From Euprymna scolopes (Eukaryota): 64,000 nt of DNA. The DNA lies in assembly GCA_053919585.1 (NCBI GenBank), contig CM132822.1, one strand, 5' to 3'. A model generated the notes under the pieces. It was not told the origin of the DNA. It did not search any database and saw nothing but the letters and a program-made list of their open reading frames with translations. The position numbers were made by a program, and so were the translations under genes. Of this stretch, positions 1 through 64,000 are shown piece after piece (position 1 is the stretch's first letter; each line of letters begins with the position of its first letter).

Positions 1-121
1 ATGGGGCATCGTCCTCATCTTGAGAATCGCCATCCCATGTGGGGGCGAATGTAACACCAAAGAGAGGCAGCGTGAAATCGTCAGTGACCATTAACTTTTA
101 GTTAAGACACAGGAGTATTAG

Positions 122-1962
122 TTGGGAGAACCTCTTTGGTGTTACACTATCGCTCAAAGGCAGCATGCATTCTACAGGTTTATCCGACATAAATTCAACA
201 CAAATATGCAAAAGTTTGTAGAATCTAGAAATAATTGTAAGAAAGAAATAGCTGCAGCCAAGAGAAGGTATTCCAAAGTCATCAGAAAATGCATAGAGTC
301 GCAGAAATTAGGAACTCATGATTTATGGAAAATTTATAACAGTGTAGCAAATAATGGACAATTGGCAATTCCCCCACTATCCAACAACCTTGAGCTTGTT
401 TGCACAGCAAATGAAAAGGCAAATTTGCTTGCTCAACGTTTTCCCTCCAACTCTACTTTAGACCCAGCAGGCCACCCACTCCCAAATTTCCCTTTGCAGA
501 CAGTAGCCACACTCGATAACCTGAAAATCACCCATTCCCTTGTTCATGATACTATAATAAATCTTGACACTTCAAAGGCATGTGGGCTTGATCTTATCTT
601 TGCTATACTACTAAAAAAAATGCTCCGCTGAGGTTGCTCCAGTTCTCTCCAAGCTCTACAATAAATGCCTTAACAAATCTTGCTTTCCTGACTGCTAGAA
701 AATTGCTTCTGTAGTACCAACTTACAAGAATTGACGAAAGAACTGACACACTCAATTATTGCCCCATTAGCCTTGTCCCTCTCTTCACCAAAATCTTTGA
801 GTCCTTAATCAAGCAAGCACTAGTCTGCCACCTCACAGACAATAAACTTTTATCCAACCGACAGTATGGATTTAGACAAGCCCATTCCACTGCAGATATC
901 CTAACTATAATCTCCGAATTTATATACCAAATACTGGATAAGGCAGGAGAAGCTAGGTCAGTAGCTCTAGACATATTGAAGTCATTTGACAAGGTTTGGC
1001 ATGATGAATTGTATATTATTGCTGAATATATACTTAACATGATCAAATCCTTCTTAGATAAGAGAAAAATCCAGGTTGTCTTTGATGGTTGTACATCAAA
1101 ACAACATGAAATATAATGCGAATGTGCCACACGGGTCAATCCTTGAGCCTTTATTATTCCTGATATTCATTAATGACCTCCCTGATAGAATTTTCTCTGA
1201 GATGGGGATATTTGCTGATGACACTACACTCTATGACAGACACGAGGGTAAAACTAATGAACTCATATCTAAGGAAATTGCTAAAACTCTAGAGGAATAC
1301 CTCCAGTCTATAATGGAAAGAGGCCACAACTGGTTGATAACGTTCAATGCTGCCAAGACTAAGCTCATTTCATTTTATAATTACAAGAAACCTTCTCAAC
1401 CACTGATTACCATGGCTAATGATACACTGGCTGAAAGTACTTCCCTTCAAGCTCCGACAGACAACATGACTTGGAACAAATACATTGAGGCAATTGCCAA
1501 GGCTGCTGTGAGGAAGGTGGGCTCTCTCTACCATGCTAAAAGGCTACTCACACCTGAGAGTATTGTATTTCTATACAAGGCCATGGTTCGTCCATACATG
1601 GAGTATTGTTGCCACATCTAAACTGGTATATCTGCCACTAGTCCCTCACTCCTAGACAGGGTTCAAAAGAGAGTCACAATCTAAGAGGTCCTGAACTATC
1701 ATCTAAACTCCAACCTCTGTTTCATCACCAAAACGTGGCATTCTTGTGCCTGTTTTACAAGTATTTCAATGGCAAATGCTTTGACGAACTCCGAGCACTA
1801 GTACCCCCTCAATGACAATACGCTCGACAAACCCGACAGTAGCAAAATCCCACCCCTACACTGTAGAGATCCCTAGATGCTGTAAAGACTTCTACTCAAA
1901 TAGCTTTTTCCCTTGAACCGCTGAACTTTGGAATTCCCTCCTGGACCCCTGCTTCCCTGTTT
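122..1962 (+). mobile_element. Degenerate CR1-group (Zenon-like) LINE ORF2, reverse transcriptase region
   Basis: ORF pieces 122-631 and 1076-1621 contain KACGLDLI, QYGFRQAHST, VPHGSIL-PLLFLIFINDLP, IFADDTTLY and RPYMEYCCHI. Multiple stops and frameshifts. Confidence 0.9.
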
Positions 1963-2129
1963 CACAAATAATATATTTTCTAAATAAAATAATTATTGTG
2001 TTGGCCGAAAAAAATAAGTTTAAACAAAAGAAAAATTGTATTAAATATTTAATCAATCATGAATAATAGATTTTGATACCTTAATGCAGAAATTCAAGTG
2101 TAATGTGAACAGACATCTCACTGCCCAAT

Positions 2130-2440
2130 TCCATAAATAGTATCCCTACAAATCTGGTCCCAAATAGTAGCCCCTCACGAATAAGTGGCCTTGTTTGGAC
2201 GACTTCTTCTTGGGGGATGACATTCTCAGATTGTTACAGTCATTACCATCTGACTGCAAGGAAACACAGCGTGAGTCCACACCATTCACTTCCTGATGGA
2301 TCTCAACCTTCTCCTTCTCACAACCAATATTGCCCACTGGCAGGGAACACAACGCAGGTCTAAGATTAACTCTTATCCTTGAATGGTATTGAGGCCTTGA
2401 TAAGTGGTGACTCTCAAGTAAAACAAAAAAAAAAGAAGAA
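2130..2440 (+). mobile_element. Short CR1/Zenon-derived element ending in the family 3' tail and poly(A)
   Basis: 2371-2440 cttatccttgaatggtattgaggccttgataagtg...A-rich matches the 3' ends at 53330-53397, 39185-39235 (-) and 41935-41990 (-). Confidence 0.6.
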
Positions 2441-3099
2441 AACAGAGAAAAAAGTTACTTTCATACATGTGGGAGAGAGAAATACAGACAGATAGATACA
2501 TAGCTCGTCCTGCAATACCTAGTTACATTATGAAACTCCCCCACCCTCATCATTAGGACAGCACATGGACATCTTTCCTGTTTGAACTCTCACTAGCTAA
2601 GAGATCGAATATCTTTGTCTGAAAGTCACATACTTTTGTCGACTTCCATCTGAGATAACCTCTGAATCTTAGGTGTCACTTGAACCTTTCCATTCAAACA
2701 TGTCCCTAGCTGTGTGACAGTATCACACAGAAACCCTGATTTGGGTTGGGTTACACATCATTTAAAAATTGCAGTCTTCATTGATGGTGTGTAACCTTAG
2801 TTATTTTTCAACCAACTCATACACATGACAGATGTGTTTAAGCTTATGTCATTGTTTAAAATGTTTCTTTATAGCAAGGATTTACTATACTTCACTGCAT
2901 TTGCTTTGAGATTAATTGCATCAGGCTGCCCAGAAAATACATGCTAATTTTTGTCATCAAGTTTTACTAAATGCTCACGAATGAGGCTCCAAAATGAAAA
3001 TATTTTTTAGCTTTCTTTCACAAGAGATAATTGGTGTGTTTTTTAATCAAAAAGTTTTCTATATTTGTCAATAATATTTTTTTTGTTGCATTTTCACCC

Positions 3100-3985
3100 T
3101 AAAAAAGGCACAGTGCCACTTTTATATAGGGAGTTACTATCAGGACATGAATTGCAGGGATACTATGTAGGGAAATGAGTAGCAAGATGTCTGTTTACAT
3201 TACACATAAACTTCTGCATGTCAGTACAGTTGGTGAAGCAGAACCCTGAAAGGAATTCCAAAGTTTAGCAATTCTGGGGAAGAAACTATTAGAATAGAAG
3301 GGTATCTGACATCCGGGGATCTCTACTATGTAGGGGTGGGATTTTTCTGCTTGTCAGGTTTGTCGGAGGTATTTATGCTGAAGGCTTGTAGTTCGTTGGG
3401 GCATCCACCATTAAAATACTAGTAAAACAGGTAGAGGCATGCGACATCTCGTTCATGGGACAAAGGTCGAAACCTAGCTGACAGTTCAGGACCTATTAGG
3501 TTGGCGACTCTTTTGAAGCCTATTCAGGAGTGAGAGCTGCACCAACCGAAATGTGACGACAATACTCCATACATGGGCGAATGGTGGCCTTGTAGAGGTA
3601 CAAGATACTTTCAGGCGTAACTAACTTTCTAGCACGGTAGAGAGAGCCCACCTTCCTCACAGCAGTCACAGCAATGCCTTCAATGTATCTGTTCCAACTT
3701 ATGTTCGCTGTGAAGCCAAGGAATTTGAACGAAGTACTTTCAGGTAATGTATCATTAGCCATAGCAATTGGTGGTTGAGAAGGTTTCTTGTAATTATTAA
3801 AGGAAAGGAGCTCAGTCTTGGCAGCATTGAATGTCACCATCCATTTTTGTTGCCATTCCATTACAGACTGGAGGTTTTCCTCTAAGGTTTCCGCCATTGC
3901 TTTGGATATGTGTTCATTCATCCCTCCCCTTCCCCGTGCCTTTTTTCAGGAATAATAAAGGTCCAAGGATCGATCCCTAGACTAC
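3100..3985 (-). mobile_element. 5'-truncated CR1/Zenon-like LINE (RT C-terminus and 3' UTR)
   Basis: ORF 3520-3921 (VTFNAAKT...RPCMEYCRHI) is closely similar to 1076-1621, in the opposite orientation. Confidence 0.88.
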
Positions 3986-6242
3986 ACTCTTATGTCTTAA
4001 TGTGTCGAATCATGAATTATTAAAAATCAATGCAAATTTTCCAGACAACTTAATGTATTTAAGATGCACAAGTAAATCTTCATTTTTTTTTACATCATTT
4101 AAAACGTTTTTTATTAAGTGTGAATGAGCGCCATGTATTAACTTGAAGTTTGAATATAAGAAAAGCAATTTAGCTTCTAATATGCATGGAAACTCTAAAT
4201 AAATAAGAGAAATTCTCGTTCGTAGACAAATGTATTATTTCACAAATAGTACCAGTGTATTTCCTAAATAAAATAATTATTGTGTTGCCCGAAAAATGCG
4301 AATTTAAACAAACAAACAAAAAAAAAATGACATTAAATATTTAATCAATCATGAATGATAGGTTTTGATACCTTAAGCATTTCTGCTAGTTCTCGTGTTG
4401 TGTAACGTGACTTATACTCAATATCTTGCTTTGCTTGTCACATGTAGAGGGTGGGATGCCTCAGCATTTTTCATCCTTACGATTAAAATCTCCAGTTCTA
4501 AATTATGTAAACCGCTTTTGTACAGTTCCGTCAGCTAAAACATCATCATCATCATCATCGTACACTGCACATATATTTTTGTTGTTGTCTGTGAAGTATT
4601 TTTGCCTTTATGGGAATAAAAACAAAGCATCAAGTGCCTAAAATAAGATTTACAATTTTCCACGCAAAATAATTTTTAACTTTCTTTCTCAATAAATGGC
4701 TTGAAGCAGGATCTAGCCGGAAATGTAAGTGCACAAAATCTGTAAATAATTTAACATGTTCTAACGTGTTGAAACGTGAAATACAAAAACTACAAATTTT
4801 TTGGACAACCTCATATTTTCATTTGACTGAAGAATTATATTATATAGATAAATTTGTTGAAGTGAAAGCCAATCAAAACCTTTGGCAAAGCAATGCAAAT
4901 TATTGAATTATTTAGCCCAGATAACCGGATTGAATTTCAAAATAGTCTACTCCACGTATCCCGATTGTAAACTCCTTGAAAGAACACATTTCGCTGGCAA
5001 ATACTTTTGTTTATAATTGTATTGTTTTACTACAAATAAAAGAAATCGTATTTTATAAGATGAATGAAAATTTGACCTTGCTTGGAATTGTACAATGAAA
5101 ACTGCTGTCATTTTTAACTCATTTCACAGCATTATATTACTTCCCCTACCACGTTTTACCTCCTAATCCAACTGGAAAAAAAACTGCTAAAATGTGTGAC
5201 ATGTAGTGTTAAAGTCTATACGAGAACAAGTGGAACGAAATGAGCTCAATATTGTCTCAGCATGTTTAAGGTTGTTCTTCTGAAAAAAATATGTTAAATA
5301 CAAAATATTTTCTTTGCACATAATCCATGAAAAACAAACAAATGATAAAAGAATCTACACAACGTTTTCTCCTCTTTAAAATGGCCACTTCTTACAATGT
5401 CTGTGATTAGTCAAAGAAACAACCAATCTTTGTCTGGTTAACGAATTCTGCCAGGATTACGTGCCTGTGAAATTTCGTGCTTTCTCCCTCTTTTGCCATG
5501 AAGTGAACACCTGCTATCCCCACCTTCAACACAGCAGGATGCGTGCAGAGGTTCGTATCAGCATTAACAGCATGCAAGATGAAGATCTCTATTTTTCATT
5601 TTTATTATGATTTTCAAATTGTTTGTGTCCCCTTTCTCGTTATCAGAATATACTTTATACCATATATCTAATTAGGAAAATCCCAATAATAGCTTTTAAT
5701 ATTTTTCTCTCAAGAGTGATTCTATAGTGGCATTTATTAGTACAGATAACAAACCGAAAAAGTGGTCTAGAAACAAAATATAATAACTAAATCTTACCGA
5801 ATGCAAGGTAAGTTACTCTTTTACCTACCTGGATAATTTTTTGTGATTTAACTTATTTTAAAGCATTTATTTACTTCAAAACACAAGTAGTGCCAGGTTC
5901 TTAAATTAGAACTACAACAAAATAGTGGACATGAGGTTGTCATTTGTAGTCTCGATAATCACTCGAAAATCAAAATAAAACAAAATAATGATAGAAACGC
6001 ACTCAATAAATGTCACTTTTGATGTAGTATAGAGATTACAATTGATAATTTATGCAAATGGATTTTTCACTTTTATGATCATCAGAGATTGTGCTTTTCC
6101 TTTTACAGATGTGGATGAAAAAATTGTGTTGCGTACTTAGCCTTGTGTCATACATGTAAAAACAAGTTGATGTAATCTGTTTGCTAGTCGTTTTGTGCAT
6201 GTAGCAAACCAGGAAAATGCTCAGCTCAAAGTCTGCAGCAAA

Positions 6243-6299
<57 letters not shown>

Positions 6300-6736
6300 G
6301 ATATATTACTCAGTGCACCATACCAAGAAGATGAAAATAAGACAAACATTTTCTTCAGTGATACTTTTTATTTTCTTATATATGCGTAAATTATTGGGTA
6401 GGTGTTCTACTTTTGGTTTTATGTTACATAAGACTGTGGATTATAGTGGCTTTAAAAGTAATGAAAGAAATTTTTAAATGTGACTTAAATTTGATTATAA
6501 AAATAATAACTTGAAAATATAAACAAATTATGACAATGTCATTGCGTTGTCAAATTTTTCTGAAGATGTGGTTTACCTTGAAAATTCAAAGAACATAACA
6601 CCATGATACCATCATGGTTGAACACATTACGTTGGTAAATAATTAATGATGTAAAATTATTGAAATCTTTCAACATCGTTATTGATTCTGTTTATCTTGT
6701 CTCTTATCCAGTGGTATTTTTCTACCAAACGGCATT

Positions 6737-7249
6737 GTCATAATCTTCAAACATCATCATAACCTTCAAACATCATTATACCATTCAAACATCATTATAC
6801 CTTCAAACATCATTATAACCTTCAAACATCATCATAACTTTCAAACATCATTATAACCTTCAAACATCATTATAACTTTCAAACATCATCATAATCTTCA
6901 AACATCATCATAACTTTCAAACATCATCATAACTTTCAAACATCATCATAACCTTCAAACATCATCATAACTTTCAAACATCATCATAACCTTCAAACAT
7001 CATCATAACTTTCAAAGATCATCATAACTTTCAAACATCATCATAACTTTCAAACATCATCATAACCTTCAAACATCATTATAACCTTCAAACATCATCA
7101 TAACTTTCAAACATCATCATAACTTTCAAACATCATCATAATCTTCAAACATCATCATAACTTTCAAACATCATCATAACTTTCAAACATCATCATAACC
7201 TTCAAACATCATCATAACCTTCAAACATCATCATAACTTTCAAACATAA
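6737..7249. repeat. 19-bp minisatellite (ATAAC(C/T)TTCAAACATCATC)n, about 27 copies
   Basis: Directly visible tandem array. Confidence 0.97.
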
Positions 7250-7602
7250 CTCCTTATACCCAATGCACAATGCTTTAAGCAAACGACAACATCCTTCGCA
7301 TATATGTGGCACAATGATAAGAACCCTTTTGTGGAAGATAGAGTTTCCCACAATTAGAGGGTCTTGTACTTGACTTTTATGATTCTTGTGGGAAGACACA
7401 TAGAATCGAAAAGGTGCCATTAAAACATGGTGAGGACAACTTGATGGCAAAAAATATGTCAATCAGATTTGATTCTGGCTGAGTTCGACAGATGTTTATA
7501 AAATCAACGATGGTAGGTGCATTGAATGAAACAAAGGTCAAATCAACTTGGGTGAGATCTGTAAATGTAATAATATTTCTCTGTTCTTTTTGGTCATATG
7601 GA

Positions 7603-7654
<52 letters not shown>

Positions 7655-8895
7655 AAAAATATGAAACTGTTGATAAATTGTAAATGATTACAATATCATT
7701 ACATCTTCGGTAGTATCACGGTAATTTTACATGAACCGAGTTACGTTCTAATTGCTGTACAACCAGTTTGTTGTAGCAAAGTGCGGTCATAGGTCAACTA
7801 CAACAATCTCTATGTGATATCGGAGGGGGGGGAGATTGGGAACGTAATTAAAGAATAAATGCTAATCATAAAATAAGAATTTATAATTAGACAAAACTAT
7901 TTCCCTGAGGTGTGTGACCATAAACGCTAGATTATTTAACTTACAGGAAGTCCAGCACCGAATCTTAAAAGATTATTACAGAACAAAAATATACCATTTA
8001 GATCCACACTTCAATATCCTTTCATGATCTTTCAAGATTTTTGTGTCATCAAAGTTTCAGTTATTTTTATTATTCATTTTTTATTTATTATTATCATTTT
8101 TTTTATATTTATCTTTTTTTATTTATTATTATTTATTTTCAATTATTTTTTTATTATTCATTTTTTATTTATTATTCTTGTCCATCCGCATAGTCCAGGA
8201 TTCAATAATGTCAGTTAAATGTAAAATAATAATAATGTGTGAGTCATGAACAACTGGAAATAGAATGCTCAAAATGTAAAAGAGATAACTATTTTTACCT
8301 TCAAACTTAAATGGGAGTTATCTCCCTTACATTTTCAGCTTTTTAGGTCATTAGTTAAAATTGTCTCCATTGTAATAATCTTCTCTGTCGGAATAATTAT
8401 TTTAGAAAAGAAACAGAAATAAATTACATATTTTACTATAAAAATATGCTGCAAAGATAAAAAAGTAAAAAATTGCTAATTAGAATCAAATATCGATTTG
8501 TCATATTTATTGCTATTTAGGTTTGGTTTGGTTTGGTTCGGTTGTTTCGTTTTATGCGATATCAACTCTTTTCAGGTTATTTGATGACAGATACGGTCAT
8601 TTTGGTAAAAGTTTTTATGCTTCAAATTCTTTATATCTTCAAATATTTATCAGAGTATTTAGTTTGGTTCTTTTATAGACGAAAATTGTTCTTTTTTGTT
8701 TTTGCAAAATATGATTGAGTTTTTCAAAGCAAAAGTAAAAAAAAAAAAAAAAGAAAACAGCAACATCAATGTTTGGTGCATTTTAAATTAGGAAGCCAGT
8801 ATCTTCAGACAGCCTTATCTGTTAGCACCAGGTTGCTATTGAAGTTCAATATAGAAAATTTGATGAGATAACTTTATATAATAGATTACTATATT

Positions 8896-10037
8896 CTATT
8901 TATTTTCATTTCCAGAATCATTTAGATCCGAACCTGCAAATTTCTTGGATTCATTTTCGTTTAGCTCACTTAATGATGCTTCATTTACATTTTTTTCAGA
9001 CAAGCTTCTGACTTTTCCATTTTTTTCTGAAGTAGCATCAAAACTGAAATCTGCAGACTGTCTAACTCGGCTACCGTAAGCCGTCTTTGGTCGTATAGAT
9101 TTTTTCTGCGGAGATGATTCTTCTTCTTTTGGTTTTAAATCCGTACCATTTTTTTGCAAGCTACTCTCGTCCTCATCCTCTTTTGCAGAATATTCTTTAT
9201 CGGCTGCGGAATAAAAACTTTCTTCACCTTTTCCAATCTTCTTATGGAACCTAATACTGGCGTCATTATCGCTTTTAAAATCTGCACAGTTATTAACAAC
9301 TTTTCTACATCCAACTTTCCCTGTTTGTCTTGTCCAAGCATCATAACTCAAAGTGCTTTCCATGTGTTTAAAATGTTCACTTTTAACTGATGCTTTATTT
9401 TCTTTATTCTTTTTTATTTGATCCTGTAATGGTTTTAAGTGTCCTTTCACCTTTGCTGGGTTACTGGACAACGTTTGAGTGGAATTCTGTTCGCCATTTT
9501 TAGATTCAGCTCTGTCTTCTACAATTATATCCCTACGAAGACCTGATTTTGTTTTTCTCATCTCCAATTTTTTTTCACGATTTTTTTTTTCTTCCGATGA
9601 ACTTAATTGGTACTCTTTTAGTTTCTGCTGCATCCAATTATAAACTGCTTGTTGTGACTGAAGTCTGCGCTCAGCTCTCAATAGGGTCTCTTGTCGTTTT
9701 GTCTCTTTCTGTAACTGTCTCTGGGCTCTCTCTTCTCTTTTCTGCTTAAAAAACATATGGTTCTTTCCTTGCAGCCATTTCAAGATATCCGGGTTGCTAT
9801 TCTGTCCATGCCGGTGATCAACATAGCGAGCAGAAGACAAAGAAGAGTTGCCCAATGGAGGATGATCGTTTAATGTCTGACTAGAATTTTTACCACTTTG
9901 CTGTGAACTTCTCTGGTTTGATTTGGAAGGAGATCTTGAACGCATCGAACATTTAGTTGTCCTGACTTTCTCAAATCTGGAATCATCTCTGACAGACAGG
10001 ACAGAACGAGGCATCACATAAGTCCGTTTCACAAAAC
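8896..10037 (-). CDS. Probable terminal coding exon of an uncharacterised Ser/Lys/Glu-rich coiled-coil protein (WxxxK helical motifs)
   Basis: 386-codon open frame in AT-rich DNA. Acceptor ...tatttatcttcAG at 10038-10039, phase 1. Stop at 8896. Motifs ILKWLQGK, AVYNWMQQKLKE, LSYDAW, RPKTA. Confidence 0.75.
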
Positions 10038-11620
10038 CTGAAGATAAATATAGCAAATTAAGAACATAGAATTTATTTTAAATATAAATTTAAAGATAAA
10101 TATAGCAAATTAAGAACATAGAATTTATTTTAAATACGAAAAAAAAAAAAAAATTTTTATAAATTAAAAAAACAGATTATTTTTCCAATATATACCTCTT
10201 CGGCAAGTAAAAAAAAAATAAATAAATAAAAGTTTATTTTTATTTTTATTTGTGACTCCAAATAGTGATCATTGTGACCTCTTATTGCGTTCTTTTCATT
10301 TCTGGCATCAGAGAAATTAAAAATTAAAATCTAAAAAATGTTAAAATTAAAGATTAAAAAAATAAAAAATATATCCACTAGCCTCCAGCCAAAAAAAGGA
10401 AAAGGAAACGAAGATAAGAGTAAATTAATAATGGAATTAATTATTGTCAGTATCCCACAATAAATCATGGAAAGACTGTAAATACAAAACCCGTCAGGCT
10501 TATTTTTCCCTTTAAAAATAAATTGTATGGTATAAGGGAGATAAGCAATTAAAAAAAACTAGCAGATTAGTTTTTCCAGAAATTATCCTGAGGAAGGGAG
10601 GAAATTTACTCAGGTGAACTGTATAGTTTAATTTGGACTCCAATATATTTGTCCAAATTATTCATTGAACTATGCCTTGCATGTTTTCTTTCACTGGCTC
10701 TTAGTCAATAGATCTTATTAACAAAATATTTTTTAACTTATTTTTTGGATCTTTTCTACTCGTAAGTTTTTAGGAAAAAAAAGAGTTTAATTAATTAAAT
10801 TAGTTAATATGTTCAAAAAAAGTAAATTTCTTTATTATATTTTTATTTTTATATTTAATATATTTATTACATTTATTATTAATACTATTATGATTAATTT
10901 TTAATTAATTTTTATAAATTAAAATTTGTTAAATTTGTTTTATTTCATATTTAATTACTTTTAATTGTTTAATTTTTCATTATATTTCTAATTGATTTAA
11001 TTTATTGCATTTAATATATTTTAATATATTGTATTTAATATATTTTAATATTTATTATTCGTTTCGAATTAATAAAATTGATATTTTTAATTTTAATTCC
11101 AAACCCAGAGGTTCTTGGAATATTTACCCTCCTTAAATCATAAAATTTATTTATAAACGTGGAAATAAGCTTGGCAGTTTTTTGGTTTACTTCTGGCAGA
11201 GTAGTCGTTGCATGATTCATTTTCTTGAACTCATTCAGAGATCACAATGACCGTTATATAAATTCACAGATTAAAAAAAAAAATAAATAAATAAATAAAT
11301 AAATAAAAGAGATAAACTTTTTTTTTTGCTTCACGAATGACGTATATATTGGCATAATTTGCAGAGAGAAATGCCGACATGATAAATAAATAACAATAAA
11401 TGAAGATAGAGCATTGAAATATCGTAAAAAAAAAATGTGGAACAAACATAAACAGAGGCTGAAAAGACCACTACAGGTTTCCTTTGTTTGGCTTTGAAAC
11501 TGACAGTACGAATGTTGTTCTGACCTGTTGTAATATATATATTTAATAATTGGAACAGTATTCAAATATATAAGCATATAATACAAAGTTCTTTTATATA
11601 GCTCAATAGTGCAATACTAG

Positions 11621-11702
11621 AGCTGTAATGTTACGACCCTTTGGGCTGTGATCATAGCATAGTATCTGTGTACACTGTGGCAAGCAGGGCCAAGGGTTAA
11701 AA

Positions 11703-11748
<46 letters not shown>

Positions 11749-12388
11749 TGATTTGAGTGACGGCTGGTTGCTGAATCAATTATTATGATTAGAAGAATAA
11801 ACAATTAAATTGGGGAAAAATGATTGACATATAAATCGCAAAAGGAATGTGAAAAAAGAAAATAGATGTAAACATTGTTTTTGGGTTTGCATAAACAAAT
11901 AACTAGATTGGGGTTACATTAGGTTGGTCTGAAACACGTAATGATATGACATAAAGAAACACGTGATGTATGTAGATTTCGGGAAATTCTAGTGGGTTGT
12001 TAGCTGGACATTGGAGAGAACAGATGACCAAGATGATGTGAGAAGTAGCGTCACTTCGGACAACCAAGATGTAAAGAATGTGTAATCTCTGAAAATGCCG
12101 GCCAGATTATAATAATAAATGTTCATAAATAATTCAAGTATGTGTTGTGTTATTTACATTTGTTAAAAAAAGAACTGTTGGTCTACAACTGTTTCGATAC
12201 GTCCACGTCAATCCTTTCCTGTTAGAACTGTTCCATAAATGTTAAAATATACACATTAGGCGATCAACTAAATAATGATAATAATAAAAATAATAATAAT
12301 AATGTGTCGACCTTTGGCCCTGCTTGCCACAGTTAACACAGATACTATGCTATGATCACAGCCCAAAAGGTCATAACGTTACAGAGCT
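11621..12388. mobile_element. Element bounded by ~80-bp inverted repeats, each running inward into (ATT)n
   Basis: 11621-11704 (ctgtaatgttacgaccctttgggctgtgatcatagcatagtatctgtg...ggcaagcagggccaa) is the reverse complement of 12302-12388. Confidence 0.7.
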
Positions 12389-12570
12389 TTAAATATTTAG
12401 TGTACTGATTTATCAGGAATAGTCACCCATTTTATTGTTCATTTCAAAAAGTTAAGGCTTTATTGGCATTCAATTATTTTGGCCTACATGGTTTTAAATA
12501 CATGGTTTTAAATACATGGTTTTAAATACATGGTTAGAATTTTTTTTTATATATATATGAGAGAGAGAGA

Positions 12571-12610
<40 letters not shown>

Positions 12611-13434
12611 CAGACAAACAGACAGACAGAGATAGAGGGAGAATACTCATCTCAGGACGAGTAAAATAAATTCCCCAAACATTAGTGTTTTACACAATTT
12701 TTATGCCCCCTTATAAAAATTAAAATCAAGATATGATGAAACTAAAGAATCCGTATCCCAATTTTGATCAAAATCTAATTCATGATTTTGATTCTAAAAA
12801 ATGTCTAAAAATTAAGATTTAAGCTTAAGGAGGCTTAAGAAGAAACTGAAATTCAAGTAATCTTGCTTAATTGATGCCTAATAATTATTGATCAAATTTA
12901 ACGCAAATCTGAAATATTTCAATGTTCAAATAGGAGGTTGTGGTCATATTTATATCCTCTAAAACACTTAACATACTCCAAAGCAGCTGAACTTATTTTC
13001 AATATGGCAGAGCTGTGGCAACGAACTACTCAAGACAGATTGGTCTGACACTCAGGGGTGTTTAGGATGTAGCCTCATTAAATTGACTGCGTAAATCCAA
13101 AGACATCTGCATGAGGATTTGGTGGTTTCTAATTATTCTCGTGTTTGCGGAAAATATATGGTGTTCAGTCATCTATTGCAATGCAGAGTCAGGTTAACAA
13201 TGTCATACTGGCATGAAAGCGCCAATCAATACCTGCAACAACATTGCTTGAAGTGTTGGAGTAACTGTTGGTCCTTGTTGCCCTCAGCATCGAAGATAAC
13301 CTAACATCCTTCTGTAAAGTAAAATGCTCTGAATCTGCAAAAAGAACTTTCATTAAAAGCAAATGAAAACAACATCTCCATGTTCAACACAGCATTCAGA
13401 TCCAACTCACTAAACAACAACATTAATAATAGCA

Positions 13435-13660
13435 GCAGCACGGTGGTCAAGTGATCAACGAGATAGACTGACAACCTGGGTGTCCCAAGTTCGAATCCAG
13501 TTAATTCCACAAAACTGTGTTTCACTTAAGGATGTTGGCAACCTTCACATGGTCCCTCCCGTAAGTACTTGATATCATTCTAGAAAGAATTCCTGATAGA
13601 AAGATATTGTGGAAATGAATGCTAATAAATTAATCATTATGAATAATGCTGCTGCTGCTG
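13435..13660 (+). mobile_element. tRNA-derived SINE with trinucleotide tail
   Basis: A-box TGGTCAAGTGA and B-box AGTTCGAATCC. The body recurs at 14275-14455 (+), 54445-54670 (-) and 54705-54820 (-). Confidence 0.75.
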
Positions 13661-14782
13661 CTCCAGCTCCTCCTCATCCTCCTCCTCCTCTTCTTCTTCA
13701 ACAAGTGATTTCTAAATCATTCAATATTTGCTTGGCTTAAATGGTCCATACAAAATGGATCAAATACTCAATTTCGATTGGTTTAGTCAACCAGAAACAA
13801 TCTCTTTATGAGCCAAAGTTAATGAATCTTACTTAACAAATCATATGCGCACTTTCCACAGAAATGAGCCAACGAAAAAGTCAAGTTGCCTAATGAACAT
13901 TCATTATTCTACACACCAAATATACTCATTATTGGCATGAAAATGATACTAGTCTTTGGTTTGACGTTAAATTTGAACTCAACCTCAAATCAAAAGTCTC
14001 AAACTCAAATCCAACTGTTCTCTTCTCTCTGCACTTTCCACACTGACGCCCAAAATAAAGAAGACGGCTCTTTTATAGAGAGACCCAACCACATCTCATT
14101 TGCATACCCTCTCTCCCCTCTCGTCACATCACGTGATTTTCAGTCCATAAATACCAGGGGGCAGCCATTTTTATTTTCTCTTTTTTTTTTCTTTCCTAAC
14201 ACGAGCTGCACGATGCATGAGGTAAGGTTCTTTACTTTTAACCACAGGCAGGTGGACTTCACTTTCTAAAATGTTAAAACTATGTTTCACTTAAGGACGT
14301 TGGCAGCTTTCACATGGTTCCTCCCATAAGTACCTGATATCTTTCTAGAAAGAATTCCTAATAGAAAGATATCAGGGAAACGAATGCCAACAAAATCACC
14401 ATCATGGATGATGCTCAACAACAACAACAACAACAACAACAACAGCAGCAGCAGTACAAGGGAGAGAAAAGTCAGACCTAGAGGCGATATTCAACCAAAG
14501 AAAGCAAGTTACTCTTGGTGAGGGATAAACAAAGACCCGATCAGAGATAGGTTTGTTTAGAAATCAATTTCTAAAAGCTGTCCAACACATGCCAGCATGT
14601 AAAATAAACGTTAAACTGAACATGATGATAAAAGGAATAAAAGTAGTTAGATTAGGAAATGTAGACCAGTTGATGTAGCAGAGTCTGTTAGCAAGGCCAA
14701 GGAGAACATTGGAGGAAGTGATCAGAATGTACTTGAAAGAAGGATAAATAAAAACCTGGCCAGAGATAGGTTAATTTGATAA

Positions 14783-15422
14783 TCTAATATATAAAAGGCA
14801 AAATTGGCATGCACATTTGTGTATGACAACGAAAGGCTTTTTTAGTGGCGGGTTCTCGCATCGGTTAGATTCCAGGAGAAGTTTTTTGCATATTTCCTAG
14901 ATCGTAATATTTCAGATTTGCAAACGGATATTGTCTCTATATTTTTTTTGATCAAGTTTTAAAAATTTCCCGCCATCCTGTTGTGTCTTTTTCATATAAA
15001 TAAAGCAGCTAATCAAATGAAAGCATCTGGCACCTGGCCTTCCGACCGGGTAGTATCTGTTCTGTAATTGGGCCTTTGGTCAATGTAGGGGAAACCCTTC
15101 ATACTGAGACAATTACTATTCATTTGGATACTGCCAGAGTGGCCCCTTTTTTGGGGGGAGCTGCTTTTCCCTCACATTAAAAACGACCTTCATGGGAGGT
15201 TTAAAAGCAACACCATTTCTGTAAGTCATCTTTTTGATTGACTGTTTAATTTGAACGCTTTACGCTTCCGGTTGCATCATAGAGTAGGATAAGATGTCAG
15301 ATTTTCTTTCACTTTCTTTTCTGATTTTGCATCATGGGTTCGAGCCTGCCTGCCCACTACCACTTTTATTTTTTTTTTTTTACACATCCAAACACTCATG
15401 CAAAGCCGGGCACCCAGGCTAG
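14783..15422 (+). mobile_element. Non-autonomous Helitron-like element
   Basis: A|TCTAATATATAAAAGG 5' end, GC-rich subterminal gccgggcacccaggCTAG|T 3' end, inserted at an A-T site. Confidence 0.6.
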
Positions 15423-17066
15423 TCAATTTCTAAAAGCCATCCAATACATGCCAGCTTGTAAAATGGATGTTAAACTGATGATGATGATGACAACTTCCCA
15501 CTCCCATGTTCTTATCGAATGCCGAGTAAAACAGTTAGTAATCTAATTGTTTACCTAAGTACTTATATTGATTTCTTGGAGTGAAAGCAGCTCAGATCAT
15601 TCTAAGTAAGCCACGAATACGTATCCATAACAAATCGCCGATAGATTTACGATTGGTTGCCAAGCAAGGACAAACTACCTTCACAGCAAAAACAGATCAT
15701 GTAATTATAAACAGAGACAGACAGATTAGAAACGCCATAAAAATAACATAAAAATAACGTAAAAATAAACGTAATAATAACGCACATATAAAATCAATAA
15801 CACTAATAATAATAAAATTAAAAATAATAAGCCTTCATAAAATTGATCGATAACAAATGATCAATTTTGTGTATCATTTTTAATAGAAGTCCCATTCAGG
15901 TCAAAACTCGTTTACTATTCAATATGATTGCAAGGATATACTTGCAACTGGTAATTGCTTATGAATTTAATATTCCTTAGAAACTTCCTCCTTTGGAGGA
16001 AGCCAACTTGATCTGACTAGAGTGAATTCTGTACCAGACGACATATGCAAATTAACTGCTGTTAAAGCATCATAATTCCCACTTGGTCCAGGTGATTTGC
16101 TGAATAAAATAAAAGCACAGGCATTGAATACCATAGTTCATGTATGTTGCTTTATTTTAGTTCAGAAAAATAAAAGAATCAAAACATGAAATTTGTTTAG
16201 ATATGTGCAAGGTTGCCTAAAAGGTTACATTTTTATGGAGCAATTCTGGTTTCTGATTGGTTGATAGTAGAATGTGAATAATTTTGATTTGTCAGTTTCT
16301 AGCAGCAGCATTTATAAATAGAATCTCCCAACTGAGGGATCATACCCCATTATGAATCAAAAATATTGCAACACAATTAATACTCGATCATGGAATGAGA
16401 ACAAGCTACCCATGTGAATTAAATAAATAGTTCTATTCAAAATGCTTCATAGATTCTCAAGTTTGATAAAAAGATTCATGATTTTGTCAAAATGGAACTA
16501 AAGAACTTTAGAGGTTTCACCGTCCGAAACGTTGTGCATTCAAGACGAGAACAGTAGTTTAAATAAATAATCCAAATTATCAATCCTCATCTTAGAAATT
16601 CTCAAACAGACTTTCAGCATCACTGATGAAGTTAATATCAGATCATCTCATATGCTCTGTCGGAATTTTAATTCTCTGAAATTTAAAAGTGAAACTAAAT
16701 ACTATCTTATATTTGCATTGGGACACGTTTAAATTTATTAAGATTTTATTTTCAAGGAAAAATGATAATAAAAGAATATTGTTAAAAGCTGTTAAAACAT
16801 AATAGTTTTCAAGAGAATTGAATGCAGACGATACTTTTGAGTTTACAAAGTAAATCTGTAGCTGAAAATGAAATGCTACCCATGGCATTGCTAATAAAAT
16901 TCACAATCCTTTCTGCAACTCATTTATATTTAGTATACAGGAGCTCCAGTCTATATTTGATTTGTCCACCAAGTTTTAGCTATGATGTCCAACAGTCTTT
17001 GCTTAAGCAACAGTCAATAATAAACACAATTGCCAATAACTCTCACAAACTCCTCACTTCAAAATA

Positions 17067-17984
17067 TGAGGTGCCTTAAATAAGTTTCCAGACATTTTTC
17101 TTATAGGCACTTTTATTGATAGCACAGACATGGAACTCTAATCATATTCGAAGTAATCTCCTCCGGCTGCAATGCACTTATTGTACCATTCCAACAACTT
17201 CTGAAAGGCGTCATGGAAATTCTCTTGTTTGAGTTTGTCACTGGCTTTCATCACAGCCTCTTTCATCTCCTCAATTGTCTCATAATGACAGTCTCTAAGG
17301 TTTTCCTTGAGCTTAGGGAATAACGAAAAGTCACAGGGAGTAAGGTCTGGACAATACGGAGGGTGAGGAACTGTCTTGATGCCCATCTTGGTCAAATGGA
17401 GCATCCTTGGGACAAACTTTGTGCAAATCTTTCGCATTTTCAGTTCCTCGCAAATAATTGTGCGTACAGTTTCCACATTGGCATTAAAACTGTGCACTTA
17501 TTGTTTATAGACACATGATGATCCTTATTTATGAAATTCTTTAATTAGCCAATCAACTTTGACGTTTTGGTTTTCTTACTTCTCGCACACCTCTCATAAT
17601 CCCTCACAGACTCCCGACCTTCCTTGAATCTCTTATGCCACTCAAAAACAGTGCTTGATTCATGCAAGATGATTCAAAAGCAGTCTGAAGCATTCCATGT
17701 TTCTGTGGCATTTTTCCAAGTTTAAAACAAAATTTTATTGCATATCGTTTTTCTAAAGTGTCCTCACATTCAGATTGCATTTTTGAAATTGACCAACTAT
17801 GACAATCAGGCTTTAGTAGGGTGTATTCCAATTCCAGCTGTAGCTGTTCATTTGAGCCTGAAATCATAAACATTGGTCAGTCATCTCATAAGATGTATAG
17901 AAATGACATACTGAATTTTCAAGAGTCTACAACAATTTTAAATACCTGTAAAAAAATGTCTGGAAACATATTGAAAGCACCTGG
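17067..17984 (-). mobile_element. Internally deleted mariner (Tc1/mariner) transposon
   Basis: TA-flanked TIRs gaggtgccttaaataagtttccagacatttt / aaaatgtctggaaacatattgaaagcacctgg. Fragments RYAIKFCFKLGK, KFVPRML and HPPYCPDLTPCDF. Confidence 0.93.
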
Positions 17985-18334
17985 TAGACTGTTAAAATGC
18001 CATCCACAGCGTATTAATAATAAGATTCATAAACCTCTCTGCAATCCAACCATGTTTCATATAAATAAATTACCAGAAGGGAAAAATTCACTGTCGAAAG
18101 TCATTTAACCTTGAAAATTCCCAAGGAGCGTTCGAAGCACATAGGTTTAAAAAAAAAAAGTAAATATGGAGCCAAGGTGATTTGAAATATTCGGTCAGCT
18201 TATGGAGTAAAGAAGATGTAGAATATGGTTTGCAAAATTCAGAAACAGTAATGTTGCCATTTGTAAACCTCCTGTGCATTTTATAACTTAATAAAATTTG
18301 ATAAAGTTAAATGTGCCTGAATTTAGAGATAATT

Positions 18335-18353
18335 TCTATATTATAAAAGGAAC

Positions 18354-18391
<38 letters not shown>

Positions 18392-18986
18392 CCCTATGGA
18401 CTCAAAAACGACTGGGCTGACTTTTATGAAATTTCACAATGTGCCTGGTAGTGTTCTTAGATAGGTTTTGCATTGGAATATCTTCCATAAGTATCAATGC
18501 TCGATAATCAAAAAAATTTAATGAAAGAAGGAACACATGATTTGGAGCAAAGTTTACAGCTTACATAGCCTAAAATCACAAGTGCATTTGAGAAGTTTTA
18601 TAATTACACAAGCAGAAAGGCCTGACATATAAAATCAACAGTAGATTCTTTGATATGGCAGGGATTTCCCTGCTAGTATGTAAATATTATTTCATTTCAT
18701 TAGATATCTCCACTTACTACCCAAATACCACACAAGTTTCTGTTTTTAGCACAATTGAACCATAATACTTGATATTTGCATTTTAAATTTTAATTCAAGC
18801 CATTATATAAAATAATTTTATAAAATCAACAGTAGCTTCTCTACAATACAATGTAGATTACAATGTATTGTGGAATGAGTCACTGTGGGGAGGATTTAAA
18901 AATGGGCTAGTTCACCGATTTCGATGACAATAAAACATTTGTTTGATCCTCATTTAACTTTGAGCAATGTCGGGTCTCCCTACTAG
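18335..18986 (+). mobile_element. Helitron-like (Lep1-type) non-autonomous element with internal (GT)n and two tandem 3' ends
   Basis: TCTATATTATAAAAGG start, then (GT)n. Hairpin gcagggatttccctgc + CTAG|T at 18658-18677. Second ...cgggtctcccctaCTAG|T at 18983-18986. Confidence 0.65.
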
Positions 18987-19118
18987 TACCAAATATGATT
19001 GGTTTGCAGAAAGGATTGTGGATTTTATTAATGATTTTATATACATCTACTGATGAGATGTTCATCAAAGTGTCTCCCCCACCCATATCATTAAATGGTA
19101 AGAAACTAAAGACTTGTT

Positions 19119-19216
19119 GGAAATTTATGACTGAAACTTGATGGAAATTTATGAATGAAACTTGATGGAAATTTATGACTGAAACTTGATGGAAATTTAT
19201 GACTGAAACTTGATGG
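19119..19216. repeat. 24-bp tandem repeat (GGAAATTTATGACTGAAACTTGAT) x4
   Basis: Directly visible. Confidence 0.9.
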
Positions 19217-19563
19217 GCAAGTCAGACATAGACTGAAGTTTATTTGTACCAAATATGACTGGATACCAGAAAAGATTGTGAATTCTATTAATAATTTCTT
19301 TTACAATTTACTGATGAGACGATCATCAAAGTGCTCCCCTTACTCATATCACTAAGTTCTGATAAAACAAAGGTGATGAACAAGCATGACTGAAGTTTAT
19401 TTGTATTAAATATGATTGGCTTGCAGAAACGATTGTGAATTTTATTAATGATTTCATTGACGATTCCATTTTTTGGTGGAGGGATCAGAGACGTAACATT
19501 TGTACAAAATTTATGGAATGACCTGATATCTTGAGAAATGGTTAGTAACAAAGAAAAACTTAC

Positions 19564-20712
19564 TTGTATCGTTTGAGTAATTTGTTAGAGCTGAATGCAA
19601 AGTATTTAAGCTTGGACAAAAGAGCCGACGTATGACACATTGTGGCCAGTTACTAGGGTACAGGGTGTAAGGAGGAATCTTACCATGGCTGACTGATACA
19701 TATCTGTCGTACAATTGTTCCATTTGATAGGCATGCACCAGCTGCCTCGCCTCGCCTTTCACTTCGACATCTCTCGTCAGTAATTGGTAAAGTTCTCTGT
19801 AATTCTGATCGAGCCTTTCGTCAGCACTCACAGGTGGTGTCCACCCATTTCGTTTCTTTTTCCGACTTTCCTTTATAGAAGAAAGTTGTGATGAAGAAGT
19901 TTCCAAATTTGATGATGTTTCTTGACAAGGAATTCTCATTGATGGGTTTTTTCGACTGTGCCCCGAAGACGACTCTTTGCTTGTTCGAACACTCTCGTTT
20001 GCATTAACGCTTGAAAGACTGTTTGTTTTATGCATTGATACAGAAGCAATATTTTCATCACTTCCACCAAGATTAATATGTTCTTGACGCATAATTTTCT
20101 TCTGTCCAGGTGAAGAATCTTTGTCAACTGTTAGGATGTCTGGTGTTAATATCATGTTGCTGCTTCCTTCAGTGCTCGCTGTTTTCTTAGACTTGCAGAT
20201 GCCATCAAAGCTGACAGACTTTGCGTTTTTATTACTCGACTCAAGACTTTTGGATTCTTCTTTTCGACGTTCAGCAATTCCTTCAGGCTCTTCAAGATTA
20301 AGAGACTTTTCAGCACTTTCTTTTATGGTGACATCAGAAGAACTCTGTGGTAATTCTGAAGATGAGCTGTCGATATCTTCTGTTCCATCTGATGTGTCTG
20401 TAGATTCATAACTGCTTTCATCATCATCAGAATCTTCATCTCTTGTCTCATCCTTATCCTTTCTCTCCTCCTCCTCCTCCTCCTCCTCATCGGAGTAACT
20501 CTTTTCATCCTCTTTTACTAATGAAGACGGGTATGATGAAGTTTCATCATTGTTTTCTTTATGGCTTTGATTCTCCACTTCCTCAGGGGTGACGCTTACT
20601 TCTATGCCAAATTCCTGATCATCTGCCAATTTTTTTAGAAGACTTAGTTGACCAACCGACATTATTTTTTTAATGGTTCTCCAGTATTTGGTAAAGCCTG
20701 TTGCAGAAAGTT
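19564..20712 (-). CDS. Large internal coding exon (acidic/Ser-rich N-part, globular-looking C-part) of the same uncharacterised gene
   Basis: 405-codon open frame. Acceptor ttttttctttcAG at 20713-20714 and donor AA|GTAAGT at 19563, both phase 1, matching the phase-1 acceptor at 10037. Confidence 0.8.
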
Positions 20713-21617
20713 CTGAAAGAAAAAACAAACCAGAATTTATTGAATGAAAAGAAATTACATTATTTTGATATTTTCATTAGATTTCTTTTTAAATCAGATT
20801 TTTCATTCAACTTTCTAATTCAATCACATCTTTTTCATATTATAAACTCGTTAATAAGCATCGGCTTAAATTTATTGACGTTCAATACATCCGCCCGTCA
20901 AAAAAACTTTTTTTAAACCCAAAGTAGACACTGACAGTGCAACTCAAACATTATTATTCACTGGCCCCATAAAACCCTCATTTTCTTTCATTCTCTCCTA
21001 GTCCTTTTACCAAATTACAACTAAGTATAGAGTTCAACTAAATATCAACTGACTAGGCAATTTTTAAATGGATGAAAAAAAAATCTATAAACATATATAC
21101 TGCATCAACATATAATTTTTTAAAAAATAAATGATTTTACTTTTAATTTATTCATACCAATAATATTGTGGGGTATGTGTTTACACTTGATATTTGTAAA
21201 AAGGAAATACATTTTACTTTTAATTTATTTATAACAATAATATTGTGGTATCAACACTGTTTGTTGCTTTGTTTGGTTGGTAGCGATTATCATCCTCCTT
21301 GCAAACCTGTCGTTCAGTAGAGAAACAAAGTGTCACTGTAAGTTCACAAAATAAAATATTTCCACTTGTTTTAAAACTCCAGGTTGTAATTTTATTTGAA
21401 AAAGAAAACTCTTTGTAGCAACAGTGACCAAGACCACATTTTAATACTATGGTCATTTATCTTAATATTTTTATTATATTTTTTTCTTTAAACAAATTTT
21501 TCATTCAACTTTTTAACTCGATCAAATAGTTTTTCATCTTTCAGTCGCATTACTGGTATTGAAGTTGTCTTAGAATTTTATTTATTAAAATTTGCTAATA
21601 ATTTAATTACTATTATT

Positions 21618-21662
<45 letters not shown>

Positions 21663-21665
<3 letters not shown>

Positions 21666-23315
21666 TTGTGCGCAAAAATATTCGACCCCTGTCTAAATTT
21701 TCTTGTTTTGTTGAATCTACACTTCAAAAATCTTTATAACGCCTTTTAACGACTAATTATGAATAAATTGTATATTTTTCAACAATAAATGAGGAAAAGT
21801 AATTCGAGATTAATAATATATATATCAATTTATTTACAAAAAATATAAATATGGATGTTGCAAAAATATTCAACCCCTTTAATTTAAAGTTTAAATAAAA
21901 GCGTCATTAAGTTTATTATTTTAGTCTGACCTTGTATTTATTTCCTATAAATAATATTTATGACTCTACTGCATCTAAAATCAGTTCAAATTGAACTTTA
22001 ATGCCATATTGAATGATTGAATAATTGTTTCAAGTAAAAAACAATTATTTTTCAACGTCAACAAATCTGCAACTATGACAAAGAACAAAGAGTACTCTGA
22101 AGACATTAAAAAGAAAGTAATCGATGCCTACCAGTCTGGAGAAGGTTATAAAAAAATTTCCAAACGTTTTTCTATACCACGGTCGACTATTATGTCCATT
22201 ATCAAAAAATGGAAAGTAAAAGGGATTGTATCAAGTCTTCCAAGATCAGGTCGTCCAAGAAAAATTACGACACGTGGGGCTAAGAAAATTGTTAGACACG
22301 TTTCAATAGACTCTAAATCTAACCTAAAGGACGTGCAGAACGATTTGAAGAATGCTGGCTCAGATGTACACTTGTCAACTATTCGTAGGGCATTAAATCG
22401 TGCCGGATTGCACGGACGTATTGCCAGAAGGAAGCCCTTACTTTCCAAAGCTCATCAAAAGGCTCGATTAAATTTTGCAAAAAAGTTCCTAGAAATGCCT
22501 ATTGATTACTGGAATAATAGAATTTGGTCAGACGAAACGAAAGTGGAACTATTTGGACGCAACCAGCAACGCTATGTTTGGCGAAAAGAAAATACTGCTT
22601 ATAATGTGAAGAATACCGTTCCAACCATTAAGCATGGAGGTGGATCAATCATGGTGTGGGGCTATTTCAGTATAAATGGAACTGGAAAATTAACCATAAT
22701 CGATGGAAGAATGGATTCAGTAAAATATCAGTCCATACTGAAAGAAAATCTTGTTCCGTCTGCGAACCAGTTGGGGCATGGAAGGAGGTATACCTTTCAA
22801 CAGGACAACGATCATAAACACACTTCAAAGAGCACTAAGGCATGGTTAAAGAATAATAAGGTGAAAGTTCTAGAATGGCCTTCCCAGTCTCCAGACCTAA
22901 ATCCGATTGAGCACTTATGGCATGATTTAAAAATTGCGGTACATAAAAGAAAGCCATCTAATTTGATTGAATTAAAACAGTACTGTCAAGAAGAGTGGCT
23001 TAAAATTCCAGTGGATAGATGTAGAAGTCTCGTTAGATGTTATAGGAAACGTTTACTTGCAGTAATCCAGGTCAAAGGAGCTTCAACCAAGTATTAATGA
23101 AAAGGGGTCGAATACTTTTGCAACATCCATATTTTTATTTTTGTAAATAAATTTATTTATATTATCAAGCCCTAATTACTTTTTATTATTTTTTGTTGAA
23201 AACTATACAGTTTATTCGAACTTAGTCGTTAAAGAAGGTTTTAAAAATTATTGAAGTATCCATTCAAAGAAATAAGACAATTTTGGTAGGGGTTGAATAC
23301 TTTTGCGCACAACTA
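21663..23315 (+). mobile_element. Full-length IR/DR-type Tc1 transposon inserted in (TA)n
   Basis: ~215-bp inverted repeats (21663-21880 and 23101-23315), each with outer and inner direct repeats (gcaaaaatattc(g/a)acccct). TA flanks. Confidence 0.97.
22075..23097 (+). CDS. Intact Tc1-family DD34E transposase, 340 aa
   Basis: Paired-like HTH, GRPRK, WSDETK, QQDND, SPDLNPIE. 34 residues between the second D and the E. Confidence 0.97.
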   Translation: MTKNKEYSEDIKKKVIDAYQSGEGYKKISKRFSIPRSTIMSIIKKWKVKGIVSSLPRSGRPRKITTRGAKKIVRHVSIDSKSNLKDVQNDLKNAGSDVHLSTIRRALNRAGLHGRIARRKPLLSKAHQKARLNFAKKFLEMPIDYWNNRIWSDETKVELFGRNQQRYVWRKENTAYNVKNTVPTIKHGGGSIMVWGYFSINGTGKLTIIDGRMDSVKYQSILKENLVPSANQLGHGRRYTFQQDNDHKHTSKSTKAWLKNNKVKVLEWPSQSPDLNPIEHLWHDLKIAVHKRKPSNLIELKQYCQEEWLKIPVDRCRSLVRCYRKRLLAVIQVKGASTKY

Positions 23316-23326
23316 TATATATATAT

Positions 23327-23552
23327 CCATAGCCTTGAGCCCCTGTAGGAGCATAGGCTATCTACAACTTTGTAGATGCTTTTGTAACGAGGAGTTCTTT
23401 TTACAGGGTGAGGGTGCTGGCCCCACGCCTAACCTTCCCAGAAGGTACATACAGCGCCTAGCCTTCCCAAATGGTCACCCATCTGGCACTGGCCAGGCTC
23501 AATGTTACTTAACTTTGGTGATCTGGCGAGAACCGGTGTGTCAACATGATTG

Positions 23553-23558
<6 letters not shown>
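23327..23558 (-). mobile_element. 5S rRNA-derived SINE (SINE3-type) with RTE-like 3' tail
   Basis: Minus strand 23448-23556 aligns with animal 5S rRNA (caccggttctcg..gatcacc.aagttaag..ac...gatgggtgacc...tgggaa...gctgta). Tail gcctatgctcctacagggg. Flanked by (TA)n. Confidence 0.85.
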
Positions 23559-23642
<84 letters not shown>

Positions 23643-25504
23643 TGCGTCAGGAGTCAACTGCTTTTTTGAGCATAAAAATAATTGGAACATTTTTCCAGCG
23701 AACTTAGCAATAGATTGAATGTCGGCCTGGTGAAAAACTGAAAGGCTTAAAAAACAGGAGCATATGTCATCTATAAGTTTTTTTTTTGGGGGGGGGTTGA
23801 GCCTCCACACATCAATATGTCTCCACCAGGGTAACGTTCTTTTGTTAGAGAATTCGCTTTGCATTTTTTTAAAGCATTTTTCACTTGCAGACAAAGCATG
23901 AAGCCACTTGATGTAAGGAGCTAACAAGCATGAAAGATGATTATCATAAAGACAGGAGATGGCTATTGAAAAACGTGAAGGCTATAGGTAGGAGGAAAAC
24001 AATCAACAAGAAAAGAATTCTTGGAAAGAACTTACTGGAATAGGAACCTGTATGACAATAACTGTTGCAATATTTTTGATATAATAAACGGGTATGATTA
24101 AAAAACATTGGAAGGTTCTATTTATAGACACTGGCAGTAGGAACTGACCAATTACATGGAGCCATGTTCTGCTAGCAACCAACCAGAAACTGGAATCGCT
24201 TCATAAAAAAAAATTGTATCTGTTAGAATTCCTGAACATAATTTTTTATGTTCACATGAAATAGATCTTTGCCTTTTTTTTTTGCAAAACTTTAAAATAA
24301 AAGTCCAAGACTTATACAGATCAGCTACCCACAGAAAACTCTATTTTTCATCTCCAGGACTTGTACAGATTAGTTATCAGACATTAAACATGGCTTTCAA
24401 TTAAAAAATGATGCATCAAAACAGCGAATTAATGGAGACTACTAGGCCTACAAGTCAAACGAGCTGAAACAAAGGAAGCGGGGAAGTAAATCTTGCCAAG
24501 TTTTGTTATTTAATTTTAAAAATAAATAAATCAACACTGAGAATGTTAAAAAATAGCATTTTAGTCACTACTAACAGGATGCATTAATAATAATAGAGGT
24601 CAGATTTAACCTTAATCCTTTTAATTGAGATTAGAATGATTGTACCATGATTTGCTGAGGTCATGTTACATAAGATAAAATAGGAAACATTTACTTGTTC
24701 TTGTGTTTTTATCATACAAAATTAAATGCTTTTTATTTCGGTTGTATTGTTGAATGCTACTTTCAAGAAACGTTTCATCGTCTATTCAGAAAACTATTAG
24801 AGAAGATCTTGTAATGTTATGCAATCTATCCCAGGTTACACCGGCATGTTGTGATTTTGCTGTGAAGGTTGGTTAGCGCAACAAAAATTCTCGGATTAAC
24901 TTGCTGACGTATGTGAAACTCAGTAGCTTGGGGCGACGATAGCACCTGGAATAGGTCAATCGGGTACATGTGAGAGAGAAAAAGCGGAAAGAAAGAAAGG
25001 AAGATATCTTTTCTCTTGCATAAAAGTCAGTTGGTTTTCTGAGTTTTAACGGAACGGTTGAGATTTCATTAAGATGCGTAGAAGAAAGAGGCGTAAAGAC
25101 AAGTCAGCCGACAAAAGAAAAACGCAGAACTGCCGAGACCCAGAAAGAATAAAACCAAAGATTTAATTTAAACCAGTCATTTGTTCATTTACTCATCATT
25201 TCAGGCACAAAGAGTTGACGCAGAAAGAAAGTCACGAACTGAGGTATATCAAATGAATTGTTTGTTATACACACATGAACGCAGGTATTAAATTAGACAA
25301 TAAGGGATTATGACTATGCCAAATACAGATACATACATAGACAGACGATCATGGCTGTACACACGCCTATACATAGATACAGACAAAAAGACACACGTAC
25401 CCACATGTGTATCACATGTATATATACATATCATGCACTCGTTACTCATATAAAAGACATGTAATGAACAACAGACAATATCCTCTCCCTCCTTTACACA
25501 ACAG

Positions 25505-27705
25505 TATACCTGTGGCCCTGTCAGTGGAACATCACAATACACCGAATGCCCCCTTGCAGAAAGATAAAGTCTCTCAATGGAGCCACCTGTTGGGTGTGGG
25601 TAGTGACCTATGACGGGATCTTGGTAGCTGAAGGACTTGGAGGTCAAGGTTTAGTATCCCCACTTTCCAACACATCACTTTGGCCTTTACCTAGGCTAGA
25701 CGAGCAGTCAGAGAAGCAGATCAATTGCCTGATCATTTTAGCCCTTTTTCAGATCTACAAAATTTCATTTAGGATGATGGTTGCAGAGCCAATCTTGCTA
25801 TAAAAGGATGCACACCCCTTTCTGTCCCTAAATGAATAATTATCTTTGGAATGAAAACTCAGGGACAGACATTTAAACTGTCAATCATGTTACTAGGTGA
25901 ATGAGTTTCCCCTTAGTTGCATCCCCTGAATGAGGAGAATAACCAATGAAATACAAAACTCTACATATGGCACCTGACAATAAATCCCAAGCTAACACAA
26001 ATAAAGTTCTGAAAGTATGTAAAAGAGCATATCCGATATTTGTACAGATAGTTAAATGGAAGAAGTAACCACTTACTATCCAACATACATAGTTCTTGAG
26101 TCAGTAGAGGACAAACCCACCAAACTCTTACCCTTCATAATAGAAAAATATCTCACAGCTACGGTTCCCAAAATCAATCAAAACAACTCATAACAATATC
26201 TTGATAGTAGAAGTAAAAAACAAGAAGTATGCTGAACTATTATTAAGAATCACCACACTACACAATATAAAAATAAAAGCCTACCCCCATAACTCTCTCA
26301 ACACTTCAAAGAGAGTGGTAAACAACCTAGAACAGACGAAATCAAACAAAACTTTAAAAAGCAACAGATGTTGCTATAAAGAAATTCGTTCAAGAATTTA
26401 ACACCGATACATAAATCCTCATATTTAACTCTCTCAAACCTTCAACAAAAATTCAAATCGGTTACATAACAACGAACGTGGATATCTATATTTCTAATTC
26501 ACTTAGATATTATAATTGTTAGAAGGTTGAGCATCATGAAAACTAATATACCAGAAGGAAATTATGTAAAAATTGTGGAATGGACGAATCTAACTAGCGA
26601 CTGAGATGCATAAACTGACTCAAGATTCTGTGAAGAATGGAAAAATGAAAAGAAAAGTAATGAAAATTAAATATACCCAGTACATCTTCCAGGAAGCCCC
26701 AAAAATTGTCGAAAATACTCATTCAGCCCACTCTTACTCAAGAGTAAGTCAACCATTGCGAACCACTTTCAATTCTAAATGCTAAAACTGTAACCTCCTC
26801 ATAAGAAAACTAGCAAATATGAATCCAAACGGACTCCTAGCTTTCACAAAAGGCATTCACACTACAATCGAATTAATCTTCACCTCAAAACACTGCCTAC
26901 CACAACAAAAAATACTCAAGGACAACAATTCACACTATCACAAGCTTCTCAGGTAGAAAAACTACCACAAAATACCCAAGTCTCTCTGAAATAAGGACCA
27001 TCAAGATCTCAAAAAACAAAAAAAAAAAAAAAAAAAAAACCTTACTGTATGGAAACTACACAAACATACAAAGACAAAAACCCAATCTAAACAACCCAAA
27101 TCTAAATGTAACGAAAAGTCATGTTAGTGATACCAATCCAGACACAAATAATAAACAAAAACTATGAATAAAACGCCGGAGTTATGCAACAGGTATAGCA
27201 CAATAGAAAAAATGGAATTTTTTTTTTGGGGGGGGGGGCATCAAAATACAACAAACAAATTCCAGAGAACAAAAGATACTCAAAAACACAAGACCTGACA
27301 CTAAATCCTGGGTCAAATGGAAAATGAAAAAAAAACATAAAAAAACATGATACAATGGAATTGCCCAATGAACTATTTATTTTCAGATTATACAAATCAT
27401 ATACACGTACAAACCATATCTGCCATAGAATGATTCATTGCAGTTGATTTGCCATAAAACGAAACCCCCTCCTCTTCCCTCTCCTCCTCCCCCTCCTCCT
27501 CCTTTTCTTTTGCAAAAGTCAATCATGTTCTGCAAAACCAAAAAGAGAAACAAAAATTTTCCACTATAAAACAACCAAACTAAACACCATGAATAAATAT
27601 TTGTAGATATAAACAACTTGAAGCATACAAACTTTTACAAAAATGATCGGATTTCACATTAAATAACCTGAAAGGGGTTGATATACCGCAAAACAAAACA
27701 ATTAG
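25505..27705 (+). mobile_element. Decayed, internally deleted I/Nimb-type LINE (5' region, gag-like ORF1 relic, 3' tail)
   Basis: ORF1-like pieces LPFIIEK, LIVEVKNKKYAELLL, KAYPHNSLNTSKRVV and a degenerate CCHC knuckle (LRYYNC*KVEHHE). Tail attaaataacctgaaaggggttgatatacc-(caaaa)n at 27658-27700. Confidence 0.7.
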
Positions 27706-28279
27706 ACCCAACATCTATAATCCTTTATTCTATAAGAATACATTTCCTAAAACATGCTAATCTCCTCAACAAAATATTAAAAAAATGGGATCAAGTAAAG
27801 GATAGATACCCTGTAGCAGACGCCGCCGCCTGGCGGTGACAAGCGCACATTTCAACTAACACCGGTGATTCGACCTTGACATTGGCACACGCACATAGCG
27901 TCGGTTGTTTGTAAACAAGTCAAATAGCAAACAGGCTCGAATATTCGCCAGCAATTTTTTTTTTTATATATATATTTACAAAACTATTGAAGATTTAAAA
28001 GAAAAAATATATATTTACAAAACATTTTTTTTTTTTTTAAGTAAGTAACAAAACGAACGTATTTAAATAAAAGATATTTAAATAAATGGGTGTCTTCTGT
28101 TTCGGATTTTTGCGACCAAATCTTTAAATCTCGCTTGTTTATACTTGTGATTTTATTATGCATAAACATTGTCTCGGCCTAGAAGGATTTCTCCTTCACT
28201 GACCACCGACATACATCGCAATTTAAATAAATATTGAGGTAAAGTGGTGGTGATGGTGTAGGAAAAAGGGTCGGGGGGG

Positions 28280-31200
28280 GGGATCTTTAACCTTGGTGGG
28301 GAAGCCTCCTAGAGATGATGTCTCGATAAAACTATCGGTGGTGGTGTAACCTAAAATTCGTTAACCCCATTTATGGGAGAATGTCAAATCAAAATATTGA
28401 AAATAACGACGTGAATGAGGTTGGAACATCTTGCGAAGGTCTCACGTCTGGCAAGTGTCCCACTGGTCAACAGGGTGGGTCCTGTCGTCATCATACAACT
28501 GTTCGAAATTGTAAGGATGTGGCTGGATATAGGGGGAATGAGAATTGTCAGACACGAAAGGAGTTGGAACAGGAAATGTAAAAAAAACCATAGACGGATG
28601 AGGAAAGAAGAGCATTGTGGGAATGCTTTGTAAGAAGTGGAAGTACCAAATCTGGTGGATGTATCCGAAAAGTGAAGGAAGAATGGGAATTGAGAGGAGG
28701 AGGAGCTAGAAGTGTCGCGAGTTTGGTATCCCAGTTAAAACAAATTAATAATAACAACCTACTTTCAGTGATTGTAGGGAAAGAGATTGAACGGATGGTT
28801 AGGAATGAAATGAATAGTGAAAGTAAAATTGATGAAACTCGCTCTGATGAAAGAACTGAGAGAGTGGAAGTGCAGAAGGGAAATGTAAGCGATGATGGGA
28901 GGCAGACAACTGAGGAGGAATGGAATCCTATGGTTAAGGGAAATGATGAGAAGGAGTTTGAAGGATCTAAGGCAGATGAGATCATTGACTCTGAGACAAT
29001 GGAACCAGTGGAAGGAGCAGATGTATGGAAAAGTGGTGATGAAGTTAGAGCTTTGACTTCTGTAGAAAAAGAAGTACTTCAGAAGTTAAGAAAAGTTCTT
29101 CTTGGAGACGAGATCATAGATATTCCAAGTATGAAGAGTAGTGATAGGCGGAGGGTAATAAGCAAAGTAAAAATAGTTCAAGGAATAATTCACAACATCA
29201 TAAGAAAGAACATATCGATTACGGAACTTAACAGGCTTCTGTATGCAGCGTCATACGTTATTGCGAATCGTCTTGGCTTAATACAGAAGAAAAAGAGAGA
29301 AATGAAGGATAGAAGTCATACTGGCAGAGGCGGCTTGAAGAAAGTATTAAACGGTGGCGGAAAGACATTGGTAGAATCGAAGAAATAAGAAAAGGAGCTA
29401 AACTAAGGCAGAAAGCCAAGGACAAGCTTGAAAGGAGATATAGATTGCTGGAAAAGGGAATGATGACCATTCTAACAATGTTGACAGAGAAGGTCCACAC
29501 TGGTGGTATGAAAATTAGGAACTTTGTTGGAAAAGTATTGCATTTCGGCAGAACAACCTTTTCTGGAACAATCAATCTCAGCTGTATAAAGAATTAAATG
29601 GTAGTAAACAGGTGGGAAATAACAACACTCCAAATGCAGATGATGCCAGGAAGTTTTCGAGTGGGATTTGGTCTGTCGAAGGGCGATATAATAAGAAGGC
29701 TAGCTGGTTGGGAGAGGTAAGAGAAATGCTATCAGGAATGCAGCAGATGAAGAATGTTGAGATAACCATTGATGACGTGAAGGCTTGCATATGAAGGATG
29801 ACAAACTGGAAGGCACCTGGTCCAGATGGAGTGATGGGCTTCTGGTTCAAACAGTTCCAATGTCTTGATTCACCTATAGCTGCTGCCCTGCAAAGGGTTG
29901 TCGAGTCGAGAAATGTTCCTGATTGGCTTGTTAATGGAAGGACGACACTAATTTGGAAAGATCCTGCAAAGGGAACAGATGCCAACAATTACCGACCAAT
30001 TACATGTCTACCACTAATGTGGAAACTGTTAACTGGAATCTTTGCAGAAAAAATTTATGGACATTTTGTGAGTAATGGTGTTTTCCCTGATGAACAGAAA
30101 GAGTGTCAGAACGGTTCGAGGGGTACCAAGGAGCAACTACTGATTGATAAGGCAGTAATGCAGGATGGAAAGAGGAAGAAGAGGAATCTGAGTGTAGCAT
30201 GGATCGATTACAGACATGGCTTCTCATTCATGGATCCGTGAAACACTATTGATGATGAAGGTAGCTAGGAATGTGGTAGGGCTTTTGGAGATAAGTATGG
30301 CTCAATGGAAAACAACAGCAAACAGAGAGGTGCTGGGGCAGGTTGGCATTAAACGTGGAATATTTCAAGGAGATTCGTTATTGCCACTTCTTTTTGTAAT
30401 GATAATGATGCTACTGAGCATCCTCTTGAAGAGACAGAAACTGGGGTATAACTTTGGATCTGGTGGAAGACGCCTCAACCATCTACTGTTTATGGATGGT
30501 TTGAAAATATTCAGTAGAAATGAAAAGGAAATGGAGAGACTGGTAGAGCTTGTAGGGAAGACATCAGGATGGAGTTTGGGATTAGTAAATGTGCTGGTGA
30601 TGAAAAGGGGAGTAAAGGTTAATTTGAATGGAATAGTGCTGCGAAATGGAGAAATTATGAAAGAAATTGAAGATACAGGGTGTAAGTATTTGAGAGTGTT
30701 GGAAGGTGTAGGCATCATGACCAGAGAAATGAAGGAGAAAGTCAAGAAGGAGTAGCTTAGAAGAGTGAAACAAATTGCGAAGTTAAAATTGTATGGAGGA
30801 AACCTAATGAAAGCGGTGAATGCATGGGCAGTCAGTGTTTTGAGATACAGTGTAGGAATGGTCTGACAAGGAGTTGTATGCCATAGATATCAAAACAAGA
30901 AAAGTTTTAGCAATGTTTGGTATATTCAACATTTGAAGTAGTGTAGCGAGGCTGTATCAAAAGAGGAAAGATGGTGGGAGAGGATTGAAAAGTGTAAAAG
31001 ATTGTGTTAGAACTGGAGAGATGTTGTTAAAGGAGCATGTGGTTAGAAGTGAGGAGTGGATGCTTAAGGTTGTGGCCAATGAAGTGGAGGTATGTGAGAC
31101 CAAGGCTGATTATGTGAAACGTATGGATAGAGAAAGCTCAGAGGAACTGGCTAGGAAGAAAATGCATGGAAGGTTCTTCCAGGATATAGCAGTAGTAGTT

Positions 31201-31982
31201 GATGAAAGATCATGGCAATGGCTTAGAACTGGGTATCTGGCGAAGAGTACTGAAGCTTTTGTTTGTGCAGCACAAGAGCAGGCATTAGAAACATGATTGT
31301 TCAAAAAAGTGGTATTAGGAGAGAAAGTTGCTGCAGAATGCCGGATTTGTAGTAAGACCTCAGAATCAATTGCGCACCTTGCAGCAGGGTGTAGTGGATT
31401 ACCCCAGAGAGAGTACCGCAAAAGACATGATCGCATGGGACTCTGGATATATTGGGAGGTCTGTAAGAAGGTTGGGGTGAAATGTGCTGGAAAGTGGTTA
31501 GAGGAGGTGCCTGATGAAGTGAGAACAAGTGAGGATGGCAAGGTAGAGGTATGGTTGGACAAAAGTGTCATAACGACCAAGCAATTGGAACATAATCATC
31601 CGGATTTGGTCGTCATTGACAAAGTCTCAAAAAACTGGCAGAGTTTTGAGTACCCATGGCCAGGAATGTGAGAGAGAAGGAAAATGAGAAGTGGAGCAAT
31701 TATGCTCCATTGGCCTTGGAGATAATGCATATGCATGGGGTTAAAATCACGGTCATAGTTGGTACACTAGGAGTAGTATCAAGTCATCTGGAAGGACAAT
31801 TGAAAAACTATGAATCCCCAATGTTTTAGGCGGCCTCCAGACTTCTGCTGTTGTAGGTACCACCAACATCCTTAGGAAAACCCTTGATCTTTGAAGCTCC
31901 TGGTTTGGAGCCGGGATTAAGGGAAATCCTCTGGAAATGAATCCCATCCCTTTCTAGGGAGACGTTGATAAACGAAATCAGA
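28280..31982 (+). mobile_element. Near full-length, inactivated R4/Dong-clade (RLE) non-LTR retrotransposon
   Basis: ORF fragments from ATG 28381: NWKAPGPDG, NYRPITCLP, GIFQGDSL, NHLLFMDG (FMDD mutated), CRIC...HLAAGC, RHD, HPDLVVIDK. Many frameshifts. 5' boundary approximate. Confidence 0.92.
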
Positions 31983-31984
31983 AT

Positions 31985-32230
31985 TATTAATATTATTATT
32001 ATTTCTGTCGTCACATTTTGTGTCTGGTTGTTGTTGTTGTTGCTGATTTTATGCTGATAGGTGAATCATAATAAATGGCCATAAGATCTTCTTTTCTCAG
32101 TCTTCCAGCACTTTCCACAATATTCTAATTGTTCCCAACAAGGTGGTCTTCTGAAGCGCTCCAACATTGCAAAGGATCCCAATTTTCTTAATGCACTTGT
32201 CAAATCCTTTTGTTACACTCCCCATCAAAA
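31985..32230 (-). mobile_element. 3' end of a second R4/Dong-like element with (AAT)n tail
   Basis: Minus strand translates GSVTKGFDKCIKKIGI...LQKTTLLGTIRILWKVLED*, followed by a UTR and aataataat. Confidence 0.8.
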
Positions 32231-32312
32231 CAACTTCCACAATCGTTTTATCTCTCTTTTAAAGACTTGGTACTTTTCGAACTTCTCCTTTTCTATTTCC
32301 TCCTCATTCACA

Positions 32313-32695
32313 NNNNNNNNNNNNNNNNNNNNNNNNNNNNNNNNNNNNNNNNNNNNNNNNNNNNNNNNNNNNNNNNNNNNNNNNNNNNNNNNNNNNNNNN
32401 NNNNNNNNNNNNNNNNNNNNNNNNNNNNNNNNNNNNNNNNNNNNNNNTNNNNNNNNNNNNNNNNNNNNNNNNNNNNNNNNNNNNNNNNNNNNNNNNNNNN
32501 NNNNNNNNNNNNNNNNNNNNNNNNNNNNNNNNNNNNNNNNNNNNNNNNNNNNNNNNNNNNNNNNNNNNNNNNNNNNNNNNNNNNNNNNNNNNNNNNNNNN
32601 NNNNNNNNNNNNNNNNNNNNNNNNNNNNNNNNNNNNNNNNNNNNNNNNNNNNNNNNNNNNNNNNNNNNNNNNNNNNNNNNNNNNNNNNNNNNNNN
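32313..32695. other. Assembly gap (others at 35471-35610, 37662-37831 and 54167-54444)
   Basis: Runs of N. Confidence 1.
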
Positions 32696-32995
32696 AGTCA
32701 TACAGGCCATCATCAGATATTTCTTTTTGAGAACAATTTGTGGTATTCTCTGGAGTCTGAATGACAACAAGTCATCCCAGATTTCCAGTACTCTCCATTC
32801 CTTTCGATAACCTTTGCAATTGAATTTGCATTATCACAAAAGCCGCTTACCATTGATTTCTCATTGGCAGCGACATTGGTCTTCACTTGAATTTGGCTGA
32901 CAATAAGCTTCCCCAAGGTCTCAGTCCTCTTTGTACTCATCCAACAGAGGCCTGCCTAGTGCTTTCACTCCTCGGTCATTCCATCCTCCTTGACC
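32696..32995 (-). mobile_element. Short retroposon built from Dong-like 3' ends, copy 1
   Basis: Reverse complement of 45125-45477 over ~300 bp. Confidence 0.7.
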
Positions 32996-33099
32996 CTCTT
33001 CACTTATTTCATGTGGCGTCAGTTTATGTTGACACACATGCACATCAAAAAAGGCTGTGGCACAGGGGGTTAACTTGCAATTATGTAGTTTCAGTTTTC

Positions 33100-34200
33100 A
33101 TGATTCCATGTGATGTCCTTTTGTGTTTTACCTCTGTAGCAGTTTCTGTGTGTCCAGCTTGTGCCTGTAGCTCATGTGTGTTAGTCTCCGCATTCCTTAA
33201 TATTTCAACTGTTTTTATTACTGTTATTCATTGTATCTTCTCAGCTATCCCTCTGATTCCAATCTCTCCCATTCTTTTTTCAAAGTTTTTCAGTATTGTT
33301 CCTAGTGCTCCTACTTTTAGTGGTGTTATCTAAACTTTCTTCATCTTCTATATTCCTTTGAGTTCTCTGGCCAGTTCAGTCTATTTGCTCCACTTCTCTG
33401 TCTTCTTGATCTTCACCTTGTGGTCTGCTGGAACGGCAAAATCTACTATCTGTAGGACTTTTCCTTCTTGTTAACAATTATGACATCCGGTCTTCTTGCT
33501 TGGATAGGTTTATCGGTTTTTATATCCATGTCCCATGGGGTTTTGTGACTTTCATTTTCAAGTACTACTGCCGGTGTGTGTTTGTACCATGTTTCTAGGC
33601 ATTCAAAATGGACTTTATTTGCATAATTCCCAGTGTACTACTTTCCCCACTTGATCATGACTACTTTTATATTCATTTTGGGCTAGTTTGCTGTATTTGC
33701 TATATATGTGGTTTATTGCTTTGTCTCTTTGTTCACAGAGTCTGTATTTGCTGTTTTCTTGTGTTTTGTTAATTTTTGCTTTGATGTGCTTGATTTTAAT
33801 TGCATTATCTTGTGTGGCTGTTATTACGGATTTAGTTCCTCTGTTTAGGTTTCCTTTTCGCATCCACGTCCAACTGTTTTTTTTAGTCTCATCTATGTAG
33901 CTGTTTCTCTTCCCATTTTTCTTTTCTTGTCTACCCCTTATCTCTTCATTTTCTGTTTTGTATGTTTTTTCAGTGTCTATTGCTGCAGTAATTATTTTTT
34001 CGGAGTTCTGCATTATGCATGCTTCTAATTCTTTTCTTGTGTCTTTTACACAGTCTTCAATACAAACCAGTCCCCTTCCTCCATCTTTCCATTTCAAATA
34101 GAGTCGGTCAGCATCATCCTTTGGATGTAGTGCATTGTGCATTGTCATGAGTTTCTTGGTTTTCTCATCAAGATGTCTCAGTTTTTTTTTAGTCCAACCT
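33100..34200 (-). mobile_element. 5'-truncated R4/Dong-like LINE (RT thumb and RLE region)
   Basis: ORF 33615-34391 contains LMTMHNALHPKDDADRLYL...GGRGL and HDQVGKVVHWELCK, then RRPD and DFAVP in adjacent frames. Confidence 0.88.
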
Positions 34201-34322
34201 ATAAACGGTCCAGAGTAAGACAGATATGAATAGAGGCTGAAGAGCGCCCGACATAGGCGACCAGATATTTTTTTTTTTTGAGGATTTGTAAACCAACGGT
34301 ACGGATGTTTTTCTGATCTTCT

Positions 34323-34398
<76 letters not shown>

Positions 34399-35107
34399 CT
34401 TTTGAAAACGATCTCTTTAGTCAGTACTATCAGAATACTCTAATATTAATAGGTGTTATCTTCCCTTTAATTGCATAAGGGTCAGAGTTATCTGTCCCTC
34501 ATTCCTTTTGTTGTTCATAAAGGGGCTCTTGGCACAGGCCAGGATCAAAGTGTAGTATCTTTCTAATACTACACCTAAGTTAATTTGTTGTTAATCAATG
34601 GAGATGGGGGGGGGCTTTCTATACTAAGACAATTTAATTTTACCTCCTTCCAGAGTGCACCTTTTCGGGGAGCCAGCTCCCTGAAAACGAGTTTGTGTCA
34701 CATTTTGCTTTCGTGGGGAAGCAAATAAAGACCGAAGGGGCTACTATGTACTTGTCGCTATGTCAATAAAGCAAGGCGCTTCGTGTGTGTGTGTTCGAAT
34801 ACAATTTCTATACTTTATTCTCCAACCTGGAACACCATGGAAATGGAAAAACAAAGGAATGTCTGTCTTGTCTGATTTTTTACTGGAATAGGAACTGCCT
34901 AACAGGATTGAGAAAACTGAAAACAATAAAACACATAAATTTGTGAGTCACTGTTTCGTTCATTTGTCTCAGTACAGTTCTTTGACATTTAGAAGCACTT
35001 TTAATGATTACTAAGTTTTTGATATCATTTTTAACTTAGATTAAAGTATTAGATTGGTGTAAAAAAATAATGTCGTTTTTTGATGTTCAACTATATATAT
35101 ATATATA

Positions 35108-35470
35108 CTAGCATTTCATCCCGGCGTTGCCCGGGTGTTTGGAGGTGTATGTTAAGCAAAAAAAAAAAAGAGAAAAAAAGCGGTCAATTTTGTTAACTTT
35201 GAGCTCTATTATGACCCCTTAACATTTATTGTTTTGGGCTCAAATCAAGTTATTAAGTTAGATCCATGTCCAAGGAACCTATATCTAAAACTTCAAGTGT
35301 TTAGACCCAAAATTGTCGGAGGAGTTTGGTAGTGTTCTCAAAGGTCAAGTCGTTGAACTTTTACCCCTTAACAGCCAAATTTCTGACCGAAAACGGATTA
35401 CAAAGATTTTCCCAAATCTCACTACCCTGTAGATCAAAATTCGAATCTGTAGACTTAAAATTGACAGAGT
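35108..35470 (-). mobile_element. Helitron-like repeat; homologous copies at 37925-38550 and 38560-39050 (+)
   Basis: aCTAGcatttcatcccggcgttgcccggg terminus. Body is the reverse complement of 38680-38960. Confidence 0.7.
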
Positions 35471-35610
35471 NNNNNNNNNNNNNNNNNNNNNNNNNNNNNN
35501 NNNNNNNNNNNNNNNNNNNNNNNNNNNNNNNNNNNNNNNNNNNNNNNNNNNNNNNNNNNNNNNNNNNNNNNNNNNNNNNNNNNNNNNNNNNNNNNNNNNN
35601 NNNNNNNNNN

Positions 35611-35900
35611 TTTTCTTTAAGGCATATTTCATTAAATAAAATAGACGTTTTTTGTCTATTAATTCTATTTTCGATCCTTTCCAACTTCAGAATAAGAGTG
35701 TTCACTTCTGGCAGGAACTGGCTGATGTAGTCACCATATTTATCATAAATCTTAGTACTTTCCAATCCTTATTTATTATAAGTCCTAAGACTTATCATAA
35801 ATATGATGACTACATCAGCCATGCCTGCCAGAAGTGAGGACTGTTATTCAGAAGTTGGCAAGGATTGAAAATAGAATTAAAAAACGTCTATCTTATTTAA

Positions 35901-35905
<5 letters not shown>
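35611..35905. mobile_element. Penelope-like element ORF N-terminal fragment, present as an inverted duplication
   Basis: Minus strand YGDYISQFLPEVNTLILKLERIENRINRQKTSILFNEICLKE. A diverged inverted copy at 35790-35905 runs into (TA)n. Confidence 0.6.
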
Positions 35906-35966
<61 letters not shown>

Positions 35967-35969
<3 letters not shown>

Positions 35970-36250
35970 TTGGATGACTGCGTCCTTTGTCAAGACAAAG
36001 TAGGTCCATTCCACAGTCAGATTTTGCCACGGTTTGCTTGATCTGTGTTAGTTAATAGAATTTCTTGTGTGCAGGGTGTTTGCCCAGTTGGCTTAGTGCT
36101 TGCCTCGCATGCAAGAGACTCGAGTTTTGAATCCCGGGTTCGGATATGTCTAATTGATGAGTCCAAATGAGGGCGAAACTCAAGTCTTGGACATTCGGTT
36201 TGTTGGCTGTCATGGCTCTTGTGGGCTGTGACGTTGTTTAGCTGGGGAAA

Positions 36251-36253
<3 letters not shown>
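35967..36253 (+). mobile_element. tRNA-Ala-like SINE/retrozyme carrying a type I hammerhead ribozyme, embedded in (TA)n
   Basis: A-box 36080-36091, anticodon arm CTTGC-CTCGCAT-GCAAG at 36099-36115, degenerate B-box, HHR at 36146-36194. Confidence 0.75.
36146..36194 (+). ncRNA. Type I hammerhead ribozyme (C3U variant, minimal stem III)
   Basis: Stem I ATGTCTAA/TTGGACAT, core TTGATGA, stem II GTCC-AAATGA-GGGC, then GAAA-C-TCAA-G-TC. Confidence 0.8.
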
Positions 36254-36327
<74 letters not shown>

Positions 36328-36563
36328 AAAATTACAATTAAATTTACCAAAATGATCCAAGATGGTAAAATTAAAGTATATTATAAATATTAAAGAATTA
36401 ATATTTATAAAATTATCTCAGCCAGATATAAAAGCTCGATAAAACCAAATAGGAAATAGAGCTTATAATATGAGCAAACAGTTAATAAAATATGTTAAAA
36501 AAACCCTTTGAAATGAGTTAAAAACATATTTAATCTGAAAAGGAAACACTAGATAAATGGATA

Positions 36564-36612
36564 GTCCTTAATTCGCAGAGTTTCAAAGAAATACTTTCCT
36601 TCTCATCAGAGG
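36564..36612 (-). ncRNA. Degenerate hammerhead ribozyme, same family as 62107-62165
   Basis: Minus strand cct-CTGATGA-GAAGGAA-agta-TTTCTTT-GAAA-ctctgcgaatta-aggac. Confidence 0.65.
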
Positions 36613-37852
36613 GTAGGAATTAGCAAAATGCGGGATCGGATTTTGCATGCAGAAGTATTTGATGAAACAACAAGTGAAGAAAAAGGTGATTACACATGAA
36701 TGGATAGTCTGGTGGAAGATAAAAAATTCAGTGACGGTAAAATCCAAATGTAAAACTTCAAGAAAGTTAAAAGAATTTCCATTTGTACAAGTAAAATCCA
36801 AGGAAATCCCGTAATTGGAAGAAGATGGTCCATAATAATCCAAAGGCAGAAATCCATGGAATAATTCACAAAAATGTGTACAAGTAAAAAAAGAAAAGAT
36901 TTCAATAATATTAATAAAACAAAAATAATATATGCTTTTCACTCTACTTCCGAGACATAAATATAAATAAGAAAGATCAGGGAAGAGAAAGAGGAGAAAG
37001 AAAAAAAAGAGAAAAAAAATTATGATAAAGTTAAATATAAAATATAAAATAAAGGGAAACAAAAGTCAAAATGACCCAGACAGGAAATGTTAAAGGCGTG
37101 AAAAAATATATAGGGCAAAATAATATAGGTCAACTGAAATGTACAGGTCATCACTTAAAAAAAATGTCAGCAAGAGTTGTTAGACGACACTAAATGGAAA
37201 ATAAATAAATAAATAAATTAATAAATAAATAGAAAATAAATAATGAATAAAGAATAAATACATAAATAAAAAAATAATGAAAAATAAAAAATAAAATATA
37301 AAATATAAAATAAAAAAATAAAATAAAAATTATTTAAGGGGAGAGGATGGCCGGTATCTACAAATTCAGGAAAAAGTAAGAAAAAATGTAAGTAAATGTA
37401 TATAGTAAAATATAAGTAAATATACATACAAGATATGGAAGTGTGGGTAGATTGATGTATTAGATAGATAGGAAAGTTTAAAGAATAAAGCAGAAAATGC
37501 AGATAAATAACCGGCCATGCAAAGAAGAGATAAAGAATTAAAATAAAGTATTAAGAAGTATGTAGAAAAACGATAAAGTTAAAGAAAAATTTTTTTTTTT
37601 TCAGATTAAATATGTTTTTAACTCATTTCAAAGTGTTTTTTAACATATTTTATTAACTGTTNNNNNNNNNNNNNNNNNNNNNNNNNNNNNNNNNNNNNNN
37701 NNNNNNNNNNNNNNNNNNNNNNNNNNNNNNNNNNNNNNNNNNNNNNNNNNNNNNNNNNNNNNNNNNNNNNNNNNNNNNNNNNNNNNNNNNNNNNNNNNNN
37801 NNNNNNNNNNNNNNNNNNNNNNNNNNNNNNNATTATTGGTTACTTATGTGCA

Positions 37853-37897
37853 TACACGTTTCAGTGGAGTCCCAATTCAGGGGCAACATTTCATCAG
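37853..37897 (-). ncRNA. Degenerate minimal hammerhead motif
   Basis: Minus strand CTGATGA-aatg...cccctgaattggg...cact-GAAACGTGTA. Stem I does not pair. Confidence 0.45.
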
Positions 37898-38574
37898 ACC
37901 AAAAAAGAATCGATACAATCAGTATATATATAATTTATAGAACTCATTATGTCTCTCTATCTGTCTGTCTTCATATTTTTAAACTCTATCTCTCCCAAAA
38001 CTAAAAGACATAGAGTGGTGGTAGGGGCCTCAAATGATTGAATTTTTATGGACCATTCTTTTATGTGTCTTTAGCCGGTGAAAATCGTTTTTAAAGGGTC
38101 AAAGGAGGTTAAAATTGAAAAAATTCGTTATACATGTTGTACAATCATCTTAGTTTATTTTTAATCAGTTCATATTCGTGTCATACCAAACTACTCTGTT
38201 GATTTTCATTCTTCAGACTCGAGATTTGACATCAGGGGTATTGAGATTTGGAAAAATCTTTTTAATCGGTTTTCGGCCAGAAATTTGGCTGTCAAGGGGT
38301 CAAAGTTCAACGATTATACATGTTGTACAATCATCTTAGTTTATTTTTAATCAGTTCATATGCGTATCACGTTGGTACAGTGGTTGAATGCTACAGTTTT
38401 GCTTTCAGTTTCGATTCTAACTCATGGCACCCAAATACTGTTTTTTTAATTTTGAAATCACGACTATAATAATATATACAAAATTTGGACCAATTAAAAT
38501 ATCATATTTATGCGTATTTTACAACCAGGCAAAGCCAACCCCCGATAGTATATATATATATATATAAATGAAAT

Positions 38575-38632
<58 letters not shown>

Positions 38633-39169
38633 CATGCGCGCGCCTGTGTGTGTACATTTCCATACCAAACTACTTTGTCGATTTTCATTCTTCAGACTTG
38701 AGATTTGACATCAAGGATATTGAGATTTGGGAAAATCTTTTTAATCGGTTTTCGGCCAGAAATTTGGCTGTCAAGGGGTCAAAGTTCAACGATTTGACCT
38801 TTGAAAAATCTACCAAACTCCTCCGCCAATTTTGGGTCTAACCACTTTAAATTTTAGATGTAGGTTACTTGGACATGGATCAAACTTTTTAATTTGATTT
38901 GAGCCCAAAACAATAAATGTTAAAGGGTCAAAATTGGAGTCAAAGTTTTAAAAAATTGACCTCTGCGGTCTCTACCAAATTACTCCGTCAATTTTTAGTC
39001 TAAACATTTGAAATCTTGCATAAAGTGTATTCAAACATAAAAGTGGTGCAGCGAATTGAATTGTGGAGAAGTTCTGATACTTTGATTATTTTTTTACAAT
39101 ACATAGAGTGAATCCAAAATATTTTCTGGAATATTTTAATAGCAATAAAATATCGTTTAAACAAGTTTT

Positions 39170-39765
39170 TTTTTTTTTTTTTTTACACAGTGATCCCCAC
39201 TTATCAAGGCCCGGAAGCCACTCAGGGATAAGGGTTATTGCAAGTACATTACGTTAGTGTGGAGATTTGATGAAGTGTTTACTTAAGGGGGCGGTTCATC
39301 AGGAATTTGTTAACGTTGGACTTGAACACATCCAAATTGTAGTCCGGTGGGAAGCAGGCAGACGGAACAGAGTTCCACAGGCGTGCAGTTCTAAGAAAGA
39401 AGCTTTGTTCATGGAATCCGTGTTTTGATTTAGGCACAGATAAAGAGTGGGGGAAACTTTTGACAGTGGATTCAGCTAGACGGGTGTTGTTCGTGAAAGA
39501 TTGGCGAGGGGGGACCAGAGATTGGAGTTCAGACGAGCACCTGCTGTCAGCACATCTGCGGTAGATCTTGCAGAGCGGAAACCATATTGTGTGTCACTAA
39601 GAAGGTTATTCCTGTTGAGGTGGTTGACTATTTCTCTATTTAATATGGATTCCAGCAACTTACTCATAACACACAGGAGACTTATAGGTCTGTACTGAGA
39701 GGGAGATGACTTATCACCTGAATTCTTAAATACAGGGCAAACTGATGAGGTCTTCCAGGGAGTCG
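39170..39765 (-). mobile_element. Internally deleted CR1/Zenon-like LINE with poly(A)
   Basis: QYGFRSARSTADVLT is fused directly to the C-terminal region and 3' tail. Poly(T) on + at 39166-39184. Confidence 0.85.
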
Positions 39766-39894
39766 GAAAGCACTAAAGTAAAAACATATCAGAATATTTC
39801 ACTGAGTATTTGCCTTACTTTTGGTTACTTTCGATCATTTTCATACAAACTTCTGTATTGTTCAAACCCTCTAAAAGCAAAGTTACATTTTCAA

Positions 39895-41010
39895 CTATGG
39901 AAAACAAATTTTGAAATGAAACAATTTTTGATAAAACTGAAATGGAAATGAACACAAGATCTTTGACGTTTTGAAAAAAAGTTTATGAAGCCCATTCTCT
40001 AAAAGACTACAAATCTTTTCAGCAATTCAAAGGAAGAGAGCACTTTGAAGATGACTCTTGCTTGGGAAGACCGGAAAGTTAAAAAACAAAAAAAAACTGA
40101 TGACAAATCTGAAGCTGGTAAAAATTTCATGGAAGATGATCAACGAATAATTGTCAATCTTTCCTAAACATTTCCAATGGATCGATAAATTCAATTCTTC
40201 ATGATAATTTGGGACTGAGCACGCTTGCTTTCAACGCAAAAGATCCCAGAAGTGTTGTGACTTGATCAACAGAATCTTTAAGGTGATCTTAACATCATTC
40301 TCCATATTCTCTCCTGATGACCCAAACTTATCTGTAAGATGAAATATCCCCCCAAAACATGACTATATAAAGTTTACAAAAAGAGAAAAAAACAAACTAA
40401 GATATGCAATGAAATACCTCCCCCCCAGCACCATCCTATAAAACTTAGATGAGGAAAGCCCTAGGAAGGCGCCTTTTCTCTCTTGACATTAACTTTATCT
40501 GAAAAGAATTACTTCACAAGTGAAAACAACTGATAAACACCATTATATACAAGGATATAAGGTAAGCTGTTTCTTTCAAATACAACATCTTCTGTTGTTC
40601 ACTTGCTTCATGGCGAGTTTCTTCGACTGTTCTGGTAGTAATTTTTTTATCCTCATTAAACAAAACTGAAGCAGACGAAAATTATCACCGGAAATAAAAC
40701 GAATTCACCAGCATTATCCTGAGCCCCCCCCCCCCCCCAATCAAAATAATGGTTTTCACGTGAATCTTCAGAACCAATCAAGTTCAAATCTCAGAAGCAG
40801 GTCAAAAAGTGATGGCCACAGTTTTCTGGGATTCAGAGGATGTGGTACTGAGAGCTTATCCTGAAAATCAAAGAAGAGTAACAAGAATTGACTATACTGA
40901 AGTTTTAGGGAAACTAACGTAAGCTCCGATTAAAGGGAAACTTAATGATGCAACCCTGTTTCATCATGATAATTCACCAGCAAATGTTACAAAAAAAAAA
41001 AAAAAAAAGC
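39895..41010 (+). pseudogene. Heavily decayed mariner transposase
   Basis: Fragments LEDDSCLGRP (~40085 region), AGQKVMATVFWDSEDVVL (40797-40850) and LFHHDNSPA (40956-40982). Confidence 0.75.
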
Positions 41011-41917
41011 ACAGTTGAAAAAATCTTTAAACTGTCAAATTTGCAATTTTGAATTCTAATACCAACAGCGCTTTTTAAAACCCTTGTACCTGAGTGCCTC
41101 TTGGACCTAATGGAAAATTTAAAAAAAAAAAAGAACAGAAAACTAGCAAGACTCGTTCACGGAGGTTGCTCGCGAGAATCAAAGAAATTTATGCTCCCGC
41201 TATTGAACCCCATATAAATCTTTTTACCGAATTTTATAGTGTCCTATATATAATTTACAAATAATAATAAACATTCATTTAAACGTCTAGATCATATTAA
41301 ATCATTTTTTGGAGAGGATAATTATCAAAGTGTTTAATCTACAAGAATGCAAAAAAAAAAACCCCCCAAAAAACTTCATTAACGCTAACATTAACCTTAA
41401 GTTGGTGTGGCAATGCGAAAAAAATACGAAAATGGTGCATACAGTGGGTGCAACGAGACCATTAACAGTCAATTTATAGTCTAAGGAGTAAGTAAAAAGT
41501 CAATTTGACTTTTGAAAACATATTTAAAAATAATTGGATTTAATAAAAACAGGTAGAGTTTTAAAAAACTCAAAACTAAAAAGTAAACAGGATTGTTTGT
41601 CTTTTTAGCTAGATGCAAAGTGTAGTATCTGTTCTGATGCTTCTTATTATTTGGATTATTCGGATAAAAAGTAAAAATTGGAAAACTCAGTTGTAAGTTA
41701 CACAACACTCAAAATATAATTGTGAATTACTTAGGACTTTTACCCGGTCATAGATGACAGAACGAGAACATGCTACCCTCGTGAATTAAATAAATGGTTC
41801 TGTTTGAAATTCTAGGAAAAAAACAAAAAACAAAAGCATTCTTTCCACTATTCACTGAGAAGATCCTTTGTGTCCAATATGCACCTGAAGAACGTCAGAG
41901 ATTACATTAACTGAAAA

Positions 41918-42396
41918 GATTTTTTTTTTTTTTCACAAAGGTGTTGTTACCACTTATCAAGGCCCGGGGCCACTCACGGATAGGGGTTAATGTATATATA
42001 GTAGTCACTGAAATATTAGCGTAATAATCGTTAGTAGTGGAATTTTGGTATAATTGGTAAAAAAGAGGATGGTTCAACAAGAACTTGCTTATGTTGGACT
42101 TGAAGACGACAATATTTTAGTCAGCTGGAAAGCAGACCAGAGTTCCACAGGCGGGCAGTTCTAAGAAAAAAAGCGTTGTCTATGGAATCCACGTTTAGAT
42201 TTAGGCTCCGATAGAAAGTGGGGAAATTATTGATAGTGGTTTTGGCTAGACGAGTGTTTTTTATGAAAGATTGGCAGGGGGGGTACCATAGATTGGAGCT
42301 CAGACGAGTACTTGCTATGAAAATACCGATATAGCAGAGACAGGTTTGCAACGTCTCTTCTATGGGAAAGAGATTGCAAGCAAGAAAAAGTGGCAT
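41918..42396 (-). mobile_element. 5'-truncated CR1/Zenon-like LINE 3' end
   Basis: LQSLSHRRDVANLSLLYRYFH, RTARLWNS, family 3' tail and poly(A). Confidence 0.88.
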
Positions 42397-43791
42397 TGTC
42401 CAAATAGTTTAAATTCTCATAAAAAAAAAAAAAAAAAATCAGAAACATAATGTTCTGATACAAAACTTCATTTTTTTCTGTCCTCGTTCAGTAAAGAAGA
42501 CATCCTTCGAAATTGAGTCAAGTTAAATGTTTGTTTTAATCAAGAGTGTCTTTTTTGGAGAGCTGGATTTTTTCACATTAAAACCAACTTTGTGTTTAAC
42601 TTCGCGCGTGTGGGGAGACAAGTAAATCGGGACTCCCGGACGATGCCGGGTAGGCATATTTAGTAAAGTAATATAATAGAAAATACTTTCTTGGTAAGAT
42701 CTAAAATACTTACTTGTGTCATTTGCCGGTGTGAGCAAAGAAATCTATGGACGAGTGGACGGCGTCTATGGAGATCCACAATAAAAACAATACTTTTTTT
42801 TTTTTTTTAATCTTTTTATTTTTTTTCCCCATTAGTTGGTCGGGCAGGTTACTGCATTTTTCAAATTATTATTTTTATTAGTCGCCACGACAAGTGCTTT
42901 GCTTCCCCCTCTACCTTGATGTCCTGGGTGGTTCGGGTGGACGTGTTATTTCATTAGTTACGTGTATTTCCACCCTATCTTGATTGCCGATGTCAGATGT
43001 CAGAGTTCGAACTCAGGGTAACCTCAACGTTTTCATTCATATCGATTTGTTTGCTAAATAGGAAAATTCGTTTTTGATCGAATGCTAGAAATGAAGTAAG
43101 TCTAAAAGATCAATAACGCAATTGCATTCTCGTGTGGACAGTCGTAATAGTTTGTTTTAATGTGTAGACTCATTGTTTACATGTGTTGATGTTGTCAACG
43201 ACTATTAAATACCCATAGTTACTGAGGAGAAGATGAAAAAAAAACAACAACAAAAAAAACTGGACATTTCTTTACAATTATTAGCCCGTCATAAAAAAGG
43301 TGCTTCTACAGAATTTAAACCGAACTAAACCGAGTTTATAGAAACAAAAACTTAAATTAGGGTTAGTTTAGAGCGAGGTTATAGTAATAAAAAAAAAAAA
43401 AAAAAAAAAAATAGTTCGGTTCAAATTTTGTAGTAGTAGCCCCCCCCCTCAAAAATGACAGCACTTAAACAAACAAAAAAATATATTGAATTTCAATTGA
43501 AACAAATGGTAGTTTATGTTTTTTTTTTTTTTTTTTTGGATGTGTTACTATTTGCGACATGACAATTACGTAGGTACAGATTGTTTCACTTGAAATTCAA
43601 TTTTTTTTAATGTTTGTATAATATAGAAGCGCCAAAATGACTAAAAAAATTATTTTGTATCGATTTTTTTTTTTTTTTTTTTTTGGTATTATTTGGACTT
43701 TTAGTGTTTAGATGCTTTTAGGGTATAAACTAAGAAAATAAATAATTCAATACAAGCTTCTGAAATGACGAACACAAACAACTTCATAAAA

Positions 43792-44330
43792 TGTAACACA
43801 TAACAGGTTTATTAAGGAGAATGTGTACTTGTACCGGCGGGTACCGCTGTCTGACCGGTGATATGTTCCTGGTCAACTCCGGCTACCTGGTGCTATCACG
43901 GTAGTTATTCCAGTGAAATCGTCAATGCCGGTTGAAATAACACCGAGGTGGAGAGAGAGCGAAGAAAAATGGTCCGTTCCGTTTGGTGTCTATCAGTAAG
44001 GGTATTTATTTGCTCCCCCACCGAGCAAATTAGGCACAAGGCCGATTTTTAAAGTGAGGAGTGAAGGGGAAATGGGGACCAACTCCCCGGGGAGTAGGGG
44101 AGCTGGGTAGTGACAATTGGTATGAAGGGTTGCTCCTACATTGACCAAGGTCTTTGCTGGTCTTTGCTTGACACTTATTGCCCAGGCCCCGGGCCTGACT
44201 TACGTCAGAGTAAAGAAGATTCTTCAAACGGAATGCTGGCCGAATTCCTTAGGGGATAGAAAGGAATGCGCTGTCCCTGATTGGTCAGTATGTGGCCAAA
44301 TAGCACAGGGGAGATGTATTGATTCGCAAA
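43792..44330 (-). mobile_element. Possible solo LTR
   Basis: GC-rich island starting TGTAAC, with minus-strand AATAAA (43807) and a CCAAT-like site. No clean TSD. Confidence 0.3.
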
Positions 44331-45124
44331 AGAAAAAAGTCCCATTTGTTTCTGACTGTTCTCGTCGCGACGTTTCGACCGATGTAACTTTTCATCTTCT
44401 TCAGATGCATCTTGTCAAACTCTAGAATCATTTTGTTGAACGATATTTTCGAAAAACAATATTATGTACTTAATTGTCATGTCGAAAATATTAATATATC
44501 CACAAATTACAAAAATTCATCCAGTAGTAGAACAACTGTTATTGTGTTATTAGTAAAAAAAAAAAAAAAGAAAAAAAAAAAGAAAAAAATGAAAAAAGAA
44601 AAAAAAAGAAAAAAAAAGAAAAAAAAGAAAAAAGTCTATCGCTATAGGTTAAAAATGTCGGAAACCATCACGGTGTAAATGTAAATTTTGCGTTCCGAGT
44701 TATGTGTGTGAACTCTTCGTCGTCTACTTCAAATAGATACGGTCAATAATGGCGGGAAAAAGACAGGGGGACATAGTTTTGAAAGCCGGTTTATCATCAT
44801 TTCTTTGTAGGTTTCCGACTACTTTTTGATTGTATTTGAAAGATTAAAGCATAAAGTTAATTTCCAATAGAAAAAAAATATTTGTACACGTGAAAAAATA
44901 GTTATAGTGAAAAATGTTTTCCCGGAGACATTCGGAAACTGACTCGTTCAGCTAAATAAATTCCTTGTAAAAATCCCTTGAAAGATAAATATTAGTTTTC
45001 TGGGTCTATTTCAAAGATAATTAGTAAAGTCCTAAGATATTGAATTCTCTAACCCCACCTCCATTCCCTCATTACCACATCACTGCCCCCTTCCAAAAAA
45101 GAGTGAGACCAAATAGCCAAGTAG

Positions 45125-45431
45125 TCAAGGAGAAAGTAAAGACCGAGGAGTGAGCACTGACCAGACCTCCACTGTATATATGCAAAGAGAACTGGGACCT
45201 TGGGGAGGCTTATTGCCACTCAAATTCCAGTAAAGACCAATGGCCGCTGCCAACGAGAAATCAATGGCGAGCAGTTGTTGCGATAATGCAAATTTATTTG
45301 CAAATGGTATCGAAAGAGATGGAGAGTACTGGAAAATCTGGGGAGACTTGTTTTCACTCAGCTTCCAGGGAACACCACAGGCTATATTCAATGAGATCTT
45401 TGAAACCCTGTGTGAAAGCTCCTTGTGAGCC

Positions 45432-45477
<46 letters not shown>
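45125..45477 (+). mobile_element. Short retroposon with (AAT)n tail, copy 2
   Basis: Homologous to 32696-32995. Ends in (AAT)15. Confidence 0.72.
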
Positions 45478-45480
<3 letters not shown>

Positions 45481-46799
45481 TTTGTTTGTACAAAAAAATA
45501 GCTTAATTAGCCTCCAAAAGCAAGAAATTCTAGCTTTGTGTAAGCAAACAAAAACAAACTAAATTGGCTAAGAATGCGATCTATGGAAGCCCAAAATATC
45601 AAAAAGTCAAAAGGCTGTCTGAAAATGACGTCAGGTAGTTGGAAGGAGATAGGGAGTGTTGGTTTTCTCCTTTTTTTCCCCCCAGTCGTACATCCATGCA
45701 TTCATATCGTGAACGTTTGTATAATTTTTACCATTTTTTTAAATTTAATTATTTTTCTGTGTCCCTGCTTGTGAACAAAAATTTTAAAAATTTATTTCTC
45801 AAGATTATATAAAAACTAGCAGGACCCGGTAACCAGTGTTGCCCGGTAGAAGCCTGCACCCCCCCCCCTTCGCAAAAAAGTAAACTATGGTTGTTGTTGG
45901 TGGCTACTGCCGTTCCTGAACAATTGCGGACACTGGTGGTTGTGGCTGAAATGAAATAATTTGGCTTTCACTGGCGATTAGTGCTGGTTTGGGGCGATAA
46001 CATGCAGGTACTGTTTGAATCTAAAGAAGCAATTAAGGGAATGCATAAATGAGTATGAATTAATAAAATTACGAAAAATGGTCCATTAGGATAATAATGG
46101 AAAGTAAAAACAAGTTTTAGAAGTTAGGGATTCTCACTGCATATGAACTGTTTAGATCGAAATCAGTGGAAACAGTTCTAGCTGTTTCTGTTTGTTGTTC
46201 AAGTACTAAGCTAATTAAGGAATACATAAAACTTAGGCACATCACGATAATTAGCCAATACATGACCCCGAAAATGTGGCAGTGGTACATGTTCATTCAC
46301 ACAATTCTAAGGCAGCACGTTCAGGATTGCAGAACACAATGTGAAAGGAGATCACTGGTACATCTCTGAGCAAACACCAGCGTGATTACACTGAGGGTCT
46401 TATGTGAATGTATACTGTCAGAAATAGCACGCATGAAACAACGACAAGCAAAGAATGAATACAAGATCATACACGTATGTAAAAAAAGACTTTCATTTAT
46501 TGATTTGTGTTTCTTGATCTCTTACTGGCAAAACTGCACAACTACAACGAGTATGCATTTGTTGGAAATGACATGTAAAACTGTTTGTCTAACCTTTTGT
46601 GTTATGAAAATGTCACGTTACCATCTAATGTTCTAATTTGCATAGAAACAGAAGTGGTAAAAACTGGAAGCTTTGGAATTTCACTGCTGCATCAGGGGAC
46701 ATCATACATAAAAACATGGGATGAAGACTGCTAGTATCTAAAACAGCGCTTACCTCCCTTGAAATCAAGTGTTAAAACAGAGTGAATACCTTGACGTCT

Positions 46800-47310
46800 A
46801 TTTCTGATGTGTGATAAATAGTTGTATTATTTGGATTATGCAGATTTATTATGCCCTTATCTTGGATGTTATTCGCACAATGCTTCATCCAATGTAATTT
46901 TTGGCTTTCTTCAGGTGTGTCTCATCGAATTTGGCAATCAGTATGTCAACCTCAAAAATATGTTCGGAATTCCGAACGAAACCTTTTATTTAATCCATGG
47001 GTTAAGCCTGCTCTTGTTCCATTAGTCTGATGTAGTTCGTAATTGTGTTCTTTATATTGCTTGTGGGGCAATGATTAAGTAATAATCAGTTTTAAGTGAT
47101 AGTCTTCTAGAGGTTGAAGGTTCAATCCTCATTTTGAGTGAAAGGTTCTGTTTAAAATTTCATACAGATTTCGACATAGATTATTGAGTTACAAAAATTA
47201 CACTTGAAAAAGGTCGGAGGTTACATCGGTTGAAATGTTTTGAGAATAAAATCCAAGATGAGAACAGTAGTCCAAATAATCTAAATCATCAATCCTTATC
47301 TCAAAAAGAA
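46800..47310. mobile_element. Head-to-head pair of a tRNA-box plus degenerate-hammerhead repeat family
   Basis: Minus strand cacctgaagaaagcc...tgaagcattgtg. Plus strand gaggttgaaggttcaatcct...cacttgaaaaaggtcggaggttacatcggttgaaatg. Related copies at 16380-16615, 41715-41925, 44345-44420 and 62625-63190. Confidence 0.65.
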
Positions 47311-48514
47311 ACATAATGAATAATTACCTACATTTTCTATTCTAGATAAAAACCATAGAAAATGGATGAAAAAGAAGACGGAATAAATGTCCATCATGTT
47401 GAACAGAATCCTTCAGCGTTTCTCCTTTGGATGCAGGCTGTAGAGAAGAGTCCTTCCTCCCTAAAGAATCCAACTCCTAACTAGGATGCTAACATCCAGA
47501 ACAACTTTAAACTTTAAACGATGATTGAAACTCTCTGCGAATAATTGTACCCTTTATGAATTGCTCTTATGTACCCTCTCACTCTTCCGAGATATTCCTG
47601 GATGGGCGAAATTAGTTTGGAGAAATACTTTGAAGAGTCTTCTGATTTGAAAAATTGTTGTCTGAAGATGCCTTGAAGTAAGCATAAACAAGTTGCATAA
47701 CTGAAATTATTGAGTGAACTGAGGAACTCATTCCAAGATAAAAAAAAAGGTCAATGTTATATATGTCAGGGCTGCTGTTTCTAATACATGATGCTCAAGC
47801 ATTGGTGAGTTTAGCCACTTTATCATGAATATAATAGGCATAACCACTCAATGACACGTATAGATACCTCAGAAATGAGGGTACATAGAAGATCAAGGAA
47901 GACCTGGCTTAAGTGCGTATGAAGTTATCAACCCTTTGGATCGGACACAAGGAAAGCAAGCGTGAAATGTTACCTGATGTTGCTCACCCTAGAGTCTGGA
48001 TCACTTGCAGCATGGTAAATATGAAACCGAAGGAGAAGGAGAAGGAAGATGACTCAAAAGTCCATTTACCTTTTTCTCTCTTTTCTGACTATCAAATTTC
48101 TCGCTCGTTTTCCTTTCTTTTGGTTGAATCCCTAAACCGACAACATCGTTTGTCCACAGCTTCTATTTCTGTGATATGAAGTCTGTTTTCATCGGAATAG
48201 TTCTGTTGAAGTGCCTTTGAGGCATTCCTCTCTTCCAGATTAGTTCTATCAACATGTCTCTTTGGTTAGTCTACCTTTCAAATCTTCACATATTAGGAAA
48301 CCCTGACATGTCTACATACTTTGATGCATTATTTGTAAGCATAAATAAATCCTGATTTATTTTTCATTTCTCGTTTTGTTTTTCTTTTATTTATATGCAA
48401 GAAATATATTTAAAAAAAAAACTGATAATAATTATATATGAAACTATAAGAGTATCTGTCGTAGGCCTTACATTTGTACAGTTGTTAGTGTGAGTTGAAT
48501 TTCAGAAACTGGAA

Positions 48515-49180
48515 TTAACCATTTTGTAGAGATAACCGTGTCTTGGTTTTCTTGAAATGAAGAAGAAAAAGATTCACCGAAAATTGTAGAGGTTCACGCA
48601 AGAATATCAACATTTTCTTTACAATGAAATCAACTTTATTTAACAGTTTCATTAAACAGAACATGAACATACCAATATATGCAACAAGGCAAGTTGGTTC
48701 AGCAGGCATGTATTATATAAATGTAACTGAGTCCAGGGTTTTAGTTTTCGTAAGTTATTAATATCTTTAAATACTTATTCATACTATTTTTTTAAATTTA
48801 ATTTTTTTGTTTCATTTTTGGTTCCTCCTATGCCACTGAAGCATAAGGAACTACAGTGATAGGGATCAGATTTAGTATAAATTTGTAGAGTAGTTGGTTG
48901 ATTGATTGGTGTTATGAGTTTCTTGTAGGAGACTGGAGATAACCATTTTGTGCAAACAGCCATGTCATTATATATTTGACCTAACTTGAGATGAAAAAAA
49001 AAGTTCACCAAAAATGTAGAAGTTCATTTAGAAATACTAACATCCATACAATGAAATCAACCTTATGCAACAATCTTGTTAAACAAAACAGGAACATAGG
49101 AATACAGCAATGTAAAGCAAATTGGTTCGGCAGACATGTATTAAAGTAGAAATGTAATTGAGTCCAGGTTTATTAGTCTC
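48515..49180. repeat. Old tandem duplication, unit spacing ~425 bp
   Basis: taaccattttgt...ttcacc.aaaa.tgtaga.gttca...tacaatgaaatcaac...ttggttc.gcag.catgtatta...tgagtccagg occurs twice. Confidence 0.75.
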
Positions 49181-50247
49181 ATCTTTATTCGTGCTTCTCA
49201 TTATCATGAGGTTATCACATATGTCTACATTGATTTTTCTACAAGAACTGATCAATTTGCATATTGACTTGGAAAGCTGGGGACATGCAAAAGGTTATGC
49301 ATTGTCTAATATATTTTTATGTGTCTATTTTAACCAACCGAATCACATCCTAATCACTACATAAGAAATTGCTTAGAAATACAAAAGAAGGAAGATCTAC
49401 TGATAAAATCTCATTTGTTAAAAAAGATGTGAAAGGTGATAATTTATATACAAATGTGAATGTAGCCTGCAAGAATAGTACCCTGATGAATAAAAATAGC
49501 AGTTTTAAAGATGTTGCTAATTTTTTCGTTTGGAAACTAGAACAATGGAAACAATTAAAAAAGAACAACAACTAACTCCATTAATTGCTCTCGGCTCTAG
49601 TTTGCTTCTTACACTAATTTGTAGTAAGTACATCATAGTAAACTGCATCTTTTCTCTTCCATATCTTCCAAAAGTACGTCTGATCACTCCGATGCTTAAT
49701 TTTCTAAAAGCAGGAACTTTTCAGCTTTTCTGCTACATACTTCCTCCCATGACTCCATATCCTGCCATGCAGGTCTATTTCTACAATTCTAAATGACAAA
49801 GAAAGAAGGGTACACTTGCTGGGTACAATAGAAGAGAAGAAAAGAGAATAGAGGAAAATGTAAGAGTTGTGAAAGAGAATTGCACATAACACAAAAAACG
49901 TTATAAAATGACAATTTTTTTTTTTTATAATTGATCAACTTTATTTCATATTGGCAACATGTTAAGACAATAAAATAAATAGTTAAATGAATACAAATGT
50001 TCAACGAGTCCGGGTAAAGTTCTAGGAGAAAGAAAAGTGTTTATCTGTATGTAGAAACCGACTACATGTGTTTGTTTTGGTTGCGTGTAAATGGGATAGG
50101 CATAAAGATGTGTGTCTGTGTATTAGCTGCCTGGTTTGCCAGTGTGATAGTGTAGGCATAAACTTAGGTGTATGTGTTTGTTTAGCATATAAGTCGCTAT
50201 GTTTAGTAGTTCATCTCTTGTCATATGTGTGCTATTTGCTGAGACAC

Positions 50248-50298
<51 letters not shown>

Positions 50299-50510
50299 CG
50301 TTTTATTTTTTATTACCGTATTTTTCAGTTAAGTTACATTATTGTTTCGGCTACACGACCACTTTTTGGCCGTCATGTAGCTTCCTCAGACTTTTACAGA
50401 AATCTGTTTCTGTAAAAGTCTGAGGAAGCTACATGACGGCCAAAAAGCGGTCGTGTAGCCGAAACAATAATGTAACTTAACTGAAAAATACGGTAATAAA
50501 AAATAAAACG
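50299..50510. repeat. 104-bp inverted repeat with a 4-nt spacer, one hammerhead motif per arm
   Basis: 50299-50402 is the reverse complement of 50407-50510 with one mismatch. Confidence 0.95.
50416..50478 (+). ncRNA. Type I hammerhead ribozyme (mirror copy at 50331-50393 on -)
   Basis: AAGT-CTGAGGA-a-GCTACATGAC...GTCGTGTAGC-c-GAAA-CA-ataa-TG-TA-ACTT. Confidence 0.8.
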
Positions 50511-50569
50511 CATATTTGCTCTACAACAGTATTGAGCACTTTCTTCAGGTTTTTATTAATTACCATTTC

Positions 50570-50632
<63 letters not shown>

Positions 50633-50790
50633 AGAAGAAGCATTAATGAAAACTGTAAGCAAACATTTACATGTAAAATTTATTTTTCGCCAGAATGCCT
50701 CAAAGATGATGAATAAATCCTTATTCTATGGAGTTTCAAAGAATGCAAAATTCTTCTCATCAGAGGAAATTTATACATATAGCAAAGCTA

Positions 50791-51338
50791 AAAATTTGCT
50801 GGTGTATGAAACGACATTATATGAAAAAAATATATCTGTAAATTGTTTATAAAAATGAATAAAAATGAAAAACAAAAATTTGCTGGTGTATGAAACGACA
50901 TTATATGAAAAAAATATATCTGTAAATTGTTTATAAAAATGAATAAAAATGAAAAACAAAAATTTGCTGGTGTATGAAACGACATTATATGAAACAAATA
51001 TATCTGTAAATTGTTTATAAAAATGAATAAAAATGAAAAACAAAAATTTGCTGGTGTATGAAACGACATTATATGAAAAAAATATATCTGTAAATTGTTT
51101 ATAAAAATGAATAAAAATGAAAAACAAAAATTTGCTGGTGTATGAAGCGACATTATATGAAAAAAATATATCTGTAAATTGTTTATAAAAATGAATAAAA
51201 ATGAAAAACAAAAATTTGCTGGTGTATGAAACAACATTATATGAAAAAAATATATCTGTAAATTGTTTATAAAAATGAATAAAAATGAAAAACAAAAATT
51301 TGCTGGTGTATGAAACGACATTATATGAAACGACATTA
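50791..51338. repeat. 84-bp tandem satellite, about 6.3 near-identical copies
   Basis: Period 84 (tttgctggtg at 50795, 50879...). Explains the 28-aa repeat ORFs. Confidence 0.96.
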
Positions 51339-51639
51339 AGGATCAAGTTTGGAAGTATTCCAATCCAATATGGGTAAGATGAATAATACGAAGTAGTTCA
51401 AATAAATTAGATCCATCGTTGAAAGGCCCTGAATAACATGGGATATCAGGTACGAGTCAAAAACAGGAAAAAGCCAGCCTTGATCCTTCCATGCTGCAAA
51501 ATAAGCTCTACTTCCTATTGTTGTTGTATTGAGTTTTTGGTTGGGATTAATATAAATATATTGAGGTTTACATTTGCTTTTGTCTAGTAAACTTTTCTTA
51601 TCTACTGCATGATTACTGTATATATATATATGGAAAGTT

Positions 51640-51717
<78 letters not shown>

Positions 51718-52459
51718 AACTTTCCAATGTGGTATTAGATATTGTTTTTGGAGGGGTAGGAATCTTTTCTGATTATCATATTTAAAGTGAGTTTTTCATG
51801 TTTTTTTACTTGCCATTCCTTTCATCTTCTTTAAGCACGTTTTTTTTTATTTATTAATATTTGATCGTCTCTGAAGAGTAGCCAAATAAACTAAACACAA
51901 TATTTTTCAGTTATTGGGTTGCAAAACGTCTTTAAAAAGCTTAATAAGAAAATATTGGCATAAAAAATAAGCAAAAATTATGATTGTGGACTGATTATTT
52001 CCTTTGGTTATTGGGATACAACTAAGCAGTACATAGGGAGAAAGGGCAGGGGTGGTGTTATCAATCTACAATTCGTTTTTACAGACTGCAACTAAAGACT
52101 AAATCCAACTCTCCACCCCAACAAAATAATTATTCTAAAAATATAAACCTTAAGATTTACAAATTATTGACACTATAGGAACATGTGCAATGGTTTCATA
52201 ATAATCTCATTTGTATCACAGATAAAGAGTTTGGAGTTAGTCATTAATGTGACTTGACAGAGAAAGTGTTATATTCAAAATCTCAAAGTCCAGATGACGA
52301 AAATATTATCATTAATCCATAAAAGGAGAATTTTATTTTAGCCGTACATATGCAGATAAGAATATCGAGTTAGATTGGCTGAATTCACATTATTAGAAAG
52401 TAAGTCCATATTTAGAGATATCAACATCTTAGAAAGCAACACATCAAAAACCGTAAATG

Positions 52460-53397
52460 ACCAAGTTCTCTCTGATTCTCTCTCCTCTGATCTTGAATGC
52501 ATGGTACAATCGGGGAAGAGGTGGCTGGTTACTTTTAATGCATCTAAAAACCAAGCTTCTATCTTTACATCATCAACGCTCTGATCCCCATCTGGCATCA
52601 ATTGAAATGGATGGCTCTCGTCTTGGGGAGGCTCCATGTTTTCAAGCTTCTGGGTTTGACCTTTACTCCTCATCTGAAATGGAATACATACATCAAATCT
52701 GTTGGTAAGGTCACTGAAAAAATGGTGGGATCCTTTTACCGCTCCAGTAGATATCTTACTCCTGATGCAATTCTCTACCTATACCTATACCTACCTATAG
52801 GTACATCCAAGGATGGAGTACTGCTGCCACATCTGGGCAGGAGCTGCTAGAAGCAGCTTGTCCTGCCTTGACAGAGTTCAAAATAGACTAGCTAGTAGTT
52901 TAGTGGGGGATGCCCTTTTCTCTTCCCTGCAACCTCTTTCCCACAGAAGAGATGTTGCAAGACTGTCATTGTTTTATCGTTATTTCCATGGCAAGTGCTC
53001 GTTTGAGCTCCAATCTCTGCTTCCCCCTCGCCAATCTTTCATGAAAAACACTCATCTAGCTGAAACCACTGCCAATAATTTTCCCCACTCTTTATCTGTG
53101 CCTAAACCAAAACACAGATTCCATGAACAAAGAGTCTTTTTTAGAACTGCACACCTGTAGAACTCTCTTCTGTTTGCCTGTTTCCCAGCTGACTACAATT
53201 TGGTTGTCTTCAAGTCTAACATAAACAAATTCTTGATCAACCATCTCTTTAAGTAATCTAATTTATCAAATTTCCATTACTAATGATTACTACGATATTA
53301 TTCCATTGACTACTGTACACTTAATAACCCTTATCCTCGAATGGCTTCCGGACCTTGATAAGTGATGATCTCTTCCCCCCCCCCATGTAAAAAAAGT
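52460..53397 (+). mobile_element. 5'-truncated CR1/Zenon-like LINE
   Basis: WLVTFNASK, MEYCCHIWAGA, LQPLSHRRDVARLSLFYRYFHGKCS, 3' tail and A-run. Confidence 0.92.
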
Positions 53398-53578
53398 CAA
53401 AGTCAAGTCCACATGCCGATTCCAATAACACACTAATAAGGAGTATGTTAGTTGTCTCAGAGTGATGAACGCCATGAGGCAACTTGATCTTTTCGCTGAC
53501 TCATTGCATGGAAAGCATGCATGTGATTCTCTAAGTAAGATTTATGAATAGGTGACCGATCCTAATTGATATATGTAA

Positions 53579-53676
53579 GTTAGAGTCAGGGTTAGAGTTA
53601 GGGTTAGAGTTAGGGTTAGGGGATATGAGCAGGTTGGAGTTAAGGTTAGGGGATATGTGTAGGTTGGAGTTAGTTA
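53579..53676 (+). repeat. Short interstitial telomere-like (TTAGGG/TTAGAG) tract
   Basis: gttagagtcagggttagagttagggttagagttagggttagg. Confidence 0.7.
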
Positions 53677-53899
53677 CTAAGTTATTTAATGTCCATGTGT
53701 CTTGATGAAGGAAGTATTATATTAAAAGTCCCAAAATCAAGAAAAGAGTGTTATCATGCGTCCATAAGAGGAGAATATTATTATAGTTGTATATATGCAG
53801 ATAGTAAACATCGAGTTAGATTGGCTGAATTCATATAATTAGGCAGTAAGTCTATGTTCAGAGATATCAGCATTTTAGAAAGTCAAGTTAACATAATAA

Positions 53900-54166
53900 T
53901 CCCAATAGTCAGAAGCTAAAGGTTAGTATCGTTTGTACACCAATAAGGAGTATGTTGGGTGTGTAGAATAATAAGTGTTCATGAGGCAACTTGACTTTTT
54001 TGTTGGCTCATTTGTGTGGAAAGTGCGTTGTTAAGTAAGATTCATTAACTGTGGCTCATAAAGAGATTGTTTCGGGTTGACTAAACCAATCGAAATTGAG
54101 TATTTGATCCATTTTGTATGGATCATTTAAGCCAAGCAAATATTGAATGATTTAGAAATCACTTTT
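53900..54166 (-). repeat. Reverse-complement copy of 13703-13960 (segment adjoining the tRNA-SINE)
   Basis: aagtgatttctaaatcattcaatatttgcttggcttaaatg...aagtcaagttgcct is shared. Confidence 0.85.
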
Positions 54167-55544
54167 NNNNNNNNNNNNNNNNNNNNNNNNNNNNNNNNNN
54201 NNNNNNNNNNNNNNNNNNNNNNNNNNNNNNNNNNNNNNNNNNNNNNNNNNNNNNNNNNNNNNNNNNNNNNNNNNNNNNNNNNNNNNNNNNNNNNNNNNNN
54301 NNNNNNNNNNNNNNNNNNNNNNNNNNNNNNNNNNNNNNNNNNNNNNNNNNNNNNNNNNNNNNNNNNNNNNNNNNNNNNNNNNNNNNNNNNNNNNNNNNNN
54401 NNNNNNNNNNNNNNNNNNNNNNNNNNNNNNNNNNNNNNNNNNNNCTGCTGTTATTGTTGTAGTTATTGAGCATTATTCATGATAATAATTTTGTTGGCAT
54501 TCATTTCCCTAATATCTTTCTATTAAGAATTCTTTCTAGAAAGATATTGGATATGTATAGGAGAGACCACATGAAGATTGCCAACGTTCCTATGTGCAAC
54601 AAACTGGGTTCGAACTTGCCACACCCAGATTATCAATTTGTGTAATTAACCACTTAGTCAGCATCACCTCCTTGCAGTTGTTGTTCTTTCATTTTGTATG
54701 GACCAGATGATTATTGTTGGTATTCATTTCCCTGATATCTTTCTAATTAGATTTTTTTCTAGAAAGAAAGAAATTACTTACAGGAGGGACCATGTGAAGG
54801 TTTGCAACATCCTTAACTGAAATTTCACATCTCTGCTGTTGCAAGAATTACTGCAGCAAATTTTAATAAAACTGAAATAAACGTTACATATTTCGATTAA
54901 TCATGTTATTTAATTTATATTTGAAGGGAATATTCTGCCACACAAGAGCTACAAAACTTACCCTTCTATAAAATCGCAACCAATTCCAAATATCTCACTA
55001 CCTTCACCAATATTTACTGATTTGTTTGGGCGGAAAATTGAACAACAGCTGAAAAAGTAGACACCAAAGAGAATAAAATGTGCTAAGAGAATCAGACCTG
55101 CGTTAGCACCAAAATAATCCCAAGATCAAACAAATTCTGCAAAATTCAAACAATTTTTAACCAAAAAAATTGTTTGAATTTACTTTTCATGCCAGACAAA
55201 AAATGCAATAAAAAATGCAAAATGTTTTGACATTGTTTTTACTTCAATCGTTTGCAGTGTAACACCCGCAATAATGCTATCGATAGAATTTAATCAATTT
55301 CCAATGGAATTTTTTTTTTACTTTCATTCACTCTAAAGAAGATATATTGCCACTGAGACATATATGAATATTGTGATAGGGGCCAGATTTATAAGGGGAT
55401 CTAAATTGGGCCATGTTCATATTACTTTTAAATTTCTACATGTTGATACAGTTGCGGAAACAGAGCAGGAAAGCTGATTGGCTAACTAAAATTTCAATAG
55501 AAGATGAGTATATAAAAACGACAAACAACCACAGAATTTGTGCA

Positions 55545-55597
55545 TAAGCCTGAAGAATCCTAGAGTGGATGAAACACGGAATATTCAGTGTAGCTTA
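55545..55597 (+). ncRNA. Apparently intact type I hammerhead ribozyme (GUA site)
   Basis: TAAGC-CTGAAGA-ATCC-tagagt-GGAT-GAAA-CAC-ggaatattca-GTG-TA-GCTTA. All three stems pair. Confidence 0.88.
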
Positions 55598-55727
55598 ATC
55601 GCCATATACATTTTATAACTTACTAACTAGCTCTACCTACGTATGGAGCACTTTTGAAGTAAATACTTAAAGTTTATGCATAAATCTATACTTTCGTATA
55701 TTAATTTTATGTGAGTAAATTAAGTAG

Positions 55728-55775
<48 letters not shown>

Positions 55776-55779
<4 letters not shown>

Positions 55780-56021
55780 TATAATCACATTGACACACCG
55801 GTTCCCATCAGATCACCGAAGTTAAGCAACGTTGAGCCTGGTCATTACTAAAATGGGTGACCAATTTGGGAAGTCCAGGTGCTGTATGTAGGAGGACGTT
55901 GAACCCCTCTTTGCAAAAAGTTGCAAAAACCTAACGGGGATATACATGCAATTGGGGACCGCTTGTGAATTTCATACTCCATCGGAGGAAGCCGGTTAAA
56001 CCCTGAATAGGGTTGGTGCTG

Positions 56022-56025
<4 letters not shown>
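55776..56025 (+). mobile_element. 5S rRNA-derived SINE between (TA)n and (CA)n
   Basis: 55778-55888 is 5S-like (caccggttcccatcagatcaccgaagttaagcaacgttgagcctgg...atgggtgacc...gggaagtccaggtgctgta). Confidence 0.85.
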
Positions 56026-56077
<52 letters not shown>

Positions 56078-56138
56078 AAAATAATAAAAATAAATATATA
56101 TATTGTCTTTTCAACTGTTTATTAAATTTTTCTACCTA

Positions 56139-56175
56139 TGGATACTAGTTTCATGCTTTTGCAATCATCAGTGCA
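56139..56175 (-). ncRNA. Minimal Penelope-type hammerhead motif with palindromic stem III (ACTAGT)
   Basis: Minus strand tgca-CTGATGA-t-TGC-aaaa-GCA-t-GAAACTAGTA-tcca. One mismatch each in stems I and II. Confidence 0.6.
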
Positions 56176-57570
56176 GAGAGTGATAATTGCTAATGGTCTG
56201 GAGATTCAAATCCAGCTAATAAACACCTTTAACTCCATTTTCTAGGATGTTACCTCTAGGCAACCATCAACTGCCACAAGAATTAAGGAAAATTAACAAC
56301 TATAAATGCCAAAAACAGGCACAGTGTTAAGGCATTCAATAGTGTTCAAATGATTGGAAATCATGAACTTGCCCAGAGCCAACCAATGACCATTGTCTGG
56401 GAAATAAAGGCGGTTGGTTGGCTTTGTACAAGTTCATGATGCCATTGTAAATTAGAGAAATTCAGCAGAAATTAGAATGGATTAGAAATCAAAATTAATT
56501 ATTTTATTTTGTTTAAAATAACACTGTTATCCTTTAAATATAATAATTTAAAGTCAGTATTAATATTTAAAATTTTTATGCGCATACATAATTATCTTTT
56601 TATTTTAAGTTTTATTTTATTTATTCTCTGAATTCTGGTTAATTATATAGTATAAGGGAGATAACTTTATCATACGAATCTATATATTAATACGATAGTG
56701 TGTGTGTTATTTTGTGTGTCATGCCCACAGCCTTAATAAACTGTGATTCTGCAACACTTAAAAAATTATAATCATCAATCCTACACTTTTGCTTTTAATA
56801 ATGACATCGAATTTCTTTATAGAAAGATCTGTTTCATTCTGTCTAGACAATTTCCGGTCACAGTAATACGAGCTTTCATGTCCGCCCTCCCCCGCTTAAA
56901 ATCACTTTTTCTTTTTAAGCCAAGGATGAAGGTTCTCATTTTGGATTTGTCTTTTCTTACTATTAGATCCCTTTTGATTAGGGACAGACTGTTATATATT
57001 CGTTATCATCGAGGTTATCCTTGAGGGGGACCAAATTGAGCTTTCGTTACATTTGAATATGTTATATAGAGTTCTTCATTTAGGGGCACTTTTTACGTTT
57101 GGGTGTATACACTATATAACATCAAAGATTCCGTGTGATTGTCTCTAATATAAATGGTTGTGTGTTTGATTATCATAAAGGGAATCGTGTGTGTGACATG
57201 TAATTTCTGAACCTACCTCTGCTTCTTCAAAACGAACAATCTGGAAATTTCTCATCCTGGAGGGAGACTTGATACCTGTTTGACGAAGATTTATCACTCC
57301 AAGACGATGAAATGGTTTTATAGTTTTTTATTTCACTTTCCCCAGAGGTTCTGCAGAAGTGGAAGTGAAATCGCTTGTGCGGGCTCTTCTTCACACACGT
57401 CAGCGTTAGTCTCCCCCCTCCCCAGTTAAGAGGGGGGAGACCACGGAAAAACGTCCGTCTTCTTCAAAGCTCAAATCAAATCTTTCAGATCTAGCCAACC
57501 ACGTCACACATACGTAATTTGGTCAGCTGACCTTTGGTTCTGGTAAACGTGTCTACCTCCACGTTTACTC

Positions 57571-57611
<41 letters not shown>

Positions 57612-57722
57612 CCTCTCTCTCTCCCTCTCTCCTTCTCCATTCTCTTATAGAGACACAGAGAGAGAAAATAGAAAGAGTAAGAAAGCCAGAGAGAGGGGGG
57701 GGGGGAGAGATGCTCGTTAACA

Positions 57723-57740
57723 TTCCTCCACCCCTTTTTT
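57723..57740 (-). promoter_or_regulatory. Polypurine tract
   Basis: Minus strand AAAAAAGGGGTGGAGGAA directly abuts the 3' LTR TG. Confidence 0.9.
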
Positions 57741-58138
57741 ATCAAAATGTATGGCAAGCCATACATTTTTAATAACTAACTAACTAAAAAAAATAATTAT
57801 GTCCGAAGTACATCTTTATTTTTTCACTTTCCGGACTCACCCCTTTTCCAAGAAAGATCAGGCACCAGTACTCTTCTACTACACTATCAACCCTTCTGCT
57901 GCTTCTCGAAAGTCTCTCCTCGACATTAACTTGCTTCCAAGTTAGACAAAGATACAACTTTGCAGATATACATCTTGTCTAGGTGGTCGCATTGTTGGAT
58001 ATTTTCCACTGACTCTGCTCTTTATTTGGACCACTTGGCCAAACAAATGGAGACTCCATTTTCGATCACTTTTTCGAAATGGGGCCAGCATATCGCAATT
58101 ACGACCAGAACGTCGGATGCTCCATGTTGGTGGTAGCT

Positions 58139-58211
58139 TTATCGCATGGGGACTCGAACCCCAGACCCTCAGATTAAAAGTCTGATGCTCTACCAACCCA
58201 ACCATCCCACT
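58139..58211 (-). tRNA. tRNA-Lys(TTT)-like sequence (pseudo-tRNA: intact anticodon arm and T-arm, broken acceptor stem)
   Basis: GGTAGAGCA-TCAGA-CTTTTAA-TCTGA-GGGTC-TGGGG-TTCGAGT-CCCCA. Confidence 0.85.
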
Positions 58212-60978
58212 CGCATTCTCGACTTTCAGCATAGGCCTAAGTCCCAGTTTTTTTTCCTTTACTGTAATGCCCTGACGTCTTTCTCTGAGTGGTCCTATTA
58301 CTGGAGCTTTGTTCTATTCTATCTACTACTTTGGGACTTCACAAAGCTCTTCTACTAACTCCCTTGGTTGGTCTAAGCCAAGATACGCCTTCACACTGAT
58401 TCACTCGGAGCCTGTTTGAGTTCCTGGAACCCGACAAGATACGGAATCTTCACTCCCTAACTAATGCGCCAAAGCTTACTTGCGCATCGATTTCTAACTA
58501 AGTAGCTTTCCCTTTGTGATTTTTCCGCATTCCCAGCAAGTCCCAAGATTCCAACCCAGATATCCCTCACACATTCCTCTAAAAAAAATAAAAAAATAAT
58601 AAGGCTCTATCTTGTCCCTTACGTAATCTGCATCTTTCCCTTTCTTCTATCTCCCCGTGATTAGGCTTGGTACCGACTGTCCAGTCGCTCCGTACCCTGA
58701 GGAATTATCGCGACCTCGCACGCCAGACTTTTGTTGGACAAGACTTATTGCCGTTGCTTGGGCCTACGTGGCATCTTCCAACTCACTGGAACCACTAGTA
58801 TTGTTTTAACAGGGTACTCATTACTCTAAAATAGTATTTCCCCTGCCAATTTTTCTAATTTGTGACAATACCGTGGCTTATAAAAAAAATAAAACAACAG
58901 AAAAAACTGCTTTCTACAGCCTAATCGCCTTGTAATTCTCATGAAAAAAATGCAACTACGCGCTAAACGTCCCTAAAATATAACTAAACCAACCAAATCT
59001 ATTCCAAAATAATTTAATTTAATAATACCAATTAAATTCACCCAACATGGTTTTTTTTTTTTTTTTTTTTTTTTACACTTTTGGTACCTTTAATTCACAA
59101 TAGGGTAACATTTTATTTTCCTAAGTACTTGCATACATATTTCATTCATCTTCTCTTGAGCGATTCGTAACATAATGGCCACGTCAGCCATTGCACCCCC
59201 TCTGCCCCTTACGCCATGTCAGAGGGCATTTCATTTGCTCTCTGAAGTTGATTACAACTAGATCCGCTCACGCTGGACAGAATACATTCCGTTTACTGCT
59301 ATGTCAGAAAAAACTTTATTTTTTTTTTCCAAAGTCGGTAAGCGCAACCTGCCTTGAAGACACATAGCTTCACGGAAAACATTGGATTTCCACACATGAA
59401 GTACTCAAACTTGCTCCATGTTGATTCTACTCGAAATCAACAGAAATCACGATAAAAAAAATAAAATTCGAATCATTTCCTGAGAATAATGAAATTAATA
59501 ACTACCCATGTAATTCAACACCTCTCCAAAATTCTAACATGCTTGCCACAGAAATTAAATTCCATTCACGCCCCACTTTTTTCTTTCATTTCTTCATATA
59601 GTTTATTTAACCCTATATTTATCTCTTTTTTTTTTCTTACTTATGTGGTCAAAACGTCACTCATGTCGAATAGAACATTTATTCTACTTTTCGAAAATTA
59701 AAATTAATACCGACTGAACCTTTTACTCTTCTGAAACTTTTTTTTTAAATCATTTATTACACTGTTTAAATCTTATTTCTTTCTCTTTTTTCCAATTTTA
59801 TTATTACTATAATGATTATTAATTAATTAATTAACAACACGTTCTTTCTTTTATTAATCATTCTTTCAATAGACCCCACAAGCAAAGATTTCACCTCCCC
59901 ATTCTGCGAAAAAAAAATACATGTCAAAGAACAAGAAAATTCTGCCAATACCGTTTGACAACACATCAATTACATAAAAATAATAAATTAAAAAATACAA
60001 AAATATCCTATAAGCAATCACAAAGTCCCATCTCACTAACAAAAATCCAAACAACAAAATTTTGTCCACGTCAGCAACTAGGTCGGCTGCATAGTGCATC
60101 ATCTTTTACCATTCCACAGTATTCAAAATTAAAGAAAAATCACAGTCGTTTACAAAAAAATACCTAGACATTTACAATTAAAATACAGTCGTTTCTAAAA
60201 TAAAATAAAACGACTCACTTATAAAGTCTCAGACAACTCGATGGAACTAAAATTGTCCATGTCAGAAAAAAAAATTCCTAAGAAATAAAATCGTACAATT
60301 AGTGAAAAAAAGGAAAAAAAATCACATTTCAGAACCTATCCATTGTTTTTCATCAAAAGTACATATTGTTTTTCCTTAAAAGTTACGCTTAGTTCACAGT
60401 TTAAAAATGACACAAAATATTCATAACAACATATTTGTGATTGACATGTTTATCTTTTTGGTAAAGGCTCGTTACAGTCATATGTTCTATTTCTTTTTTT
60501 TTCTTTTTGGTTTTCTCACTGGCTGTTGTTAAAAATTTACAAAATAAGGCCATTCTTTGTTTATCCCTTCTAATTTTGACATTAAGTGATATTTTTCTTC
60601 GTTCATAACGAGCTAATTCCCAATAGGATAAACATTTTTTTTTAACTATTTTCTATATATAAAGTTTTACATCTGTGTGTCTGTATGTCTTCCTTTTCTT
60701 TCTTCGTGAAAAGGTTGTATGTGTGTATTGCTTTTCTTTTTTTTTTCTTAATTATTTTTCTAATTCGCCTAGTGTTGTAATGGACCCTACGTTGTGTGTG
60801 TGTTGATTTGTATTTTTTTTACTGTTCTTTCTTTTTCTTTTTTTTTCCATGCATTTTATTGTTTTTCTTGTCCTTTTTTTTTTCTTTTTTTTAGTCTATT
60901 TCTTTTTTCTTGACACTAAATCTCCATGCTTCCACGTTGTATTTTCTTAAACACAGGTTCGATTATCGCATCGGTGAT

Positions 60979-60999
60979 GCGACTGGTCGACGAGCACCA
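60979..60999 (-). promoter_or_regulatory. Primer-binding-site region
   Basis: TGGTGCTCGTCGACCAGTCGC starts 9 nt after the 5' LTR end. Confidence 0.7.
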
Positions 61000-61590
61000 A
61001 ATTGAATATGTTATATATTCGTTATCATCGAGGTTATCCTTGAGGGGGACCAAATTGAGCTTTCGTTACATTTGAATATGTTATATAGAGTTCTTCATTT
61101 AGGGGCACTTTTTACGTTTGGGTGTATACACTATATAACATCAAAGATTCCGTGTGATTGTCTCTAATATAAATGGTTGTGTGTTTGATTATCATAAAGG
61201 GAATCGTGTGTGTGACATGTAATTTCTGAACCTACCTCTGCTTCTTCAAAACGAACAATCTGGAAATTTCTCATCCTGGAGGGAGACTTGATACCTGTTT
61301 GACGAAGATTTATCACTCCAAGACGATGAAATGGTTTTATAGTTTTTTATTTCACTTTCCCCAGAGGTTCTGCAGAAGTGGAAGTGAAATCGCTTGTGCG
61401 GGCTCTTCTTCACACACGTCAGCGTTAGTCTCCCCCCTCCCCAGTTAAGAGGGGGAGAGACCACGGAAAAACGTCCGTCTTCTTCAAAGCTCAAATCAAA
61501 TCTCTCAGATCTAGCCAACCACGTCACACATACGTAATTTGGTCAGCTGACCTTTGGTTCTGGTAAACGTGTCTACCTCCACGTTTACTC

Positions 61591-61631
<41 letters not shown>

Positions 61632-62106
61632 TCTCTCTCTCCCTCTCTCCTTCTCCATTCTCTTATAGAGACACAGAGAGAGAAAATAGAAAGAGTAAGA
61701 AAGCCAGAGAGAAGGGGGGGGGAGAGATGCTCGTTAACAAGACTTCTCTTTGGACTACTGCACTGCCTGGAAAAAAAACAATTTTCATTATTTCAGCTGT
61801 TTTGTAAACTTTCCAATCGAATTTTTGAAAACTTTCCAATTGGATTATATGCATCGTCACGCTGGATTTATCTTGGAATACATTCTATCTAAAGAACTAT
61901 TTTGCATTTTGGATAAACTCTAGAGGAGTTTCATTCAAGCTGAAATATTATGCGCGGTGTTTGTTTTTATATTAGTTTTTTACATATCCAACATTTTTTC
62001 ACTTTTTTATTGGGCAATTTATAACTACAATAAATTGCGGTTTCACTTAATACCTTAACTAGCAAATTCCAGCATTTCTACAAATATAATTTGCTGATTT
62101 CTTTAT

Positions 62107-62165
62107 GTCCTCTGATGAAAAGAATAATAAGAATAGCATTCTTTGAAACTCCGCAGAATAAGGAC
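62107..62165 (+). ncRNA. Type I hammerhead ribozyme with one stem III mismatch
   Basis: GTCCT-CTGATGA-AAAGAAT-(12 nt)-ATTCTTT-GAAA-CTC-cgca-GAA-TA-AGGAC. Confidence 0.78.
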
Positions 62166-62409
62166 TTTGTAAATTGTTTTTTGGAGTATTCAGTCGAACA
62201 ATAAATTTTGATTGTAAAGTTCAACTTACAGTTTTAATTTTCTTTCTCGTATAAAAAGCTCTACTCTCTATTGCGTATTGAGCTTTTTTAATTCGATTGG
62301 GATTAAATTTTCGATATATAAATACTGTTATTTATATTAGTTTGAAGTTTACCATTGTGTATATCAGGTAAACACTACATTCCTTTGTTTTCATTCATAT
62401 GTGAATATT

Positions 62410-62495
62410 AATATTAATGTGAATAATTCAAATAAGAACTTGAAAACTGAAGAATAAATATGATATACTCACTCTTTATTAAAATAGTTAAAATG

Positions 62496-62538
<43 letters not shown>

Positions 62539-62626
62539 GTTCATTTTAACTATTTTATAAAGAGTGAGTATATTATATTTATTCTTCAGTTTTCAAGTTC
62601 TTATTTGAATTATTCACATTAATATT
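62410..62626. repeat. ~89-bp inverted repeat centred on (TA)n
   Basis: 62410-62498 versus 62539-62626, two differences seen. Confidence 0.9.
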
Positions 62627-63507
62627 TTCATCTTGAGTGTTATTCTCTAACCTTCTTCAATGATATCAAGTTGGTAATCTTTCTGTTGAACTTGGGAATC
62701 TGCACAGAATTTCAAATGGAATCTTTTATTTAATCCGCAGTGTTAGTATGTTCTTGTTCCGTCAGCCATGAACAGTTAGAATTCCAAATGATTCGGAATT
62801 GTATTCTCATTATTGCCCACACTGAGGATTGAACCTTCAACATTTAGGAGAGTGTCACTTACAACTGACTTTTCCCAAATACTGTATCCATTATGCCATG
62901 AGTCTACATGGTCCACTGGCGATACTAAGAATACAATTATGAATTACTTAAGGTTTCATGGCTGATGAAAAAAAGAGCAAGCTACCTTTATAGATTAAAT
63001 AAAAGGGTCTGTTCAAAATTCCATACAGATTCCCAAGTTTGATAGAAAGATCCATAAGTTTACAAGATGCACGTGAAGGAGGTTGGAAGTTAAAACATCA
63101 TGGGAATAATATGCAACATGAGACCAGTAGTCCGAATAGTCCAAATAATACAAATGATCAATCTTCATCTGAAAAGTTCAGAAACATAAGTTGTTTGATA
63201 TTATAATTGGAATGAAGAATTGTGCTTATTACATATGCATCATTATAATTGTAGTTTAAATCATAGATATGTGACCACATTTGGTTATAGTCAGCTAACG
63301 TCTTCCCTAATTTTCTGCGGAGTATTACCAGAAGGCAAATCAGTTCCTTTGCTTGTTTTGTTATTCAGCATTTGTATTTTGAAGCAATTTAAATAAAATA
63401 CATGAAAAGAGCATTATTGAAAAATGTACAACAAAAATTAACAAAATGATAAAAAGATAAAAATAACACAATTAGTCTTTATTTGTACTTTTAGTAACAA
63501 AATTTTG

Positions 63508-64000
63508 AAAATGAAAGTTTTTATTTTATTTGAAATTTTATAAGAAATATGTTTATGAAGTTATAAAAATGAAAGTTTTTCTTTTATTTGAAATTTTATA
63601 AGAAATATGTTTATGAAGTTATAAAAATAAAAGTTTTTCTTTTATTTGAAATTTTATAAGAAATATGTTTATGAAGTTATAAAAATGAAAGTTTTTCTTT
63701 TATTTGAAATTTTATAAGAAATATGTTTATGAAGTTATAAAAATAAAAGTTTTTCTTTTATTTGAAATTTTATAAGAAATATGTTTATGAAGTTATAAAA
63801 ATGAAAGTTTTTATTTTATTTGAAATTTTATAAGAAATATGTTTATGAAGTTATAAAAATAAAAGTTTTTCTTTTATTTGAAATTTTATAAGAAATATGT
63901 TTATGAAGTTATAAAAATGAAAGTTTTTATTTTATTTGAAATTTTATAAGAAATATGTTTATGAAGTTATAAAAATAAAAGTTTTTCTTTTATTTGAAAT
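63508..64000. repeat. 58-bp AT-rich satellite running off the window end
   Basis: Period 58 (63513, 63571, 63629...). Confidence 0.96.

What the first reader, a model, noticed from the sequence alone, without database searches (positions are those of the whole stretch)
57786..58211. Candidate Pol III ncRNA unit (tRNA-Lys head, ~350 nt structured body, T8 terminator) carried inside a young non-coding LTR retrotransposon
Seen: in the element's sense (minus) strand there is a tRNA-Lys(UUU)-like head with a perfect anticodon arm and a perfect B-box (GGTTCGAGTCC). Its T-stem is TGGGG/CCCCA instead of the usual animal CAGGG/CCCTG, so both strands changed and pairing is kept, while the acceptor stem is destroyed. 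Downstream there is no T4 run for ~350 nt, although the opposite strand has several. Then a T8 (57786-57793) sits just before a perfect 12-bp hairpin (57744-57769) and the PPT. The body has many hairpins (aaatggag-a-ctccattt, taacttg..caagtta, tagacaa..ttgtcta). There is no SINE-type tail or TSD. Known: plant Cassandra elements carry Pol III-transcribed 5S domains in their LTRs. Inference: an analogous animal element using a captured tRNA as an internal promoter for a ~420-nt RNA (packaging signal, decoy or primer competitor).
Basis: partly seen in the sequence, partly recalled or inferred. Interest (0 to 1): 0.75.

Follow-up and report, generated by a model that had tools for sequence, protein, structure and literature searches.

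The report
tRNA-Lys relic inside LTR retrotransposon
A piece of a lysine tRNA, still carrying an intact RNA polymerase III promoter box, is built into a 1.4-kb non-coding cassette that about 640 young, gene-less LTR retrotransposons of this large mollusc genome carry; whether it makes an RNA of its own could not be tested.

Summary
On the minus strand at 58146-58205 lies a tRNA-Lys(UUU)-like segment (Rfam tRNA 38 bits). Its anticodon and T arms are intact, its B-box is perfect, and it has no acceptor stem. About 350 nt further on come a T8 run, an 11-bp hairpin, the polypurine tract and the 3' LTR of a 4.75-kb non-coding LTR element. The LTRs are 99% identical and the target-site duplication is GTCT.

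The segment is not a free SINE. Four probes (head, its upstream flank, the head-body junction, and a site 500 nt upstream) each give 630-645 genome hits. The head belongs to a 1.4-kb cassette shared at 98.5-99.5% identity by three LTR families whose LTRs are otherwise barely alignable. That points to recent exchange by recombination.

The supporting arguments for a Pol III gene are weak:
- The T4-free stretch is not unusual (38% of shuffles also lack T4).
- The copies are too alike to show covariation.
- The excess folding is equal on both strands.
- The predicted RNA lacks R, PBS and PPT, so this is not a Cassandra/Helenus-type design.
- The PBS is not Lys-type.

No expression data could be obtained. 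Most likely this is a captured tRNA-derived sequence travelling as a passenger. Pol III activity remains plausible but untested.

The parts
61740..61743 (-). target-site duplication GTCT, 5' side
   Evidence: read directly; same four bases at 56986-56989
61009..61739 (-). 5' LTR (TG...CA, 731 nt, with a (GA)n microsatellite)
   Evidence: direct repeats D4, D6, D7; 99.0% identical to the 3' LTR
60945..60999 (-). primer-binding region: TGGTGCTCGTCGACCAG, then a hairpin, then an antisense B-box-like TCGAACC; not Lys-type
   Evidence: the homologous site in family C (L038:4146-4190) looks like a tRNA-His-type 3' end (recalled from memory)
59124..60944 (-). AT-rich 5' internal region specific to family A, non-coding
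   Evidence: 77-90% identical to family C and unrelated to family B
59050..59123 (-). 5' edge of the shared 1.4-kb cassette: ATTAAA signal-like motif plus an A-run; indel hot spot
58212..59049 (-). upstream part of the shared cassette (about 840 nt, non-coding)
   Evidence: 630 genome hits for a 35-mer at 58666-58700; no Pfam match
58146..58205 (-). tRNA-Lys(UUU)-derived head (tRNA positions 7-64); A-box-like stretch at 58194-58204, perfect B-box at 58150-58160
   Evidence: Rfam RF00005 38.2 bits; same position in 20 of 20 other loci; 631 genome hits
57794..58145 (-). 352-nt body with several short hairpins and no TTTT
   Evidence: head-body junction gives 645 genome hits
57786..57793 (-). T8 run, a possible Pol III terminator; pairs with an upstream A-rich run in the predicted fold
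57744..57769 (-). 11-bp hairpin just upstream of the PPT
   Evidence: z -3.1; together with the PPT it occurs 794 times in the genome
57724..57740 (-). polypurine tract AAAAAAGGGGTGGAGGA
56990..57722 (-). 3' LTR
56986..56989 (-). target-site duplication GTCT, 3' side

Best explanation
The head is a relic of a tRNA-Lys(UUU)-derived Pol III-type sequence (a SINE-like head or a tRNA-derived transcript). It was captured once, in sense orientation, into the 3' internal region of a gene-less LTR retrotransposon. Capture was either by nested insertion or by template switching of reverse transcriptase onto a co-packaged small RNA (inferred).

It is now a fixed part of a 1.4-kb non-coding cassette. The cassette runs from an A-run, through about 840 nt, the tRNA head, the 352-nt body and T8, to the hairpin and PPT.

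The cassette multiplies only as a passenger of the ordinary LTR cycle:
- a Pol II genomic RNA runs from LTR to LTR;
- reverse transcription is primed at a non-Lys PBS;
- plus-strand synthesis starts from the PPT;
- integration makes a 4-bp duplication;
- the proteins come in trans from an autonomous element that was not found (inferred).

The cassette has recently been passed between at least three LTR families by recombination. All of these families burst to about 640 copies in total.

The intact promoter boxes reflect the youth of the burst, not demonstrated selection. Pol III may still fire from the head and stop at T8, giving an RNA of about 430 nt. Such an RNA could not itself be retrotransposed by the LTR route, and no role for it is shown.
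For: - The head is a real tRNA derivative (Rfam 38 bits) but not a tRNA gene.
- It sits at the same place in 20 of 20 further loci. In the 30 loci it lies in the same context.
- Genome counts are equal: head 631, the 35-mer just upstream 631, the head-body junction 645, and a 35-mer 500 nt upstream 630. There are no free copies and no cassette copies without the head.
- The cassette in family B differs from the majority base of the family-A-context copies at 6 of about 1330 positions, and the one family C copy at about 20. The LTRs of the three families align only over their first 120-210 nt, at 81-89%. Their 5' internal regions are unrelated or 77-90% alike.
- The host element has LTRs, a PBS, a PPT and a 4-bp duplication, and no coding capacity.
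- The T4-free stretch is within chance.
Against: - No empty-site version of the cassette and no donor SINE was found, so the capture itself is inferred.
- The unit is the most structured window of the element (z -2.9 to -3.45, against about 0 elsewhere on the sense strand).
- The B-box is perfect and T8 lies at the edge of the homology with family B's extra hairpin-PPT copy. This would fit a discrete Pol III unit.
- Every successful young family carries the cassette, which could mean it helps.
- No RNA data were available.
Confidence: 0.55

Rival explanations
1. The head is a working internal Pol III promoter. Each copy makes a structured RNA of about 430 nt, ending at T8, which serves the element, for example as a packaging partner or decoy.
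For: - The B-box is perfect and an A-box-like stretch lies at the canonical 44-nt spacing.
- The first strong T run downstream is T8, kept in nearly all of the 30 aligned copies.
- The fold z-score is -3.45, with 0 of 100 shuffles as good.
- The unit is present in every cassette copy of three LTR families.
Against: - No expression evidence could be had.
- The T-free stretch is not significant.
- The structure signal is equal on the antisense strand.
- The local stem around the head is not robust in the majority variant (z -1.0).
- There is no covariation.
- Conserved A-box positions C11 and A14 are changed.
- The RNA would lack R, PBS and PPT.
- The PBS is not Lys-type, which argues against a primer competitor.
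Confidence: 0.2
2. The head works in cis without making its own RNA. It could act as a TFIIIC-bound B-box that shields the element from silencing, as tRNA-gene barriers do. Or it could act as a tRNA-like fold in the genomic RNA that helps packaging or export. That advantage would explain why the cassette spread to several LTR families.
For: - The cassette is nearly identical in families with very different LTRs, and all of these families burst recently.
- The B-box, anticodon arm and T arm are intact while the rest of the tRNA is not.
Against: - Near-identity across families is equally explained by recent recombination without any benefit.
- There is no acceptor stem, so the segment is a poor tRNA mimic for tRNA-binding enzymes.
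- Nothing here tests chromatin or packaging.
Confidence: 0.12
3. The head and body are a leftover of minus-strand strong-stop DNA still joined to its tRNA-Lys primer. This is the model of Ohshima et al. 1993 for tRNA-Lys SINEs, recalled from memory.
For: The head is Lys-derived, in sense orientation, and lies inside a retroelement of a cephalopod-like genome. That is the group in which a tRNA-Lys SINE was first linked to retroviruses (reference listed in PMC9223172).
Against: - The body has no similarity to the LTRs of families A, B or C on either strand.
- The tRNA 3' end, which would be the junction, is missing.
- The PBS of these elements is not Lys-type.
Confidence: 0.03

Closest known systems
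Helenus / TRIMp3 (Kojima 2024, PMC10886601): non-autonomous LTR retrotransposons with a tRNA-derived sequence
   Same: Both are gene-less LTR elements of animals, molluscs included. Both have a PBS, a PPT and 4-bp duplications, and a tRNA-like piece that keeps its B-box but is not a functional tRNA. A SINE insertion into an older element is the likely origin.
   Different: In Helenus the tRNA piece lies in the LTR, where Pol III could transcribe the whole 0.3-1.3-kb element. Here it lies in the internal region, 420 nt before the PPT, of a 4.75-kb element with 731-nt LTRs. A Pol III RNA from it could not be a retrotransposition template.
Cassandra (plants) and Ajax (nemerteans): TRIMs with a 5S rRNA-derived Pol III promoter in the LTR
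   Same: A small-RNA-gene promoter carried by an LTR element.
   Different: The promoter is 5S-derived rather than tRNA-derived, it sits in the LTR, and the elements are short. The LTRs of this element give no small-RNA hit.
tRNA-derived SINEs (SINE2), including the tRNA-Lys SINEs of squid and salmonids
   Same: A tRNA-Lys-like head with A and B boxes, followed by a tRNA-unrelated body of a few hundred nt.
   Different: There are no independent copies, no LINE-type tail and no duplications of its own. The one Ceph-domain motif printed in PMC5786205 is absent. Published cephalopod SINE sequences were not at hand for comparison.
LARD-type large non-autonomous LTR retrotransposons with captured or mosaic internal sequence
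   Same: Several kb long, non-coding, mobilised in trans, with an internal region made of exchanged blocks.
   Different: The exchanged block here carries a tRNA-derived promoter-like unit and is shared almost unchanged by three LTR families.

Membership tests
Non-autonomous LTR retrotransposon (LARD-like) | Two LTRs with TG...CA ends, flanked by a target-site duplication | tested here: met
   LTRs 61009-61739 and 56990-57722, 99% identical; GTCT on both sides
Non-autonomous LTR retrotransposon (LARD-like) | PBS after the 5' LTR and PPT before the 3' LTR | tested here: met
   TGGTGCTCG... 9 nt after the LTR; AAAAAAGGGGTGGAGGA one base before the LTR
Non-autonomous LTR retrotransposon (LARD-like) | No gag/pol coding capacity | tested here: met
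   Longest ORFs are 60-112 aa. No Pfam hit for 8 stop-free sense-strand pieces of the cassette. The 96-aa ORF has no relatives.
Helenus / TRIMp3 | tRNA-derived sequence lies inside the LTRs | tested here: not met
   The only tRNA hit is internal, at 58146-58205; the LTRs have none
Helenus / TRIMp3 | TRIM size (311-1263 bp, short LTRs), compatible with Pol III transcription of the whole element | tested here: not met
   The element is 4750 bp with 731-bp LTRs, and its internal sense strand has many T runs
SINE (SINEBase definition, PMC3531059) | Internal Pol III promoter (A and B boxes) | tested here: inconclusive
   The B-box is perfect. The A-box region is TGGTTGGGT(C/T)GG against TRGCNNAGTGG. 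Transcription was not testable.
SINE (SINEBase definition, PMC3531059) | Short independent copies mobilised by a LINE, with their own tail and duplications | tested here: not met
   The head, both junction/flank probes and the distant cassette probe give 630-645 hits each. No A-tail or duplication bounds the unit.
tRNA gene | Cloverleaf with acceptor stem | tested here: not met
   ARAGORN finds none in the window or in 32 loci. The Rfam match covers only positions 7-64.

The most novel reading that the evidence does not exclude
The 1.4-kb cassette is a portable 'fitness module' for gene-less LTR retrotransposons. Its tRNA-derived unit recruits TFIIIC or Pol III, either as a chromatin barrier or as the source of a 430-nt helper RNA. 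This would be why every LTR family that acquired the cassette by recombination burst recently. It would be a use of a Pol III unit by LTR elements different from the LTR-borne promoters of Cassandra and Helenus.
Probability: 0.12. Interest if true: 0.7.

Novelty: new variant of a known kind. Interest (0 to 1): 0.35.

Why it matters
tRNA- and 5S-derived promoters inside LTR elements have so far been described in the LTRs of very short elements (Cassandra, Helenus, Ajax). There Pol III can plausibly make the transposition template.

Here a tRNA-derived promoter-like unit sits in the internal region of large elements. It belongs to a cassette that moves between LTR families. That makes about 640 near-identical potential Pol III or TFIIIC sites in a genome group said to have almost no SINEs (PMC13218726).

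If the sites are active, this would be a new way for LTR elements to use Pol III signals, and a sizeable source of tRNA-like loci to account for in annotation. If they are inactive, it is an ordinary captured relic. It would still be a clean example of block exchange among non-autonomous LTR families.

Tried and rejected
- **More genomic context.** Module-less relatives and further copies could not be fetched.
- **Autonomous partner.** 30 loci around the best integrase (PF00665) matches share nothing with families A, B or C. This was a long shot among 35,600 candidates.
- **Relatives elsewhere.**
  - The 96-aa ORF over the head has no relatives in the protein collection.
  - The head-body junction has no exact match in metagenome contigs.
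  - A sequence look-up in earlier findings was blank.
- **Decayed integrase.** No Pfam hit.
- **Strong-stop origin.** The body has no similarity to the LTRs.
- **Ceph-SINE.** The one 23-nt Ceph motif printed in PMC5786205 is absent from the window.
- **The genome's own tRNA-Lys(UUU) gene.** It was not found with four patterns. The hits were CUU-derived array members or copies of this element.
- **tRNA-His 3' end typed from memory.** No match, so the His assignment of the PBS rests on resemblance only.
- **Integration next to Pol III genes.** There are no tRNA genes in the flanks of 29 copies. One 5S-like hit in a flank is at background frequency.
- **Ohshima et al. 1993.** The paper is not held.
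- **Sequences built.** Only per-column counts were made.

Full report
**What is there**

On the minus strand the window holds a complete LTR element.
- The 5' LTR is at 61009-61739 and the 3' LTR at 56990-57722. Both have TG...CA ends, are 99.0% identical, and are flanked by GTCT on both sides.
- After the 5' LTR comes a primer-binding region starting TGGTGCTCG.
- Before the 3' LTR lie an 11-bp hairpin (57744-57769) and a polypurine tract (57724-57740).
- The 3.3-kb interior has no ORF above 112 aa. Eight stop-free sense-strand pieces of its 3' part give no Pfam hit.

It is therefore a young, gene-less (LARD-like) LTR retrotransposon.

**The tRNA-like head**

Rfam's tRNA model matches 58146-58205 (minus strand) at 38.2 bits, above the gathering score of 29, over model positions 7-64.
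- The anticodon arm (anticodon UUU) and the T arm are perfect.
- The B-box GGTTCGAGTCC is perfect and unique in the window.
- The A-box region is degenerate. It reads TGGTTGGGTTGG here, and 27 of 30 copies have C at 58195.
- There is no acceptor stem. ARAGORN calls nothing in the window or in 32 loci with copies.

However, this genome's tRNA-Lys(CUU) genes also have a G-rich T stem and a TTCGAG loop. The stem may therefore simply be native. I could not find the genome's tRNA-Lys(UUU) gene to settle this.

**Downstream of the head**

The 352-nt body has no TTTT, but 38% of dinucleotide shuffles lack it too. The whole stretch from about 58580 downward is poor in T runs.

The T8 at 57786-57793 reads T7, T8 or T9 in all but one of the 30 aligned copies.

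The 426-nt unit folds better than shuffles (z -3.45; -2.9 in my rerun). It is the most structured window of the element on the sense strand. The antisense strand scores the same (-3.1). The signal therefore comes from DNA-level palindromes and does not point to an RNA of one strand. The long stem that replaces the acceptor stem in the window copy is not robust in the majority variant (z -1.0).

**Family context**

The genome is 5.9 Gb. It is probably a decapodiform cephalopod, judged from its size and from hits on contigs numbered up to C46; this is an inference. It holds many copies:
- The top 40 hits to 57723-58260 are all 99% identical.
- In 30 loci the unit lies in the same context.
- Rfam finds the head at the same position in 20 of 20 loci.

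Whole-genome pattern counts:

| Probe | Mismatches allowed | Genome hits |
|---|---|---|
| Head, 35-mer | up to 2 | 631 |
| 35-mer just upstream of the head | up to 2 | 631 |
| Head-body junction, 26-mer | up to 3 | 645 |
| 35-mer 500 nt upstream of the head | up to 2 | 630 |

So the head never occurs without its flanks, and the surrounding sequence never occurs without the head, within roughly 6-12% divergence. No free SINE is visible.

**A shared cassette**

Three LTR families carry the same 1.4-kb block (window 59123-57724).
- Family A is the window copy.
- Family B is L037. Its LTRs are 3060-3768 and 7351-8059, and its 5' interior is unrelated to family A.
- Family C is L038. Its LTRs are 3532-4136 and 7133-7744, and its 5' interior is 77-90% identical to family A.

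Their LTRs align only over the first 120-210 nt, at 81-89%. Yet the block in B differs from the majority base of the family-A-context copies at 6 of about 1330 positions. The single C copy differs at about 20.

Such near-identity, no greater than the variation within a family, means recent exchange by recombination. It is not long-term purifying selection.

In B the block follows an extra copy of the hairpin and PPT. The hairpin-PPT motif occurs 794 times, and 11 pairs spaced about 1.39 kb apart are seen among the first 100 rows. The block starts with an ATTAAA-plus-A-run that looks like the end of a polyadenylated RNA.

**How it most likely works**

*Shown:*
- The head is tRNA-derived.
- It is an integral part of a cassette inside LTR elements.
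- Those elements have all the cis parts of the LTR cycle and no genes.

*Inferred:*
- The head entered once, by nested SINE or tRNA-retrocopy insertion or by template switching onto a co-packaged Pol III transcript.
- It is now copied as a passenger of the Pol II genomic RNA, with proteins supplied in trans.
- The boxes are intact because the burst is recent.

Pol III transcription from the head to T8 is plausible from the sequence; I put it at roughly 40%. Such an RNA would lack R, U5, PBS and PPT. It therefore cannot be the transposition template, unlike in Cassandra or Helenus, where the promoter is in the LTR (PMC10886601).

A primer-competitor role is unlikely. The PBS does not match a tRNA-Lys 3' end, and in family C it resembles a tRNA-His-type end (recalled from memory, my pattern test failed).

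**Other origins tested**
- The body is not related to any of the LTRs on either strand. The strong-stop model for tRNA-Lys SINEs therefore finds no support.
- The one Ceph-domain motif available in print is absent.
- There is no integrase remnant.

**Limits**
- No expression data were available.
- No further genome fetches were possible.
- No relatives outside this genome were found.
- The autonomous partner was not found.
- The copies are too similar for covariation. The few shared variants in the body keep or break predicted pairs without compensation.

**Verdict**

The Pol III-gene reading is neither refuted nor positively supported. The best reading is a captured tRNA-Lys-derived unit inside a recombining non-coding cassette of LARD-like LTR retrotransposons.

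It is not a member of Helenus/TRIMp3, of SINEs or of tRNA genes. It is a new variant within the known theme of small-RNA-derived sequences in LTR elements.

Another first-stage note on this genome (s1-247409) records the same kind of tRNA-Lys mimic in a non-coding LTR element on another piece. That fits the roughly 640 copies counted here.

Noticed in passing
window 55772-55890 (+), 23446-23562 (-); L015:2816-2932 (-): 5S rRNA-like sequences (78, 66 and 66 bits against Rfam RF00001) lie outside the LTR element. In the window they are flanked by microsatellites. They may be a dispersed 5S-derived repeat.
   Followed up: no
window 36148-36192 (+): Type I hammerhead ribozyme hit (39.5 bits, gathering score 34). 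It lies inside the stretch another first-stage note (s1-268992) calls a tRNA-headed hammerhead retroelement.
   Followed up: no
window 60945-60999 (-); L038:4146-4190: The primer-binding region reads like an extended antisense copy of a tRNA 3' part: TGG..., then a hairpin, then an antisense B-box TCGAACC. In family C the first 17 nt resemble a tRNA-His-type end. My remembered tRNA-His pattern found no gene.
   Followed up: partly
L037:5894-5960 and 7285-7350; genome-wide: Family B elements carry a second hairpin+PPT copy about 1.39 kb upstream of the terminal one. The motif gives 794 genome hits against about 640 cassettes, with 11 such pairs among the first 100 rows. This internal PPT might act like a central PPT.
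   Followed up: partly
window 59050-59123 (-): An ATTAAA signal-like motif plus a 25-nt A-run marks the 5' edge of the shared cassette and is an indel hot spot among copies. It looks like the captured 3' end of a polyadenylated RNA.
   Followed up: partly
L034 and L035 (G000:C18:104238399-104260867): A dense tandem array alternates tRNA-Gly(UCC) and tRNA-Lys(CUU) genes, 11 tRNA genes per 3 kb. Single members are mutated to the anticodons UUU or UAC.
   Followed up: no
window 57942-58232 (-): A 96-aa ATG ORF runs across the tRNA-like head and is kept in family B. It has no Pfam match and no relatives, so it is most likely spurious.
   Followed up: yes
window 50706-51461 and 63384-63963: Tandem arrays with periods of 84 nt and 58 nt, many of whose overlapping windows are 97-99% identical to the reference copy.
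   Followed up: no
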